Positions 1 to 64,000 of a stretch of DNA of 64,000 nucleotides are shown here, in pieces. Location of the stretch: assembly GCA_050014915.1 (NCBI GenBank), contig JBEKCK010000001.1:38126-102125 (forward strand), written 5' to 3'. This stretch comes from Acidimicrobiales bacterium. Lineage in GTDB: Bacteria; Actinomycetota; Acidimicrobiia; Acidimicrobiales; RAAP-2. The notes under the pieces were generated by a model. The model was not told the origin of the DNA, did no database searches, and saw nothing but the letters and a program-made list of their open reading frames with translations. The translations under genes were made by a program, and so were the position numbers. Within the stretch, counting starts at the first letter, position 1, and the number at the start of each line of letters is the position of its first letter.

Positions 1-21
1 CGACACCGTCGGATCGAGGAC

Positions 22-3000
22 CTAGCCCTCGAGCATTGAGTCGCCGAGACCCACGCAGTTCGGTTTCGGTCCGGCGTTCACGTTGCCGTAGCGGTGATGG
101 GTGATCGAGACGCTCTGTTCGAGAAGCCAGCGCGCCATCTCGACGTCCCCACGCTGGGCGAGCGCTCGGGGATCGACGCTCACCCCGTGCGCCAACAGAG
201 CGGCGCTCTGCGTGGCTTCGCTCGAGAGCCAACGAACCCGATCGATCGTGGTGGCGCGCGCGACGAGTTCGGCCGGTGTCTCGACGAGCGCCTCCGGCGC
301 CGCGGCCACCGGTTCGAGTGCGCTGTAGGTGACGTGCACCCCGGCCTCGCGCACGGCGGCGTCGATGAACGAACGTTGCGCATCGTCGAAGGCGCCGTCG
401 ATTCGAACGACCATCGCTTTGGGGTGATGGCGGTACCGCTGGAAGTTCTTCTCGACGCGCAGTCCGGTCCGATCGATCGATTGGCTGCCCGTCGAACGCC
501 ACCACGCACGGGCCTGTTCGATCGCGCTCGGCGCGTCCGAGAGTGACGCCCAACGTCGCAGCGAGTTGACGTAGTGGTGGCCCCCGGCCTTGGCGGTCGG
601 GCCGACGCTACTGCGGCGCCATCCACCGAAGGGCTGTCGATTGACGATCGCCCCCGTGACCCCGCGGTTGACGTAGAGGTTGCCGGCCTGGATCCGGTCC
701 ATCCACAGTTCGCACTCGGCCTCGTCGAGTGACTGGATGCCCGCCGTGAGACCGAAGTCCGTCCGGTTCTGCCACGTGATGGCCGTGTGGAAGTCCGGTG
801 CCACCATGACGCCGAGGACCGGTCCGAACCATTCGTGTTGATGACTCCACGAGCCGGATCGCACGCCGAGCTTCACGCCGGGACTCCACTGCAGTCCAGC
901 GGCGTCGAGCGCTCGCGGCTGGAGGAGCCAACTCTCGCCCGGGTCCAGATGGTGGAGCGCTCGTTCGAGTGCTGGTTCAGCGCTGCGGATGATCGGTCCC
1001 ACGCTGGTCGACAGTTGCCAACTCGGACCCACGCGAAGGCTCTGCACGGCGTCGCCCAACTGACGAAGGAACGCGGGGTCCTCGTAGACGTCGCGCACCA
1101 CGATGGCCAAACTGGCGGCGCTGCACTTCTGACCGGCGTGGCCGAACGCCGACTGCACGAGGTCCTTCACGGCGACGTCGATGTCGGCGCACGCGCTGAT
1201 CAGTATGGCGTTCTTGCCACTGGTCTCGGCGAGGAGGTTTATGTCGGGGCGCCAGGTCGTGAACATCAGCGCGGTCTCGAACGATCCGGTGAGAATGACG
1301 GCGTCGACGTCCTGGTGGGTAATGAGGTGGCGTCCGGTGTCGTCGTCTCTGGTCGCCACGAACTGCAGGACGTCGCGGGGGACGCCACCCGCCCAGAGTT
1401 GCTGCACCAACTGCCACGCCGTCGCGACGGTCTCCGGCGCCGGTTTCAAGATGACGGCGTTGCCCGCGGCCAACGCGGCGCAGACGCCCCCGGCCGGAAT
1501 CGCGTAGGGGAAGTTCCATGGCGGCACTACCACCACCGTGCCGAGCGGCGTGGAGCCCTCGAAGTCGCTGGCCGTCGTCGCGTAGAAGCGCGCGAAGTCG
1601 ATACCCTCGCTCACCTCGGGGTCGGCCTCGGCTTCGGTCTTGCCGGCGTCACGGGCCATCACCGCGGCCGTCTCGATTCGCTGATCCTCCATGGCGAGCG
1701 CGCCCGCGAAGAGGATCCGTCGACGCTCTTCGATCGTGAGATTCGACCAGTGCTCGCGGGCGAGCGCGGCGCACCGAACTGCCTCGTCGACCTGTCGGAC
1801 GTCGGCGACGCAGTACCGATACCACGCCTGAGCGTCGGCGCTCGGGTCGTGGCCGAGTTCGAACTCACTCGTGATGATCTCCTCGCCGCCGATGACGAGT
1901 GGAACGCGTAGTTCCGGAGCGGCGCGCACCGCGTCGAACGCTCGCGAGATCTCGTCGTAGGCGCTCGTCGACGTCGAATCGAAGTTCGCGACGTTGGTGA
2001 AGCCCGTCGCGTCTGGCGAATCGTGCGGCGCGTGGCGAAGTGACGTCGTCGAGATCGCGTGTCGCTCTCGCACCGACGCCGTGAATCGGTCGCTCTGCTC
2101 ATCGAAGCGCTGTACGTCCGTCCCGATGTCGAAGGCCGCCTTCAGGTAGTTCTCGTCCGACGTGTTCTCGTCGAGGCGACGAACGAGGTACGCGACCGCG
2201 GAGGCGAAGTCGTCGTGGCGTGTGACCGGCGCGTAGAGCAGGACGCGCTGACCGGTCCGGGCTATGGCGAGTGACTCGGAGTTGGCCATCCCTTCGAGCA
2301 TCTCCACGTCGACTTGCGATTCGACGCCGCGCGCACGAGCCACCTCGAGTGCCCAGGAGAGATGGAAGAGGTTGTGGCTCGCGATGCCGATGCGCACGGC
2401 CCGGGCGTGCTCGGGACGAAGGGCCGCGTCGATGAGGCGTGCGTAACTGGCGTCGACGTCGGACTTCGTGCGATAGGGCGCCGCGCTCCAGCCGTGGAGT
2501 TCGGCCTCGGTCGTCTCCATCGCCAGGTTGGCACCCTTTACCAGCCGGACCTTGATCGAGCCGCCGGATCGTCGGTGACGACTCTTCGACCACTCGACCA
2601 GATCGGCGAAGGCGGCGTGGGACTCGGGCAGGTAGGCCTGGAGCACGATGCCGGCGGCGATGCCGGAGAACTCGTCTTCGCTGAGGACGTGCTTGAACGC
2701 CGTCACGGTCAGCTCGAGGTCCCGGAACTCCTCCATGTCCAGGTTGACGAACGCTCCGTGGGACTCGGCCTCACGATAGAGACGTCGCATCTTCGTGGCG
2801 ACGCGATCGAGTGATCCCACGCGGTCGATCGTGATGATCTGACTCACGACTGACGAGAGCTTCACCGAGACGTAATTGATCTCCGGTCGCCGAATCATCT
2901 CGAGTACGCGATCGAATCGCTCATCGGCCTCGCGCTCCCCGAGCACGGCCTCGCCCAGGACGTTGATGTTTAACGCAATATCGTCACGCCGGCGTCGCTC

Positions 3001-3414
3001 GAGGTGCTTTCTCAACGGTGCCTCTTCGGATGGAAGGATCAGGGCCCGGGAGAGATGGCGGATCTGTTTGGTGACGACGTTGATCACCGGTGCCGGAGCG
3101 AGACGCGAACCGGCGGCGAGGATCTTGAGACCGAAGGCGTTGAAGCGGCCGAAGCCCTCGGTCGAGGCCTTCGCGGCTGCTCGACGAAAGATGTTGATCG
3201 AACTCTTGACAGAATGGATCCGCATGACTTCGTCGGTCAGCGTGATCGTGACCTCGATGGCCTTGGGGTCGCGGAAGAGTCGCGAGAATCGTCGGCGATT
3301 GGCGACCTCCGCGTGACCGCGCATTCGATCGGCATCGTGGATGAGCGTGCGCGCGTTCTCGACCGCCGAATCGGCCAGTGAGTCGATCGACGGGTCAGTG
3401 GGGATCAGGGACAT
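22..3414 (-). CDS. putA: bifunctional proline dehydrogenase / delta-1-pyrroline-5-carboxylate dehydrogenase (PutA-type)
   Basis: Track ORF 22..3462 (1146 codons). The N-terminal half reads as a proline dehydrogenase barrel. The C-terminal half is an aldehyde dehydrogenase with catalytic motifs ETSGKNA and FGHAGQKCSAAS. Start placed at the second ATG (3414, MSLIPTD) because GAAGGGA lies just upstream; the longest ORF starts at 3462. Confidence 0.85.
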   Translation of the reverse strand: MSLIPTDPSIDSLADSAVENARTLIHDADRMRGHAEVANRRRFSRLFRDPKAIEVTITLTDEVMRIHSVKSSINIFRRAAAKASTEGFGRFNAFGLKILAAGSRLAPAPVINVVTKQIRHLSRALILPSEEAPLRKHLERRRRDDIALNINVLGEAVLGEREADERFDRVLEMIRRPEINYVSVKLSSVVSQIITIDRVGSLDRVATKMRRLYREAESHGAFVNLDMEEFRDLELTVTAFKHVLSEDEFSGIAAGIVLQAYLPESHAAFADLVEWSKSRHRRSGGSIKVRLVKGANLAMETTEAELHGWSAAPYRTKSDVDASYARLIDAALRPEHARAVRIGIASHNLFHLSWALEVARARGVESQVDVEMLEGMANSESLAIARTGQRVLLYAPVTRHDDFASAVAYLVRRLDENTSDENYLKAAFDIGTDVQRFDEQSDRFTASVRERHAISTTSLRHAPHDSPDATGFTNVANFDSTSTSAYDEISRAFDAVRAAPELRVPLVIGGEEIITSEFELGHDPSADAQAWYRYCVADVRQVDEAVRCAALAREHWSNLTIEERRRILFAGALAMEDQRIETAAVMARDAGKTEAEADPEVSEGIDFARFYATTASDFEGSTPLGTVVVVPPWNFPYAIPAGGVCAALAAGNAVILKPAPETVATAWQLVQQLWAGGVPRDVLQFVATRDDDTGRHLITHQDVDAVILTGSFETALMFTTWRPDINLLAETSGKNAILISACADIDVAVKDLVQSAFGHAGQKCSAASLAIVVRDVYEDPAFLRQLGDAVQSLRVGPSWQLSTSVGPIIRSAEPALERALHHLDPGESWLLQPRALDAAGLQWSPGVKLGVRSGSWSHQHEWFGPVLGVMVAPDFHTAITWQNRTDFGLTAGIQSLDEAECELWMDRIQAGNLYVNRGVTGAIVNRQPFGGWRRSSVGPTAKAGGHHYVNSLRRWASLSDAPSAIEQARAWWRSTGSQSIDRTGLRVEKNFQRYRHHPKAMVVRIDGAFDDAQRSFIDAAVREAGVHVTYSALEPVAAAPEALVETPAELVARATTIDRVRWLSSEATQSAALLAHGVSVDPRALAQRGDVEMARWLLEQSVSITHHRYGNVNAGPKPNCVGLGDSMLEG

Positions 3415-3530
3415 CGTTGTCCCTTCGATTTGAAGGAGTCGTCGTCCTTCTTCATCGACCACGTCCTACGCATCACCACAGTTTCGATTCCCCAACCGTA
3501 GACGGCGGTTCGCAGGCGTAGTCGGTGGGC

Positions 3531-4607
3531 CTAGCGATTTCGCATGCGGGACACGACCTCGTCGACGACCTCAGACGTCGAGGCCGAACCGCCGAGATCG
3601 AAGCAGCGAATGCCGTCCATCGCCGTGGCGAGCGTCGCACCGCGCAGTGCCCGCGAGGCCTCCGCCGCCCGCTCGTCGCCGTGGATCCCCGCGTGGTCCA
3701 ACACGGCGGCACAGGCCAACAGCATCGCCATGGGGTTGGCCACGTTCTTCCCCTCCAGCGACGGCGCGGTGCCGTGCGGCGCTTCGGCCATCGCGGTCGT
3801 CGGATGCATCTCGTCGTCCAGCGCCAGGAGAACCGACTCGGCGCCGGCGATCGAACCGAACATGGCGAGCACCAGGTCACTCATGCAGTCGCCGTCACGG
3901 TTCAACGTGGGGATCACGACAGTGCTGTCCCACTGCTCGGTCATCAATCCGGCGTAGGCCGCGTCGATGAGCATCGGATGGTAGGTCACGTCAGGGTGTC
4001 GAGCGGCGGCGCGGTCCATCTCCTCTTTGAGCATCCCCTCGTAGATCGCCGAGACCGTCCACTTCGGTCCGCCGTAGACGAGCCCGTCCATCGATGCCGC
4101 CGTCACGAACGCGAACTCCGCGACCGACTGGCAGACGCCGCGGTCGATCCGTTCCATGCGCCAGGCCGATTCGTCGCGCGTGCCCGCTTCGCCGTCACGC
4201 CCTTCGGCCGCGCCGTAGGCGTCGCCGACGGCCATGCGAACGACCACGACCGGATGCGACAGCGATACGACGGGGGCAACGCCCGGAATCCGACGACCGG
4301 TGCGCACGATGACCTTGCCGCTGATTCCTTCGCGCAGTATCCGATTCGGCGAACCGACACTCCCGATCTCGGTCGGGGTGATCGTGGCGGCCTTCAGACC
4401 CAGACCCGTTTCGACGATCGCCGCGGCCGCGTCGTGGACGACCCCGTTGTTGGTCGCGCGGCGATTCTCCAAGGAGAGGTCGAAGCGCACGAGGTCGATG
4501 TCGAATCCCAACACGCTCGGATCGAGGACCCGTAGCGCCTCGTCGAGTAGTTCCTGACCGGTCTGGTCGCCCTCGCAGACGACGATCGAGTTTGTTTTCA
4601 CCGCCAC
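3531..4607 (-). CDS. isocitrate/isopropylmalate dehydrogenase family protein
   Basis: 358-aa ORF with the family motifs NRDGDCMSDL and HGTAPSLEGKNVANPMA of beta-decarboxylating dehydrogenases. The substrate cannot be assigned by eye. Confidence 0.7.
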   Translation of the reverse strand: MAVKTNSIVVCEGDQTGQELLDEALRVLDPSVLGFDIDLVRFDLSLENRRATNNGVVHDAAAAIVETGLGLKAATITPTEIGSVGSPNRILREGISGKVIVRTGRRIPGVAPVVSLSHPVVVVRMAVGDAYGAAEGRDGEAGTRDESAWRMERIDRGVCQSVAEFAFVTAASMDGLVYGGPKWTVSAIYEGMLKEEMDRAAARHPDVTYHPMLIDAAYAGLMTEQWDSTVVIPTLNRDGDCMSDLVLAMFGSIAGAESVLLALDDEMHPTTAMAEAPHGTAPSLEGKNVANPMAMLLACAAVLDHAGIHGDERAAEASRALRGATLATAMDGIRCFDLGGSASTSEVVDEVVSRMRNR

Positions 4608-4665
4608 ACGTTACTGAACAGAGCTCAAAGATTCGAAGCGAAAATACGGAGCTGCGGAGGTCGGA

Positions 4666-5628
4666 TCAGGCCGACACGGAGGACGACTTGACCGCCGAGC
4701 GCTGCGCGAGAACGCGATGCAACAGCGCGGCCGCTTCGCGTACGCCATCCACCCCGGAGACGCTCGCGTCCTCGTGCTCGATGCTCAACGTGCCGTCGTA
4801 GCCAACGCTCGCGAGCGTGTCCACGAACGTGGTCCACCACTCGAAGTCGTGACCGCGACCGACCGTCACGAAGTTCCACGCCCGTTCGTCGACGAACGGC
4901 AATGTCAGCGGCTCGAGGCGGGAACGCACGGCGGACGCGTCTTCGACGCGCGTGTCCTTCGCATGGACGTAGTAGATCGCCGATCCGAGGGCCGTCACCG
5001 CCCGCAGAGGATCGGCGCCCATCCAGATCAGGTGACTGGGGTCCAGGTTCGCTCCCACGATGTCGCCGATCTCGGACCTAAGTCGCAGGACGCCCGGCAC
5101 GCTGAAGACGATTTGGTTGCCGTGCATCTCGATCGCCATTCGCGTGATGCCGTTCGCCGACGCGAAGGCCGCCAGGTCGTGCCAGTACGGGATGGCGACG
5201 TCGTTCCACTGGTAGTCGAGCATCTCGGTGGTCTCCGGCGGCCACGAGGTCGTGATCCAGTTCGGCATCTGGTCGTTCGGCGTACCGCCGGGGAGACCCG
5301 ACATGAGGACGATGGTCGTGACGCCGAACTCGCCGGCCAAGCGGATGATGTCGCGCACCATCTTGTCGTTGCGTTTGCCGTCGCGCGGATGGAGTTGATT
5401 CCCGCTCGCGTTGAGCGCCGAGATTCGCAGTCCCCGCGATTCGACGGACCGGAGAAACTCCGCCCGGCCCCGACGGTTCTCCAGAAGCGCCGGTACGTCG
5501 ATGTGCGGCGACGTCGACCAGTTGCCCGCGGCGAACTCGACGCAGGAAAGTCCCACTTCGTTCGCGAGGTCCAGCGTCTGGTCGAACGTGAGATCCTCGA
5601 CGCTGTCGGTGAGTAGTCCGATGTCCAT
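4666..5628 (-). CDS. sugar phosphate isomerase/epimerase (xylose-isomerase-like TIM barrel)
   Basis: Track ORF is 4666..5868, but its first 80 codons are Arg/Ser/Pro-rich and overlap the upstream gene. Start set at ATG 5628 (MDIGLLTDSVEDL), 1 nt after the upstream TGA (5630-5632). TIM-barrel style motifs MAIEMHGN, DPSHLIWMG and SIEHED. Confidence 0.75.
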   Translation of the reverse strand: MDIGLLTDSVEDLTFDQTLDLANEVGLSCVEFAAGNWSTSPHIDVPALLENRRGRAEFLRSVESRGLRISALNASGNQLHPRDGKRNDKMVRDIIRLAGEFGVTTIVLMSGLPGGTPNDQMPNWITTSWPPETTEMLDYQWNDVAIPYWHDLAAFASANGITRMAIEMHGNQIVFSVPGVLRLRSEIGDIVGANLDPSHLIWMGADPLRAVTALGSAIYYVHAKDTRVEDASAVRSRLEPLTLPFVDERAWNFVTVGRGHDFEWWTTFVDTLASVGYDGTLSIEHEDASVSGVDGVREAAALLHRVLAQRSAVKSSSVSA

Positions 5629-5629
5629 T

Positions 5630-6748
5630 TCAACCCCCCGTCGCCCACGCGGGTAACGTGCTCGGCATCGTGACCGGTTGGCGCGTGATGTGCGAGGTCG
5701 CGATGGCGTGGCACAGCGCGATGTCGTGCAGGCCGTCGATGATGTCGGTTCGGGGATCGTGACCGGCACGGATCGCCGATTCGAACTCCACCAGCTCGCG
5801 CTTGAAGGCCTCCTCGTACGAGAGCGTCTCGTTGGTGCGCCAGGAATGCGGTGAACCATCTTCGCCACCTTCGATCGTCAAGAGACTTGGCATCGCGCGC
5901 AGGTAGGGCGAGGGCAGCGTGAGCGTGACCCGCTTGTCGAGTGCGTAGAAGGCGAGCTGCTGCTTGTAGTGGGCCATGCCCGGCAGGTCGACCCAGGACA
6001 TGTGCACCTCGGTCGGACCGAAGCCCAGACCGATCTCACAGACCGTGCGACCGAGGCGCGCGTGATGCACGATGTCGGGCTCGCCCAGGGCGCCGCGCAG
6101 CATGTTGAGTTCGTGCACGAGGTTGTCGAGCAGCATCCACCGGTAGCAAAAGCGCGCGTCGTCGTCGCCCTCGGGCAGTGCGGCCAGCAGTCGTTGCGCG
6201 TCGTCGGCCCTCAGGGCCGCGAGCACGTCGGGCGCCGGGGGCGTCATCGGGGTCAGGGGGTAGGCCTGCACGTAGGGCTGGAACGGCGACTCCAACGTCG
6301 TGACCGAGACCAGGCGGAGATCGTCCAAGGGCAAGTACTCGAGGAGTCGCTCGTAGGCGGGGTCGTAGCGCTTCATCGTGCCGACCATGAAGCGAACGCC
6401 GGAATTGCGAACGGCCTCGAAGAGTTCCTGACCCTCGGCGAGGGAGAGGCAGAGGGGCTTTTCGACGAAGACGTTCGATCCGGTCCGGGCCGCCGCCACG
6501 GCGATCGGCGCGTGGCTACCCGAGGTGAGCACCATGACGACGTCGAGTTTCTCGTCCACGAGGTCCTGCCACGAGGTGAAGACCTTGTCGACGCCGTACA
6601 TTTCGGCGCAGGCCCGGGCCGTGGGCTCCGAAATGTCGCACACCGCAACCAATTCGTAGCGGTCCCGGAGGTCGGCCAGGTGGGGGAGGTGCATGACCTG
6701 GGCGATGACGCCACAGCCGACCACACCAACCGTGAGCCGCTTCGTCAT
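5630..6748 (-). CDS. Gfo/Idh/MocA family oxidoreductase
   Basis: N-terminal Rossmann motif VGVVGCGVIAQVMHLPHL and the family EKP motif (VFVEKPLC). Confidence 0.85.
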   Translation of the reverse strand: MTKRLTVGVVGCGVIAQVMHLPHLADLRDRYELVAVCDISEPTARACAEMYGVDKVFTSWQDLVDEKLDVVMVLTSGSHAPIAVAAARTGSNVFVEKPLCLSLAEGQELFEAVRNSGVRFMVGTMKRYDPAYERLLEYLPLDDLRLVSVTTLESPFQPYVQAYPLTPMTPPAPDVLAALRADDAQRLLAALPEGDDDARFCYRWMLLDNLVHELNMLRGALGEPDIVHHARLGRTVCEIGLGFGPTEVHMSWVDLPGMAHYKQQLAFYALDKRVTLTLPSPYLRAMPSLLTIEGGEDGSPHSWRTNETLSYEEAFKRELVEFESAIRAGHDPRTDIIDGLHDIALCHAIATSHITRQPVTMPSTLPAWATGG

Positions 6749-6786
6749 GTCCGATCCTCCCAGCCGGAACTTATCCCGGTTCCGTC

Positions 6787-6807
6787 ATCGTTTCCGCAAT
6801 CGTTTCC
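6787..6807 (-). promoter_or_regulatory. tandem GGAAACGAT boxes (LacI-type AAnCGnTT core) downstream of the minus-strand promoter
   Basis: ATCGTTTCC occurs at 6787-6795 and 6799-6807 (12-bp period). 6796-6807 (GCAATCGTTTCC) is a CG-centred pseudo-palindrome. It lies between the putative -10 element (6819-6824) and the oxidoreductase start at 6748. Confidence 0.4.
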
Positions 6808-6818
6808 AGTGCTCCGGC

Positions 6819-6847
6819 AGTATGTCATTCTCGCCCGCGATTGTCAA
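6819..6847 (-). promoter_or_regulatory. putative sigma-70-type promoter for the oxidoreductase/isomerase operon
   Basis: On the minus strand: TTGACA (6847-6842), 17-nt spacer, CATACT (6824-6819). The -35 element overlaps the LacI-type box at 6842-6855. Confidence 0.3.
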
Positions 6848-6855
6848 CGTTTGCA
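6842..6855. promoter_or_regulatory. LacI-family-type operator TGTCAACGTTTGCA
   Basis: 14-bp CG-centred imperfect palindrome; 10 of 14 positions are self-complementary. It sits in the divergent intergenic region of a locus that encodes a LacI regulator (10100-11188). Confidence 0.4.
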
Positions 6856-6879
6856 TCGGAAGTATACCCCCTGTGTGCC

Positions 6880-6908
6880 TTGACAGCGTGAGAAGTTGGT
6901 GATACGGT
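6880..6908 (+). promoter_or_regulatory. putative sigma-70-type promoter for the ABC importer operon
   Basis: TTGACA (6880-6885), 17-nt spacer, TACGGT (6903-6908). These are the same hexamers and spacing as the candidate promoter at 24025-24053. Confidence 0.4.
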
Positions 6909-6916
6909 CCAACCAC

Positions 6917-6937
6917 GGAAACGATTGCGCTATCGTT
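6917..6937 (+). promoter_or_regulatory. GGAAACGAT box plus AACGAT-N6-ATCGTT inverted repeat just downstream of the -10 element
   Basis: GGAAACGATTGCG (6917-6929) is the exact reverse complement of 6796-6807 plus one base. AACGAT (6920-6925) and ATCGTT (6932-6937) form an inverted repeat. Confidence 0.4.
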
Positions 6938-6995
6938 ATCGGCCGATCCGTCTCAGGATCGACCGATGGGTCGCAGTTCATTATTGGGGGGCAAC

Positions 6996-8321
6996 ATGCG
7001 AAATAGTCTCAATCTCGGTTTCAAAAGAAAGGTTGGGGTATTCGCCGCCGCCGGCCTGATGCTCACGACCGGATTGGTCGCCGTCACCGCCGGTTCGGCC
7101 GGTGCGTCGTCCAAAGTGACGCTCACGTTCTGGGAGAACTACGGCACCCAACAGACGCTGCTCGGCACGGCGAAGAACCTCATCTCGGCCTACGAGAAGT
7201 TGCACCCGAACGTCACGATCAAGATGGTCAGCCAGCCCGCCGATAACTACTTCGCGCAGCTCCAGACGGCCGCGATCGCCGGGAGCGGTCCGGACCTCGC
7301 GGTGATGTGGACGGGTCTGTACCTGCCGCCCTACGCGAACCTGCTCGCGAACCTTCGTCCGTACTTCCCGAAGTCCGAGATCGCCAACATCGAGGGTCTC
7401 AAGTGGGGCGCGGACGACTTCAACGCGAACTCCGCCATCCTCGCCGCCCCGGTGGACGCACAGTTCTATATGGGCTTCTACAACAAGAAGGACTTCGCTA
7501 AGGCGGGAATCACCCAGGTGCCTCGTGACTGGAGCCAGCTGCTGAACGCGTGCACCGCGCTAAAAAAGGTCGGCATCACCCCCATGGCCTATGGCACGGG
7601 CTCCGCGTCGTACTCGGGTGAGTTCAACCCGTGGTACTCCTTCAGCTACATGATGATGGCCCTTCCGCCCACCCAGTGGCACAGCCTCTACAGCGGTCAG
7701 ATCCCGTGGACGTCCTCGGTCGTGCAGTCGCAGTTGTCGATGTGGCACGAGATGTACACCAAGGGCTGCGTCAACTCCGACGCCCTGACCGACCGCAACA
7801 ACGTCGGACAGTTCGTGGACGGCAAGGCCGCGATGGCGCCGGACGACGGTAGCTGGGACGTCGCGCAGTACACCCAGCAGATGGGCTCGAACGTCGGCGC
7901 GATGGTACCGCCGTTCTCGACCAAGCCGATCAGCAGCGTCGTCTTCTTCCCAGGTGACGCGATCTCTGTCTTGAAGGGTTCGAAGAACGTTCCGGCCGCC
8001 GCGGCCTTCCTCGCGTTCATGGACTCCCCCGCCGGCGCGGTGCAGATCGCCAAGGCCGGACTCATCCCCGACATCACGGGCTACCACTCGACCAACGCTT
8101 TGAACGACGAGATGCTCGCCTTCGTGAGCAAGGACCACTACACCGTGTACCCGATGTTGGACAACGTCACCCAGCCGAACATCGTCAACGTCGGCTACCA
8201 GGCCCTGCCCGCGGTACTCGTTGGTCAAGCCTCGGTTTCGCAAGGGACGAAGGAGTTGGCGGCCCAGCACAACCAACTGCCGGCGAATCAGCGCGGATCG
8301 TACGGAGAGTATTTCAAATAG
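6996..8321 (+). CDS. ABC transporter extracellular solute-binding protein (sugar, family 1)
   Basis: Signal peptide MRNSLNLGFKRKVGVFAAAGLMLTTGLVAVTAGSAGA followed by a typical SBP_bac_1-like body. Start at ATG 6996, preceded by TTGGGGGG; the track ORF begins at 6966. Confidence 0.85.
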   Translation: MRNSLNLGFKRKVGVFAAAGLMLTTGLVAVTAGSAGASSKVTLTFWENYGTQQTLLGTAKNLISAYEKLHPNVTIKMVSQPADNYFAQLQTAAIAGSGPDLAVMWTGLYLPPYANLLANLRPYFPKSEIANIEGLKWGADDFNANSAILAAPVDAQFYMGFYNKKDFAKAGITQVPRDWSQLLNACTALKKVGITPMAYGTGSASYSGEFNPWYSFSYMMMALPPTQWHSLYSGQIPWTSSVVQSQLSMWHEMYTKGCVNSDALTDRNNVGQFVDGKAAMAPDDGSWDVAQYTQQMGSNVGAMVPPFSTKPISSVVFFPGDAISVLKGSKNVPAAAAFLAFMDSPAGAVQIAKAGLIPDITGYHSTNALNDEMLAFVSKDHYTVYPMLDNVTQPNIVNVGYQALPAVLVGQASVSQGTKELAAQHNQLPANQRGSYGEYFK

Positions 8322-8350
8322 TCGTTCGTAGTTGAACTAGGAAGGACGCC

Positions 8351-9250
8351 GTGGCTCTCATCGACGTAGCCCGGCGTCCGTCCAAGAGGGGTCCACTCGG
8401 CGCCGGCGGCGCCGGGTGGATTCTCTCGTTACCCGCGCTGTTGGCGGTGGCCGGACTACTTATTCTCCCCATCGGACAGGCCGTGTACTACAGCATGACC
8501 AACTGGAACGGCCAGACGGCGACGTGGATCGGGCCGCGCGCCTACCTGAATCTCTTCGAGGATCCGACGTTTCTTCGAGTTCTGGAGAACAACGGACTGC
8601 TGTTACTCGCGATGCCCTTCGCGATCATCGTGCCGCTCGCCATCGCGTTCCTACTCCACGAGGAGATCTGGGGTTGGAAGTTCTTCCGTTCGGTCGTCTT
8701 CATTCCGACGGCGATTTCGTGGGTGATCATCGGACTCGTGGCGGCTCAGTTCTACGCCGTCAAGGGGATCTTGAACGGCATGCTCGCCTCGGTCGGGCTT
8801 GGTTTCATCAAGACCGACATGTTGGGCAGCACCAATCAAGCCATCTTCGCCATCGCCATCACGCTGATCTGGAGTCAGCTCGGCACGAACACCATCATCT
8901 TCATCACCGGTCTGGCGGCGCTCGACCCGACGCTCGCCGAGGCCGGGCGCGTCGACGGCGCGAGTTCGTTCCGCATCTACCGCAAGATCATCATTCCCCA
9001 GATGATGCGCTTCATCCAGTTCGCCTTCGTCATCACCGTCCTCACCGCCTTCACCGCGATCTTCAGTCTCATCTTCGTCATGACCGGCGGTGGACCGAAC
9101 TACGGTTCGACGACGTTGGAGTTCTACGTGTACCAACAGGCATTCAATCAAGGTGACTTCGGTACCGGGGCCCTCCTCGGTGTGCTGCTCTTCGTCCTGG
9201 TGGCGACGGTCAGCATCATCCAGATCCGACTGCTGCGGGTGAAGACGTGA
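8351..9250 (+). CDS. carbohydrate ABC transporter permease (MalF/UgpA-like)
   Basis: Six-TM permease with an EAA-type loop (LAEAGRVDGASSFRIYRKIIIP). Confidence 0.85.
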   Translation: MALIDVARRPSKRGPLGAGGAGWILSLPALLAVAGLLILPIGQAVYYSMTNWNGQTATWIGPRAYLNLFEDPTFLRVLENNGLLLLAMPFAIIVPLAIAFLLHEEIWGWKFFRSVVFIPTAISWVIIGLVAAQFYAVKGILNGMLASVGLGFIKTDMLGSTNQAIFAIAITLIWSQLGTNTIIFITGLAALDPTLAEAGRVDGASSFRIYRKIIIPQMMRFIQFAFVITVLTAFTAIFSLIFVMTGGGPNYGSTTLEFYVYQQAFNQGDFGTGALLGVLLFVLVATVSIIQIRLLRVKT

Positions 9251-10122
9251 CGACGACGCTGAGCGAGCGACCGAGTTCGAATCACGACGACGACGTCGCC
9301 GAGGTCCACCAGCGTCGAATCCGTCCGGCGCGGGTCATCCTCTTTTTGATCATGGCCGGCGTGGCGGTCGTGATGCTCTACCCGTTCTTCTACATGATCG
9401 ACAACTCGTTGAAGACCCAAGCGCAGTACGACGGATCGCGTCACGGCTTCTCGCTCTCGAGTTGGCACCTGCTCTTCAGCTCCGAACCGATCCTGCGCGA
9501 GTTGCTGAACTCGCTCATCGTCTCGTCGGGTGCCGTGTTGTGCGTCGTCGTCGTCAGCACCGCCGCCGGATTCGCGCTGGCGAAGATTCGCTTTCGATTC
9601 CGCACGCTGGTCTTCTTGGCAATCGTGTCCTGCATGTTCGTGCCCCTGCCGTCGATCATCATCCCGGAGTTCATCAACGTCGCCAAGCTCGGGCTGTTGC
9701 AGACCTACTGGGGCGCGATCATCGTCTACGCCGCGCTCGGTCTGCCGTTCTCGATATTTTTGATGACCACGTACTTCCGAGGTATCCCCGACGAACTGAT
9801 CGAAGCGGCGTCGGTCGACGGAGTCCCGTTCACCAAGATGTGGTGGACGCTCGGTATCCCGCTCGCGCGGCCGGCGATCTTCACGGTCGCGGTCCTGCAG
9901 TTCATCCAGATCTGGAACGACCTGCTCGTGGGACTTCTCTTCTTGGAGAACACCGACGACCGAACGGTCACCGTCGGACTCGCGCTGCTCTCCTCCGGTC
10001 GGGTGGCCAGCGTTCCGGTGTTGATGGCGGGCGCGGTGATGAGCGTCATTCCACCGATCGTGGTCTACATACTCTTCCAGAAGTATCTGGTGCGCGGCAT
10101 CACGATGGGGATGGGTAAGTAA
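9247..10122 (+). CDS. carbohydrate ABC transporter permease (MalG/UgpE-like)
   Basis: 4-nt overlap with the upstream permease. EAA loop LIEAASVDGVPFTKMWWTLGIPLARP. Confidence 0.85.
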   Translation: MTTTLSERPSSNHDDDVAEVHQRRIRPARVILFLIMAGVAVVMLYPFFYMIDNSLKTQAQYDGSRHGFSLSSWHLLFSSEPILRELLNSLIVSSGAVLCVVVVSTAAGFALAKIRFRFRTLVFLAIVSCMFVPLPSIIIPEFINVAKLGLLQTYWGAIIVYAALGLPFSIFLMTTYFRGIPDELIEAASVDGVPFTKMWWTLGIPLARPAIFTVAVLQFIQIWNDLLVGLLFLENTDDRTVTVGLALLSSGRVASVPVLMAGAVMSVIPPIVVYILFQKYLVRGITMGMGK

Positions 10123-11188
10123 TACGACCACGGGGATCGTCGAATCCCGCGTGCTTCAGTGCGTGGAGCGTGTCGAAGGCACAGCCGCAGGAACGTCGTG
10201 TCACGAGTGCGACCGGCAGTCGAACGTCGCTGAAGGTGGCGTTGTCGTTCTCGAACGCGGCGACCAGCAGACGGGCACTGCGTTCGCCCAAGGCCAGTGT
10301 GTCGTACGTAATCGCGGTCAACGCCGGTTCGAGCAACGCGCCGACCTCGGGATCGTCGAAGGAGACGATGGCCATGTCCTCGGGGAGGTTCAGTCCGCGG
10401 CTTCGCGCGGCGGCGAGCGCGCCGAGCGCGAGTTCGGCGCTCGCGGCGATGAGGGCGGTGGGGGGACCTTCGAGATCGATCTGGTGCAGCGTCTGCTCGA
10501 CACCACTGCGGACGCTCCACTCACCCTCGCTCACGTGCTCCGGCGCGACCAGGAGACCCCGGCGCGCCATCGCGGTCAAGAAGCCCTCGCGACGTTCTCG
10601 CCCGTCGGTGCGATCCGGTCGGCCGCCGAGAAACGCGATTCGCTCGTGGCCGTGCGTCTCGGCGAGGTGATCGACCAGTAGTGCGATGCCGTCGCGATTC
10701 TCCAGGGTGATGCTGCCGGCGCCCACGCCCTCGACCGTCTCGTCGATGAAGACGCACGGCGTGCCGTGGAGCAGGTCGGAGAATCCGACGGCGGTGAAGG
10801 GCGTGGTGGTGATCATGATGCCGTCGACCCAGTGGCCGATCAGAGTGTCGATCGCGTCGGCGACGCCTTCGGCGTCTTCGCCGGAGTCGATGAGGACCAA
10901 CTGGTAGCCGGCCTCTTTCAGGTACGCCTGAGCGCCCTGGACGATCGTGGCGTAGAAGTGGTGGGCGACGTTCGGGACGATCAGTCCGACGGTGTTGGAG
11001 CGTCGCGACTGCAGCGACTGGGCAAAAGGCGAGGGTCGAAATCCCAGGCGATCGGCGGCTTCGAGGACGGCCGCGCGCGTGACGTCCGAGATCTCGCCTC
11101 GCCCGTTGAGCGCCCGCGAGGCCGTCGTCGTGGAGACGCCGACGAGCTGGGCGACGTCGGCGAGTCGAACCCTCGAATGACGCGCCAT
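10100..11188 (-). CDS. LacI family transcriptional regulator
   Basis: N-terminal HTH VRLADVAQLVGVSTTTASRALNG plus a periplasmic-binding-protein-like effector domain. Confidence 0.9.
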   Translation of the reverse strand: MARHSRVRLADVAQLVGVSTTTASRALNGRGEISDVTRAAVLEAADRLGFRPSPFAQSLQSRRSNTVGLIVPNVAHHFYATIVQGAQAYLKEAGYQLVLIDSGEDAEGVADAIDTLIGHWVDGIMITTTPFTAVGFSDLLHGTPCVFIDETVEGVGAGSITLENRDGIALLVDHLAETHGHERIAFLGGRPDRTDGRERREGFLTAMARRGLLVAPEHVSEGEWSVRSGVEQTLHQIDLEGPPTALIAASAELALGALAAARSRGLNLPEDMAIVSFDDPEVGALLEPALTAITYDTLALGERSARLLVAAFENDNATFSDVRLPVALVTRRSCGCAFDTLHALKHAGFDDPRGRITYPSPS

Positions 11189-11285
11189 CTGGGGGACGTC
11201 CTCTCACCTGAATCGTTGCGGAAAATCCGCTACAGCCCTTATTGTAACCAGCGATTGGCCTCCGTGATCGATACCGGAGATCGTC

Positions 11286-12452
<1,167 letters not shown>

Positions 12453-12601
12453 CGACTGCCCTTCGCCTCACGCCGCTCAAACCCCCGGGGGTGGTGGGGA
12501 TCAGATTAGGAAAATCATAGTGGGTGCAGGAGCTTATTTTCTGGGAGATTACTGCACTTTCGACGGTTTGACGGCGCCGAACGAGGCGGTCGACCCGGGC
12601 G

Positions 12602-13420
12602 TTACGAGGACTTCGGCGGGATCCAAATGGCGGCCGACTCGTCGCCGTAAGCGGTGCAGTCGCCCTCCAGGTATCTGATCCCGACCCATCCCCCGATGAG
12701 CGCGTCGAGGGCGTCTTCGAAGCGCTTGAGCGCCGTCGAAGGGAAGTTCTCGAGATCGGTCTTGGCTGGGAGCGGTAGATCGATTTTGGCGATCGTCGGT
12801 TCGAGTTGGTCGAGGATCTTGCGCCAGTTCTTGACGATGCGACGCCGACGCTCGGCTGGCGTCTTGTCGGGCCAGTACTCGCTCGCTCGCCCGATCTTGT
12901 ACTTGTAGCGAAAGTCCTTGTTTAGGAGATGCAAGAGGGCGGGGTGCGGATAGATCTCGGCCAACACGAAGGTGCTGCCCACGGGCGTCTCGACCGTGGC
13001 GACCGGGTAGCCGAGCTCTCGGAAGCGCTCGGTCAACGCACTTCCGATTTCGCCGGGGCGGACCTCACTAGGCGAGTGGGTGCTGCAACCCTTGGAGCCG
13101 AACTTCTGGGAGACGGCGGCATCGGCCTCTCGGCGCTTGCGGATCGGGGTGAGCGCGACCGGCATGTCGATCGTGACGAGTTCGACCGCCTCGCCGTCCA
13201 GCAAGGTGCGCGCGGCGCCCATCAACGCGTCGACGTTGGGCCGGCCGGCGCCGGGCGTCTTCGACCAGTCGACGGGCGTGCCGTTCGCGAGCTCCACGAA
13301 CTGGCTGTAGCTCGGGCTGAGCGCGACGCAGCGCCACCGTTCCTTCACCTGTTGCAGTAGCGCCACACCGCTCGGTTCTGTTGCGGTCCACGCGGGATCG
13401 AGGGCCAGGATGCTCGTCAT
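12602..13420 (-). CDS. DUF429-like protein (predicted RNase H-fold nuclease)
   Basis: 272-aa ORF. The N-terminal ILALDPAW and the later EIYPHPALL resemble the DUF429 pattern as I recall it. No experimentally defined function. Confidence 0.55.
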   Translation of the reverse strand: MTSILALDPAWTATEPSGVALLQQVKERWRCVALSPSYSQFVELANGTPVDWSKTPGAGRPNVDALMGAARTLLDGEAVELVTIDMPVALTPIRKRREADAAVSQKFGSKGCSTHSPSEVRPGEIGSALTERFRELGYPVATVETPVGSTFVLAEIYPHPALLHLLNKDFRYKYKIGRASEYWPDKTPAERRRRIVKNWRKILDQLEPTIAKIDLPLPAKTDLENFPSTALKRFEDALDALIGGWVGIRYLEGDCTAYGDESAAIWIPPKSS

Positions 13421-14451
13421 CCTGGGCAGGTTATACCTTCTCGTGCGATCGTGGCGCAGTCGAACACGACGTCAGTCCCATAAAGCCAGTGGACGAATAC
13501 GCGACAGTAGTCTCGACTTCAGTGTCGTCGCCTCGCAACAGTCCTCTGCGAAGAGTTCTTCATACACCACGACGAGTGGCCGATGAGTGGATCAGATTTC
13601 GACAACGTCATCTCTGGAAAGTGATCGCCAACGGATTTGCTCGTCCGTTCCTCGACCGGTGGGGGCTCTTCCGCGAAGACCGCGAAGACGGGATCAACCG
13701 ACTCCGCTCGATTGCCGGGCTTCCGCTCTTGCTGAAGTACCGGCCCGGATCCGTGCCCGATGAACTTTGGACGCCGCGGCGTGTCAACGCACTCATCGGC
13801 CAACTTCACCTGACGTCGTATCTCGAGATCGGGGTGCTCGAGGGTGAGACGTTCGCCAACGTTCTCGCTCGCCGACGATACGGTGTCGATCCCGTGCCGT
13901 TGTTCGACGCGGTGCTATTGCCGCGGGGATCAAGATTCGCGGTGATGACGAGCGACGACTTCTTCGCCAAGATTCGACCATCGAAGAGATTCGATGTCGC
14001 GTTCATCGACGGTCTGCACACGGTCGAGCAGACCTACCGCGACCTGATCAACACCTTCGCGCATCTTCGTCGTGGCGTGGTGTTGATTGACGACACGGTA
14101 CCGAGCGACGAGTACTCGGCAATCCCCGACCAAGACGAATCGTATCGCGCTCGCGAAGCAGCGGGACTCGAAGGACGACCGTGGCACGGCGACGTGTGGC
14201 GAGTCGTGATGATCCTCGAACGACACCATCCGGAGTTGGAGTGGCGAACGATCATTGACGACGGCAACCCGCAAACGCTGGTCTGGCGCCGACGCGACGA
14301 CGCAGAGGTGAAGGCCGTCACCGCGGAAGAGATGGCGCTCGCCACGCTGCCCGCGTACGTCGAGGTCTTCGCCGATGGAGTACCGGAGTACTTCCACGCG
14401 ACATCGGAGTCGCAGGCGCTGTCGGACTGTGTGGCGTCGTTCCGCAATTGA
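13381..14451 (+). CDS. class I SAM-dependent methyltransferase (Methyltransf_24-like)
   Basis: Motif block LEIGVLEGETF ... FDVAFIDGLHTVEQTYRDL ... GVVLIDD is typical of this methyltransferase fold. The start is uncertain. The TTG at 13381 overlaps the divergent DUF429 gene. In-frame GTGs at 13489 and 13576 are more plausible, but none has a clear RBS. Confidence 0.6.
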   Translation: MRSTRDRGPGCSSSWAGYTFSCDRGAVEHDVSPIKPVDEYATVVSTSVSSPRNSPLRRVLHTPRRVADEWIRFRQRHLWKVIANGFARPFLDRWGLFREDREDGINRLRSIAGLPLLLKYRPGSVPDELWTPRRVNALIGQLHLTSYLEIGVLEGETFANVLARRRYGVDPVPLFDAVLLPRGSRFAVMTSDDFFAKIRPSKRFDVAFIDGLHTVEQTYRDLINTFAHLRRGVVLIDDTVPSDEYSAIPDQDESYRAREAAGLEGRPWHGDVWRVVMILERHHPELEWRTIIDDGNPQTLVWRRRDDAEVKAVTAEEMALATLPAYVEVFADGVPEYFHATSESQALSDCVASFRN

Positions 14452-14654
14452 GGGAACGTGAAGGTCCGTATTTCGTGGTGACCTGGCGCGTCAATGAACA
14501 GAGAATATGACTTTAGACCTGGGAATTCACGGGAATTTCACCGGCTGCCGCCCGTAGTTTGAGAACGAAGGTCATTCGGTTGGTCGTTGTAAATGTGAAG
14601 TCTCGACAGCCGTGAGATCACCAGAAAAGACCGAAAACGAAAGTGGGGCATCAA

Positions 14655-15245
14655 ATGAACAAGGTCGAAACAATATTCGGCGAACCGAGCGAGCGCACTG
14701 TTCCCGGCGTGCTCACGTGGCTTCGTCAATCAAAGTACGCGTCCATCGCGTGGCTGGCCGTTCGTGTCTGGGTCGGTTGTATGTGGTTCCAGGCCGGTTG
14801 GGCCAAGGTATTCGGTGCCGAGAACCCGTACTTCCTCCACCACAACGGAGCTGGCGTCGCCGGATTCGCCGGACACGGCATCCCCGCCTACAGCTGGTGG
14901 GGCAGCCTCATGCACAGCTTCGTCGTTCCCAACGCCAGTTGGATCGCCGTCATTGTCGCCTTCGGCGAACTCGCGATCGGTATTGGTCTCGTCGCCGGCT
15001 TCATGACTCGCACCGCAGCGGTCTGCAGCCTGCTACTCCTGTTCACGTACATCATGTCGGGGACGGCCAGCGTTTGCGCCTTCTACGCGCTCTGCGCACT
15101 GATCGTGCTCGCCACGTGGCGCACGTCGTCGTGGTTCGGTGTCGATGGGCTCATCGCAGGCTTCCGTCAGCGTCGTCGCAACGCCGTACCAGTTGAGGCT
15201 GCACCAGTCGCCGCAGAAACTTCGGAACTAGTCTCCGTCGGCTAA
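14655..15245 (+). CDS. DoxX family membrane protein
   Basis: Four-TM protein with the DoxX-like core AWLAVRVWVGCMWFQAGWAKV ... AFGELAIGIGLVAGFMTR. ATG 14655 is preceded by GTGGGG; the track ORF begins at GTG 14643. Confidence 0.7.
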   Translation: MNKVETIFGEPSERTVPGVLTWLRQSKYASIAWLAVRVWVGCMWFQAGWAKVFGAENPYFLHHNGAGVAGFAGHGIPAYSWWGSLMHSFVVPNASWIAVIVAFGELAIGIGLVAGFMTRTAAVCSLLLLFTYIMSGTASVCAFYALCALIVLATWRTSSWFGVDGLIAGFRQRRRNAVPVEAAPVAAETSELVSVG

Positions 15246-15261
15246 CTCGTTTCAAAGATAA

Positions 15262-15296
15262 CTCACGGCGCCCTTCGCGGGCGCCGTGAGTTTTTT
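15262..15296 (+). terminator. rho-independent terminator (possibly bidirectional)
   Basis: Perfect 12-bp stem CTCACGGCGCCC / GGGCGCCGTGAG with a 5-nt loop, followed by TTTTTT (15291-15296). It lies between the convergent DoxX and PLP-enzyme genes. Confidence 0.85.
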
Positions 15297-15306
15297 GTTC
15301 GCCCGA

Positions 15307-16422
15307 TCAACCCTTGAAGACGTGGTTCAGTGCGTCATCGATATCGGACCACAGATCGATGGGGTGTTCGAGTCCGACGCTGAGCCGGAGCAGTCCACCC
15401 GGGACGTTCTCTTCGCCCCTCCATCGAGTTCGCCGATCAATCGTGGTCTCCACACCGCCGAGACTCGTGCCGCCGACGATGAGTCGCAACGACGCGACGA
15501 CGCGGTCCGCACTTTCGGCGTCCTTCACTTCGAAGGAGAGCATCGCACCGAAGCCGCCCATCTGCGAACTGGCGCGTTCGAAACCGGGATCGGTGGCGAG
15601 TCCGGGGTAGCGAACGCGCTCGACGTGACGGTGGTCGTCGAGTCGCTCGGCGAGCTCTGCCGCCGTGCGCTGTTGGCGCGCGAAGCGAACCGGGAGCGTG
15701 CGCAGTCCGCGTAGCGCGAGGTACGCCTCCATCACGCCGGGTATCGCGCCGTTCGACGTGCGCCACTCGACGAGTTCGTCGCGCTGACTCTCACTGTCAA
15801 CGATGACCGCGCCCATGAGCAGGTCGGAGTGGCCCCCAATGTACTTGGTGGCCGAGTGCACCACCGCGCTCGCTCCGAGGGTGAGCGGTTGTTGCAGCAT
15901 CGGTGTGGCGAAGGTGTTGTCGACGACGGCGACGACGCCGAGGTCTCGGGCCGCGCGGAGTATCTCGGGTAGGTCGGCGATGCCGAGAGTGGGGTTGGTC
16001 GGGGACTCGAGCCAGAGCACGTCGGTGTCGCCCATCGCTTCGAGTACCTCGTGCGTGTCGGTCACGTCGACGGCGTGGGTGTGGAGACGGCTCTCCTTCT
16101 CCAATCGTTCGAGGAGTCCGCGCGTGCCGCTGTACCCGTCACGGGGATAGGTCACGGTGGACCCGAGTGGGAGGGGTGCGAGTAACGCGGCGACCGCGGC
16201 GAGTCCCGACGCGAAGGAGACGCAGTACCCGCCTTCGAGTTCACCCAGCGCCTCTTCGAAGGCGCTCCACGTGGGATTGCCCCAACGCCCGTAGCCGACG
16301 TCGCCACCGTCGCGGTAGGTCGAGGCGAAGGTGGGTGGCACATTGAAGGGTCCGCCGGGTTTCGGTGCTCGGCCGGCGACGATGGCCAGGGTTTCGGCGT
16401 GCCATCTCTGAGGCTCAGTCAT
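15307..16422 (-). CDS. Cys/Met-metabolism PLP-dependent enzyme (cystathionine gamma-synthase/gamma-lyase family)
   Basis: Family-typical length and the PLP-lysine motif [12 protein letters not shown]. Confidence 0.85.
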
Positions 16423-16444
16423 CGATTAAGTATGGCTCAGAGAC

Positions 16445-16486
16445 AAAAAAGCCCGCGCCCTCGACGTTGATGTCGAGGACGCGGGC
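16445..16486 (-). terminator. rho-independent terminator of the PadR gene
   Basis: 15-bp stem (16451-16465 / 16472-16486) with 14 of 15 positions paired. It is preceded on the plus strand by AAAAAA, which gives a U-tract on the minus strand. It begins 17 nt after the PadR stop. Confidence 0.75.
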
Positions 16487-16502
16487 CGGGGGGTGGGGGT
16501 CT

Positions 16503-17120
16503 TTACGACTCGTCTTCGGCCAACAGGCGGTAGATGGAGCGTCGGGCGTCGGCCAGGATGGTCGTCGCCTTCTGGGTCTGCGCGTCGGATCCGGCCATCG
16601 CCACTTGGCGAACGGAGTGCATGACCTGTCGCAACGTACCGAACAGTTCGGCCGTGGCGTCACCGACGTCGGCGGCCGCGGTCTCCCACGGCTTGCCGAG
16701 CGTGGCGCGATCCTTCTCCACCAGGGCCTTGCCCGTGGCGGTCAGGACGTAGGTCTTACCGGACACCGTTGAGGAGATCTCGACGAGACCCTCGTCTTCG
16801 AGCTGTTGAAGGATCGGGTAGACCGATCCGGGGCTCGGACGCCAGGCGCCGTTGGAGCGCTCGCTCAACTCTTGGATGATCTGGTAACCGTTGCGCGGGG
16901 ACTCGTCGAGCAGGACCAAGACGGCCGCTCGAACGTCGCCGCGACGCAGTCGCTGACGGCCGCGGGGACCAAAGCCACCGCGGAACATCTCGTCGCCGCG
17001 GCCGAACGGGCCGCCGCGGTGTCCACCCGGGCTTCGACCGCGACTGCGACCGGCTCCCCGTGGACCACGGTCGCGCTCGGAGCGCTCATCGTGATTGTGT
17101 TCGTGAAATTCGTGATTCAT
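16503..17120 (-). CDS. PadR family transcriptional regulator
   Basis: Winged-helix core VLVLLDESPRNGYQIIQELSERSNGAWRPSPGSVYPILQQLEDEGLV, with a Gly/Arg-rich N-terminal tail. Confidence 0.85.
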   Translation of the reverse strand: MNHEFHEHNHDERSERDRGPRGAGRSRGRSPGGHRGGPFGRGDEMFRGGFGPRGRQRLRRGDVRAAVLVLLDESPRNGYQIIQELSERSNGAWRPSPGSVYPILQQLEDEGLVEISSTVSGKTYVLTATGKALVEKDRATLGKPWETAAADVGDATAELFGTLRQVMHSVRQVAMAGSDAQTQKATTILADARRSIYRLLAEDES

Positions 17121-17149
17121 TGATTTCTCCTTTGTTGTAAATCTGACTA

Positions 17150-17165
17150 TAACGATATATCGTTA
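17150..17165. promoter_or_regulatory. perfect 16-bp palindrome TAACGATATATCGTTA, candidate PadR operator
   Basis: Perfect dyad in an AT-rich stretch, 30-45 bp upstream of the PadR start codon (17120). Confidence 0.45.
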
Positions 17166-17236
17166 GCGAACGTTTGTCAAGGGGTAATTTCAGTTTCTCG
17201 TAATCTGCCCTCTATCAGGGATTTCATAGACGCTAC

Positions 17237-18427
17237 TCAATCGATGGTGGGCGGGGGCTCGGAGAAACGGAGAGCACTGGCGAAGGTCACCAAGGCGATC
17301 GCGGCGAAGGTGGCGAGGACGAGCGGTACCGCGCGGATGCCGAAGGACGACACCATCAGACTCTGAATCGCCGGTCCGATCACGCCCCCGACCATCATGC
17401 ACAAGATCAAGAGGGCGACGCCGTCGTCGTCGTGGGGACAGAGCGTCGAGTACCAGACGAGCGCGAATGGATAGACCAGGGCGATGGAGAGCCCGACCAA
17501 CGGATAGACGTACGGTGCCGCAGCGCTCACCAGCGCCAGGGCACAGAGGACGGTCGCCGCGGCGAGTCCCGCGAGGACGAGTCGATGATCCGAATGTCGA
17601 CGGCCGACCGGTCCGGCGAGCGTCCGACCGAAGGCGAGGCCGAGCCAGAATCCCGCCGTGACGACGCTGCCGATCGACGTGGAGTAACCGAGGCGGTGGA
17701 GACTCGACGCGATCCATTCGGCGGTCGTGGTCTCGGTCGCGACGTAGAAGATGTAGGCGACGATGAACGTGGCCAGGATGGACTTGCGCCGGGCGCGATT
17801 CATGACGAGATCGTCATGTCGATGTTCGCGCGACAGCGGTGGCGCGATGAGTCCACGATTGCCCAGGGTGAGCACGACGATCGCGATGGCGATTCCCACG
17901 TAGAGCAGGCGATAGTCGTGGGGACGGACAACGACGACCAGCAGTGGTCCGACGACCGCGCCGAGACCGTAGCCGGCGTTGGTGACGCTGAGGCGACGGC
18001 CCCGACCCGTCGTCCTCGTTCGAACGAGTAGTGAGATCAACGAGAAATCGACACCACCGAATCCCAACCCGAGAAAGAAGACCGAGGCGAGGAACAGCGC
18101 CCACTGCGTCGCGAGCGCGGCGCCGCACGCACCGAGCGCGGTGATCACGAGTGTCGCCGACAGCACCGCGGCGCCGGTGAATCGCCTCATCGCAATCCAG
18201 CCGATGGGGACTCCCAGGAACGCGCCCACGTAGTAGACGCTCAACACGACGCCGGCCGCCGGGAGTGACAGATGGAATCGATGCGCCAACGTGACCAGCA
18301 GTGGTCCGAAGAGCGACGTGATCATCCCGAAGACGAGGAGGTCGATCGTCGCGCTGGTGATGGCGAGTGTGCGGAACGTCACCTCCGTCGACGCGGGACC
18401 CGAACCGTTGGAGGAGTCCGACGTCAA
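17237..18427 (-). CDS. MFS transporter
   Basis: 396-aa ORF with about 12 hydrophobic helices, 24 nt downstream of iolD on the same strand. Confidence 0.8.
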   Translation of the reverse strand: MTSDSSNGSGPASTEVTFRTLAITSATIDLLVFGMITSLFGPLLVTLAHRFHLSLPAAGVVLSVYYVGAFLGVPIGWIAMRRFTGAAVLSATLVITALGACGAALATQWALFLASVFFLGLGFGGVDFSLISLLVRTRTTGRGRRLSVTNAGYGLGAVVGPLLVVVVRPHDYRLLYVGIAIAIVVLTLGNRGLIAPPLSREHRHDDLVMNRARRKSILATFIVAYIFYVATETTTAEWIASSLHRLGYSTSIGSVVTAGFWLGLAFGRTLAGPVGRRHSDHRLVLAGLAAATVLCALALVSAAAPYVYPLVGLSIALVYPFALVWYSTLCPHDDDGVALLILCMMVGGVIGPAIQSLMVSSFGIRAVPLVLATFAAIALVTFASALRFSEPPPTID

Positions 18428-18451
18428 AGGATCATCACGCCTTCGGTGGCG

Positions 18452-20317
18452 TCACGTCGTTGGACGAAAGTACTCGCGCTGGATCGTTCGCTCGGACTCG
18501 TAGCGCTCCAGCGCGCTGCGCGTCGAGTCGCGGGTCGCCACTTCGGCTACCGGCACGTCCCACCACGACGCCGAGTCCGGCGCGGCGACCATCGGATCGG
18601 TTTCGATGTGGACGACGGTCGTCTTGGCGTTCGCGCGCGCGACCTTCAACGCATCACGAAGTTCATCGATGGATGAGGCGCGCAGAACGGTGGCGCCGAG
18701 GCTGGCCGCGTTCGCCGCGAGGTCGATGGGCAGTTTCGCACCGGCCAGTTGTCCAGAAGCGTCGCGGAGCCGATAGCTGGTGCCGAAGCGCTCCACACCG
18801 ACCGACTCCGAGAGTGCGCCGATGGATTGAAAACCATGGTTGACCACGAGCACCACGATGATCTTGATGCCCTCTTGCAGCGCGGTGACCAGTTCGGAGT
18901 TGAGCATCAGGTACGACCCGTCGCCGACCATGACGTAGACCTCGCGCTCGGGGGCGGCCATCTTCACGCCGATCCCCGCGGCGATCTCATATCCCATGCA
19001 CGAGAACGCGTACTCGACGTGATAGCCCTTCGGATCACGAGTGCGCCAGAGCTTGTGGAGGTCACCGGGCAGACTGCCGGCGGCGCCGACGACGACGTCG
19101 CTGTCCGCGCTCGACTCCTCGACGGCGCCGACGACCTCGCTCTGTGACGGCACGGGCGAGTGGTTGGAGTGATACGCCGACTCGACGGATTCGTTCCACT
19201 GCGTGGCGAGCAGGTGGTACTCGTCCTCGTACTCCTTCGACGCACGCCAGCCATCGAGGTGGGTGCTGAGTGCGTCGATGGCCACTCGGGCGTCGGCCAC
19301 GACGGCGAGCGCCGACAGCTTGGCCGTGTCCGCGGGCGTCACGTTGATGTTGACGAACTCGACGGAGGGGTTCTGGAAGGCCGAATGTGAGGCGGTGGTG
19401 AAGTCGCTCCAACGCGTGCCGATACCGATCACCAGGTCGGCGCCACGCGCGACCTCGTTGGCGGCGGTCGTGCCCGTCGCACCCAACGCACCGACGCTCT
19501 GCGGGTGATCGAATCGTAGTGAGCCCTTGCCCGCCTGTGTTTCGGCGACGGGGATACCGGTCGCCGCGGCCAGGTCACCGAGCGTCTTCGTCGCCGCACT
19601 GTAGATGACGCCGCCGCCCGCGACGATGAGCGGACGCGTGGCCGAACGCACCTTCGTCGCGAGACGTTCAATGAGTTGTGGTTCCGGTGGTGGTCGCCGA
19701 ATCCTCCATACGCGTTGCTCGAAGAGCGACTCCGGAAAGTCCCACGCTTCGGTCTGCACGTCTTGGGGAAGGGCCAGAGTCACGGCTCCGGTTTCGGCGG
19801 GGTCGGTGAGGACTCGCATCGCGTGCAACATCGCCTCGGGCAGCTGTGCCGGCCGCCACACCCGGTCGAAGTACCTCGACACCGGTCGCAGTGCGTCGTT
19901 CACCGAGACGTCGAGAGAGGTTGGGTCCTCGAGCTCTTGGAGGACGGGATTGGCACGTCGCGTGGCGAAGACGTCGCCCGGCAAGAGCAGCACCGGGATC
20001 CGATTGGTCGTCGCGACGGCCGCGCCGGTGACCATGTTGGTGGCGCCCGGGCCCACCGACGACGTACAGGCGAACGTTCGCAGACGATTCGACATGCGGG
20101 CGTAGCCCACGGCCGTGTGCACCATCGCCTGTTCGTTGCGCGCTAAGTAATACGGGAATTCGTCACCAGACTCCAAGAGTGCCTGGCCGAGGCCGGCCAC
20201 GTTGCCGTGGCCGAAGATGCCGAAGCATCCGGCGAAGAATCGGTGCTGCTCGTCGTCCAATTGGACGGACTGCGCTCGCAAGAATCGTACGAGCGCCTGG
20301 GCCACGGTGAGCCTCAT
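18452..20317 (-). CDS. iolD: 3D-(3,5/4)-trihydroxycyclohexane-1,2-dione acylhydrolase (TPP enzyme)
   Basis: MRLTVAQALVRFL ... FGIFGHGNVAGLGQAL ... RNEQAMVHTAVGYAR matches the IolD N-terminus. Start at ATG 20317, overlapping the iolB TGA (ATGA). The track ORF extends to 20389. Confidence 0.9.
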   Translation of the reverse strand: MRLTVAQALVRFLRAQSVQLDDEQHRFFAGCFGIFGHGNVAGLGQALLESGDEFPYYLARNEQAMVHTAVGYARMSNRLRTFACTSSVGPGATNMVTGAAVATTNRIPVLLLPGDVFATRRANPVLQELEDPTSLDVSVNDALRPVSRYFDRVWRPAQLPEAMLHAMRVLTDPAETGAVTLALPQDVQTEAWDFPESLFEQRVWRIRRPPPEPQLIERLATKVRSATRPLIVAGGGVIYSAATKTLGDLAAATGIPVAETQAGKGSLRFDHPQSVGALGATGTTAANEVARGADLVIGIGTRWSDFTTASHSAFQNPSVEFVNINVTPADTAKLSALAVVADARVAIDALSTHLDGWRASKEYEDEYHLLATQWNESVESAYHSNHSPVPSQSEVVGAVEESSADSDVVVGAAGSLPGDLHKLWRTRDPKGYHVEYAFSCMGYEIAAGIGVKMAAPEREVYVMVGDGSYLMLNSELVTALQEGIKIIVVLVVNHGFQSIGALSESVGVERFGTSYRLRDASGQLAGAKLPIDLAANAASLGATVLRASSIDELRDALKVARANAKTTVVHIETDPMVAAPDSASWWDVPVAEVATRDSTRSALERYESERTIQREYFRPTT

Positions 20318-21204
20318 CGGACCCCCTTCGACGTGGTCATCGGCAGTCGCGGATCCATGACCTGATCGCGCCACGACCCCCGCACCCAATCGTGCGTGGG
20401 ATCGTCGCAGAAGGCCATCGTCCGCTCGGGTGCCGGTCCGGCGAGCACGTTGACAAAGTACAGGTCGTAGCCGGGAGCCGCCATCGTCGGTCCGTGGTAT
20501 CCGTACGGGATCAATATCGCGTCACCCGTCGACACCTCGGCGAGCACGTCGATCTGGCGATCGGGGCCGGAACTGTAGACGCGCTGGTAGGCGCCGGGGC
20601 CGGGTTGCCCCGCCCCCGCCCCGCCCCGTACCTCGAAGTAGTAGATCTCTTCCAGCACCGCTTCGCCCGGTCGCGCCTGGTCGTGCTTGTGCGGAGGGTA
20701 CGAGGCCCAGTTCCCACCGGGAACGAGAACCTCGACGGCCACGAGCCGATCGGTCTCGAACCCCTCAGGTGACGCGAAGTTGTTGCACTGGCGACTGGCC
20801 ACACCGGCGCCTCGCAGCTCCACCGCGACGTCATCGGCGTTCCCGTATCGGGCGGGCAGGACGTTGTCGCAGACCGCGCCGAGCAGGGCAAAGCGGCCAC
20901 CGAGCGAACTGAATATCGTCGCCGTCGCGTCGCGTGGCACGTAGGCGAAATCGGTGACGCGATCAAAGACGCTCGCACGACCTTCGAGGACGAAGGACGC
21001 GTCGCCACAGGTCACGACAGAAGACCCCGCGAGCGGCAGGACGATCCACTCCGAGTCGCCGGTGTTCCACGTCGACTGCTCGCCCGGCTTCACCGTGAGC
21101 ACGCGCAGCGAGGAGTAGCGCCAACCGGCGTCGGCCGGGGAGATCGTCATGCCGTACCCGTCGGCCCCCGGCTCGCGTGCCGGCAGGTAATGCGGTTGGT
21201 TCAT
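20314..21204 (-). CDS. iolB: 5-deoxy-glucuronate isomerase
   Basis: GGNWASYPPHKHDQ ... YQRVYS ... YHGP ... YFVNVLAGP are IolB hallmarks. Start at ATG 21204 (MNQPHYL), overlapping the upstream stop as ATGA. The 76 upstream codons of the track ORF are Arg/Gly-rich shadow. Confidence 0.9.
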   Translation of the reverse strand: MNQPHYLPAREPGADGYGMTISPADAGWRYSSLRVLTVKPGEQSTWNTGDSEWIVLPLAGSSVVTCGDASFVLEGRASVFDRVTDFAYVPRDATATIFSSLGGRFALLGAVCDNVLPARYGNADDVAVELRGAGVASRQCNNFASPEGFETDRLVAVEVLVPGGNWASYPPHKHDQARPGEAVLEEIYYFEVRGGAGAGQPGPGAYQRVYSSGPDRQIDVLAEVSTGDAILIPYGYHGPTMAAPGYDLYFVNVLAGPAPERTMAFCDDPTHDWVRGSWRDQVMDPRLPMTTSKGVR

Positions 21205-22073
21205 AGGAGACTGACGGCGGTCTTGACGGCCGACGTCACGTCGTCGTCGGACGGGTAGAGGAGGTTTCGTCCCACGACCAGTCCGCGTACGCCCGGCAGT
21301 CGCAGCGTCTTCTCCCATCGTTCGAACATTTCGTCCGGCCGGTCGTTTCGGGGTCCTCCGAGGAGGACGACGGGCATGGTCGTCGCCTCGGCCACGCGCT
21401 CCATGTCGTCCACCACCGGCACCTTCAGCCACGTGTGCGACGACGTCGCACCGAGCGCGCTGGCGATCGCCATCGACTGCATGACGCCGTTCGTCGAAAG
21501 GTCGTGTTGTATCCGGCCGTCGACGCGGCTGCTCATGAACGGTTCGATCATGGCGATCTTGTCGTTGGACGCGAGTTGGGAGACCGCCTTCGCGCTCGAT
21601 TCCAACACGTTGGCGGTCCCGGGATCGTCCAAGTTGATTCGCAGCAGCATCTTGCCGCCGTCCAGGCGGTGCTCCACGATCGATTCGGTGGTGTACGAAG
21701 TGAATCGGTCGTCCATCTCGAAGACGGCGCCGGGCAGTCCCCCTCGATTCATCGAGCCGAACACGTACTTGCGTTCCAGGGCACCCAGGAGGAACAGGTC
21801 CTCGACGATGTCAGGCGTTCCCAGGACGCCACTGACCCCGGGAATGGCGAGTGCCGTCACGAGTCGGTCCAATAGGTCGTAACGGTTCGACATCGCGCTC
21901 GGATTCGAACCGACGTCGAGCATGCCGCGCGCGGTGTGGTCCGCGGCGATGATCAAGATTCGACCTTCGTCGCTCGTCGGCTCATGACCGAGACGATTCT
22001 TGGCCGCGGCCGCTATGGCGTGAGGCCGCGTGAACCTGGTCTCCAAGAGTTGCTGCCGTGACGCATCGTTCAT
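21201..22073 (-). CDS. class I aldolase (DeoC/LacD family), probable 2-deoxy-5-keto-gluconate-6-phosphate aldolase
   Basis: 290-aa TIM-barrel aldolase-like sequence (IIAADHTARG ... GGKMLLRINL). It is wedged between iolC and iolB with ATGA overlaps on both sides. The function is inferred from context. Confidence 0.65.
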   Translation of the reverse strand: MNDASRQQLLETRFTRPHAIAAAAKNRLGHEPTSDEGRILIIAADHTARGMLDVGSNPSAMSNRYDLLDRLVTALAIPGVSGVLGTPDIVEDLFLLGALERKYVFGSMNRGGLPGAVFEMDDRFTSYTTESIVEHRLDGGKMLLRINLDDPGTANVLESSAKAVSQLASNDKIAMIEPFMSSRVDGRIQHDLSTNGVMQSMAIASALGATSSHTWLKVPVVDDMERVAEATTMPVVLLGGPRNDRPDEMFERWEKTLRLPGVRGLVVGRNLLYPSDDDVTSAVKTAVSLL

Positions 22074-23017
22074 GGGTGTTCCCCTTCCAAGAGTTTTCGT
22101 ACCTCGGCGTCAGTGGGCATGGCCTCGGAACACGACAGACGTGACGCGACGATCGCGCCGGCGGCACTCGCGTACCGAAGCGTCTCGTCCAGGGTCCAGT
22201 CCGATAACACTCCGTGGCACAGCGCGCCGCCAAAACCGTCGCCGGCGCCGAGGCCGTTGACGACCTCGATCGGGATTGCCGGTACTTCGAACCGTTGGGT
22301 GCGCGTCTTGGCCACGACGCCGTCGGGACCGAGCTTCACGACCGCGATCTCGCATCCGAGCTCGAGCAGACGGTCGGCGGCCACGTCGGGGCCGCTGACG
22401 CCGACCGCCACCTCGACCTCAGCGAGGTTGCCCACGGCGACGGTGACGAGTGGGAGTGCCTCGGTCGCACACTGGTGTGCCTCGTCGCGCGACGTCCAGA
22501 ACGAAGGTCGGTAGTCGAGGTCTAAGACGGTCGGGTGTACACGTTCGCGTGCTTCGAGCGCCGCGATCGTCGCGGAGCGACTCGGCTCCTTCGACAACCC
22601 ACCCAACGAAGCCCAAAACAGTCGTGCCGTCTTGATCGCGGCGTAGTCCAACTCCTCGGGGTAGATCTCTAGGTCCGGCGCCTTGGGCTCTCGATAGAAG
22701 TAGATGGGAAAGTGGTCTGGCGGATAGGTCTCGCAAAACGTGACCGGCGTCTGGAATCCGACGCACTCGGTGACGTAGCGATCGTCGACGCCGAAACTTC
22801 GAAGTGCCTCGTGCACGTACGCCCCGAAGGGGTCGGGACCGGTTCGACTGATAAGGGCACTTCGCCGGCCGAACCGGGCCGCGGCGACCGCGACATTCGC
22901 GGGACTACCGCCCAGGAACTTGTCGAAGTGCTTGACGTCGACCAGGCTGCCGTTTTCGGTCGGGTAGAAGTCAACGCCGCAGCGTCCGATGGTGATGACG
23001 TCGAACGCGCCACTCAT
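22070..23017 (-). CDS. iolC: 5-dehydro-2-deoxygluconokinase (PfkB family)
   Basis: MSGAFDVITIGRCGVDFYP ... KFLGGSPANVAV and the C-terminal GAGDGFGGAL PfkB motif. Start at ATG 23017. Confidence 0.9.
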   Translation of the reverse strand: MSGAFDVITIGRCGVDFYPTENGSLVDVKHFDKFLGGSPANVAVAAARFGRRSALISRTGPDPFGAYVHEALRSFGVDDRYVTECVGFQTPVTFCETYPPDHFPIYFYREPKAPDLEIYPEELDYAAIKTARLFWASLGGLSKEPSRSATIAALEARERVHPTVLDLDYRPSFWTSRDEAHQCATEALPLVTVAVGNLAEVEVAVGVSGPDVAADRLLELGCEIAVVKLGPDGVVAKTRTQRFEVPAIPIEVVNGLGAGDGFGGALCHGVLSDWTLDETLRYASAAGAIVASRLSCSEAMPTDAEVRKLLEGEHP

Positions 23018-23216
23018 CGTGACTCTCCGCGTGAACCCCGATGCGCGCAATCGATCGCCGGGGTCACGCTGTCCTTCGACTCGGACGCAGAGGCATCATC
23101 GGCGATCCGTGCGCCGGCGCACGAAAAGACCCCAAAGAGACCATATGTAAGGACAATAGCACTACGAGCAGTTTTGCGACCTAGACTTTCGCCACCGTAC
23201 CTCGCGAAGGATCCCA

Positions 23217-24005
23217 ATGGCTCGTCAAGCAGTCCTGGCCTACAACCCCCTGAGGACCATCGTCCTCGATCGGTCCAGCCCCGTCCCGCTCTACTTCCAG
23301 TTGGCGCAACACATCGAGAACGAAATCCGTTCGGGCAACCTGGTCCCGGGCGATCGACTCGAAAACGAAGTCAAGATCGCCGACGAGCTCGGTCTCTCTC
23401 GTCCGACGGTTCGAGCGGCGTTCAGCTACTTGGTGGACAAAGGTCTAGTGCTGCGCCGACGGGGCCAAGGAACCGTGGTCACGAAGGGCAAAGTCAGTCG
23501 TTCGGTGAAGTTGACCAGCCTCTTCGACGACCTCGCAGAGGCCGGGAAGAGCCCGACGACTCGGGTGCTCCATAACGAGGTCGTGAAAGCATCGGACCTG
23601 GTGAAGAGGTCGTTAGAGCTGGCCGATGACCAGTTCGTGATCTACCTAGAGCGCCTGCGGTTCGGCGACGGCGAACCGATCGCCCTGATGCACAACTTCA
23701 TCCCCACGTCACTCGTGACGATGAGCAACGAGATGCTGGAACAGCACGGTTTCTACGAGCTCTTGCGGGCGGCGGGCGTCTTTCCCGACCACGCCACCCA
23801 GCGGATCTCGGCCAAGAACTCGACCACGAACGAGTCATCGCTCCTCGATGAGCCGCGCGGTACCGCACTCTTGACGATGGAGCGAACCACGTACGACGTC
23901 AGTGGTCGAGCCATCGAATTCGGGCAACACGTGTACCGTGCCTCTCGATACGCACTGATGAGTTCGGTCACGATCGGGGAGGCGACCGGCGACCAGCGGG
24001 TCTGA
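23217..24005 (+). CDS. GntR family (HutC-subfamily) transcriptional regulator, probable inositol-locus repressor
   Basis: wHTH KIADELGLSRPTVRAAFSYLVDKGLVLRRRGQGTVV plus a UTRA-like C-terminal domain. Divergent from iolC. Confidence 0.85.
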   Translation: MARQAVLAYNPLRTIVLDRSSPVPLYFQLAQHIENEIRSGNLVPGDRLENEVKIADELGLSRPTVRAAFSYLVDKGLVLRRRGQGTVVTKGKVSRSVKLTSLFDDLAEAGKSPTTRVLHNEVVKASDLVKRSLELADDQFVIYLERLRFGDGEPIALMHNFIPTSLVTMSNEMLEQHGFYELLRAAGVFPDHATQRISAKNSTTNESSLLDEPRGTALLTMERTTYDVSGRAIEFGQHVYRASRYALMSSVTIGEATGDQRV

Positions 24006-24024
24006 CCGTATTTGATAGTAGTTA

Positions 24025-24053
24025 TTGACAAGCGTAGGGATATGAACTACGGT
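24025..24053 (+). promoter_or_regulatory. putative sigma-70-type promoter of the second ABC/inositol operon
   Basis: TTGACA (24025-24030), 17-nt spacer, TACGGT (24048-24053). Bracketed by the inverted repeat GTAGTT (24018-24023) / AACTAC (24045-24050). Confidence 0.4.
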
Positions 24054-24235
24054 CGCTCGCAGAGCAGCCGGAAACAAGAGATTTGACCTATCGAGTGCAC
24101 GAGACCAGTGCGGACAGGGACGAATTCAACACAGCGGGTTTGGGGGACAGTGGGGGCGCTGAGTAACACCGGAGCACGCGAACGGAACGTGACGTCCCAC
24201 GAGTCCATGACGTCGACGACGACGAGGTCGCGCGC

Positions 24236-25402
24236 GTGAACGAAATCCGATTCGAACACGTCTGGAAGATGTTCGAGGGAAACGCCGTCGTCTCCGATTT
24301 GAACCTGGGGATTCGCGAGGGCGAGTTCTTAGTCCTCGTCGGTCCCTCCGGTTGCGGCAAGACCACCTCCTTGAGGATGCTCGCCGGACTGGAGCGCCCG
24401 AGTCACGGACGGATCTGGATGGGCGATCAGGACGTGACCGACATTCCGACCGGACAGCGCGACATTTCAATGGTCTTCCAGAGCTACGCGCTCTATCCGA
24501 ATATGAACGTGTACAAGAACCTCGCCTTCGGACCAAAGGTCCGCAAGGAGCCCCGCGCCACGCTTCAGCAGCGCATTCACGAAGTGGCCGACATGCTGGG
24601 GATCCGTCACCTCCTCGACCGTTCGCCCGCCGCTCTGTCCGGCGGGCAGCGACAGCGAGTCGCCCTCGGACGAGCGCTCATCCGCGAACCGCACGTCTTC
24701 TTGATGGATGAGCCTCTCTCGAACCTCGACGCTGCGTTGCGGGTTCAGATGCGAGCGGAGTTGATCCGCTTGCACCAACGGCTCGAGAGCACGACGACGG
24801 TCTACGTGACGCACGACCAAGTCGAGGCGCTCACCATGGGGGACCGCGTGGCGGTCCTGAAAGACGGTGTTCTCCTGCAGGTCGACACGGCCAATGACCT
24901 CTACGAGTACCCCGAGTCGGTCTTCGTGGGCGAATTCATCGGTTCACCCAAGATGAACGTGGTCCCGGGCACGCTGGAGGTGTCGGGCGGTCAGATATTC
25001 GTCGAGTGCCTCGGCGTCCGCTGCGACGTGAGCAACGAGTTTGCCGGACGACTCGGTCCGTCGACGACCAACGGACCGGTCTTGGTAGGGATTCGACCGC
25101 ACGACCTTCATATGAAGGGCGAAGCCCCGAGCGACGGTCCGGCCGTACAAGTCCTCATCGACATCTGTGAGCACACCGGAACCGAGATCTTCGCGACGGT
25201 CGAGTTGGGTACGACGAAGCTGATCGCGCGACTGCCGCGCTCACCGATGCCCGAAGCCGGCCAGGCGATCGATGTCTCCTTCAACAAAGAGCGACTTCAC
25301 CTCTTCGACGTCACCTCGCACGAGAGTTTGCTCGGACGTGAGGGGCAACGAGAGCGAATCTCGGTTGGTTCGGAGCCGGTCGTCGAGGCGCAGAGTTCTT
25401 AA
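24236..25402 (+). CDS. sugar ABC transporter ATP-binding protein (MalK/MsiK-like)
   Basis: GTG start. Walker A GPSGCGKT, signature LSGGQRQRV, Walker B FLMDEPLS. Paralog of 11286-12452, also 388 codons. Confidence 0.9.
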   Translation: MNEIRFEHVWKMFEGNAVVSDLNLGIREGEFLVLVGPSGCGKTTSLRMLAGLERPSHGRIWMGDQDVTDIPTGQRDISMVFQSYALYPNMNVYKNLAFGPKVRKEPRATLQQRIHEVADMLGIRHLLDRSPAALSGGQRQRVALGRALIREPHVFLMDEPLSNLDAALRVQMRAELIRLHQRLESTTTVYVTHDQVEALTMGDRVAVLKDGVLLQVDTANDLYEYPESVFVGEFIGSPKMNVVPGTLEVSGGQIFVECLGVRCDVSNEFAGRLGPSTTNGPVLVGIRPHDLHMKGEAPSDGPAVQVLIDICEHTGTEIFATVELGTTKLIARLPRSPMPEAGQAIDVSFNKERLHLFDVTSHESLLGREGQRERISVGSEPVVEAQSS

Positions 25403-25432
25403 AAGTTAAGGAAAGGAAATGAGGGGAGAGAA

Positions 25433-26827
25433 ATGAGAGCATTTAGGAAGGGTGTACTACCGAGAGTGATCGCCGGTTCGGCCATCATCGCGATGTCGAT
25501 CACGACCCTGGCAACGGGCGCCGTGTCGCAAGCGGGGGCGGCGTCCAAGGTCACGATCTCGGTGGCGTACGCCGCGAACACGACCTTTGACACCACGCCA
25601 CTGGGTCTCACCTGGTGGACGAGCGTGAAGAAGGAGTTCGAAACGCAGTATCCCAACGTCAAGGTGAACCTCATTGCGGTGAACGGTGGTGAGCCCGACT
25701 TCCTGACGAAGTTGGCCCTGCTGTACCACTCGACATCGACGGCCCCGACATTGGCGCAGTTCCCGTCGACCGAGATTGCGTTGTACCAGTCGACGGGCTA
25801 TCTGAAGTCGTTGAGTCCCTTCTTGAAGACCTCGTCCTGGTTCGCCCAGTACCCGAAGGTCATCCAAGATGAAGGCCTGATCAACGGCCAGATCTATGCC
25901 GTCAGCACGGGAGAGAACAACGTCGGTCTGTACTACGACAAGGCGATCCTGCAAAAGGCGGGGATTCCGCTGCCGTGGCAGCCGACGAACTGGGCGCAGA
26001 TCATCGCCGCCGCCAAGAAGATCAAGGCCGCCGAACCGAAGGTCATCCCCCTGTGGGTCGACGCCGGCACGAGCGCCGGTCCGAACGGCGCCGGGTACGG
26101 GATCTTGAACCTGTTGGCCGGTTCGACCACTCCGACGATCCAGACGTCGTCGGGCAAGATGGTGGTCGACAGCCCGGGACTGCTCCAGACGCTGGACTTC
26201 TATCACACCGTCTTCGCCGACGGCCTCGGAGCGCCGACGTCACAGCTGTTCAGTCCGAACAACTCACCCAACATTCCGTCGGCGGACTTCTTCAAGGGCA
26301 CCTTGGGAATCGCCGTCGCCGCGAACTTCATCGGTGGTAACTGGACCAAGCAGGTGAGCTTCCCGTACTGGTCGAAGGCCTCGACGGCGATGGGTGTCGC
26401 CGGTCTACCGAAGATCAACGGCGGCGGCTACGCCTCGACGTTGAGCGGCTGGGACTTCGGCATGTCCTCGGGGGCCTCGAGCGCCCAAGCGACCGCGGCA
26501 TTCAACTTCATGAACGTCGCGCAGGAACAGAAGAACCTCATCGACGCCGGTAACTGGGCCGGATGGGTACCGCCCGTCCAGTCCGACTGGACCGTTCCGC
26601 TGTACACGCAGTTCGCCGCTCCGTTCAACGAGGAGTTCGGCAAGTTGCTGCCGTACTCGTCCGAACTACCGACGAGTGCCAACTACTCGGTGTGGGTCCA
26701 GGGAATCGAAGAGGCCAGCGGCACGCTCGCCCAGACGCCCTCCACCTCGGGCGCCACGGCAATGGCCACGATGAAGGCCTTCGTTACGAACCAGTTAGGC
26801 CCGAGTGAAGTAGCGACGCTGAAATAG
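25433..26827 (+). CDS. ABC transporter extracellular solute-binding protein
   Basis: RBS GAGGGGAGAG upstream, then signal peptide MRAFRKGVLPRVIAGSAIIAMSITTLATGAVSQAGA and an SBP-like body. Confidence 0.85.
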   Translation: MRAFRKGVLPRVIAGSAIIAMSITTLATGAVSQAGAASKVTISVAYAANTTFDTTPLGLTWWTSVKKEFETQYPNVKVNLIAVNGGEPDFLTKLALLYHSTSTAPTLAQFPSTEIALYQSTGYLKSLSPFLKTSSWFAQYPKVIQDEGLINGQIYAVSTGENNVGLYYDKAILQKAGIPLPWQPTNWAQIIAAAKKIKAAEPKVIPLWVDAGTSAGPNGAGYGILNLLAGSTTPTIQTSSGKMVVDSPGLLQTLDFYHTVFADGLGAPTSQLFSPNNSPNIPSADFFKGTLGIAVAANFIGGNWTKQVSFPYWSKASTAMGVAGLPKINGGGYASTLSGWDFGMSSGASSAQATAAFNFMNVAQEQKNLIDAGNWAGWVPPVQSDWTVPLYTQFAAPFNEEFGKLLPYSSELPTSANYSVWVQGIEEASGTLAQTPSTSGATAMATMKAFVTNQLGPSEVATLK

Positions 26828-26869
26828 CGGAGAACTCGGAAAGGTACTACAAGACGTGAGAAAGGCCCG

Positions 26870-27799
26870 GTGATGGCGTCGCTCCCAATCGCAGACACCA
26901 TCACCGGACCTTCCATGTCCGAACTCTGGAAGACGCGACACGACAAGTCGCGCTTCCAGTGGAGCAGCCTGGGTCTGTTGACACCGGCCTTCGGGTTGTT
27001 GATCATCCTCTTTCTCGTCCCGATGGGCTTCGCGGTCTATTTGGGACTCACCAATCTGACGCTGGTGGGCCCGACGGCCCTGAAGTGGGGCTTCACCGGG
27101 ATGCAGAACCTCGAGCGGTTGAAGGCCGACACGACGTTCTGGAGTTCGCTCTGGGTGACCGGCATCTTCATCGTGGGTTCGATCGCCGGCGTCGTGGTCC
27201 TGGGCTACGTCTTGGCGTCACTGCTGATGCGCGCGCGGCCGTGGATGCGCATGATCGTCGGCGGCATCGTCGTCGTCGCGTGGATGATGCCCGCGGTCAC
27301 GGCCGGCATGACGTGGTACGCCTCGACGACCGGCGGGGGTGCGTTCTCGACGTTGATCGGGATGCCCAACTCGAACTTCCTCGACAACGATCCCCTACTG
27401 ATCGTGACCCTGGCGAGTGTCTGGTCGATGACGGGGTTCTCGATGCTCGTCATGGGTGCCGCCCTTCGCAACATCCCAAGTGAGGCCATTGAGGCGGCCA
27501 CGGTCGAGAACGCCTCCACGTGGCAGCGCTTTCGGATGATCATCCTGCCGTTGTTGCGGCCCACGATGACCGCCATCGTCCTGCTCACCGGGCTCTTGGC
27601 ACTGGCGAACTTCTCGTTGATCTACATCATGACCCAGGGCGGACCGGGCAACGCGACGAACATCTTGCCGCTGTACTCCTATCAACAGGCCTTCACCTAC
27701 AACAACCTCGCCTACGGCGCGTTGATCGGCAACGTCATGGTCGTCATCGCCACCATCTTCGGGGTCTTCTACGTTCGCATCACCGCGAGGCGGCTGTGA
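26870..27799 (+). CDS. carbohydrate ABC transporter permease
   Basis: Six-TM permease with EAA loop AIEAATVENASTWQRFRMIILP. Confidence 0.85.
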   Translation: MMASLPIADTITGPSMSELWKTRHDKSRFQWSSLGLLTPAFGLLIILFLVPMGFAVYLGLTNLTLVGPTALKWGFTGMQNLERLKADTTFWSSLWVTGIFIVGSIAGVVVLGYVLASLLMRARPWMRMIVGGIVVVAWMMPAVTAGMTWYASTTGGGAFSTLIGMPNSNFLDNDPLLIVTLASVWSMTGFSMLVMGAALRNIPSEAIEAATVENASTWQRFRMIILPLLRPTMTAIVLLTGLLALANFSLIYIMTQGGPGNATNILPLYSYQQAFTYNNLAYGALIGNVMVVIATIFGVFYVRITARRL

Positions 27800-28692
27800 G
27801 CGAGATCGTCGAAGAGACCGTGATCACGGTGGACGACACCACCCCGGCGATCCCGGTCATGCCGCCGGAGAACCGTGAGACCCAGCGGACGAAGGCCCGG
27901 AGCGTGACGCTCCACTTGATCCTCGGCGCCCTCGGGGTCCTCTTCCTGGCACCGATGCTCTGGCTCTTCCTCGCCTCGATCGATAAGAACGCGTCGTGGG
28001 GCATCGAGTGGCCCCACTTCTCGCTCATCAACTTCCGACACGTGCTCACCGGAAGCCTCCTGCACTCGCTCTGGAACAGCGTCGTGCTGGCCGTGATCTC
28101 GACGACGATCGCGTCGGTGACCGGCGTGTTCGCCGCCTATTCGCTCTCTCGGCGAAAGATCCCCTTCAAGGGTCCTCTGCTCCTCTTCATCATCTTCTCC
28201 TCGGGCGTGCCGTTGGCGATCATGGTGATCCCGGTCTACGAGATCTTCTCGAGGTTCGGGTTCCTCTCGATCCTGCCGACCGCGGTCTTCTTGTCGGTGA
28301 CCTCGCTGCCCTTCGAGGTGTACCTGATGAAGAACTTCATCGACGCCGTGCCGACCGACCTCGAAGAGGCCGCGCGCATGGAGCGCGCCAGCACGTTCCA
28401 GGTGCTGCGCCGAGTGGTCATCCCGCTCGCGATGCCGGGAATCGCGGCCGCGTCGATCTTCGGATTCGTCAACGCGTGGGGATCCTTCATCGTCCCGCTG
28501 ATCTTGATCAGTCCCTCGAGCCAGCAACCGGCGCCGATCGCCATCTACACGTTCCTCACGTTGCCCAAGGCCGAGTTCGGCAACATCGCGGCCTACTCAT
28601 TGGTGTTCTGTCTTCCCGTCTTCATCCTCTACGCCGTCTCGTCGCGGCTCTTCCGCGAAGGATTCGTGCTCGGCGGGGGTGTCAAGGGATAA
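27796..28692 (+). CDS. carbohydrate ABC transporter permease
   Basis: Track ORF begins at 27520, inside the previous gene in another frame. Start set at GTG 27796, overlapping the upstream TGA (GTGA). EAA loop LEEAARMERASTFQVLRRVVIP. Confidence 0.85.
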   Translation: MSEIVEETVITVDDTTPAIPVMPPENRETQRTKARSVTLHLILGALGVLFLAPMLWLFLASIDKNASWGIEWPHFSLINFRHVLTGSLLHSLWNSVVLAVISTTIASVTGVFAAYSLSRRKIPFKGPLLLFIIFSSGVPLAIMVIPVYEIFSRFGFLSILPTAVFLSVTSLPFEVYLMKNFIDAVPTDLEEAARMERASTFQVLRRVVIPLAMPGIAAASIFGFVNAWGSFIVPLILISPSSQQPAPIAIYTFLTLPKAEFGNIAAYSLVFCLPVFILYAVSSRLFREGFVLGGGVKG

Positions 28693-28774
28693 TGGACGCC
28701 GCCCCAACCGGCGCGACCACCACCAGTTTCGCAGTCATCGACGCGTCGTCGAAGGAAAAGAAGGAAGACCAGCA

Positions 28775-29692
28775 ATGAAGATCACAGTGGCCAATGCGCC
28801 CATCAGCTACGGGGCGTTCGAGCTCACCGTGGGCATCGACCCGAACGTCCCCGACGGCGAAGCGATCCTCAACGAGGTCCGCGACGCGGGCTACGCCGGC
28901 ATCGACCTCGGACCGGTCGGGTACCTCGGGGACGGTCCGGTGTTGGCCGAGCGCCTCGCCAGCCGTCAACTCGGCCTGGCCGGGGCCTACCTGGAGTTCC
29001 CCTTCACCGACCACGACGCACTGCCCGCGCTCTACCCCGAGCTCGACGCCATGCTCGACACCTTCGACGCGGTGCGCTCGGTCGTGCCCGGTCCCGTCCC
29101 GCATCCGACAATCGCCGACTCGGGCAGCGAGCGTCGACGAAACAACCCCGGTCGCAGTCACGGGGATCGCTCGTGGGGACTGGACGACGACGGGTGGGAC
29201 CGCATGAAGGTGGGACTGGCGGCGGTCGTCGAGCGCTGTCGCGCCCGAGGCTACGAGCCGACGTTCCACCTCGAGACCGGTACCTACGTCGAAGCGCCCT
29301 GGGAGGTCCAGCGCGTGTTGGACATCTCGGACGTCGGGCTCTGTCTGGACACCGGACACTTCTTCGTCGGCGGGGGCGACCCGGTCGTGGCGATCCACGA
29401 ATGGTCCGACCGCATCAATCACGTGCACGTGAAGGACGCCCTGCAGTCGGTGATCGACGGCATCGTCGCCGATCACGTGCCGGCGATGAACATCTGGACG
29501 CGTGAGGCCTTCCCCGCCTTCGGCGACGGTGACGCGAACGTCGCCGGCGTGCTCGCGGCCCTGAAGGACGTCGACTACGAGGGCTGGCTGGTCGTGGAGC
29601 AGGACATCTTCCCGCAGACCTCGGAGCGTTTCGCCCAGGCGATCGACGACCAGAAGAAGAACCGCCGATTCCTCGCCGACCACCAGGTGTAG
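28775..29692 (+). CDS. inosose dehydratase-like TIM-barrel protein (IolE-like)
   Basis: ATG 28775 follows GAAGGAAAAGAAGGAAG. Blocks FHLETGTYVE, LCLDTGHFFVGGGD, INHVHVKD, FGDGDANV and YEGWLVVEQD line up by eye with IolE blocks from B. subtilis as I recall them. Confidence 0.6.
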   Translation: MKITVANAPISYGAFELTVGIDPNVPDGEAILNEVRDAGYAGIDLGPVGYLGDGPVLAERLASRQLGLAGAYLEFPFTDHDALPALYPELDAMLDTFDAVRSVVPGPVPHPTIADSGSERRRNNPGRSHGDRSWGLDDDGWDRMKVGLAAVVERCRARGYEPTFHLETGTYVEAPWEVQRVLDISDVGLCLDTGHFFVGGGDPVVAIHEWSDRINHVHVKDALQSVIDGIVADHVPAMNIWTREAFPAFGDGDANVAGVLAALKDVDYEGWLVVEQDIFPQTSERFAQAIDDQKKNRRFLADHQV

Positions 29693-29695
29693 GCG

Positions 29696-30619
29696 ATGTT
29701 CCGATTGGGGCTAGTCGGCGCCGGGCGCATGGGCCGGACACACCTGCGGGCGCTGCGTGAATCTTCGGACGTGGGGATCGTGGCGGTCGCCGAACCGCTC
29801 GACGCCCTCCGTGAGGAGGCGGTCGCCGCCTTCGACGTCGCCGGCTACTCGTCGCTGTCGGACATGCTCGCCTCCGGCGGCATCGACGGCGTCTTGATCG
29901 TGACCCCGAGTGACAGTCACGTCGACGTGATCGCGCTCGTCGCCGCGGCCGGTCTGCCGATCCTCTGTGAGAAGCCGTGTGGCGTGTCGGCCGACGACAC
30001 TCGCCGCGCGCAGAAGATCGTGCGCGACGCGGGCGTCGCGCTGCAGATCGGTTACTGGCGCCGCTTCGTTCCCACGCTCGAGCTGCTGCGCGAAGGGATC
30101 GAGAGTGGACACTTCGGCGACGTGTTGTCGCTGTCGTGTCTCCAGTGGGACGGCGCGCCTCCGTCGTCGGCCTTTCGATCGCGTAGTGGCGGCGTGTTCA
30201 TCGACATGGGCGTCCACGAATTCGATCAGGCCCGCTGGCTCACCGGCAGCGACTTCACCTCGATGGCGGCCGTCGCCTCACCGGCCATCAGTGATCCCGA
30301 CGTCTCGGACGACCCGGACAGCGCGCAGGTCCTCTGTGCGACGACCTCCGGCGCCACCGTGTTCGTCTCCCTCGGTCGTCACTACGACGGCGGCGACATG
30401 GCGAGCATCGAAGTATTCGGATCAAAGGACCACATGCACTCCGTGTTCTTGGATCCCGACGACGGTGAACGGGCGCAGCTCGAGGCGCTGGTCCTCCAGG
30501 CGCAGTCCTTCGCGGAGTACGCGAGGGGTGGACCGTGTCGGGGAGCGAGCGTCGAGGACGCGATCGCCGCGCTCGAGGCCGCCGCCCGCGCCGCCGGCCA
30601 ATTGGCCGCGAGCCGCTGA
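29696..30619 (+). CDS. Gfo/Idh/MocA family oxidoreductase (inositol dehydrogenase-like)
   Basis: LGLVGAGRMGRTHLRAL Rossmann motif and LCEKP motif. Located in the inositol operon. Confidence 0.8.
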   Translation: MFRLGLVGAGRMGRTHLRALRESSDVGIVAVAEPLDALREEAVAAFDVAGYSSLSDMLASGGIDGVLIVTPSDSHVDVIALVAAAGLPILCEKPCGVSADDTRRAQKIVRDAGVALQIGYWRRFVPTLELLREGIESGHFGDVLSLSCLQWDGAPPSSAFRSRSGGVFIDMGVHEFDQARWLTGSDFTSMAAVASPAISDPDVSDDPDSAQVLCATTSGATVFVSLGRHYDGGDMASIEVFGSKDHMHSVFLDPDDGERAQLEALVLQAQSFAEYARGGPCRGASVEDAIAALEAAARAAGQLAASR

Positions 30620-30622
30620 ACC

Positions 30623-31753
30623 GTGTCGACCAAGAATCTTCGCGTCGGCATCGTCGGGTACGGCGTGATGGGTCGGGCCCACGCCTACGCCTACCGCGCG
30701 GCCCCGCTTATCCGACCGTCGTCGGTCACCTTCACGCCGGTCGTCATGTCGGGGCGCAACGCCCACGCGGTGGCGAAGGTCGCACGGGACTGCGGCATCG
30801 ACGCGTGGGTGACCGATTGGTGTCAGCTCGTGGAACGCGACGACGTCGACGTCGTCGACGTCTGCACGCCGCCGGGCACGCACGCCGCGATCATCGAAGC
30901 CGCGGCGCGCGCCGGCAAGGACGTCTTCTGCGAGAAGCCCCTCGCGACGAACTACGCCGACGCCCGATCGGCGCTCGATGCCGCCGAGACGTCCGGGGTC
31001 CGTCACGCCATCGGGTTCAACTACCGTCGACTGCCGGCCGTGTCGTTGATGGCCGAGATGATCGCGAACGGCGAGTTGGGTGAGGTCCACCTGTGGCGCG
31101 GCACCTGGCTCTCGGACGAGTTTGTCGATCCCGACATCGCATTCGATTGGCGCTTCGAGTCCTCCATGGGCGGCAGCACCATCGGCGACCTCGGGAGTCA
31201 TCTCATCGACATGGCGACGTGGATGCTCGGACCGATTGAAGAGGTCACGGCGATGTCCTCGACGTTCATCGGGAGTCGCGACGACGCCGGAAGCGCGCGA
31301 ACCGTGGAGGTCGAGGACGCGTCGTCGGCGCTCGCACGGTTCTCCTCGGGCGCGCACGGCACGATGGAGGTCGCGCGCGCCGCACCGCGGCGTCCCTGTG
31401 ACTTCACGATCGAGGTGAACGGGAGCAAGGGGACCGTGATGTTCTCCTACGCGCAGCTGAACGAGTTATGGGTGGGCAGCACCGACGATGACGCCCGCCT
31501 CTACGGACTGCGACGCGTCCGCGCCGAACACCGGACGCAGCCCGAGACGGCCGGATGGTGGCCCATCGGCCAGGGCGTTGGCTACGACGCCAGTCTGATC
31601 AATCAAGTCGCGGACCTGGCGGCGACCTGGGAGGCACGTGCGTGGAGTCCCGATTTCACGGTCGGCGCCAACGTCGCTGCGGTCTGCGCGGCGATGGAGC
31701 TTTCGGCGGTCGAGCGGCGATGGGTGCCGGTCGACGAGATCGTGCGAGGGTAA
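30623..31753 (+). CDS. Gfo/Idh/MocA family oxidoreductase
   Basis: GTG start. VGIVGYGVMGRAHAYAY Rossmann motif and FCEKP motif. Confidence 0.8.
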   Translation: MSTKNLRVGIVGYGVMGRAHAYAYRAAPLIRPSSVTFTPVVMSGRNAHAVAKVARDCGIDAWVTDWCQLVERDDVDVVDVCTPPGTHAAIIEAAARAGKDVFCEKPLATNYADARSALDAAETSGVRHAIGFNYRRLPAVSLMAEMIANGELGEVHLWRGTWLSDEFVDPDIAFDWRFESSMGGSTIGDLGSHLIDMATWMLGPIEEVTAMSSTFIGSRDDAGSARTVEVEDASSALARFSSGAHGTMEVARAAPRRPCDFTIEVNGSKGTVMFSYAQLNELWVGSTDDDARLYGLRRVRAEHRTQPETAGWWPIGQGVGYDASLINQVADLAATWEARAWSPDFTVGANVAAVCAAMELSAVERRWVPVDEIVRG

Positions 31754-31823
31754 GGGACTAGTCGTCTCCGTAGGCCGTCCAACATTTCCAGAAACGCCCG
31801 CCACATAGTCCGTGCTGCTGGAC

Positions 31824-32864
31824 CTATTCTTCGCGGGCCAACGTCGTCGCGAAGTCGGCCACTGCGCGAGCGCTCTCGCGACTGATCTCCGGACAGATCG
31901 TCGGGAACATCTCGGTCGCGTGCATCGTGCCCAACACTTCGACGGCCCGGGCCGCGACCCCGGCCGAGAGCAGTAGACGATAGAACGCCACGCCCTCGTC
32001 ACGGAGGGGGTCGCATTCGTTCACGCTGATGACCGTGGGCGGAAGTCCGACGACGTCCTCACGGCTCGCGAAGCCCGGCCAGGCGAGCGGATCACGCGCG
32101 TCGAAGGCTTCGATGCCGTAGCCGATGCGTCCGCGGTTGTTCTGCACGTCGCTTAGCAGTGCGCTGAACGTGCGGGACGAGGGGTAGCGCGCGTCGGGCC
32201 ACGCGCCGTTGATGAACGGGCAGAAGGCGTAGAGGCCCCTGACGATGTCGAGGTCGCCGTCGCGCTTGAGTCGCAGGGCCGTCGCGAGGGTCAGGTTGCC
32301 GCCGCCACTCTCGCCGGAGACGACGATCCGCGTGCGGTCGACGCCGAGTGACGCGGCGTGGTCGCGGACGTAGCGCAGCCCAGAGACGCAGTCGTTGAGT
32401 CCGGCCGGATAGGGCGCGACCTCGTTCACCGTCGACGGGGAGACGGCGTTGCGGAATTCCACCATCACCACGACGACGCCGCTCGCCGCAATGAGTCGAC
32501 CCCACGAGCGATAGGTGCCGTAGGTGCACGAGAGCGAGGCCATTCCGCCGCCGTGGATGTAGTAGACGCACGGCCGGATCTCGTCGTCGTCCGGTCGGAC
32601 TACGTGCAACGTGATGACGTTGTCGTCGGGCGACGAGACGATGTCGAGTGAATCGAAGCGGAGCCCCCGTGACGGCGCGACCTCCTCACTGTCACCGGAC
32701 TCCCGGAAGGCGGCGTCGGCGGCGATGCTCGCGCGTCCCGCCGGTGACGAGGCCTCGGCGAGCAACTCCTCCCGGTTGACGACGTCAGGGTACGCGACCT
32801 CGGGGTGGGCAAGGTTGAACGCGCGAACGCGTGGATCCAGTCGTAGGTCGATCTCGTTGGTCAT
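31824..32864 (-). CDS. alpha/beta hydrolase, hormone-sensitive-lipase (family IV) type esterase
   Basis: Oxyanion motif IHGGGM, nucleophile elbow GESGGG, and a downstream DPLRDEG ... H pattern. Confidence 0.8.
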   Translation of the reverse strand: MTNEIDLRLDPRVRAFNLAHPEVAYPDVVNREELLAEASSPAGRASIAADAAFRESGDSEEVAPSRGLRFDSLDIVSSPDDNVITLHVVRPDDDEIRPCVYYIHGGGMASLSCTYGTYRSWGRLIAASGVVVVMVEFRNAVSPSTVNEVAPYPAGLNDCVSGLRYVRDHAASLGVDRTRIVVSGESGGGNLTLATALRLKRDGDLDIVRGLYAFCPFINGAWPDARYPSSRTFSALLSDVQNNRGRIGYGIEAFDARDPLAWPGFASREDVVGLPPTVISVNECDPLRDEGVAFYRLLLSAGVAARAVEVLGTMHATEMFPTICPEISRESARAVADFATTLAREE

Positions 32865-32865
32865 C

Positions 32866-34293
32866 TCAGTGGTTCCCGGAGTTCCGGTGTTCGAGCGCGC
32901 GATGCCGGGGCCAGGGGCGACGGAACTCGTAGCGAGCGGCCGCGGCGAGAAGGAGGTCCTCGCGGAATCGCGGCGCGATCACTTGCAGACCGACGGGAAC
33001 GCCGTCGACGAGTCCCGCCGGGAGGCTGATCGCGGGCAGGTTGGCCAGGTTCGCGAGCATGGCGAGGACGACCGACATCCCGCCGTGAACCTCGACGCCT
33101 TCGATCTCGGTGGGCATCGGACCTTCGGCGGCGAACGGGGGCATCGATGACATCGGGGTCACGATGAGGTCGACGTCACGCAATATCGCGGCTACCTCGT
33201 GAACGAGTTGGCGCCGCTGCCATTCGACGTGGGCGGCCCACGGGAGTGTTCGTTCGCGCAGCGACGCCCAGCCTGGCGCCGATCTCGGGTCGAGTTCGTC
33301 GAGGTGGTTCTCCCAGAGGTCGCGGTCGACGCCGACGAACTTGTCGACGCCCTCGATCGCCACGTACGTCCCGATGTAGTCATCAAGGTCGATCGGTCGT
33401 TCGACGAACGTCGCTCCGATGGAGGCCACGAAATCCTTGGCGGCGTCATGACAGAGCGCGCCGACTCGCGAGTCGACGACGGCGAAGCCGAGGTCGTTCG
33501 ACCACGCGACGCGACACCCGGAGAGACCGACTGCGTCGATCGCCTCGACGTACGACGTCGTCGGCGACGGCAGTGACGTGCGGTCCCGGTCGTCCGGTCC
33601 GGCCATGACGTCGAGCAACAGTGCGCAGTCGAGGACGTTCGTCGTGAGGCTGCCGACGACCGAGTTCTGCGCGAGGTGTGTGTCGCCGAAGGTGGGTATT
33701 CGGCCGTAGGTGCATTTGAGACCGACGAGTCCGGTGAAGCTCGCGGGCGTGCGAATCGAGCCGCCGCCGTCGCTGGCGGTGGCGAAGGGGACCATGCCGT
33801 TCGACACGGCCGCGGCGGACCCTCCGCTGGAGCCGCCGGGTGTTCGAGCGAGGTCCCAGGGATTTCGCGTGACGCCGAGGAGCGGACTCGCGGTGTAGGC
33901 CCACGCGCCGAACTCGGGCGTTGCGGTCTTGCCGATGGGAATCGCGCCAGCGTGGCGCAGACGACCGACATGTATCGAATCCACCGACTTCACTGGTCCG
34001 TCGGCGAACCACCGTGATCCGCGGGTCGTCGGCATGCCCGCGCAGTCTTCGAGGTCCTTCACGCCGAACGGGACTCCCGCGAGCGGTCCCAACTCATCGG
34101 CGCGACCGTCGAGGACGGTTCGGTCAACCTCGCGGGCTGAGGTGATGGCGTGCTCCTCGTCGATGAAGATGAACGCGTTCAGCGACGTATTCTCCGTATC
34201 CACGGCGTCGAGACACTGCCGAGTGAGATCCTCGGCCGAGAGCTCGCCGGCTCGGATGAGCAGTGCGGCCTCGCTCACTGAGGGTGTTTCCAT
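32866..34293 (-). CDS. amidase (amidase-signature family)
   Basis: AS-family motifs GVPFGVKD and GGSSGGSAAAV. Its stop lies 1 nt from the esterase start. Confidence 0.85.
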   Translation of the reverse strand: METPSVSEAALLIRAGELSAEDLTRQCLDAVDTENTSLNAFIFIDEEHAITSAREVDRTVLDGRADELGPLAGVPFGVKDLEDCAGMPTTRGSRWFADGPVKSVDSIHVGRLRHAGAIPIGKTATPEFGAWAYTASPLLGVTRNPWDLARTPGGSSGGSAAAVSNGMVPFATASDGGGSIRTPASFTGLVGLKCTYGRIPTFGDTHLAQNSVVGSLTTNVLDCALLLDVMAGPDDRDRTSLPSPTTSYVEAIDAVGLSGCRVAWSNDLGFAVVDSRVGALCHDAAKDFVASIGATFVERPIDLDDYIGTYVAIEGVDKFVGVDRDLWENHLDELDPRSAPGWASLRERTLPWAAHVEWQRRQLVHEVAAILRDVDLIVTPMSSMPPFAAEGPMPTEIEGVEVHGGMSVVLAMLANLANLPAISLPAGLVDGVPVGLQVIAPRFREDLLLAAAARYEFRRPWPRHRALEHRNSGNH

Positions 34294-34346
34294 CCATTCG
34301 GCCTAGCAGATGTCGAACTCCGTTGGCGCACGAAATCAAGTGGCGA

Positions 34347-35135
34347 CTACGGAGCGAGGATCTTCTGGAAGCGACGCGAGGCGATCGAGAGACCGAGGAG
34401 CGCGATTGCGAGCAGATAACCGGCGCGAAAGACCATGATCCAGTCGAAGCGCCCGAGCGAGAATCCCCGCAGCAGCGCGGCCGACTGATACAAGGGTGAG
34501 ACGGTGACGATCGCACCTAACCAATGCGGGTACAACGTCACCGGAAAGAACGTCCCCGAGAACAAGAAGAGCGGGAGTTGGACGAGCAGTACCAAGTCGA
34601 AGTCCTGCCACGTTCGCATGAACGTGCACGCGGCGAGCCCCATGCAACTGAAGGTGAGGCTCGTGAGGATCGCTCCGGGCCAGCAGAGGATCACCCACGC
34701 GCTGCCCGTGTCACCTAGTGCGGCCATGCAGACGATGAACGACGCCGAGTACATCGTCGCGCGCGTCAACGCCCACAGAACTTCGCCCATGGCGATATCC
34801 GTCACCTCGAGGGGCGTGGACAAAAGTGCGTCATACGAATGGGAGATCTTCAGCCTGAAGAACGTGTTGAAGATCGAGTCGATCATCGCGCCGTTCATCG
34901 CCGAAGCGGCGAGCATGCCCGGCGCGACGAACAGGGCGTAACTGACGACCTCACCGCTCACGTGCAGGTTACCGACGAGTTTGTTGAGTCCGATGGTGAT
35001 CGAGAGCAGATAGAAGAGTGGCTCGAAGAAGCCCGAGATGAGCATGACCCACTGCGTGCGGTAGATCATCACGTTGCGTTCGAGCACGCGCAAGGAACGG
35101 CGTGAGCCGACCATCGGGAAGGTTCGCGTGAGCAT
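34347..35135 (-). CDS. ABC-2 type transporter permease
   Basis: Only the last 262 codons of track ORF 34347..35894 are membrane-like (MLTRTFPMVG...). The ATG at 35135 overlaps the upstream TGA by 1 nt (TGATG). Confidence 0.8.
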   Translation of the reverse strand: MLTRTFPMVGSRRSLRVLERNVMIYRTQWVMLISGFFEPLFYLLSITIGLNKLVGNLHVSGEVVSYALFVAPGMLAASAMNGAMIDSIFNTFFRLKISHSYDALLSTPLEVTDIAMGEVLWALTRATMYSASFIVCMAALGDTGSAWVILCWPGAILTSLTFSCMGLAACTFMRTWQDFDLVLLVQLPLFLFSGTFFPVTLYPHWLGAIVTVSPLYQSAALLRGFSLGRFDWIMVFRAGYLLAIALLGLSIASRRFQKILAP

Positions 35136-35932
35136 CAGTAGGTCAACCTTCGCCGCATCGTGTGTCGTCCCCAGACGACGCCGACGACGGTCATCGCGAG
35201 CAGTACCACCACGTGGCCCAATTGCGCTGCGACGGTACCCTGACCGAAGGCCGCCGCCCGCGCGAGCGCCACGCCGTGATAGAGGGGGAAGAACTGCACC
35301 ACCGGTCGCAGATAGCCGGGGTACGCCGACAGTGGATAGAAGGTCGCCGAGAAGAGGAACATCGGCACGAAGGCGAATCGGTAGATCGTGATGAACGACG
35401 CTTCGGACTCCGAGCGCGCGGCGTAGGCGACCAGTGGCGCCGAGAAGGCCAACGCGACGAGGGTTCCGATGAAGGGCAGCGTGAGGCTCCACCACGACTG
35501 CAGGGCGCCGAAACAAGCGATGACGATCACGTAGAACACGGAGGTGAGAAACGCCCGCGTGGCGACCCACGCGAGTTTGCCAAACAAGATGTCCTCCGGC
35601 TCCAAGGGCGTCGTCGCCGCGGCGTGATACGTGCGTACCCATTTGAGACACGCGAGGACCGGCCAGAGCGATTCGCCTTCGCCCAGTTGCATGGTGGTGG
35701 TCGCGAGCAGGCTCGGTGCGATGTAGTGGAGATACGTCTGACCATCGACAAGTCCCGTGTGGCGCGATACGAGATGACCGACGCCGATGCCGAGTGACGC
35801 CAGAAACAGAATCGGGAATAGCACGGAGCTCGCGACCGAACCGCGCCACGTCTGGGCGTAGTACTCGGCATGAAAGCCCCAACTTCGACGCCACCGGGGA
35901 CGACTGACATCGGCTCTCGACGTCTGGATCAC
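35135..35932 (-). CDS. ABC-2 type transporter permease
   Basis: 265-aa six-TM ABC-2-like protein directly downstream of the ATPase. Confidence 0.8.
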   Translation of the reverse strand: MIQTSRADVSRPRWRRSWGFHAEYYAQTWRGSVASSVLFPILFLASLGIGVGHLVSRHTGLVDGQTYLHYIAPSLLATTTMQLGEGESLWPVLACLKWVRTYHAAATTPLEPEDILFGKLAWVATRAFLTSVFYVIVIACFGALQSWWSLTLPFIGTLVALAFSAPLVAYAARSESEASFITIYRFAFVPMFLFSATFYPLSAYPGYLRPVVQFFPLYHGVALARAAAFGQGTVAAQLGHVVVLLAMTVVGVVWGRHTMRRRLTY

Positions 35933-35934
35933 GG

Positions 35935-36861
35935 CTACTCCGTCAACGATCGGCCGGTGAGGTGCAAGAAGACGTCTTCGAGTGAGCTGCGTCGAACGAG
36001 GGTGCTCGACGGCTCGATGCCGGCGGCGTGCACGTCGCGTAACGTTTCGTCACCGTTGTTGACGTAGAGCAAGACGCGGTCCGGTAGGACTTCGACACGT
36101 TCGGCGAACGGCGCCAACCGACCGCAGTACTCCTCGTGGTCGTCGGTCGTGAAGCGCAGCTCCACCACCTCTCGGGTGGAGAATCGCTCAATAAGGGCTC
36201 GAGGCGCTCCTTCTGCGACGATCGATCCCTGATCCATGACGACCAAACGATCACACAGTTGTTCCGCCTCATCCATGTAGTGCGTCGTGATGATAAGCGT
36301 GACGCCTTCACGTTTGAGTCGATAGAGACGGTCCCAGACAAGATGGCGTGCCTGTGGGTCGAGTCCGGTCGTCGGCTCGTCGAGAATGAGGATCTCCGGA
36401 CGGTTGATGAGTCCGCGAGCTATGGTCAGTCTTCGCTTCATCCCACCGGACAGATCGTCGACCTTGTCGTTGCCACGTTCGGCGAGCTGGGTGAACTCGA
36501 GTAGCTCGGCGACGCGTTCGCGCACGACGCGACGGGGAAGGTCGAAATACCGACCGAACATCTCCAAGTTGTGTCGAACCGAGAGCTCGAGTTCGAGCGA
36601 ATCCTCTTGTGTCACGACGCCGAGGCGACTGCGGATCTCTGGTCCGTCGGTCCTCGGGTCGAGGCCGAAGATCGAGATCTCCCCGGACGTGGGCTGGGAT
36701 ACCGCCGAGATCATTCGCATGGTGCTGGTCTTGCCCGCGCCGTTGGGACCAAGAAATCCGAAACTTTCACCTCGATTGATGGCGACGTCGATGCCCTTCA
36801 CGGCTTGGAAGTCGCCAAATCGTTTCACCAGTTGACGCGCCTCGAGGATGTGGGCGTTCAC
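35935..36861 (-). CDS. ABC transporter ATP-binding protein (DrrA/NodI-like exporter ATPase)
   Basis: Walker A GPNGAGKT, signature LSGGMKRRL, Walker B ILILDEPT. Confidence 0.9.
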   Translation of the reverse strand: MNAHILEARQLVKRFGDFQAVKGIDVAINRGESFGFLGPNGAGKTSTMRMISAVSQPTSGEISIFGLDPRTDGPEIRSRLGVVTQEDSLELELSVRHNLEMFGRYFDLPRRVVRERVAELLEFTQLAERGNDKVDDLSGGMKRRLTIARGLINRPEILILDEPTTGLDPQARHLVWDRLYRLKREGVTLIITTHYMDEAEQLCDRLVVMDQGSIVAEGAPRALIERFSTREVVELRFTTDDHEEYCGRLAPFAERVEVLPDRVLLYVNNGDETLRDVHAAGIEPSSTLVRRSSLEDVFLHLTGRSLTE

Positions 36862-37057
36862 GGTGACCTCCGATCACGTGCTGCGACGGGCCCGTCCGCC
36901 CCCGAGATGATGCCCAACCTGAACACGAGTGTCGCGTCCCCCTTGACTGTGTACTCATGAGTGTGCTCGGACCGCATGACGGACGTGAAGAACCCCGCCG
37001 AAGGTCCGAGGTTTCAAGTTACTAGGCCCGTGTGACGTTGAAATGTCAGGCAGGGCT

Positions 37058-38425
37058 TTAGTCCGTGACGAGGTCGCTGTCCCAATCGCGAGTCGTCAAG
37101 ATTTCGCCCATCCGACGCAAAAAGCGCGCCGCGTAGGCGCCGTCGACGGCTCGGTGGTCGAAGGTGAGGGCCAATAACCCCACGGAGTGGATACCGACCG
37201 ACTCAGTACCGTCTGACGCGGTTATCACCACGGGTTTGCGCACGACGGAGTCGGTGGACAGAATCGCGACTTGCGGCTGATTGATGATCGCACCGGTAAG
37301 GAGGGTACCGAAGGGGCCGGGGTTCGAGATTGTGAAGGTTCCTCCCGCGAGGTCATCGACCCCGAGGTGCTTCGAACGAGCCTTCTCGGCGACGTCCTTG
37401 ATTGCGCGCGCGATTTGCTTCAGGTCGAGGAGATCGGCCCGGCGAAGAACGGGTACGACCAGCCCCTCACTGTCGATGTCCACGGCGATCCCGAGATTCA
37501 CGTCGAGATGCACAATGAGCGCATCGTCGCTCACCGTGGCGTTGAGATGCGGGAAGTCTCGGAGTGCCTCGATGACGGCCGCGGCGTTGAAGGGTAGATA
37601 GTTGAGGCCGAATCCTTCTCGTTCCTTAAAGGTGTCGCCGTGACGAGCGCGAGCGAGCTCCACGTGTTCGTAATCAACCTCTTTCACCATGAGCGTGTGC
37701 GCCGAGGTTGCTTTTGAACGGACCATGTGCTCCGCCGTGAGTCGACGGATTTTGGTGAACGGAACCACTTCGTCACGATCACCACTGGAGACCGAGGTCG
37801 TCGGTGCAATCGTTAGTAGTAGGTCAACGTCGTGACGCGTGATCGTGCCGTGGGGACCGGTGCCCACCACGCTTCTCGCGTCGATGTGGTGCTCACTCAT
37901 CAGTCGCCGCACGATTGGTGACAGCGAACCGCCGACGTCTTCGACCACCGAAGTCTTCATCTCCTCAATAGCCGCGAGCACGTCTTGACGAGTGACGCGA
38001 CCATTCGGTCCCGTACCGGAGATTCCGGCGACGTCGAGATTGTTCTCCTCGAGGAGTCGTCGAACGACGGGGGAGAGTTGCTCCTGGTCTGAGCGGGATT
38101 TCTTGGGTGGCGCCTGGATGGATCGCGGTGTGTCGGACTTCTCAGACGTCTCCGCGGCGATCGTGCCGGCGGTCGCCACCGGCTCGTCGGAGCCGTCGCC
38201 AATGACGGCGAGCACGGTTCCGACGTCGACCGTCACGCCTTCGTCGACCAATATGGTGGTCAGTACGCCGCTGGTCGGGGATGGAATCTCGGTGTCGACC
38301 TTGTCCGTCGAGACCTCGAAGAGTGGTTCACCCTTCACCACGGTGTCGCCAATCTTCTTGAACCACTTCGTGACCGTGCCGTCGGCGACCGTCTCGCCCA
38401 ACTGCGGCATCGTGACATTGGCCAT
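37058..38425 (-). CDS. dihydrolipoamide acyltransferase (2-oxoacid dehydrogenase E2)
   Basis: Lipoyl domain (FEVSTDKVDTEIPSP), two E3-binding-like segments, and a catalytic domain ending in DHRAVDGAYAARFL. Confidence 0.9.
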   Translation of the reverse strand: MANVTMPQLGETVADGTVTKWFKKIGDTVVKGEPLFEVSTDKVDTEIPSPTSGVLTTILVDEGVTVDVGTVLAVIGDGSDEPVATAGTIAAETSEKSDTPRSIQAPPKKSRSDQEQLSPVVRRLLEENNLDVAGISGTGPNGRVTRQDVLAAIEEMKTSVVEDVGGSLSPIVRRLMSEHHIDARSVVGTGPHGTITRHDVDLLLTIAPTTSVSSGDRDEVVPFTKIRRLTAEHMVRSKATSAHTLMVKEVDYEHVELARARHGDTFKEREGFGLNYLPFNAAAVIEALRDFPHLNATVSDDALIVHLDVNLGIAVDIDSEGLVVPVLRRADLLDLKQIARAIKDVAEKARSKHLGVDDLAGGTFTISNPGPFGTLLTGAIINQPQVAILSTDSVVRKPVVITASDGTESVGIHSVGLLALTFDHRAVDGAYAARFLRRMGEILTTRDWDSDLVTD

Positions 38426-38509
38426 GAGTCCTGTCCTTCGAGTTCTGGTGCGACGGTCAGATGGTGGAGGAAGGTCCGAATGAACGCGGCGCGAGCCCTA
38501 TTTCCACGC

Positions 38510-38538
38510 TTGATTGCCCTACGGTGAAGTTATATGCT
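38510..38538 (+). promoter_or_regulatory. putative promoter of the E1 alpha/beta operon
   Basis: TTGATT (38510-38515), 17-nt spacer, TATGCT (38533-38538), in the E2/E1 divergent region. Confidence 0.3.
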
Positions 38539-38644
38539 ACTGCATGTTAAGTCACGATGAACGACGGTTCGACGCCACACCGTAGTCTCGTCGTCGGACG
38601 GATGAATCGTTCCGCGTCGTCCACGAGTATGGGAGATCACGAAG

Positions 38645-39652
38645 ATGGTCAGCACCAAAGTCGCGTCGCCGCCAGTCGAACTGACCAGCAAGCTCGATCT
38701 CTACCGGTGTCAGTTGGCGCTGCGCAAGTTCGAGGAACGCGCCTACGACCTGTTCTTGGAGAACTTCGTCAAGGGCACGAGCCACCTGTCGATCGGCCAA
38801 GAGGCGATCGCGGCCGGCTTCGCCGCGGCCATGCGTCCGACGGACTGGACCTTCGCCACTTATCGCGGTCACGCCCACACCCTGGCGCGGGGCGTGCCGA
38901 TGACGCCGGTCTTCGCCGAACTGATGGGCCGCACCAACGGCCTGATGGCCGGAAAGGGCGGTTCGATGCACCTGACCAGCGTGGAGCACGGCGTCATGGG
39001 CAGTTACGCGATCATCGGCGCCCACATGCCGATCGCCTGCGGCGCCGCGTGGAGCGCGCAGTACCGCAAGACCGACCAGGTCGCGGTCTGCTTCTTCGGC
39101 GACGGCTCCGTGAACATCGGGGCCTTTCACGAAGCCCTGAACTTTGCGGCGATCTGGAAGCTGCCCGTCGTGTTCGTGTGCGAGAACAACCTGTGGATGG
39201 AGTACACCCGAACGAGCGAGGTGACGGCGGTCGCCAACCCCGCCGCCGATCGTGCCAGCGCCTACGGCCTGGATTCGATCATGGTGGACGGCAACGACGC
39301 CGACGCGGTCTTCGAGGTCGCGGCCAGCGCGATCGCGCGCGCCCGCGCCGGTGAAGGGCCGAGCATGATCGAGGCGTTGACCTACCGTCACGGTGGTCAC
39401 TCGAGAGCCGACCCCGGCAAGTACCGTCCGGACGCCGAGGTGGCGGAGTGGCTCGCGAAGGACCCGATCCCGCGGTACCGGCAACGACTCCTCGATCTCG
39501 GGGCGAGCGAAGAGGAGTTGATCGCCATCGAGAATGAGGTAGTGGCCGAAGTCGAGCAAGCGACCGAGGAGGCCAAAGCCGGAGCCATCCCGGGTGAGGA
39601 CCTCCTGATGAAGGACGTGTGGGCCGACGGAGGTGGATCATGGCGCAACTGA
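38645..39652 (+). CDS. 2-oxoacid dehydrogenase E1 component alpha subunit (TPP-dependent)
   Basis: TPP-binding block GDGSVNIGAFHEALNFAAIWKLPVVFVCENN. Confidence 0.9.
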   Translation: MVSTKVASPPVELTSKLDLYRCQLALRKFEERAYDLFLENFVKGTSHLSIGQEAIAAGFAAAMRPTDWTFATYRGHAHTLARGVPMTPVFAELMGRTNGLMAGKGGSMHLTSVEHGVMGSYAIIGAHMPIACGAAWSAQYRKTDQVAVCFFGDGSVNIGAFHEALNFAAIWKLPVVFVCENNLWMEYTRTSEVTAVANPAADRASAYGLDSIMVDGNDADAVFEVAASAIARARAGEGPSMIEALTYRHGGHSRADPGKYRPDAEVAEWLAKDPIPRYRQRLLDLGASEEELIAIENEVVAEVEQATEEAKAGAIPGEDLLMKDVWADGGGSWRN

Positions 39653-40617
39653 CGTTCCGCGAGGCCATCGCGCGCGGGATCGCCCAAGAGATGCGTCGCG
39701 ACGAATCGGTTGTCTTCCTCGGTGAGGACGTCGGCGCGGCCGGCGGCGTGTTCAAGGGCACGGTCGGACTCATCGAGGAGTTCGGACCGGTGCGCGTTCG
39801 CGACACCCCGATCTCGGAACAGGCGATCCTCGGTGCCGCGATGGGTGCGGCGATGACGGGACTGCGACCCGTGGCCGAGATCATGTTCGCGGACTTCTTC
39901 GCGGTCTGTTGGGACATCGTGGCGAATGAGATCGCCAAGAGTCGCTACATGACCAATGGACAACTCACCTTTCCGCTCGTTATTCGCTCGGGCAACGGTG
40001 GGGGCCTTCGCTTCGGCGCGCAGCACTCCCAGAGCGTGGAGAACTGGGCGATGATGATCCCGGGTCTCAAGGTCGTGGTGCCCAGCAACGCCGTCGACGT
40101 CATCGGACTCATGGCCGCGTCGATTCGCGACGATGACCCGGTCATCTTTCTCGAGGCCAAGGCACTCTACGCGTCGAAGATGGACGTGCCCGATGGCGAG
40201 ATCGTCGACACACTCGGCTCGGCCAAGGTCCTGCGACGCGGTTCGGACGCGACGGTCGTCGCGCTCGGCGCGATGGTCCCCAAGGCGCTCGCCGCGGCGG
40301 AGGAGTTGGCCAGCGCTGGCGTGGAGTGCACGGTCGTCGACGTTCGCTCACTCGTTCCGCTCGACACCGCCGCGATCCTGCGTGAGGTTTCGGCCACCGG
40401 TCGTCTCTTCACGGTGGAGGAGAACCCGCGGCTGTGCGGTTGGGGCGGTGAGCTGTCGTCGATCGTGAGTGAAGAGGTCTTCTACGACCTCGACGGGCCG
40501 ATCGTCCGGATCACGACGCCGCACATTCCTCTTCCCGCGGCCGACGCGCTCGAGGACATGGCGATCCCGTCCGTCGAGAGAATCGTCACGACGATCGCCA
40601 AAGCGATGAACTCCTGA
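39640..40617 (+). CDS. 2-oxoacid dehydrogenase E1 component beta subunit
   Basis: MAQLTFREAIARGIAQEM ... GEDVG ... RVRDTPISE is typical of E1 beta. ATG 39640 follows GGAGGTGG and overlaps the end of E1 alpha. Confidence 0.9.
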   Translation: MAQLTFREAIARGIAQEMRRDESVVFLGEDVGAAGGVFKGTVGLIEEFGPVRVRDTPISEQAILGAAMGAAMTGLRPVAEIMFADFFAVCWDIVANEIAKSRYMTNGQLTFPLVIRSGNGGGLRFGAQHSQSVENWAMMIPGLKVVVPSNAVDVIGLMAASIRDDDPVIFLEAKALYASKMDVPDGEIVDTLGSAKVLRRGSDATVVALGAMVPKALAAAEELASAGVECTVVDVRSLVPLDTAAILREVSATGRLFTVEENPRLCGWGGELSSIVSEEVFYDLDGPIVRITTPHIPLPAADALEDMAIPSVERIVTTIAKAMNS

Positions 40618-40623
40618 TCAACA

Positions 40624-41547
40624 TCACGACGGTGGCGAGGGCTCGACGTCGGGGGTCTTGCCCAACGTGCGCTGTAGGTTCGGCAGCAACGACATGAAAT
40701 CGATTTCGCCGTAGCCGTTGGCAGAGGTCAGATGCGTCAGGGAGTTCACTAACTCGATCACCGGGAGCGTCAGGTCCGCGCCGTGCGCGACGTCGAGGGC
40801 CAGTTCGAGATCCTTGATCAAGAGGTTCGTGGTGAACGTGGCCGAGTAGTCGTGGTCGATGAGACCCGGGGTCTTGTAACGAACGAACGGCGACCCCATC
40901 ACCGACTCGCCCAAGGCGTGCAACAGAATGGAACGGTCGATACCGTTGTTCTCTCCCAGGACGATGAGTTCGGCCATCAACTCTGCGGTGATCGCGAGTC
41001 CCGCGTTGATCGCGAGCTTCAACGTTCGCGATTGTTCGGCGTCACCCACGTAGAGCACCGTCGGTCCGATCGATTGCAAGAGCGCTGCGACCCGGTCGAA
41101 GGTGGCCCGGGGACCGGAGACGATGAGCGTGATGTTGCCCGCCGAGAGGACCGCCGGATTACCGCTGACCGGCGAGCGGAGGTAGTCGACGCCGACCGCA
41201 TCGGCCCTTGCGGCGATTTCGCTCGAGATCCGTGGCGAGACGGTCGACATGTCGATGAGTACGCGACCATCGGGCCCCGATCGAAGTACGCCATCGTCCC
41301 CGAGACAGACGCCGGTCAACGCGTCGTCGTCGGCGAGGAACGTGATGACGATGTTGGCGCGATCCCAGAGGTCGTGGAAGTCGTTCAGGCGAACGGCGCC
41401 TCGTGCTTCCAGGGCCGAGTAGTCCTTCGGCGATCGATTCCAAATCAGGACCGACCACCCTTGATCGAGTAGACGACCGGCGAGGGCTTGTCCCATTTTG
41501 CCCATACCGAGGATGGCGACGGGTGATCGTTCCTCACTCTGTTCCAC
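40624..41547 (-). CDS. NAD(P)-dependent oxidoreductase (3-hydroxyisobutyrate / 6-phosphogluconate dehydrogenase-like)
   Basis: N-terminal VAILGMGKMGQALAGRL dinucleotide fold and a family-typical length (307 aa). Confidence 0.75.
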   Translation of the reverse strand: MEQSEERSPVAILGMGKMGQALAGRLLDQGWSVLIWNRSPKDYSALEARGAVRLNDFHDLWDRANIVITFLADDDALTGVCLGDDGVLRSGPDGRVLIDMSTVSPRISSEIAARADAVGVDYLRSPVSGNPAVLSAGNITLIVSGPRATFDRVAALLQSIGPTVLYVGDAEQSRTLKLAINAGLAITAELMAELIVLGENNGIDRSILLHALGESVMGSPFVRYKTPGLIDHDYSATFTTNLLIKDLELALDVAHGADLTLPVIELVNSLTHLTSANGYGEIDFMSLLPNLQRTLGKTPDVEPSPPS

Positions 41548-41665
41548 GATCGATCCTTTCTCGAATGTGTCGGACGCTCAACGGACGAGGTCAAACACTG
41601 AAGAAGACGCGCAAGCCGTCGACGATAGGTACGTCAGCCGCCACGTCACTGCGCGAAGGGCTTCG

Positions 41666-42448
41666 CTAGTTCCCTCGGAATTCAAGGTTCACCCAAATCG
41701 CTTCGACCGCGACGTCGCCGACGTTGTAGAGACGGTGGGGTCGACTGGAGTCGAAGCAGATGGAGTCACCTGCGTTGAGCTCGTACGTGTCGAACCCCAG
41801 AGCGATCTGCAGCGTTCCCTTGAGGATGAATCCGTACTCCGTTCCCACGTGACGGATCAGCCGATCGTCCAACGTTGAACTTCCGCCGACCTCGTAACGG
41901 ACGAACATGAAGTCCGTCTTGTCGTGGTGTGAGGAGATCAGCGACTCCCAGGTCACGCCCGAGTCGAGCACCAGCACCTTGCGTTCATCCGGTCGCACGA
42001 CGGGCGACGCGCCCTCTCGGACGCGACCCTTCGTCGGCGGTTTCTCCCCGGGTTCAACGGTGAGCCAATTGTTGTGGGCGGCGTCGGTCAGTCCGTTGAG
42101 CGAATCGTCGCCGACCGGCTCGGCCGGTTGGTCGTAGTTGAACAGCTCGTCGATCGAGATGTCGAGTGCGGCGCAGATTGAATAGAACGTGGCGACCGAC
42201 GGCTGAGCCTTGCCCGTTTCGAGTTGGGAGATGAACGACGCCGACACGTCGATGTCCCGGGCGAACTGGCGAAGCGTGATGCCGCGCTCCAGGCGGCGCT
42301 CGCGAAGTCGGGCGCCCACCAAGCCAGGCGCGAAGCGGTTATTCGTGGCGATGGAATCGGCGACGCTCGTCTGGCGAGTGCTCTTCGCCGACGTCCGAGG
42401 AGATGCCGTCGCCCTTGGCTCGGTGGCTACCCTCTTGGGAACCGCCAT
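41666..42448 (-). CDS. XRE family transcriptional regulator with C-terminal cupin domain
   Basis: HTH ITLRQFARDIDVSASFISQLETGKAQPS and the cupin block GTEYGFILKGTLQIA ... GDSICFDSSRPHRLYN. Confidence 0.85.
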   Translation of the reverse strand: MAVPKRVATEPRATASPRTSAKSTRQTSVADSIATNNRFAPGLVGARLRERRLERGITLRQFARDIDVSASFISQLETGKAQPSVATFYSICAALDISIDELFNYDQPAEPVGDDSLNGLTDAAHNNWLTVEPGEKPPTKGRVREGASPVVRPDERKVLVLDSGVTWESLISSHHDKTDFMFVRYEVGGSSTLDDRLIRHVGTEYGFILKGTLQIALGFDTYELNAGDSICFDSSRPHRLYNVGDVAVEAIWVNLEFRGN

Positions 42449-42541
42449 CTGTCAATCCCTCTTCCCGCACTCGTCACCCGCACACCTAAGTTGGGATCGA
42501 CCCTCGCCAGCGCATACGGCGTTATCAGATTCTATTGACAC

Positions 42542-43330
42542 CTATTCCCCCGCCTTCAATTTCTCCGCGAGATGCTCCCACTCTCGACTGAAGCGATAGG
42601 AGTGACGCGGCGGCGGCGCCGGGGCCTGCACCTCGATCCAGCGAACGAGTCCGGAACTGCGATTCTCAAAGCCGTGGTCGCAGCCGACCCCGGCCCAGAG
42701 CACGTCGCCCGGGTGCAGGACCAGGAGTTCGCCGTCGATGAGACCGTGGACTTCGCCCTCGACAAACACGTAGGCCTCCTCGAAGGGGTGGTCGTGCGGG
42801 TGCGCGATCGCGGTGGGCTGATAGTCGACCATGAACATCGTGTGGAGCTGCGCGCCCACCTGCTGGTCGATCAGCATCTTCACGCCGATCCCGCTGTAGG
42901 CGAGCAGCGCGGTCGCCATGCTGGGCGACACCGTCGGGGCCGCGACGTCGGAGCCCCCGGCGAGTCGTTTGAGGTCCATGGCGTCAGCGTCGAATCGCGC
43001 CGCGTTGCGGTTCCGGGGGTCGCGCATGTCGGGCGTCACCGTGTCGCCCTCGGCGAGCGCCTGGCCAGGGAAGAAGGTGTCGTGCCGGCGGCCGTCGTCG
43101 AGTTCGGCCGGGGCCTGCATCTGCAGCCAGCGAACCGGACCGTCGACGGCTCGAAGTTGATACGTCGTCGCCAGAGGAAGCACGATGCAGTGGTCGGGGC
43201 CGAGCGAGGTGGTCTGACCAAGTGTCGTCACCGCGAGCGTTCCCGAGAGCACGTAAAAACTCGTCTCGAACGAGTGGAGTGCAGCGTCGACGCGTCCACC
43301 CGGGGCGAGGTGGTTCAGTGACAACGTCAT
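42542..43330 (-). CDS. bicupin protein (ureidoglycine-aminohydrolase-like architecture)
   Basis: Two cupin modules (HSFETSFYVLSG... and HPHDHPFEEAYVFVEGEV...). The coding signal appears to continue upstream of ATG 43330, to about 43447 (see findings). Confidence 0.7.
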   Translation of the reverse strand: MTLSLNHLAPGGRVDAALHSFETSFYVLSGTLAVTTLGQTTSLGPDHCIVLPLATTYQLRAVDGPVRWLQMQAPAELDDGRRHDTFFPGQALAEGDTVTPDMRDPRNRNAARFDADAMDLKRLAGGSDVAAPTVSPSMATALLAYSGIGVKMLIDQQVGAQLHTMFMVDYQPTAIAHPHDHPFEEAYVFVEGEVHGLIDGELLVLHPGDVLWAGVGCDHGFENRSSGLVRWIEVQAPAPPPRHSYRFSREWEHLAEKLKAGE

Positions 43331-43492
43331 ATGGGGTGATCCGGTGGAGCGACTGACCAGGACCTGACGGCGATAGCCCGAGGAGTGACCCGCGAATGCC
43401 TCGGGCTCCTGGGCCGTCGAATCCTCGATCGCAGTCAGGTGATAGATGGTCCTCTCCTTCGATCCTTCAGTCAGTGGCGGGAGCGGCGACGG

Positions 43493-44197
43493 TCACTTCA
43501 GCAACCAGCCACCGTCCACCGCCAGATTTACTCCGTTGATCCCCGTGTTATCGAGCAAGAACTCCACGGCGTCCACGATCTCGGCCATCGTCACCGTTCG
43601 TCCCAGGGGCGTGCGGTTGATGACGAGGCTGAGGTCCTTGTCTTTCCAATACGGACTGTCACCGATGATGCCGGGGTGAATCGCGTTGACTCGGGTCGGG
43701 GCCATCTCCGTCGCCAAGGAGTTGACGATGCCGATGACGCCACCGTTGACGGTCGAAACCGTGGTCGAGCCGGGGTAGGGACGCTGTGTCGCCAATCCGC
43801 CGAAGAGCACGATCGACGCCTTGGGCGTGAGGCGACTCCGCAGGGCGTGGACTGCCGTGGTGTAGCCCACCAGTTTGAGCGTGACGAGACGAACCGCCGC
43901 ATCGACGTCGTAGTTCGCCAACGTGTTCGCGTCACGCTCGATCGCGGCGATGACCAGGTCGTCGACGGCCGGCACGCTCGACAGCGACTCGGCGATGGTC
44001 TCGGGCATCGAGAGGTCGACCGCGAGCCCGATCGTCCCCATACCGATCTCCTTGGCTGCGGCGTCCGCACTCTCTTGAGTTCGTCCGGAGAGATACACGG
44101 TCGTACCCTTCGCGGCGAGGGACTTGACGAGCTCCTTGCCAATACCCTGGGTTCCCCCGAGGACCACGGCGGTGCGACCCGCACGGCTTTCTGACAT
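43493..44197 (-). CDS. SDR-fold oxidoreductase-like protein (atypical active site)
   Basis: Cofactor motif VVLGGTQGIGKEL and the C-terminal NLAVDGG. The canonical YxxxK position reads V-S-T-V-N by my alignment. Confidence 0.7.
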   Translation of the reverse strand: MSESRAGRTAVVLGGTQGIGKELVKSLAAKGTTVYLSGRTQESADAAAKEIGMGTIGLAVDLSMPETIAESLSSVPAVDDLVIAAIERDANTLANYDVDAAVRLVTLKLVGYTTAVHALRSRLTPKASIVLFGGLATQRPYPGSTTVSTVNGGVIGIVNSLATEMAPTRVNAIHPGIIGDSPYWKDKDLSLVINRTPLGRTVTMAEIVDAVEFLLDNTGINGVNLAVDGGWLLK

Positions 44198-44362
44198 CGA
44201 CCAACCCCCTTTGAGTGTTCAGTGAAGTAAAACATACTCCAAGAATTCACGAAGTGAAACAGAGAATCTGCGTCGTGGCCGGTGCGATGACACTCACTGT
44301 TTCGTTGTCCCCGTATGGGGAATGACCTCGTTTCGTTCGTGTCGCAGCGTGTGAAGTCACTA

Positions 44363-44390
44363 TTGACATTGAACGACGCGGTGCTACGCT
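44363..44390 (+). promoter_or_regulatory. putative promoter of the amidohydrolase gene
   Basis: TTGACA (44363-44368), 16-nt spacer, TACGCT (44385-44390). Confidence 0.35.
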
Positions 44391-44425
44391 CAAGCCCTTA
44401 ACGGCTAGTTATTGGGGGGCTTGTA

Positions 44426-45865
44426 ATGAGCAATGACGTCAACTCGAAGGGCGAATCGCTCGAGCACGGACGACCGATTGTGTTTCGAAACGGCATCGTA
44501 ATCACGATGGACAATCAGCATCGCGTACTGAAGGACAGCGACGTGCTGATTGTCGACGGAGTCATCAAGGAGATCGGTCCGAACCTCAATGCCCCCGATG
44601 GTGCCCTCACCATCGACGCGAAGGGCGGCATCATCATGCCGGGCATGATCGACACGCACCGCCACATGTGGCAAACCGCCATGCGGGGCTACGGCGCGGA
44701 TTGGAGCCTCTCGCAGTACTTCGTCTGGTACTACCTGCAGCACGGAAAGAACTTCCGACCCGAGGACATCTACGCGGGCAATCTTCTGTCGGCCATCGAA
44801 GCGGTTGACGCGGGCGTCACCACGACGGTCGACTGGTCCCACGGTCTCTCCAGTACGGATCACGCGGAGGCTGCGACCGACGCACTCGAAGCCGTGCCGG
44901 GCAGGTTCATCTTGGCCTACGGCAACATCCAGGCTGCCCCGTGGGAGTGGTCCGTGGCCCCGGAGTTCAAGGAGTTCTACAGCCGTCGGTTCGGTTCGAA
45001 GAATGACATGCTGGGCTTCCAAATGGCCTTTGACGTCCTTGGTGACGCGGCATTTCCTGAGAAGCCCGCCTTTGACGTGGCGAAGGAGTTGGGCGTGCCG
45101 GTCACGACGCACGCCGGGGTGTTCGGGGTCACCGGTGACGAGAGCATTCGCCTGATGCACGAGCACGACTGCATGGGACCGGAGACCGTGTTCGTCCACT
45201 GTTCGACGCTGTCGGCCGACTCCTACAACCGCATCGCCGCGTCGGGTGGCTCGGCGTCGGTCGCGACCGAGAGCGAACAGAGCGCGGGGCAGGGCTATCC
45301 CTCGTCGTGGATCTTGCGTCAGTACGACATCCCTATCTCTCTCTCGCACGACACGTCGGTCTGGTGGAGTTCAGACTTCTTCACCGCTATGCGCGCGACC
45401 GCCGGTTCGGATCGATCGCGTCAGCACTTTGAATCCCAGTTGAAGGGCGAGCAGGTGATCAACCTCGACGTGCGCTGCGAGGAGGTCGTCCACTGGGCGA
45501 CCCGCGGTGGGGCCAAGGCCCTGGGCCTCGAAGACAAGGTCGGGAGCCTCGAAGTCGGCAAGCGCGCCGACGTCGTGCTCGTGAAGAACGACAACTCGCC
45601 GGCGATGTTCCCGATCATCAACCCCTACGGTCACGTCGTCATGCAGGCCCAACGGGCCGACGTTGACACGGTCGTCGTGGATGGCAACATCGTTAAGCAC
45701 GAGCACCGACTCGTCGGAATCGACCTGGGGGAAGCGCGGACCAAGACCGAGAAGACCGTCTCGTTCCTGGCCGACACGATCGGTGAAGAGGCCTGGGTCT
45801 TAGGTCAGAACCCCGAGCTGACTGAACGACAGGTCAACGAAAACCCATATAAGTACGTCAAATAG
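44426..45865 (+). CDS. metal-dependent amidohydrolase (TRZ/ATZ / cytosine-deaminase-like superfamily)
   Basis: N-terminal beta-sandwich followed by MPGMIDTHRHMWQ (HxH metal motif). 479 aa. RBS GGGGGG. Confidence 0.8.
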   Translation: MSNDVNSKGESLEHGRPIVFRNGIVITMDNQHRVLKDSDVLIVDGVIKEIGPNLNAPDGALTIDAKGGIIMPGMIDTHRHMWQTAMRGYGADWSLSQYFVWYYLQHGKNFRPEDIYAGNLLSAIEAVDAGVTTTVDWSHGLSSTDHAEAATDALEAVPGRFILAYGNIQAAPWEWSVAPEFKEFYSRRFGSKNDMLGFQMAFDVLGDAAFPEKPAFDVAKELGVPVTTHAGVFGVTGDESIRLMHEHDCMGPETVFVHCSTLSADSYNRIAASGGSASVATESEQSAGQGYPSSWILRQYDIPISLSHDTSVWWSSDFFTAMRATAGSDRSRQHFESQLKGEQVINLDVRCEEVVHWATRGGAKALGLEDKVGSLEVGKRADVVLVKNDNSPAMFPIINPYGHVVMQAQRADVDTVVVDGNIVKHEHRLVGIDLGEARTKTEKTVSFLADTIGEEAWVLGQNPELTERQVNENPYKYVK

Positions 45866-45958
45866 TCATCTGATCCGTGTCTCGGACGTACCAATAGTTG
45901 GGCAGTCTGCTTCTAGTCGCGGCTTCAGAACTGGCCCCGTACAACTGTTCACTATCGA

Positions 45959-45988
45959 TTGACACGTTAAGTAAACACGTGTACTGTC
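45959..45988 (+). promoter_or_regulatory. putative promoter of the RbsBAC-like operon
   Basis: TTGACA (45959-45964), 18-nt spacer containing ACACGT ... ACGTGT, then TACTGT (45983-45988). Confidence 0.35.
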
Positions 45989-46132
45989 GGTCGTCAATGG
46001 CAGTTCGTTTCGGGCGGAACGTCGGTCTTTGCTGAGCCTCTCGACGAGAGATCACCGGGGGGCCGCATGACGCAAGGAACATCGCAACACCTGTCGATGG
46101 CAAAGCGCCTTCGGCTTTCGAGGGGGGAATCA

Positions 46133-47152
46133 ATGCTGAAGAACAGATTTCGTAGTCTCACGTTTTTGACGGCCGGATTATTGGTGATGACGTCGGTTGG
46201 ATTTGGCGTTATGACGAACGCACAGGCTGCTACGAAGCACAAGGTGAAGACGTACAACGTTGCCTACCTGTCCTACGGGGTCGCCAACAGTTATGACGCA
46301 CCGATGCTCGCTGCGGCCAAGGCTGTAGCCCTAACGACTGGTCACGTGAACGTCACGGTGTTCGACTCACAGAGCACGGATACCCTCCAAGTGTCCGATC
46401 TTCAAGACGTGATTAGTTCCGGCAAGTACCAGGGCATCATCACGCAGCCCATCTATGGACCGGCCCTGCTACCCGGCGTCAAGCTCGCGATCAAGAAGGG
46501 AATCAAGGTCGTCAACATCGACCAGATTCTCGGCACGAACTACAACAGCGACCAGATCGAAGTGCACGGTCTCTCGGGCAACGTCGTGTTCTTCCCCGCG
46601 AAGATTGGATCTCAGTTGGCCGCGGAAGCGATCCTGGCCTGTGGCACGGCGAACCCCTGCAAGATTGCACTGGTTCACAACTACACGGGTGACGAGCCGG
46701 ACGCGGAGATCACCAAGACCTTTGACGCCGGCATCGCCAAGGACTCGAGCGCGAGCATCGTCGCCAACGGCGACGGTCTCTATACCCCGTCGGTCGCATT
46801 GACCTTCGTGGCGGACACGCTCGTCGCGAACCCGACCCTGAACGTGATTGTCGGTGCTGACCAGGACTGCGAAGGCGCGCAGTCGGCGCTCGCGTCGGCT
46901 AAGAACACTTCGGTGAAGCTCGTTTGCTACGGCGCGAGTGCGACCGGCATCGCCGCCGTCAAGGCCGGTACCTGGTTCGCGGACGTCGCGCAATTGCCGG
47001 CGACCGAAGGTGAGCTCGGCATGATCGCACTCATCAAGGCGATGAAGACAGGGAAGGGCTCCGGCTCGGAGAACCCCGTGGCCAAGTTGCCGAACAACGG
47101 AATCGTGACCCAAGCCAATGCCAGCAAGTTCAACGGTGAGTGGCCGGGTTGA
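46133..47152 (+). CDS. sugar ABC transporter substrate-binding protein (RbsB/Peripla_BP_4-like)
   Basis: ATG 46133 follows GAGGGGGGA. Signal peptide MLKNRFRSLTFLTAGLLVMTSVGFGVMTNAQA. The track ORF begins at 46067. Confidence 0.85.
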   Translation: MLKNRFRSLTFLTAGLLVMTSVGFGVMTNAQAATKHKVKTYNVAYLSYGVANSYDAPMLAAAKAVALTTGHVNVTVFDSQSTDTLQVSDLQDVISSGKYQGIITQPIYGPALLPGVKLAIKKGIKVVNIDQILGTNYNSDQIEVHGLSGNVVFFPAKIGSQLAAEAILACGTANPCKIALVHNYTGDEPDAEITKTFDAGIAKDSSASIVANGDGLYTPSVALTFVADTLVANPTLNVIVGADQDCEGAQSALASAKNTSVKLVCYGASATGIAAVKAGTWFADVAQLPATEGELGMIALIKAMKTGKGSGSENPVAKLPNNGIVTQANASKFNGEWPG

Positions 47153-47209
47153 TTCGTTCGTAGGAGAGGGAACGAACATCCAAGACTGACATGCGTGGGT
47201 TGAACTGAC

Positions 47210-48769
47210 ATGTCGACCGGGAACGTGGAAGAGGCACCCCGCAGTACTGCGGCGTCCACTGGTGGCGATTTCGTCGTCACCAGTGTGTCGAAACGGTACG
47301 GCGGGGTGCCCGCCCTCAGTGACGTATCGCTGACCATCGCTCCCGGCACCGTGCACGCGCTGGTGGGAGAGAACGGTGCCGGAAAGTCGACGCTCGGCAA
47401 GATCATGTCGGGGGTGATCGCTCCAGATGAAGGGACGATGTCGCTCGGCGGCGAAGCCCTCAGTTTCAAGTCGCCCCGGGACGCCCTCTCGCATGGTATC
47501 GCGACCATCGTTCAAGAACTGGCCATCGTCCCGGGACTCACGGTGGCCGAGAATGTCTATCTCGGAGTGGAACCCTCGACCGCCGGGTTCGTGAGACGGC
47601 GCCGATCGCGTCGACAGTTCCGAGATCTCGCCGAGACGGTTGGTTTCGATCTCTCGCCCGATCGACGCGCCGGGACCTTGTCGATCGCCGACCAGCAGAA
47701 AGTCGAGATCATGCGGGCCCTTTCTCGCAACGCGTCGATCGTCATCATGGATGAGCCGACGGCGGCGCTCTCCGGTGGTGAAACAGAAGCACTACATGCG
47801 ATCATCCGTTCACTCGTTCGCGACGGCAACTCTGTCGTCCTCATCTCGCACTACCTTTCTGAAGTACTCGCGCTCGCCGACGTCATCACGACCCTCCGAG
47901 ATGGACATCTGATTCGCACGGTAGACGCCAAGGACGCGACCGAGGAGACACTCATCGAAGGAATGCTCGGACACTCGCTCTCCTCGGCCTTTCCTGAGAA
48001 GGTCGTGGCGCAGGAGGAGAGGCCCGTCGTCTTGGAAGTCGATCACCTCCGGGCGCCGGGGGTCAATGACTGCTCCTTCGTCCTTCACGAAGGTGAGATC
48101 CTCGGCATCGCGGGATTGGTTGGGGCGGGTCGCTCCGAATTAGCCCGCGCGATCTTCCGCGACTCGAAGGTCTCGGGCGGCAACGTTCGTCTGAAGGGAA
48201 GAGACCTCGGTGGTCACAGTCCGTCGCGTTCGATTCGAAGGGGACTGGTCTTCATCCCGGAGTCGCGCAAAGAGATGGGCCTGTTGGTCGGTCGATCGGT
48301 GAAGGAGAACGTCTCACTCTCGCGACTGGACCTCGTCAGTCGACTCGGCTGGATCACGGGCATCCGAGAACGGCGCAAGGTGAATCAACTCATCAAGTTC
48401 GTCACTGTCCGAGCCGCCAGTATTCGCATGCCGGTGTCCATGCTCTCGGGAGGAAATCAACAAAAACTCCTGTTCGCTCGATCCGTCATGTGCTCGCCCG
48501 AAGTCTTGATCGCCGACGAACCTACTCGAGGCGTCGACGTGGGTTCGAAGAGAACCATCTACGACATATTGACTGAGATGGCCAAGTCCGGAATGGGTGT
48601 GGTCGTCATATCGTCGGACCTTGAGGAGGTCCTCGGACTGGCCCATCGAGTACTTGTGATGCGTCATGGACGCATCATCACCGAACTCTCGGGCGAAGGC
48701 ATAAACGAACAGGCCGTGCTCGCGGCCGCCTTCGCCGAGTCGACCTCCAAAGGAGCGATTCCCTCATGA
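47210..48769 (+). CDS. sugar ABC transporter ATP-binding protein (tandem-ATPase, RbsA/MglA-like)
   Basis: Two nucleotide-binding domains: GENGAGKST ... IVIMDEPT and GLVGAGRSEL ... LSGGNQQKL ... LIADEPT. Confidence 0.9.
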   Translation: MSTGNVEEAPRSTAASTGGDFVVTSVSKRYGGVPALSDVSLTIAPGTVHALVGENGAGKSTLGKIMSGVIAPDEGTMSLGGEALSFKSPRDALSHGIATIVQELAIVPGLTVAENVYLGVEPSTAGFVRRRRSRRQFRDLAETVGFDLSPDRRAGTLSIADQQKVEIMRALSRNASIVIMDEPTAALSGGETEALHAIIRSLVRDGNSVVLISHYLSEVLALADVITTLRDGHLIRTVDAKDATEETLIEGMLGHSLSSAFPEKVVAQEERPVVLEVDHLRAPGVNDCSFVLHEGEILGIAGLVGAGRSELARAIFRDSKVSGGNVRLKGRDLGGHSPSRSIRRGLVFIPESRKEMGLLVGRSVKENVSLSRLDLVSRLGWITGIRERRKVNQLIKFVTVRAASIRMPVSMLSGGNQQKLLFARSVMCSPEVLIADEPTRGVDVGSKRTIYDILTEMAKSGMGVVVISSDLEEVLGLAHRVLVMRHGRIITELSGEGINEQAVLAAAFAESTSKGAIPS

Positions 48770-49773
48770 ACGAACAGGTAGAAACTCTCGACGTCCTTGA
48801 CGACGAGGAAGGTACTTCGAGTCTGCGATCGAACGCGGTTCGAGTACTCGGGTCCTGGCGTCTCGCAGGAATCGTCATCCCATTCTTGATCCTCTTTACT
48901 TCGTTGTCCATCTGGGTCGGGCCATTCTTCACCAAGACCAACTTGATCAACATCCTCGACCAGCAGTCGGCGTATCTCGCGATTGCCGCGGCCGGAACGC
49001 TCGTACTCGTGGCCGGCGGTCTCGACCTTTCGGTCGGTGCAATCTACGGACTCGCCGCGGTGGTGTCGGGACAACTGGCCGAACACCATTCGCCGGTCAT
49101 CGCCATCGGTGCCGGGCTCCTCGTCGGACTCGGGATGGGATTGGCCAACGGGATGATCGTGGCGTTCCTCAAGATCAACCCGTTCATCGCCACCCTGGCG
49201 ATGTCGTTCGTGATCAGTGGTGTCGCGCTCAAGGCGTCTGGGAACAACCTCATCGTCCTCTCGCAGAACTCCGGTTTCTATAAGTTCGGCAACACCGTCT
49301 TCTTGTCGATACCGAGCGCCGTATGGATAACGCTGGTCTTCGTCGTGATACTCGCGTTGCTGCTCGCCAAGACCACGTTTGGTCGCCGCGTCGTTGCCTC
49401 GGGAGGCAACGCCGAAGCCGCGCGACTCTCCGGTATTCGTGTGAACCAGATTCGCATCATCACCTACGCGTTGAGTGGACTCGCGGCCGGATACGGCGGC
49501 GTCATTGACACGTCGAGGTTGCTCAGTGCCCAGGCCACCGGCGTCCCGAATCTGACCTTCATCGTGCTGGCCGGCGTTGTGGTCGGCGGCACGTCGATTG
49601 CCGGTGGCGAGGGGTCCGTGCCACGAACGACGATCGGCGTCCTCTTCATCGCCATCATCTACAACGGCATTAACCTTACGAACATTGACCAGGTGTACCA
49701 GCAGATCGTGCTCGGCGTGATCATTTTGGTCGCCGTCTCACTGGACGTCTGGGCGCGCAAGCGTCGAGTTTGA
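48766..49773 (+). CDS. sugar ABC transporter permease (RbsC-like)
   Basis: 4-nt overlap with the ATPase gene. Multi-TM BPD_transp_2-like sequence. Confidence 0.85.
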   Translation: MNEQVETLDVLDDEEGTSSLRSNAVRVLGSWRLAGIVIPFLILFTSLSIWVGPFFTKTNLINILDQQSAYLAIAAAGTLVLVAGGLDLSVGAIYGLAAVVSGQLAEHHSPVIAIGAGLLVGLGMGLANGMIVAFLKINPFIATLAMSFVISGVALKASGNNLIVLSQNSGFYKFGNTVFLSIPSAVWITLVFVVILALLLAKTTFGRRVVASGGNAEAARLSGIRVNQIRIITYALSGLAAGYGGVIDTSRLLSAQATGVPNLTFIVLAGVVVGGTSIAGGEGSVPRTTIGVLFIAIIYNGINLTNIDQVYQQIVLGVIILVAVSLDVWARKRRV

Positions 49774-49795
49774 ATATCGCTAGATACCTGGAGGA

Positions 49796-51160
49796 ATGAT
49801 GGGCGTTCACACCTACGGAAGTAACGCCGTTGACTGGGAGAACCGCGTCGACGTGCCCCGTCTCCGCGAAGAACGACTTGCCAAGTTGCAGGCCGAACTG
49901 GAGCGATCGGACCTCGGCGCGCTCTTGACGTTCGACTTTCACAACATCCGCTACATGACCGGCACGCACATCGGCACCTGGGCGATGGACAAGTTGATCC
50001 GTTTCGCGCTGTTGCCGCGCGGGGGCAAGCCCGTCGTGTGGGACTTCGGCTCGGCCGCGCGACATCACCAGCTGTACAACCCGTGGTTGAGCGGCGTCCA
50101 GATCGGACCCGACGGTACCGAGATTCCCTACGAGGGTGCGCGCGCCGGCATCTCCACGTTGCGCGGGGCGATCCCGCCAGGCGCGGACCGAGCCGGCACC
50201 GTGGCCGAGAAGATCAAAGAGGTGTTGTTGCAGTTCGGACTCCAGAACGAACCGATCGGCGTCGACGTGATCGAGATGCCGGTGCTCGCGGCGTTCGCGA
50301 AGGAGGGGATGACGCTGGTCGACGGCCAGCAGGTCTTCTTGGAGGCGCGCCGCATCAAGACCGGTGACGAGATTTTGCTACTCGCCCATGCCGCTTCGAT
50401 GGTCGACGCCGCGTACGAGGAGCTGTACTCGTTCCTGCGGCCGGGCGTTCGCGAGAACGAGTGCGTCGGACTGGTGAACAAGACACTGTACGACCTGGGG
50501 TCAGAACATGTCGAGGGCGTGAACGCCATCTCGGGCGAACGGTGCTCTCCGCACCCGCATGTCTTCAGTGACCGGCTCATCCGACCGGGCGACCCGGCGT
50601 TCTTCGACATCCTGCACAGCTTCAATGGCTATCGGACCTGCTACTACCGCACGTTCGCGGTGGGCAGCGCGTCGGTCGCCCAGCGTGACGCCTATACGAA
50701 GTGCCGCGAGCTCGTCGACGCCGCAATATCGATCGTGAAGCCGGGCACCACGACGGCCGACGTGGTCTCGTTGTGGCCCAAGGCGACGGAGTTCGGTTTC
50801 GCCGACGAAGAGGCCGCGTTCGGCTTGCAGTACGGCCACGGCATCGGTCTGTCGATCTGGGAACGTCCGATCTTCAGCCGCATGGTCTCGCTCGATCAGC
50901 CCGAAGTGCTCGAAGAAGGCATGGTCTTCGCGCTCGAGACCTACTGGCCGGCGAAAGACGGTTGGTCGGCGGCGCGCATCGAAGAAGAGGTCGTCGTCAC
51001 GGCCTCTGGTTGCGAGATCATCACGAAGTTCCCGGCCGAGGAGCTCTTGGTCGCCGGCCAGCGTTACTTCAGCGCCGGCGGTCCGCTCAACGGCCTTCGA
51101 GAGTCACAGTCGAACCTCAACACCGCCGCCGGTCGTGGAGAGAAGCCGACGGAGCAGTAG
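49796..51160 (+). CDS. M24-fold (creatinase/prolidase-like) protein
   Basis: Creatinase_N-like N-terminal domain plus a pita-bread domain carrying GHGIGLSIWE, FALET and RIEEEVVVT. The second Asp metal ligand reads Cys (see findings). Confidence 0.75.
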   Translation: MMGVHTYGSNAVDWENRVDVPRLREERLAKLQAELERSDLGALLTFDFHNIRYMTGTHIGTWAMDKLIRFALLPRGGKPVVWDFGSAARHHQLYNPWLSGVQIGPDGTEIPYEGARAGISTLRGAIPPGADRAGTVAEKIKEVLLQFGLQNEPIGVDVIEMPVLAAFAKEGMTLVDGQQVFLEARRIKTGDEILLLAHAASMVDAAYEELYSFLRPGVRENECVGLVNKTLYDLGSEHVEGVNAISGERCSPHPHVFSDRLIRPGDPAFFDILHSFNGYRTCYYRTFAVGSASVAQRDAYTKCRELVDAAISIVKPGTTTADVVSLWPKATEFGFADEEAAFGLQYGHGIGLSIWERPIFSRMVSLDQPEVLEEGMVFALETYWPAKDGWSAARIEEEVVVTASGCEIITKFPAEELLVAGQRYFSAGGPLNGLRESQSNLNTAAGRGEKPTEQ

Positions 51161-51173
51161 GCCCCTACGTCGG

Positions 51174-52133
51174 TTACGTCTCTCCGCCAGCGAGGTCGCG
51201 GTAATGCTCGCGCCAGATCAGACGATAGACGCGGGTCATTCGTGGTATCGAACGCAGCCCGGGGATGAAAGGTATCAGCGCGAGTCCCAGTGTCAGGACC
51301 ATCATGATGGCCCAGACGAGTATGTCACCGTTACCGCTCGTATTCATGGGCGCCACTTGGTACCAGAATGTGTAGAGCCAGAGCCACGCTTGACCGGGGT
51401 AGTTCCCGGTCTCGTTCATCATGCCCCACTGCTCACCCGTGAGGTGCTGCTTTTGGGCGATATTGGCCATGTACGACCCGTCGGCCAAGAAGAGCAACGG
51501 CAGCGTGTAGTCGGTCGTGTAGAAACCGTTCTGCGTCACGAGTGCTTGGTCGAGGGCACCGGTACGGGCCATCTGCAAGAGGTCCGACATCATCAACGGC
51601 ACGGGACCGGCGTTCGTCGCGTTCACCACGAGGGCGCCGTTGACGATCTTCGTGTGCTTCGCCGCGCTCGTGTAGTTGTTGACCCAGCCGGTTCGCGTCG
51701 AGGCCGACGCGTGGGACCACTGCTTCAAGTCCGTCGACAGCCCGGGCTGGCCGGGCAGTGACTTCAACGGGTCGACCACGAAGTCCTTCACGGTGTTGAT
51801 GGGGATTCGCACACCGACCCATTTGGCCAGGGTGAGCGGCCCCAGTTGTTGACCGGTGGACGCCTTGTTGTACGGCGCGCCGTACTGCGCGGTGCCCGAC
51901 GTGCCGTTCAGTTCACTCAGAGCAGTGGCGGCGAAGTCCATGGGATCGCTGTTGGACCATCCCTTGATGGTGAGCGCCGGTTCATCGGGTGAACCGAAGA
52001 CCACGGCGAGCAGCACCGTCAACACGGACACCACGACGAGCGCGATGACACCTTCTTTGATGATGTCGTAGGGGCTGTGACCGCCCTTCCATTCCGGCGC
52101 GTCGACGTCGGGTCGAAATGCCTTCTTCGTCAT
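51174..52133 (-). CDS. membrane protein resembling cytochrome b6f subunit IV / cytochrome b C-terminal region, with a large extracytoplasmic insertion
   Basis: The ATG overlaps the cytochrome b stop (ATGA at 52130-52133). N-terminal TM helix (VIALVVVSVLTVLLAVVFG), a soluble segment of about 200 aa without Cys, then YPGQAWLWLYTFWYQVAP and a TM helix ILVWAIMMVLTLGLALIPFIPGL. That last part resembles the PEWY / helix F region. Confidence 0.5.
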   Translation of the reverse strand: MTKKAFRPDVDAPEWKGGHSPYDIIKEGVIALVVVSVLTVLLAVVFGSPDEPALTIKGWSNSDPMDFAATALSELNGTSGTAQYGAPYNKASTGQQLGPLTLAKWVGVRIPINTVKDFVVDPLKSLPGQPGLSTDLKQWSHASASTRTGWVNNYTSAAKHTKIVNGALVVNATNAGPVPLMMSDLLQMARTGALDQALVTQNGFYTTDYTLPLLFLADGSYMANIAQKQHLTGEQWGMMNETGNYPGQAWLWLYTFWYQVAPMNTSGNGDILVWAIMMVLTLGLALIPFIPGLRSIPRMTRVYRLIWREHYRDLAGGET

Positions 52134-52756
52134 TGCGCCACCTGTGTGCTCTGCTCAAACGGTGGCACGACACCCTTCACACGAACGAGGAGCACGTGCA
52201 AGGCGGTCAAGACCACTGCCGCAATCGGCAGGAGGACGATGTGCCACATCAACATCTGGCCGACGTTCAAGACGTTCCAATAGGCCCCGCCGCCGGTGGC
52301 GTTGATGCCATCCTTCGCCTGAGTGGAGATCCACTGGGAGTCGAAATTGGTCTGGCTGAGATAGCCGGTGAAGGCCGTGGCGATGGATACGACGAACGTC
52401 ACGACGCCCGTCACCCACGTGAGTCCGCGACCGCCGCGCCAGGCCGCCATGAAGAACTTGCCCCACAGGTGTATGACCATGGCGAAGAAGAAGATCTCCA
52501 CGCTCCAGAGGTGCAGGGAGTTCACGAAGTGACCGACGTAGGAGCCGTGCCACCACTGGGGTCCGCGAATCGCGAGGAGGCACCCGGTGGCGATGACGAC
52601 GACGAGAGAGGCGAGGGTCGCGACGCCAAAGACGTAGATCCACGATGAGACGTACGTTGGCTGCGTGTCAGGTAGCAACTTCTCCGGGGGCAGTTTGCCG
52701 GCGGCGCGTCGGCGAAGACGCGTCGTCCACTGGCGGTCAATCTCAGTCGTGCTCAT
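52130..52756 (-). CDS. cytochrome b, N-terminal (b6-type) domain protein
   Basis: 208 codons starting at ATG 52756 (MSTTEIDRQW); the track ORF extends to 53098. Heme ligand pairs are H82/H96 (13 residues between) and H172/H187 (14 between). Motif FTGYLSQTNFDSQW. Confidence 0.8.
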   Translation of the reverse strand: MSTTEIDRQWTTRLRRRAAGKLPPEKLLPDTQPTYVSSWIYVFGVATLASLVVVIATGCLLAIRGPQWWHGSYVGHFVNSLHLWSVEIFFFAMVIHLWGKFFMAAWRGGRGLTWVTGVVTFVVSIATAFTGYLSQTNFDSQWISTQAKDGINATGGGAYWNVLNVGQMLMWHIVLLPIAAVVLTALHVLLVRVKGVVPPFEQSTQVAQ

Positions 52757-52935
52757 CGGTTCTCCCTTCGGCGCCGTCGACCGGGAAATGGCGCGAAGAG
52801 CGCCACCAAGAAGGTCACGATCATCAAGACGATGACCACCAGGTTGGCGACGCTGATCAGGAAGATATGCCAGTGCAGATAGTGGCCGAGCGTGTTCAGC
52901 GGAAATATGGCCGCGAACACCAAAAAATGAGACAT
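52753..52935 (-). CDS. small hydrophobic protein (60 aa) with His-rich loop
   Basis: ATG 52935 (MSHFLVF...) is preceded by GGGGAGGGAAG. Its stop overlaps the cytochrome b start (ATGA at 52753-52756). Sequence GHYLHWH followed by a long TM helix. Confidence 0.5.
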   Translation of the reverse strand: MSHFLVFAAIFPLNTLGHYLHWHIFLISVANLVVIVLMIVTFLVALFAPFPGRRRRRENR

Positions 52936-53182
52936 CTTCCCTCCCCGAAATGCCTGAATCAAGTCTCGCGGGTGACGCTTTAAAGCCACTAGGGGACAAG
53001 GTCCTATCTCCGACTCTAAGGCGCTCGGTCAAGTCAGTGCAATTCCACCGAGCCGGACTCGCCGTCTCGTTGGCCGCGTAACTTCTAACTCGGAACATCT
53101 ACCCGCGAGTATTCGGTCCGCGGACTGAAGGTGAACCTCCTCCCGCGCGCCAACGTGAGCGTCATGACATAGGTTTTGTTGG

Positions 53183-53536
53183 ATGAAAACCGCTCGGGTC
53201 GTGCTCGTCGCCGCTCTCAGCGCCCTCGGTCTCAGCGCCTGCGGGTCGAGCGCACCCTCGGCCTCGCGCTTCGTGGCCTCGACCGATTGCACCGTGAGCG
53301 TGACCAACGTCGACTACGCCGGTTGCGACCTCTCGCACGTCGACTTCCACGGCGCCGACCTCGGATCCGACAACTTTCGCCGGGCGAACCTGTCATTCGC
53401 GAACCTTGACGGCGCCAATCTTCAAGGGGCGGACCTTCGCGGTGCGAAGACGCACGGCGTGCTGACCGACTCCGCCACCGTGTGCGAGAACGCCGCGCTG
53501 GGTCCCTGTACGGCGCCAGGACTTCGCAGTGGGTAA
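53183..53536 (+). CDS. pentapeptide-repeat lipoprotein
   Basis: Signal peptide with lipobox LSAC, then tandem A(D/N)LxG-type pentapeptides (GADLGSDNFRRANLSFANLDGANLQGADLRGA). Confidence 0.75.
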   Translation: MKTARVVLVAALSALGLSACGSSAPSASRFVASTDCTVSVTNVDYAGCDLSHVDFHGADLGSDNFRRANLSFANLDGANLQGADLRGAKTHGVLTDSATVCENAALGPCTAPGLRSG

Positions 53537-53676
53537 GGAACCGGCGCGTCGCCCTTGGTCGTGCGCGGTGGTCTTGGTACTCTTCAGAGATAGGCGAGAG
53601 CTGCGGGGGTGGTCGGTAGCATGAAGCGCTTGGCAACGAAGCGTCACGCCCGCGCCAGAGACAGAAGGTCGTCACC

Positions 53677-54618
53677 GTGACCTACCTCACGCACCACTGG
53701 GGCTATCCGGTGCTCGCGTTGGTCGCCCTGCTCGTGGTGGCGGTGCACGAACGGGGCCTTCGCGCCCTCAATGCCCGTTCCACCATCGCCCACGCCCGAG
53801 CGCGACGGCAGCGCATGTGGTTGGCCTACGCGGGCATCGCTGTGTTGACCTTGAGCGTGGTCTCGCCGCTGCAGTACTGGTCGATGGAGTACTTCTGGGT
53901 GCACATGATCCAGCACGTCACGGTCATGCTCGCCGCGCCGGCGTTGTACGTGGCCGGGGCGCCGGCCGTGCCCCTGGTCTTCGCGCTGCCCGTCGCGACG
54001 CGTCGACGACTCCTTCGTCGGGTGTTCCTTCGACCCGGGCGTCCCCTGCTGCGACGGATTGGCGCGGTCGTGTTCTCACCGCTCTTCGCCATCGTCTTCT
54101 TCAACGTGGTCATGGTCGTGTGGATGATCCCGAGCGTCTTCAATCCGGTGATGGGTGACCCGGGACTGCACATCAGCTTGATGCTGACCAGCTTCTTCGT
54201 CTCGGGGCTCTTGTTCTGGGCGCAGTTCATCCCGTCGCGTCCATGGCGTCCGACACTCTCGCCCTTCGCCCGCGTCGGCGCACTGCTCGCCACCAACGTC
54301 GTGATGACCATCGTCGCCATGTCGCTGAGTTTCCTGGCGTCGGGACCTTTCTACGACATCGGGAACTCGATGCTCGGTATGGCCCATATGTCCTCGATGG
54401 TGCCCACCACGTTGAACCCATTCGCGGACCAACAGATCGGCGCCGCGATCCTGTGGGTGTGCGGCGACTTCTGGTGCTACCCGGCCCTGGTGATGGCGCT
54501 ACGCCTGGCGACCAAGAACGACACGAACTCCAGCGCCATGGATCACGTGCTGCGGGGACGACGCTCGATGACCGTCGAGGAGTTCCGAGGGATCAGTCAG
54601 GACGAGACCGTCACCTAA
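53677..54618 (+). CDS. ctaG: cytochrome c oxidase assembly factor CtaG (Caa3_CtaG family)
   Basis: Multi-TM protein with YFWVHMIQHVTVMLAAPALYVAG and the C-terminal DQQIGAAILWVCGD, both family-typical. GTG start. Confidence 0.75.
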   Translation: MTYLTHHWGYPVLALVALLVVAVHERGLRALNARSTIAHARARRQRMWLAYAGIAVLTLSVVSPLQYWSMEYFWVHMIQHVTVMLAAPALYVAGAPAVPLVFALPVATRRRLLRRVFLRPGRPLLRRIGAVVFSPLFAIVFFNVVMVVWMIPSVFNPVMGDPGLHISLMLTSFFVSGLLFWAQFIPSRPWRPTLSPFARVGALLATNVVMTIVAMSLSFLASGPFYDIGNSMLGMAHMSSMVPTTLNPFADQQIGAAILWVCGDFWCYPALVMALRLATKNDTNSSAMDHVLRGRRSMTVEEFRGISQDETVT

Positions 54619-55532
54619 CTGGCGTCGCCCGCCACGGTGGGCGCCTCGTCGATCATCGGGATGAGGTAGCCGAAGAACGCCACCGACCCGCCGAGGAACA
54701 TCAGTGCCATGCCCAGCAGTCGTAGCGGGTGGTCGACGCACAGTATGCCGCCGAGAGCGCCCACGACGACACCGACCAGACCACTGACGGCCGCGATTCG
54801 ATCGACTCGACGGCCCGGCGCGCGAGTGAACACGTAGAGCACGACGGCGAGCGCGCCGACGCCCAGCAGACCCCCGAGGAGCGCGTGGAGGACATAGATC
54901 GCCTCGCCGCGGTGCGACAGCCAACCGTCGGGTCGATTGAACGGCACGTACAACATGCCAAAGAGACCGGCGGCGAACTCGACGCACACGCCGATCATCA
55001 GTGACAGCCACACCACGCGCGCAACCGGGATGGACGCGTCCCCGTCGGACGTCACCGCGCGGTTCGACCGCACCGGTACCGTCGCGTACACGGCTCCCCG
55101 GTCGGTTACAGGCGCGGCGAACACCAAGAGGTTGTAGGTGATCAGGGCGACCGCGAGGTGCATGATCATCAGAAAGACCACGCCGCGCGTCGGCTCGTGC
55201 TTGAGCAAGAGCCAGCCGTCTGGCACCCACAGCACCAACATGACGACGACCGCGGTGCGGAAGAAGGCACGGCGGGGGGGATCGAGGGTTCGCGTGACGA
55301 CGTACCACGCCGTGCCCGCGCCGACGACGCCGACGGCCGTGAGCGTGCCGTAGTCCGAGAGTCGAAAGTGCGAATAGTGCTGGAGTGAGGGATCGAAGGC
55401 CGTGGCCAGCCACACGAGCCCGGCGTTGACGGCGATCGAGGCGACCGCGGCCAGCACCGTGACCACCGCGACGCGGGGCCACGGTGGCAACGCGCGCACC
55501 GTCATTGTCGGTGACGCCGGTTCAGTCGTCAT
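54615..55532 (-). CDS. integral membrane protein of unknown function (8 predicted TM helices)
   Basis: 305-aa hydrophobic ORF. The alternative-frame ORF 54499..55482 is Arg-rich shadow. Its start overlaps the upstream 132-aa ORF by 11 nt. Confidence 0.6.
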   Translation of the reverse strand: MTTEPASPTMTVRALPPWPRVAVVTVLAAVASIAVNAGLVWLATAFDPSLQHYSHFRLSDYGTLTAVGVVGAGTAWYVVTRTLDPPRRAFFRTAVVVMLVLWVPDGWLLLKHEPTRGVVFLMIMHLAVALITYNLLVFAAPVTDRGAVYATVPVRSNRAVTSDGDASIPVARVVWLSLMIGVCVEFAAGLFGMLYVPFNRPDGWLSHRGEAIYVLHALLGGLLGVGALAVVLYVFTRAPGRRVDRIAAVSGLVGVVVGALGGILCVDHPLRLLGMALMFLGGSVAFFGYLIPMIDEAPTVAGDAS

Positions 55533-55920
55533 CGCGCTTCATGGCGTCGCTGGGCTGGCCACCGGCCTCTTCAGCCCGACGGTTCGTCTCAAGTTTGGCC
55601 ACCTCTTCTTGCCAGGCCCGGAGCATTCCCTCGTATTCGGGCGCGACGGTGGGCTTCTCGCGCGGGCGTCGGATCGTGAAGCCGGGGTGCAGCAGTTTCC
55701 ACCACATATATATGGCGAAGATTCCGAGCAGCGGCCATTCGAAGACGTAGGCCCAACTGAGTTCGTTTCCCCCTTCGGCGCGATGAAGTTCGAAGATGAA
55801 CGCGGCGGCGCAGAGGGCGAGTCCCACGACCAGGGTGAAGTGCGTCTTCATCGCTGACGCGCTCGTGAGCGAAACTCTCTTCGGCGACCCTTCCTCGGGC
55901 ACCTTGTCGGTGTCGCTCAC
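55522..55920 (-). CDS. small membrane protein of unknown function (2 TM)
   Basis: GTG start preceded by AGGACG. Two hydrophobic helices (FTLVVGLALCAAAFIF, WPLLGIFAIYMWWKLL) and a charged C-terminal tail. Confidence 0.55.
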   Translation of the reverse strand: MSDTDKVPEEGSPKRVSLTSASAMKTHFTLVVGLALCAAAFIFELHRAEGGNELSWAYVFEWPLLGIFAIYMWWKLLHPGFTIRRPREKPTVAPEYEGMLRAWQEEVAKLETNRRAEEAGGQPSDAMKRDDD

Positions 55921-55985
55921 CGTCCTACTGTACCCGCGTGTTTTTGCCGCCCTCGCTCGACGCGGGGCCGTGATACGGCGCCCCT

Positions 55986-56885
55986 ATGGTAAAAATGACC
56001 CGAGCGATGGGCAGCGAGATGACGACCGGCAATGGGGAGACCTCGCGTGAACCCTGCGAGCTGAACGAAGAAGAGCGCGCTTCGATCTTCGCTGCCGCCA
56101 ACGCGCCGCGGGACCGGCTCGGCAAGTTACGCGCCGGGCGCGTGACGGTGCCCACCAAGTTCATCGTGTGGACCCTCGTCGCGATCGCGGTCTTGGGACT
56201 CGGAGGTGAAGTGGCGCAGCACTTCTTCGAGACCTACGGGAAGGCGTCGCCCCCGGTGAAGACCCACGTGCTCAAGGGCACGCCCACGACGAACCCCAAC
56301 GAGCCGTCGCTGATCTCGCTGCAAGTGTTCATCGGGCTCAAGGACATCGGTGAAGAAGTGGCCCCCAAGTTCACGCTGCACACCCAGAGCGGCCATCGGT
56401 GGCGACTCGGTTCGCACAAGGGTCACGTCGTCGTCCTCACTTTCTATAACTCGATCTGCAACGACATCTGCCCGGTACTCGGCGCCGAGATACGAATCGC
56501 GTCGCACGAGCTCGGCGCTGATGCCGACATGGTCGACTTCGTCATCGTCAACACCGATCCCAACTCGACCAAGATCTCGGCGAAAAGTCCCGCCCTCAGC
56601 GTGCCGGGGCTCGGCGATGATCAGTCGGTCACCTTCTTGTCGGGATCGGTTACCACGCTCAACCGCGTCTGGTCCGCGTACGGGGTCCGGATCGACGTGG
56701 GGGCGAAGCGCGATCAGGTGTCACACAACAACGTGCTGTACTTCATCGGACCCAACGGCAATCTCTCGGCCTACGCCGCGCCGTTCGGCACCGAAAGCGC
56801 GACCGGTCTGTACTCGCTCGACGCCCCGAGTCTGCACACCTACGCCCGAGCCATCGCCGAGACCGCCGATAGTCTTGTCCGGTGA
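55986..56885 (+). CDS. SCO1/SenC family copper chaperone (thioredoxin fold)
   Basis: TM anchor, then VVVLTFYNSICNDICP (CxxxC) and a downstream conserved His in VSHNNVLYFIGPNG. Confidence 0.8.
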   Translation: MVKMTRAMGSEMTTGNGETSREPCELNEEERASIFAAANAPRDRLGKLRAGRVTVPTKFIVWTLVAIAVLGLGGEVAQHFFETYGKASPPVKTHVLKGTPTTNPNEPSLISLQVFIGLKDIGEEVAPKFTLHTQSGHRWRLGSHKGHVVVLTFYNSICNDICPVLGAEIRIASHELGADADMVDFVIVNTDPNSTKISAKSPALSVPGLGDDQSVTFLSGSVTTLNRVWSAYGVRIDVGAKRDQVSHNNVLYFIGPNGNLSAYAAPFGTESATGLYSLDAPSLHTYARAIAETADSLVR

Positions 56886-57559
56886 CTGACGACCTCTCCG
56901 GTTTCGAGACGGTTCCCTTCGATCCGGCGTCGATGCCGACCTCGTCGCTGGGCATCACGAAGGCGGTGTGGTACCGGCGACCGTGGGTCCTCGCGACGTT
57001 GGCCCTGCTCGTGGTCGTGGCGATCTCGGTGGTGATCGACCTTCCCCGTCCGCTCACTCGAGCCCAGGACGTGGCCTCACAGAACGCGTCGATAAAGGAG
57101 ATCAACGCCGATCTCGCCGACTGCGCCTTCGCGGTGAACGAGTCGTTCCACATCTACAACCTTGACGTCGCCGGCACCTTGACCCCAGGGGACAGGTCCC
57201 AGGCGCCGACGCTTCTCACGGGCGACGAGACCGCGTGTTCGTTCGCGAGTGAGCCGGTCTACGACCTCACGAACAACCTCCAGGTCCAGGACACGAAGGC
57301 CGGACGACACATCGACCGCATGTTGAGCGTCGTGGAGCGTTGGATAACCGGCTACGCCCTGGCCTCGATCCGCGACATCCAGTACCTGTTCGAACATCCC
57401 GGCGACGCGGCGACGATTCGTCACCTTGCCACCGCGGAGAGCCAACTATCCACCGGTCGCGCCAAGGCGCTCAGCGACGAGGCGCTCGCCGAGCAGGTGC
57501 TCGGTCAGCGACTGTACGCCCTGAAGATCCCCACGCTGCCGCACCTGAGAGGAACTTAA
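56882..57559 (+). CDS. membrane-anchored protein of unknown function, translationally coupled to SCO
   Basis: GTG 56882 overlaps the SCO TGA (GTGA). Single TM helix (WVLATLALLVVVAISVVI) followed by a soluble domain of about 165 aa with two Cys. Confidence 0.55.
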   Translation: MTDDLSGFETVPFDPASMPTSSLGITKAVWYRRPWVLATLALLVVVAISVVIDLPRPLTRAQDVASQNASIKEINADLADCAFAVNESFHIYNLDVAGTLTPGDRSQAPTLLTGDETACSFASEPVYDLTNNLQVQDTKAGRHIDRMLSVVERWITGYALASIRDIQYLFEHPGDAATIRHLATAESQLSTGRAKALSDEALAEQVLGQRLYALKIPTLPHLRGT

Positions 57560-57605
57560 GTCGTGCCCGGTCGCGCGCGCCGTGGTCAAGTGACTTCGCG
57601 ATAGC

Positions 57606-58094
57606 GTGCCGCATATGAGACAGTCAGACCCCGATCGCGTGCACCCGACCATGGACGCCAACTCGGTCATTCGGTGGCTCATCGTCGCCATCGAGTACGC
57701 CATCGTGGCGAGCCTGATGCTGGTCGCCAGCATCGTCTTGGTGCGGTCGCTGGTCAACTTCTTGAGCCACTGGAACGAGTTCCCCCAGTCGGTCGTGTCG
57801 GCTATCGACGGCATCCTCGTCGTGATCATCCTGCTCGATATCGCCCACACCGTCTTCGGCCACCTACGGGCCTCGGTCTTTCCGGTGCGGCCCTTCCTCA
57901 TCATCGGGATTCTGGCCGGCGTTCGGGACATCTTGAGCTCCTCGGCCCACCTCGCCCTCAGTGGCACCCTCTCGTCGGTCGACTTTCGCGACACCATGAT
58001 CTCCCTGGGGGTCGGGGTCGGGGTCGTGGTGATCCTCTTGCTGGGACTGCTCATCCTGCGCTTCGCCGCCCTGCCCGGGGATGAGGACCGATAG
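57606..58094 (+). CDS. PsiE-like (phosphate-starvation-inducible E family) membrane protein
   Basis: Four-TM architecture with IDGILVVIILLDIAHTV ... FPVRPFLIIGILAGVRDIL, resembling PsiE as I recall it. Confidence 0.55.
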   Translation: MPHMRQSDPDRVHPTMDANSVIRWLIVAIEYAIVASLMLVASIVLVRSLVNFLSHWNEFPQSVVSAIDGILVVIILLDIAHTVFGHLRASVFPVRPFLIIGILAGVRDILSSSAHLALSGTLSSVDFRDTMISLGVGVGVVVILLLGLLILRFAALPGDEDR

Positions 58095-58128
58095 GGCGCC
58101 AAAACCTCGCCGACCGCTTGAGCGGCGA

Positions 58129-58950
58129 CTACGGATTCGTCCCGAAGAACCCCCGCGAGCGGTCGCGGCGCACGAGCTGGTAGAGCTCCTCGTCGGGATC
58201 GTCTTCGGACTGCAGCCATCGATTGAGGTTGGCGAAGATGATCGGCATGAACGCGCTCGCCGAGATGAACCACATGAGACCGGTCGTGACCTGTTGGTCG
58301 ATCGCGAGCGAGAACAGCCGCCCTGACACGTGGCGGAAGCCCGAGTACCACGAGTTCGGGGACATGGCCATGAGATAGGCGATCACCCACACCGTCCACA
58401 TGGCGATCGCCGAGACGCCGATGCGATACGGGCGCGGCGTGGTCGGTCGAAACGGCGCCGACTCCACCAACTCGAGCCAGAGGAACGACCCACCGAGGAC
58501 CAGCGTCAGCGATTCGATGACCGAGATCCACGGATGACGCACCAGGGCGTCCACCACGGGCGCCGATCGCCAGAGGATCGACTGACCCACGAAGACGATG
58601 AGGAGAAGGACGACGCGACGGTACCCGCTGTTCGACGTCCGGCCCTGCGCCCAGCGATCGAGGAGACGGGGGTTCGCCGGCGAGATCCGCCGACCGTCGG
58701 CGTCGACGCTGAATGGCTCGTTCGCGGTCAACTTCAACCACCGCCACGGGCCACCCACCACCAGCAGCGCTGGAACCACGACCGCGAAAAGGCAGAACTG
58801 CGTCGCCTGGACGAACTCGTACTCGCCGGTCAACGTGAGCACGGGCGGCGTCAACGCCACCAACCACAGGGCGAAAGCGCTACAGGCGAGGAGATCGTGG
58901 AAGAGGACGCGCTGGGGCGAGAGCTGCGGACGAATCGTCTCCGGGGTCAC
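58129..58950 (-). CDS. Caa3_CtaG-family paralog lacking the HxxxH motif
   Basis: Aligns by eye block-for-block with 53677-54618: EFVQATQFCLFAVVVPALLVVGGP vs YFWVHMIQHVTVMLAAPALYVAGAP, and DQQVTTGLMWFISA vs DQQIGAAILWVCGD. GTG start. Confidence 0.65.
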   Translation of the reverse strand: MTPETIRPQLSPQRVLFHDLLACSAFALWLVALTPPVLTLTGEYEFVQATQFCLFAVVVPALLVVGGPWRWLKLTANEPFSVDADGRRISPANPRLLDRWAQGRTSNSGYRRVVLLLIVFVGQSILWRSAPVVDALVRHPWISVIESLTLVLGGSFLWLELVESAPFRPTTPRPYRIGVSAIAMWTVWVIAYLMAMSPNSWYSGFRHVSGRLFSLAIDQQVTTGLMWFISASAFMPIIFANLNRWLQSEDDPDEELYQLVRRDRSRGFFGTNP

Positions 58951-59060
58951 TCCGGGCGATGACGCTGGAAGAATCCCCAGATGATGACGACGAACAACGT
59001 GCCCAAGAGAATCACCATTGTCTCGATCTGAGGGCCGATGAAGCTATCTCCGCCTGGCAT
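58947..59060 (-). CDS. unannotated small ORF (37 aa, single TM): MPGGDSFIGPQIETMVILLGTLFVVIIWGFFQRHRPE
   Basis: ATG 59060 lies 4 nt after GAGGTGGA. Its TGA (58947-58949) overlaps the GTG start of the ctaG paralog (GTGA). It sits between ctaE and that paralog. Too short for the ORF track. Confidence 0.5.
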   Translation of the reverse strand: MPGGDSFIGPQIETMVILLGTLFVVIIWGFFQRHRPE

Positions 59061-59133
59061 CACATCCACCTCAACTCTCGTTCGTCAACTAGGACCTCGT
59101 CGAACACCCTATGACTCCTCCGTCGATTCGTCA

Positions 59134-59790
59134 TCACAGCAGGTAAAACATCGCGAACAACAGCGTGCTGGCGAGGGCCACGAAGCCCAGGAAGTACGTC
59201 ATCGACGCCACGTTCGCGCGGAACGCCTGCGCCGAGGGATGCGTCGAGAGTTGGAGGTCGACGCCACTCAACTCCTTCTTCATTCGGTGTGAACGCGCGA
59301 CCGTGGTCTCGAGCCAATAGGCCACGATGAGGATCGTGATGATGTTGATCACCGAGTAGCCGATGAACGTCGAGGCGTAGCCGCTCGAACCGGGGTAGAA
59401 CGGCACCGCGGTGAACTCATAGATCTGCAGGAAGAGGGCGAGCAGCGCGGACACGACCCCGACCCAGATCGCCGTCTGCCACTCGAACACGCTGCCCTTG
59501 CGCAGACGGACCTGTCCGAAGGTGGCCATCAGCGCACACAGCAGCGTCAAGGAGTAGATGGACCAGCCGTAGGCGGTCGGGGCGGTGATGTGATCCGGTC
59601 GCCACAGCAGTCCATTGTTGCTGGAGCGAAGGTAGAAGTAGCTGAAGGCGAGTGACGCGAGCAAGAACGTGTACATACCGATGAACAGTCGGCCGCCGCT
59701 CCATATCGCGCCGATATGCGCGCGCAGTTCGAACTCGCGCTCTTCGGGGGTATCACTCATCTTGGATTCGTCCTTGATCATGTCCGTCAT
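59134..59790 (-). CDS. ctaE: cytochrome c oxidase subunit III
   Basis: 218 codons from ATG 59790 (MTDMIKD), 4 nt after the ctaD stop. Five-TM heme-copper-oxidase subunit III-like sequence immediately downstream of ctaD. Confidence 0.75.
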   Translation of the reverse strand: MTDMIKDESKMSDTPEEREFELRAHIGAIWSGGRLFIGMYTFLLASLAFSYFYLRSSNNGLLWRPDHITAPTAYGWSIYSLTLLCALMATFGQVRLRKGSVFEWQTAIWVGVVSALLALFLQIYEFTAVPFYPGSSGYASTFIGYSVINIITILIVAYWLETTVARSHRMKKELSGVDLQLSTHPSAQAFRANVASMTYFLGFVALASTLLFAMFYLL

Positions 59791-59794
59791 GTCG

Positions 59795-61756
59795 TTACTC
59801 TCTACTCGCCGGGTCGGGACTGGGGGCAACGGAACTGCTGGCGTGCACCGGTTGTGGTACCCCGAAGTCGGCCAGGTCCGGTGCACCAACTTCGCTGTAG
59901 TGATACGGGTCGGTCATGATGACCGGGATCCGCTCGAAGTTGTAGGGCGGAATCGGCGACGCGGTCTGCCATTCGAGGCCGAGGGAGTCCCATGGGTTGG
60001 CCGGGGACTTCTCCGGGGCGATGAACTGGGACCACATCAGGTTGGCCACGAAGATGAGGAACGAGGCCCCCAGGCAGAACGCCGCGATCGACGAGAAGTC
60101 GTTCAGGGTCTGGAGGTTCCGGGCGTAGGTGAAGACACGGCGCGGTTGACCGAGGAGCCCGATGACGAACATCGGGAAGAACGTCAGGTTGAAGAAGACG
60201 AACATGGTCCAGAAGTGCCAGAGTCCCAACTTCTTGTTCATCTTGCGCCCGGTCATCTTCGGCAGCCAGAAGTACAGCCCGGCGAAGAACGCGAAGATGA
60301 GTCCGCCCATGATCGTGTAATGGAAGTGCGAGAGCACGAAGAAGCCCCCGTGCACCGTCACGTTCACCGGGACGTCGGACAGGAACACGCCGGAGATCCC
60401 GCCGATGAGGAAGTTGAAGTACACGGCCATGCAGAACAACATGGGCACTTCATATCTGATCTTCGCTTTATACAACGTGCCCATTCCCACCAAGAAGATG
60501 AACCCGGTCGGGATCGAGATCAACTCGGTCGTGAGCATGAAGAGCGGACGCATGTCCGGGTCGATGCCGCTCTGGAAGAGGTGGTGCTGCCAGACGAAGA
60601 ACGACAGCAGGGCCACGCCGATCATCCCGGCCGCGGCGATGCGGTACGCGAAGAGGGGCTTTCGACAGAAGACCGGGATGATCTCGCCGACGATCCCGAA
60701 TCCCGGGAGCGCCATTATGTAGACCTCGGGATGGCCGAAGAACCAGAACAGGTTCTCCCACAGGTACGAGCTCCCGCCGTGCTCGGTGACGTAGAACGCC
60801 GTCTGCGCGGTCTTATCGAGCAGCCCGAAGAGACCGGCCGCCAAGAGCACCGGCGACGCCAGGGTTAGTAGCGCCGCCGTGGCGATGATGGACCAGACGA
60901 AGATCGGCACCCGGCTCCAGGTCATCCCGGGCGCGCGGTAGTTGATGATCGTCACCGCCAGGTTGAAGCCGGCCGTCATCATTCCGATGCTGATGACGGC
61001 GAAGCCGAAGAGATAGGACACCATGCCTGGGCCGGCCTGTGTCTGGAGGGGCGCGTAGCCCGTCCAGCCCGTCGGGAACCCCCCGTAGATCAACGCCGAA
61101 AAGATGACGAAGTAGCCCGCGACGAAGGTCCAGAGACTAAAGGCTTCGATGCGCGGGAACGCCATGCGACGCGAACCGATCATCAGGGGGACGAAGTAGT
61201 TTCCGAGCGGTCCCACCACGATCGACGACGCCATCATCATCATGATCGTGCCGTGCTCACTCACGATCTTGATGTAGGTGTCGGCGCTGAAGACGTGCAC
61301 CGTCGGATTCAACAGCTCGGTGCGGATGGCCATCGCCAGTAGTCCGCCCGTGAAGAAGAAGACCAGTACCCCGACCACGTACTGGATGCCGACGACCTTG
61401 TGGTCGAGGTTGAAGCGGAAGTACCGCGTCCAACCGTGGTACTCGACCTCACCCTTGGCCTCACGGCCGAAGATCTTGGCGATCGGATAGTTGAGAGCAC
61501 CGATGCCGAGCAGCCAACCGATGACCATGCCCAGTAGTGCCAGGAGGTCGGCGAGCGAACTCTGGCCGCTGTTCGCGATGTAGGGGTACGCGCCACCTAG
61601 GAAGTTGCCGAACCAGTGTCCCAGTATGTAACCGAGGAAACCGCAGATAACTGCGGTGCCGATGTGCTGGCTCAACCACCCGCCCTGGCCCTTGCGCGGT
61701 TGGATGAATGCCGGAGGCTCCGGGGCCTCGACGTCCGCTTCAACGCTGGTGGTCAT
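59795..61756 (-). CDS. ctaD: cytochrome c oxidase subunit I
   Basis: Hallmarks DHKVVGIQY, WFFGHPEVYIMALPGFG, HHLF and VLSHFHYT. GGAG RBS 8 nt upstream of ATG 61756. Unusually long N-terminus. Confidence 0.95.
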   Translation of the reverse strand: MTTSVEADVEAPEPPAFIQPRKGQGGWLSQHIGTAVICGFLGYILGHWFGNFLGGAYPYIANSGQSSLADLLALLGMVIGWLLGIGALNYPIAKIFGREAKGEVEYHGWTRYFRFNLDHKVVGIQYVVGVLVFFFTGGLLAMAIRTELLNPTVHVFSADTYIKIVSEHGTIMMMMASSIVVGPLGNYFVPLMIGSRRMAFPRIEAFSLWTFVAGYFVIFSALIYGGFPTGWTGYAPLQTQAGPGMVSYLFGFAVISIGMMTAGFNLAVTIINYRAPGMTWSRVPIFVWSIIATAALLTLASPVLLAAGLFGLLDKTAQTAFYVTEHGGSSYLWENLFWFFGHPEVYIMALPGFGIVGEIIPVFCRKPLFAYRIAAAGMIGVALLSFFVWQHHLFQSGIDPDMRPLFMLTTELISIPTGFIFLVGMGTLYKAKIRYEVPMLFCMAVYFNFLIGGISGVFLSDVPVNVTVHGGFFVLSHFHYTIMGGLIFAFFAGLYFWLPKMTGRKMNKKLGLWHFWTMFVFFNLTFFPMFVIGLLGQPRRVFTYARNLQTLNDFSSIAAFCLGASFLIFVANLMWSQFIAPEKSPANPWDSLGLEWQTASPIPPYNFERIPVIMTDPYHYSEVGAPDLADFGVPQPVHASSSVAPSPDPASRE

Positions 61757-61814
61757 AGCGCGATCTCCGTTTCTGTGCTCCGGTACTTCAACGTTGAGGT
61801 TCGACCGTTATTCG

Positions 61815-62804
61815 TCATGAGGGCTGCTTCGATCCGTAGATCTCGACCGTGCTGTAGGGCGTCACGTTGCCGTCGGGGTAGTAGCCGCCCGCCGCGCCGT
61901 TGGCGTCCGGTACGTAAGTCCACGCGAAGGGTGGCAGGTCCTTGGTGTTCGCGGCGTTCTTGGACTCGGTCGACGTCGCCCAGGTCATGAACGCCGACTC
62001 CGAGATCACCTTGCCCGGGTTGAACATCGCCCCGTGCCAGATGCCGCACAACTCACTGCAACGAACCTCGAAGTTGCCGAGTTGCTCGGTCTTGGTGAAG
62101 GCGACGTTGTTCTCAAGGGGGTTGGCGTCGGCCTTGACCTCGAGTTGGTAGGCCCAGAAACTGTGGATGACGTCGAGCGAGGTCACGTTGAACGCGATCT
62201 CGGTGTCGTTGGGGAGGATCAGGTCCGGCGACTCGAAGCCTCCGAAGGTCGGGTACCGATAGGTGAACTTCCACTGTTGGGCGATGACCTGGACGGGGAG
62301 TACCTCGTTGCTATTGGGTGACCACGTCCCGGTGCCCGCGATGGCGTCCGTCTCGGCCTTCACGGCCCCGGCGGGCTGGAGGATCGGGTTCGGTCCTTCA
62401 CCACTGCCCGAACCGTTACCGACGTAGAGCTCGATGGTGCCGTATATCGCGAGGAACAGCACCACCACCGTGGTGATCACGATCCAGGAGACCTCGGTCC
62501 TCTTGTTGCCGGCCGCGATCGGTCCGCCCACCGACTCGGGCATGTCCTTGCGCCTCGAGTTCCACATGATCGCGGCGTAGAGCAACCACTCAAACACGCC
62601 GATCATGACGGGCAGTGCGATCACCATAAGGACGTTGAAGTCCAATTGGTTGTCCTTCGCTGAGGTGGTCATGCGCCCCGGAGGAACGTGCGGGCCCACC
62701 GCGAACCAGAACACGAGGTCGAGGACCACCGAGAGGATGATCCAAATGATGACGATGCGGCGAAAGTGATTCTCTTCGGTTGCGACTGCGTTCTCTGTCG
62801 ACAT
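61815..62804 (-). CDS. ctaC: cytochrome c oxidase subunit II (CuA subunit, no fused cytochrome c)
   Basis: CuA ligands HSFW ... CSELCGIWHGAM. Start at ATG 62804 (MSTENAV), 2 nt after the upstream TAA; the track ORF extends to 62903. Confidence 0.9.
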   Translation of the reverse strand: MSTENAVATEENHFRRIVIIWIILSVVLDLVFWFAVGPHVPPGRMTTSAKDNQLDFNVLMVIALPVMIGVFEWLLYAAIMWNSRRKDMPESVGGPIAAGNKRTEVSWIVITTVVVLFLAIYGTIELYVGNGSGSGEGPNPILQPAGAVKAETDAIAGTGTWSPNSNEVLPVQVIAQQWKFTYRYPTFGGFESPDLILPNDTEIAFNVTSLDVIHSFWAYQLEVKADANPLENNVAFTKTEQLGNFEVRCSELCGIWHGAMFNPGKVISESAFMTWATSTESKNAANTKDLPPFAWTYVPDANGAAGGYYPDGNVTPYSTVEIYGSKQPS

Positions 62805-62806
62805 GA

Positions 62807-63484
62807 TTAGCTCACCACGTCCAGTTCGCCACCCATGTAGTTCTGTGTCGACATCGGCCCCCCATTTCCGAATAAGTAACCGAGGCCACACGGCACGAAG
62901 CACTGCCAGTTGTAACTACCCGGACCAGGTGTTTTGAAGCTGAACTTCTCGATGTTGTGCGGCGAGTTGAAGTGGCACGGTGCCACGGCGCAGGGGTTGC
63001 CCGTCACGCCTACCAGGGGGACGCTGAGGTTGAGCGTCGGGATAGCGAACGTGTGTCCCACGCCTCCGCCGGTGTACGAGTCGTACTGACTGAAGCTCTT
63101 GCCATTGAGCGTTGCGGTCCCACCAATGGTCCCCTGCACTTGACCCCACTCCTGATTGCGCAAAGGGCTGCCACTGTCGTACTGGTACACGGTCATGTCG
63201 ATCACCGTGTGGGCCGGAAGTTCAAACGTCGTGGAGTGCTGCCACTTCCCGGTCGTCGGGTTCTTAACGAGGTACGAAACCCACGTGGGGTGGGCGCCGA
63301 AACCAATCGATCCGACCGTCTGGACCGTCAGGTCCACCGGTTGGCCCGACGCATGGTCACTCGTGAAGTTGACGACGCCGCCGGGAACGCCGGGATTCAA
63401 AAGTCCGGCCACGGCCCACACCACCAGACCAACGACAACCAGGAACAGTCCGAAAACCGTCGCCAGTCTCCCCCCCTTGGTCAT
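62807..63484 (-). CDS. membrane-anchored CoxB-like cupredoxin-domain protein with degenerate CuA site
   Basis: Strong RBS AAGGAG. N-terminal TM anchor. HTFAIPTLNL ... YNWQCFVPCGLGY ... M parallels the CtaC blocks HSFWAYQLEV ... CSELCGIWH..M. First gene of the cta operon. Confidence 0.6.
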   Translation of the reverse strand: MTKGGRLATVFGLFLVVVGLVVWAVAGLLNPGVPGGVVNFTSDHASGQPVDLTVQTVGSIGFGAHPTWVSYLVKNPTTGKWQHSTTFELPAHTVIDMTVYQYDSGSPLRNQEWGQVQGTIGGTATLNGKSFSQYDSYTGGGVGHTFAIPTLNLSVPLVGVTGNPCAVAPCHFNSPHNIEKFSFKTPGPGSYNWQCFVPCGLGYLFGNGGPMSTQNYMGGELDVVS

Positions 63485-63530
63485 AACCCACTCCTTGTTA
63501 CAGGGTGCCCCTGGTGGACTCCGCCCCTAG

Positions 63531-63557
63531 ATTATCCACAACCATCGATTTTGTGAA
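63531..63557 (-). promoter_or_regulatory. putative promoter of the cta operon
   Basis: On the minus strand: TTCACA (63557-63552), 15-nt spacer, GATAAT (63536-63531), about 45 nt upstream of the start codon. The spacer is short, so this is only a candidate. Confidence 0.25.
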
Positions 63558-63578
63558 GACTTGACGACTGAAACATAA

Positions 63579-63597
63579 GTGAATTCTTGGGATTCAC
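63579..63597. promoter_or_regulatory. inverted repeat GTGAAT-N7-ATTCAC upstream of the cta operon
   Basis: Perfect 6-bp arms in the AT-rich leader, 95-113 bp upstream of the first cta-operon start codon. Confidence 0.3.
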
Positions 63598-63799
63598 AGA
63601 GAGTTCCAAGTCGTCCGTCAAGAACAACGAGCGAACTTCTGTGCCGAAATCCCGTGACATGGCTCAACGAGGTCAAATTAACGTGCGAACGATAAAAGGA
63701 AGCCCATTGCTCCTGGTCATCGTGATAGGGCAACGCACGTAGGCGAGCAACGTTCGTTCGGCTGACACGAACCGTGGCGGCGTCGAAAGCGACATTCGT

Positions 63800-64000
63800 T
63801 TACCGAAGTGTTGGACACGATTCTGTCGTCCCCGACTTCGTTGCGCTAGTTATCGGATCATCAGGGATCACCCATTTCACGAGGTGTTTCGAGTTAATGA
63901 TGAACATGTAGTCCGAGTGGATGCTCATCGCGTCCGATTTGGTCATGGTGACACCAATTCCGTAGTCGGCCCATACCTTTCGAACGGCCGACAGTTGGCC
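63800..64000 (-). CDS. 3' end of a second SCO/thioredoxin-like gene (partial, runs off the window)
   Basis: Minus-strand frame reads ...LSAVRKVWADYGIGVTMTKSDAMSIHSDYMFIINSKHLVKWVIPDD... and ends at TAA 63800-63802. It parallels LNRVWSAYGVRIDVGAKRDQVSHNNVLYFIGPNGNL of the SCO protein at 55986-56885. Absent from the track because its start lies outside the window. Confidence 0.5.
   Translation of the reverse strand, partial: GQLSAVRKVWADYGIGVTMTKSDAMSIHSDYMFIINSKHLVKWVIPDDPITSATKSGTTESCPTLR

Follow-up and report, generated by a model that had tools for sequence, protein, structure and literature searches.

In a 64,000-nucleotide stretch of DNA from an Acidimicrobiales bacterium (hereafter the window), three overlapping minus-strand genes most likely encode a quinone-linked transmembrane b-type complex that, judging from its sequence, would be independent of a Rieske protein. 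The trio consists of a small single-helix subunit, a b6-type di-haem cytochrome b and a divergent subunit IV; the last assignment is based largely on gene fusions and colinearity, with weak sequence similarity. For cytochromes b of the bc1/b6f type, a Rieske partner is regarded in the field as indispensable, as the term "Rieske/cytochrome b complexes" reflects. In the trio, the b6/subunit IV core is under strong selection and its haem sites are intact, while rebuilding has affected the Qo pocket and the face at which a Rieske protein would dock. The Qo signatures are replaced in the alignments by other residues, which are equally conserved. The Rieske protein and the c-type cytochrome of the ancestral complex were probably lost, or were never present.

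Gene arrangement and spread of the trio

The gene for the small subunit (52935..52753; 60 aa), that for the cytochrome b (52756..52130; 208 aa) and that for the subunit-IV-like protein (52133..51174; 319 aa) all lie on the minus strand and start with ATG. They are chained by two ATGA overlaps of 4 nt each, one combining the stop of the small gene with the start of the cytochrome b gene (52753..52756, minus strand) and the other combining the cytochrome b stop with the subunit-IV-like start (52130..52133, minus strand); our coordinates for the three ORFs and both overlaps agree with those of an earlier note on this DNA. Among 70 related loci for which a codon log-odds caller predicted the complete trio, the first overlap is kept in 56 and the second in 63; thus, the arrangement of the trio is not due to chance. 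A Shine-Dalgarno-like purine run is located 5-9 nt before each of the three ATGs: GGGGAGGGAAG for the small gene, then AAGGGAGAA and AGGTGG. A scan for promoters and terminators yielded nothing useful. For the small gene, the ORF list also offered a GTG start at 52989, which would give a protein of 78 aa; however, the ATG at 52935 is preferred because the homologues are 58-61 aa long and this ATG follows a strong Shine-Dalgarno sequence, so that the original 60-aa call stands.

The trio has at least 595 matches in a collection with one genome per species, mostly in Acidimicrobiales, and its family comprises 1,035 clusters at 50% identity; no homologue was found in the plasmid collection. Of 83 non-redundant sources, made up of the window and 82 loci, 74-78 contain all three genes, and identity is 70-90% across many species. 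The family is found in Acidimicrobiales, other Actinomycetota and Ktedonobacteria, where it is inherited as a unit while its neighbours change. In Ktedonobacteraceae (Chloroflexota), the cytochrome b and the subunit-IV-like protein are fused into a single protein of about 550 aa (more than 120 clusters), and the small gene is again found upstream of the fused gene. P0247 is a 554-aa fusion of these two domains, and in P0245 the small subunit is fused in-frame as well, resulting in a triple fusion. The small protein and the 319-aa protein are labelled "hypothetical protein" in their sources and are not described in the literature searched. For two of the three trio proteins, neither Pfam nor NCBIfam offers a family model, and no characterised family to which the trio would belong was found in Pfam, NCBIfam, PDB or the literature searched, including publications on cytochrome b and Rieske proteins of Acidimicrobiia and on orphan b6 proteins in Actinobacteria.

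Architecture of the three subunits

The 208-aa protein has four transmembrane helices (A-D). Its assignment as a cytochrome b, initially made from the sequence alone, was corroborated by two Pfam models that both scored above their cut-offs: Cytochrom_B_N_2 (PF13631; 2e-13, 51 bits, cut-off 27) and Cytochrome_B (PF00033; 2e-7, 31.4 bits, cut-off 27.2). The closest solved structures are cytochrome b6 chains (1q90_B, 1e-8). Histidines are present at positions 70, 76, 82, 96, 172 and 187, and the proposed bis-haem pattern H82-X13-H96 and H172-X14-H187 is correct. These four ligands are invariant in 55 of 55 sequences, the fused Chloroflexota forms included. Their codons, as computed from the sequence, span 52196..52513 on the minus strand (H82, 52511-52513; H96, 52469-52471; H172, 52241-52243; H187, 52196-52198). 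The segment FTGYLSQTNFDSQW was also found in this protein, at residues 129-142. Both the X14 spacing in helix D and the length of the protein (208 vs about 215 aa) are those of cytochrome b6. Several features set it apart from b6, however: there is no haem-ci cysteine, as V replaces the C of the b6 CxGG motif ("YVFGV" vs "YCLGG" in b6); the cd loop is 12 residues shorter; and a conserved "LSQTNFDSQW" replaces the b6 "LPWDQ." The AB loop carries the extra histidines H70 and H76, within "WWH...GH."

The 319-aa protein has two transmembrane helices according to hydropathy, helix E (residues ~28-46) and helix F (~271-289). Between them lies the ef-loop domain, with "TFWY" (255-258) as the equivalent of the Qo motif before helix F, and a basic, amphipathic, cytoplasmic tail follows helix F. 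There is no helix G and no cysteine. The Qo motif is (T/A/S)(F/M/L)(W/L)Y family-wide and has neither Pro271 nor the acidic residue at 272. Between the end of helix E ("GSPDEP") and this motif, where PetD has 12 residues, alignments delineate a family-specific extracytoplasmic insertion of ~190 residues (residues ~53-245; 51399..51977, minus strand) with the conserved motifs ELxGTSxxAxYGxPYN, GPVP and QWGMMNETGxYPGQxWLW. The insertion sits exactly at the place where the Rieske head docks in bc1 and b6f.

The earlier note had called this cytochrome b split, which is right in a stronger sense than was claimed, as the 319-aa protein is the equivalent of the cytochrome b C-terminal part, or subunit IV. 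It differs from subunit IV (PetD, PF00032) in having two transmembrane helices rather than three and no profile match, and the sequence similarity between the two is weak, albeit above controls. Neither Pfam nor NCBIfam matches the 319-aa protein, PF00032 matches none of 31 diverse family members, and a PDB sequence search with the family profile gave chance matches only (CDK7, E about 1). A Pfam scan of the same 31 members at E <= 1 revealed no recurrent family; a weak match to an MGH1-like glycoside hydrolase in 3 of them was treated as chance. In an hhalign comparison with five PDB PetD sequences, the family profile scored 25.1 (P = 0.0056; hhalign probability 6.5%), as compared with 15.7 for reversed PetD and a mean of 14.8 (sd 2.7, maximum 21.4) for 60 block shuffles. 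The alignment pairs FWYQ with PEWY, one residue off the TFWY register adopted here, and IPFIPGL with LVPFIEN. Two AlphaFold2 models are of low confidence: that of the 319-aa protein, from a shallow alignment, has a mean pLDDT of 43 and was not usable, and that of a fused homologue has a mean of 56 and was informative in part; for one sub-domain of its ef loop (P0247 residues 330-420), pLDDT reaches 76-90. In a Foldseek search with the fused-homologue model, the top 14 matches are full-length cytochromes b aligned over 439-531 columns; TM-scores are low (0.2-0.3), and we used the identity and span of the matches alone. Topology agrees among the split, double-fused and triple-fused forms.

The small subunit has a single transmembrane helix with a hydropathy core at residues 32-50. 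By the positive-inside rule, the RRRRR-ENR at its C-terminus faces the cytoplasm, so that the N-terminal "GHYLHWH" would lie on the outer face. This predicted orientation (N-out, C-in) fits the triple fusion P0245. The possibility that the small subunit is a relocated helix G was rejected, because its orientation is the opposite of that of helix G. Homologues were found in 76 non-redundant loci and share the motif L(N/D)xxG(H/R)Y(I/L)HW...IS(V)AN...PFPGRR, and the protein has no sequence match in Pfam, NCBIfam or PDB.

Comparison with known cytochrome b systems

The trio resembles PetB and PetD of the b6f complex in several respects. A di-haem four-helix subunit with X13 and X14 spacings is encoded by a separate gene directly upstream of that for a subunit-IV-type protein; helix E, the Qo region and helix F of the 319-aa protein are colinear with those of PetD and equally spaced; and there are seven transmembrane helices in all. 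However, the trio lacks a Rieske protein and cytochrome f/c within the loci surveyed, as well as the haem-ci cysteine; TFWY stands in place of PEWY and LSQTNFDSQW in place of LPWDQ, the ef loop carries its long insertion, and helix G is missing, the seventh helix being supplied in the opposite orientation by a separate upstream gene. The 208-aa protein reaches 51.2 bits with the NCBIfam cytochrome b6 model NF002990, the cut-off of which is 325. Of the hallmarks of Rieske/cytochrome b complexes, the trio has the N-terminal four-helix bundle and the four haem-ligand histidines, and it lacks a PxWY-type Qo motif, a local Rieske partner and a c-type cytochrome in the operon.

Other split forms are known, such as the Bacillus-type QcrB/QcrC menaquinol:cytochrome c reductase. 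The actinobacterial QcrB of the Mycobacterium and Corynebacterium bcc-aa3 systems shares with the trio its phylum and a homologous N-terminal domain, and it provides the top Foldseek matches of the fused homologue; however, QcrB is long and unsplit and is encoded together with QcrA (Rieske) and QcrC (di-haem c), and the 208-aa protein scores only 33.3 bits with its model (NF050120, cut-off 500). The earlier contrast between the trio and an unsplit QcrB usual for Actinomycetota is less apt than it seemed, as paired split cytochrome b has been reported in the related Ilumatobacter (PMC4122944). In Ktedonobacter racemifer, a split cytochrome b with a haem-ci cysteine was described (PMC3509893), unlike the fused form of the trio, which is Cys-less.

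Two groups of small b6-like proteins also deserve comparison. Cyanobacterial cytochromes b of "subfamily K" are short b6-like paralogues of obscure function that are present in addition to the canonical complex (PMC5600118). Like the trio, they have no CxGG haem-ci motif; however, they lack one haem-ligand histidine and usually have no subunit IV of their own, whereas the trio retains all four histidines and always comes with a subunit-IV-like protein and a small subunit. ExtP (GSU2932-type, from the Geobacter ext cluster) is likewise a small b6-like cytochrome b, and its model is the top NCBIfam match to the 208-aa protein (NF040969; 9.7e-15), although at 54.9 bits vs a cut-off of 290. The extP gene adjoins a Rieske gene and several genes for multihaem c-type cytochromes (PMC2825233), neither of which is found next to the trio.

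Genomic neighbourhood and proposed function

The absence of a Rieske or cytochrome c partner, noted earlier for the window, was confirmed and extended to homologous trios. Throughout the 64 kb, stop-to-stop frames of at least 60 aa contain no CxH...CxxH pattern, and the only two CxxCH motifs fall within frames that larger ORFs overlap, either from the other strand or in a different frame. Among 1,703 genes from the whole window and from regions of 10 kb on either side of the trio at 87 related loci, there is not a single Rieske motif, and CxxCH occurs four times, sporadically and never recurrently. No qcrA or qcrC is found nearby in the window or at the related loci, and neither Rieske nor CxxCH proteins are found near the trio in the contexts from further lineages.

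The sole recurrent neighbour is ctaA/ctaB, in 28-33 of 80 loci; in 28 of the 80 species loci, ctaA ends 81-304 nt upstream of the trio on the same strand, with ctaB and a redoxin gene divergent. The trio was previously placed at the edge of a cytochrome oxidase and copper-assembly region. This is true of the window, where the trio borders CtaG, SCO1 and COX genes and COX2 has an intact CuA site, but it recurs in only 2-3 relatives. More than half of the loci, and all non-Acidimicrobiales contexts examined, are without an oxidase-biogenesis neighbour. In Acidimicrobiales, the trio is surrounded by housekeeping or haem A genes; in other lineages, by genes for Usp, HSP20, ferritin and ECF sigma factors. 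Another context contains Usp, an F420H2-dependent quinone reductase and a faint, hint-level nitroreductase match, and a distant locus contains a GerE-type response regulator, DUF2249 genes and a di-iron-like protein. In one clade, the frequent location of the trio immediately after ctaA points to a respiratory role; in other lineages, the stress-gene neighbours suggest a stress-linked one.

On balance, we favour with moderate confidence a self-contained seven-helix membrane complex that is derived from a b6/subunit IV core and that would transfer single electrons independently of a Rieske protein and without a bifurcated Q-cycle. The two haems would form a transmembrane wire between the (mena)quinone pool, at a retained b6-like pocket on the cytoplasmic side, and a remodelled outer-face site to which the cd loop, the small subunit and the domain in the ef loop would all contribute. 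Electrons would move singly between quinone/quinol and an outer-face reactant encoded away from the locus, in a mode akin to that of stand-alone di-haem membrane cytochromes and unlike that of complex III. This reactant is a guess, there being no consistent partner gene in the loci surveyed. With PEWY and PWGQ lost, the outer side could be without any quinol binding.

A more tentative proposal is that the complex is a respiratory or redox enzyme of a new class, with its own catalytic or cofactor site on the outer face, which would replace the high-potential branch of Rieske protein and cytochrome c. H70 and H76, the histidine-bearing N-terminus of the small subunit and the "QWGMMNETGxYPGQxWLW" motif would be parts of this site, which could hold a third haem or a metal; by itself, such a complex could couple the quinone pool to a ubiquitous reactant at the outer face, such as oxygen species, or to haem A synthase. 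In Acidimicrobiales, Ktedonobacteria and related clades, H70, H76 and the histidine of the small subunit are conserved. A third-cofactor site common to the whole family is given a low probability, because these residues are missing in the most distant clade, L092, and in part in L094.

It is comparably doubtful that the trio is an ordinary complex III-like cytochrome b core, with its Rieske protein and cytochrome c encoded elsewhere, that feeds the CuA oxidase of the window through a Q-cycle, normal or modified. In favour of such a core, the four haem ligands sit in a b6-type fold and there is a subunit-IV-like partner; Qo motifs of widely differing sequence are on record (APWY, PPWF, GPWF; PMC4122944), and Rieske genes are sometimes located away from cytochrome b (PMC5600118). 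Furthermore, the COX2 of the window, with its intact CuA site, requires an electron donor, and ctaA/ctaB adjoin the trio in one third of loci. However, related cultured genera are reported to have separate canonical Rieske/cytochrome b complexes (PMC4122944, PMC3509893). The lack of any Rieske motif at 87 related loci and in the window, spanning several lineages, also argues against such a core, as do the loss of both hallmark Qo elements, the ~190-residue domain on the Rieske docking face, the missing helix G and the neighbours unrelated to respiration outside one Acidimicrobiales clade.

It is considerably less probable that the trio assists haem A synthesis or oxidase biogenesis as an accessory redox module, carrying electrons between the quinone pool and CtaA. 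We know of no established physiological redox partner for bacterial haem A synthase, and the proximity of ctaA on the same strand, along with the CtaG, SCO1 and COX genes beside the trio in the window and in 2-3 relatives, would fit this role; however, such neighbours are absent from the majority of loci and from all contexts examined beyond Acidimicrobiales, and adjacency in one clade can be explained as inherited synteny. Equally improbable is a protective redox protein induced by stress or dormancy. Cytochrome b561 CybB of E. coli is reported to oxidise superoxide and pass the electrons to quinone, and by analogy the trio might act in this way, on superoxide or another reactive species, at the outer membrane face. 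The stress-related, quinone reductase, nitroreductase-like, regulatory and di-iron-like neighbours listed above are consistent with such a role, as is a module that is self-sufficient and without a partner gene; however, these neighbours are heterogeneous and come from few sampled loci, those in Acidimicrobiales are housekeeping or haem A genes, and the trio has no sequence relation to cytochrome b561. A decayed remnant of a bc complex without redox function, which the loss of the canonical Qo motifs and helix G might suggest, is very improbable in view of the very strong purifying selection (70-90% identity, invariant haem ligands), the conserved translational coupling and the occurrence in two phyla with independent fusions.

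The trio is carried by hundreds of species of bacteria that are abundant in soil and peat (Acidimicrobiales and Ktedonobacteria). Because two of its proteins are annotated as hypothetical and have no family model, metabolic reconstructions at present either overlook the module or count it wrongly as complex III. If it works alone, as the Rieske-independent complex that we favour, it would show what the ancient cytochrome b scaffold is capable of outside the Q-cycle, and it would represent an unrecognised branch of the respiratory chain in these little-cultured groups. It would also bear on the published debate as to whether the first task of small cytochromes b was to anchor other redox modules in the membrane or to serve as their wires.

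The three-gene module and its subunit-IV equivalent

An earlier note, made from sequence alone, had proposed a stand-alone, split b6-type cytochrome b module here. Our ORF check of the window reproduced its three minus-strand genes exactly: a small gene (52935..52753, 60 aa), a cytochrome b gene (52756..52130, 208 aa) and a gene for a 319-aa protein (52133..51174). Both junctions of this trio are ATGA overlaps, as reported, and a Shine-Dalgarno-like purine run precedes each of the three ATGs. The histidines of the 208-aa protein (70, 76, 82, 96, 172 and 187) agree with the haem-ligand pattern read by the note, H82-X13-H96 and H172-X14-H187, and the protein scores above the Pfam cut-offs for Cytochrom_B_N_2 (2e-13) and Cytochrome_B (2e-7). 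Its closest solved structures are cytochrome b6 chains (1q90_B, 1e-8), with actinobacterial QcrB ranking below. Hydropathy gives 1 + 4 + 2 = 7 transmembrane helices for the trio; cysteine is absent from the 60-aa and 319-aa proteins, and the cytochrome b subunit has no haem-ci cysteine.

The 319-aa protein has no sequence match in Pfam, NCBIfam or PDB. Fusions, colinearity with PetD, Foldseek and topology show it to be the equivalent of subunit IV, the C-terminal part of cytochrome b. When 1.84 billion representative proteins were searched with a profile, 1,035 clusters matched, among them fusions of about 550 aa (P0247 type), in which a cytochrome b domain is followed by a 319-aa-type domain, and a single 639-aa triple fusion (P0245) that includes the small protein. 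In a follow-up search, over 120 matching clusters had lengths of 547-573 aa, and all those with a name were Ktedonobacteraceae or Chloroflexota. In comparison with five PetD sequences verified against PDB, 'WPNDLLY-helix E-GEPADP' of PetD pairs with 'PYDIIKEG-helix-GSPDEP' of the 319-aa protein, and '...LPEWYLYPVFQ...LVPFIEN' with '...LYTFWYQ...IPFIPGL'. The hhalign register sets FWYQ against PEWY; a shift of one residue brings W257-Y258 onto the W-Y of PEWY, and in this register, which we adopt, TFWY is the counterpart of the Qo motif. The Tyr-to-Pro spacing is equal (+30/33 versus +32 in PetD), and hhalign scored the family against PetD at 25.1 (P = 0.0056); a reversed template scored 15.7, and 60 block-shuffled templates averaged 14.8 (sd 2.7, max 21.4). 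The top 14 Foldseek matches of an AlphaFold2 model of a fused homologue were full-length cytochromes b (439-531 columns aligned); the mean pLDDT of this model is 56, so it was used only coarsely. The predicted topology is self-consistent across the split form and both kinds of fusion, double and triple: the small subunit crosses out-to-in, helices A-D in-out-in-out-in, helix E in-to-out and helix F out-to-in, with the basic tail cytoplasmic. Compared with PetD, the 319-aa protein is longer by about 190 residues in the stretch from helix E to the Qo-motif equivalent, and helix G is missing. A metagenomic homologue (P0248, 575 aa) carries a charged, repeat-rich C-terminal, cytoplasmic extension of about 230 residues.

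Redox partners and the outer face

A six-frame scan of the 64-kb window found no Rieske motif, and no CxxCH motif in any credible gene, in line with the earlier reading. The same holds for relatives: the trio lacks Rieske neighbours at 87 related loci as in the window, with no Rieske motif in 1,703 genes called (±10 kb at these loci plus the whole window) and CxxCH in only four unrelated proteins. That a Rieske protein and cytochrome c are provided in trans is a rather unlikely alternative.

The family has lost the classical Qo signatures, and the residues that stand in their place are just as conserved. PEWY of the canonical Qo site is replaced by TFWY (255-258), family-wide (T/A/S)(F/M/L)(W/L)Y-Q in the alignment, with Y258 invariant; in the cytochrome b subunit, 'TGYLSQTNFDSQW' stands in place of 'TGYSLPWDQVGYW' of b6, whose cd loop is longer by 12 residues. 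Besides the haem ligands, H70 and H76 ('WWH..GH') do not vary in any of 55 sequences from Acidimicrobiales and Ktedonobacteria; they are retained in two further lineages and missing in the most distant clade. The small subunit has a conserved 'G(H/R)YxHW' directly outside its helix.

Distribution and gene neighbourhoods

The nearest homologues (about 85% identity) come from Acidimicrobiales MAGs. Scanning a collection with one genome per species gave at least 595 confirmed family matches, the best 80 all from Acidimicrobiales-type MAGs. We called and clustered genes at related loci; among 83 non-redundant sources (82 loci and the window), the IV-like gene was present in 78, the small gene in 76 and cytochrome b in 74, and the two 4-nt overlaps were conserved in 56/70 and 63/70 loci.

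The sole recurrent neighbourhood (33/80 loci) is redoxin(-) ctaB(-) followed by ctaA(+) and the small, b and IV genes (+); in 28 of these 33, same-strand ctaA ends 81-304 nt upstream of the trio. That the trio serves haem A synthase or oxidase biogenesis as a redox partner is nonetheless improbable in our judgement. The oxidase and copper-assembly setting described by the earlier note is real in the window, but oxidase, SCO1 and CtaG surroundings recur at only 2-3 loci and are not the general context. In another Acidimicrobiales subgroup, ten species (L055, L058-L061, L064, L065, L068, L072 and L082) have a class-I SAM-dependent methyltransferase, assigned from sequence motifs, on the same strand about 100-150 nt 5' of the small gene. 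The remaining loci in the Acidimicrobiales survey have housekeeping neighbours.

In the window, an M24/creatinase-like peptidase (49796-51160, plus strand) adjoins the trio, as in several relatives (L005-L009); its family (f45) often occurs with a chromate-transporter-like gene (f46). The arrangement is a local synteny, and no link in function is evident. A copper/oxidase-assembly island (53677-58950) separates the trio from the oxidase. It encodes SCO1/SenC and two paralogues of CtaG (Caa3_CtaG), one on each strand, together with a membrane protein of family DUF6069, a PsiE-like protein and a pentapeptide-repeat protein that has a putative N-terminal lipoprotein-like signal. The A-type haem-copper oxidase operon (59134-62903, minus strand) encodes COX2, which has intact CuA ligands (HSFW...CSELCGIWHGAM) and lacks a cytochrome c domain; a 653-aa COX1, whose Pfam domain (residues 122-560) follows an N-terminal extension of about 100 residues; and a COX3-like protein, assigned by reading the sequence in the absence of a Pfam match, whose gene overlaps the COX1 end. 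COX2 probably starts at ATG 62804 rather than at GTG 62903. A 225-aa ORF (62807-63484, minus strand) with no Pfam match ends 2 nt before this start; it has an N-terminal transmembrane helix, and its outer domain contains both 'CAVAPCH' and 'WQCFVPCGLGYLFGNGGPMSTQNYM'. It may serve the adjoining oxidase as a carrier of copper or as a redox carrier.

The module likewise stands alone at the loci examined outside Acidimicrobiales. The fused forms have stress- or dormancy-type neighbours: in Ktedonobacteria (L088, L089), where the small gene overlaps the fused gene, HSP20, Usp, ferritin and ECF sigma genes. Usp is again a neighbour on an actinobacterial-type contig, together with an F420H2-dependent quinone reductase and a faint match to nitroreductase; YceI also occurs among fused-form neighbours, which include those of the triple fusion (L090). 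This hints that expression outside Acidimicrobiales is stress-regulated; a stress-linked scavenger at the outer face is still a doubtful reading. Other lineages have amino-acid metabolism or sulfur-relay genes beside the trio. In the distant clade (L092, 1126-3810), the order is cytochrome b without H70 and H76, IV-like, a 73-aa transmembrane protein and a 279-aa di-iron carboxylate-like protein with two 'EARH' motifs, next to three DUF2249 genes and a response regulator of the GerE type.

Relation to known cytochromes b and possible function

We found no description of this family in the literature searched. Kao and Hunte paired split cytochromes b through adjacent N- and C-terminal HMM matches and left out 45 unpaired N-terminal sequences (PMC4122944); the trio cytochrome b would belong among these, because the C-terminal HMM does not detect its partner. 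Other cytochrome b clades, for example subfamily K of cyanobacteria and clade G', have been described as of 'obscure function' (Dibrova et al., PMC5600118). Ilumatobacter (Acidimicrobiia) has a canonical paired split cytochrome b (PMC4122944), and Ktedonobacter racemifer a split, haem-ci-type Rieske/cytochrome b complex (Baymann et al., PMC3509893); canonical complexes thus occur in related cultured genera of both host classes, which, judged from these genera rather than from trio-bearing genomes themselves, argues that the trio is an additional paralogue.

Together, the data show a conserved, translationally coupled, three-subunit, seven-helix, di-haem unit derived from cytochrome b/subunit IV, with no Rieske or cytochrome c neighbours and a rebuilt outer face. 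A decayed remnant is contradicted by this conservation and highly improbable. We lean slightly towards a transmembrane wire formed by the haem pair, which would link the quinone pool to a new site at the outer face and pass electrons without a bifurcated Q-cycle. The proposal of a stand-alone b-type module is supported and sharpened by the subunit-IV identity of the 319-aa protein: the trio is a widespread, Rieske-less offshoot of the cytochrome b6/subunit IV core.
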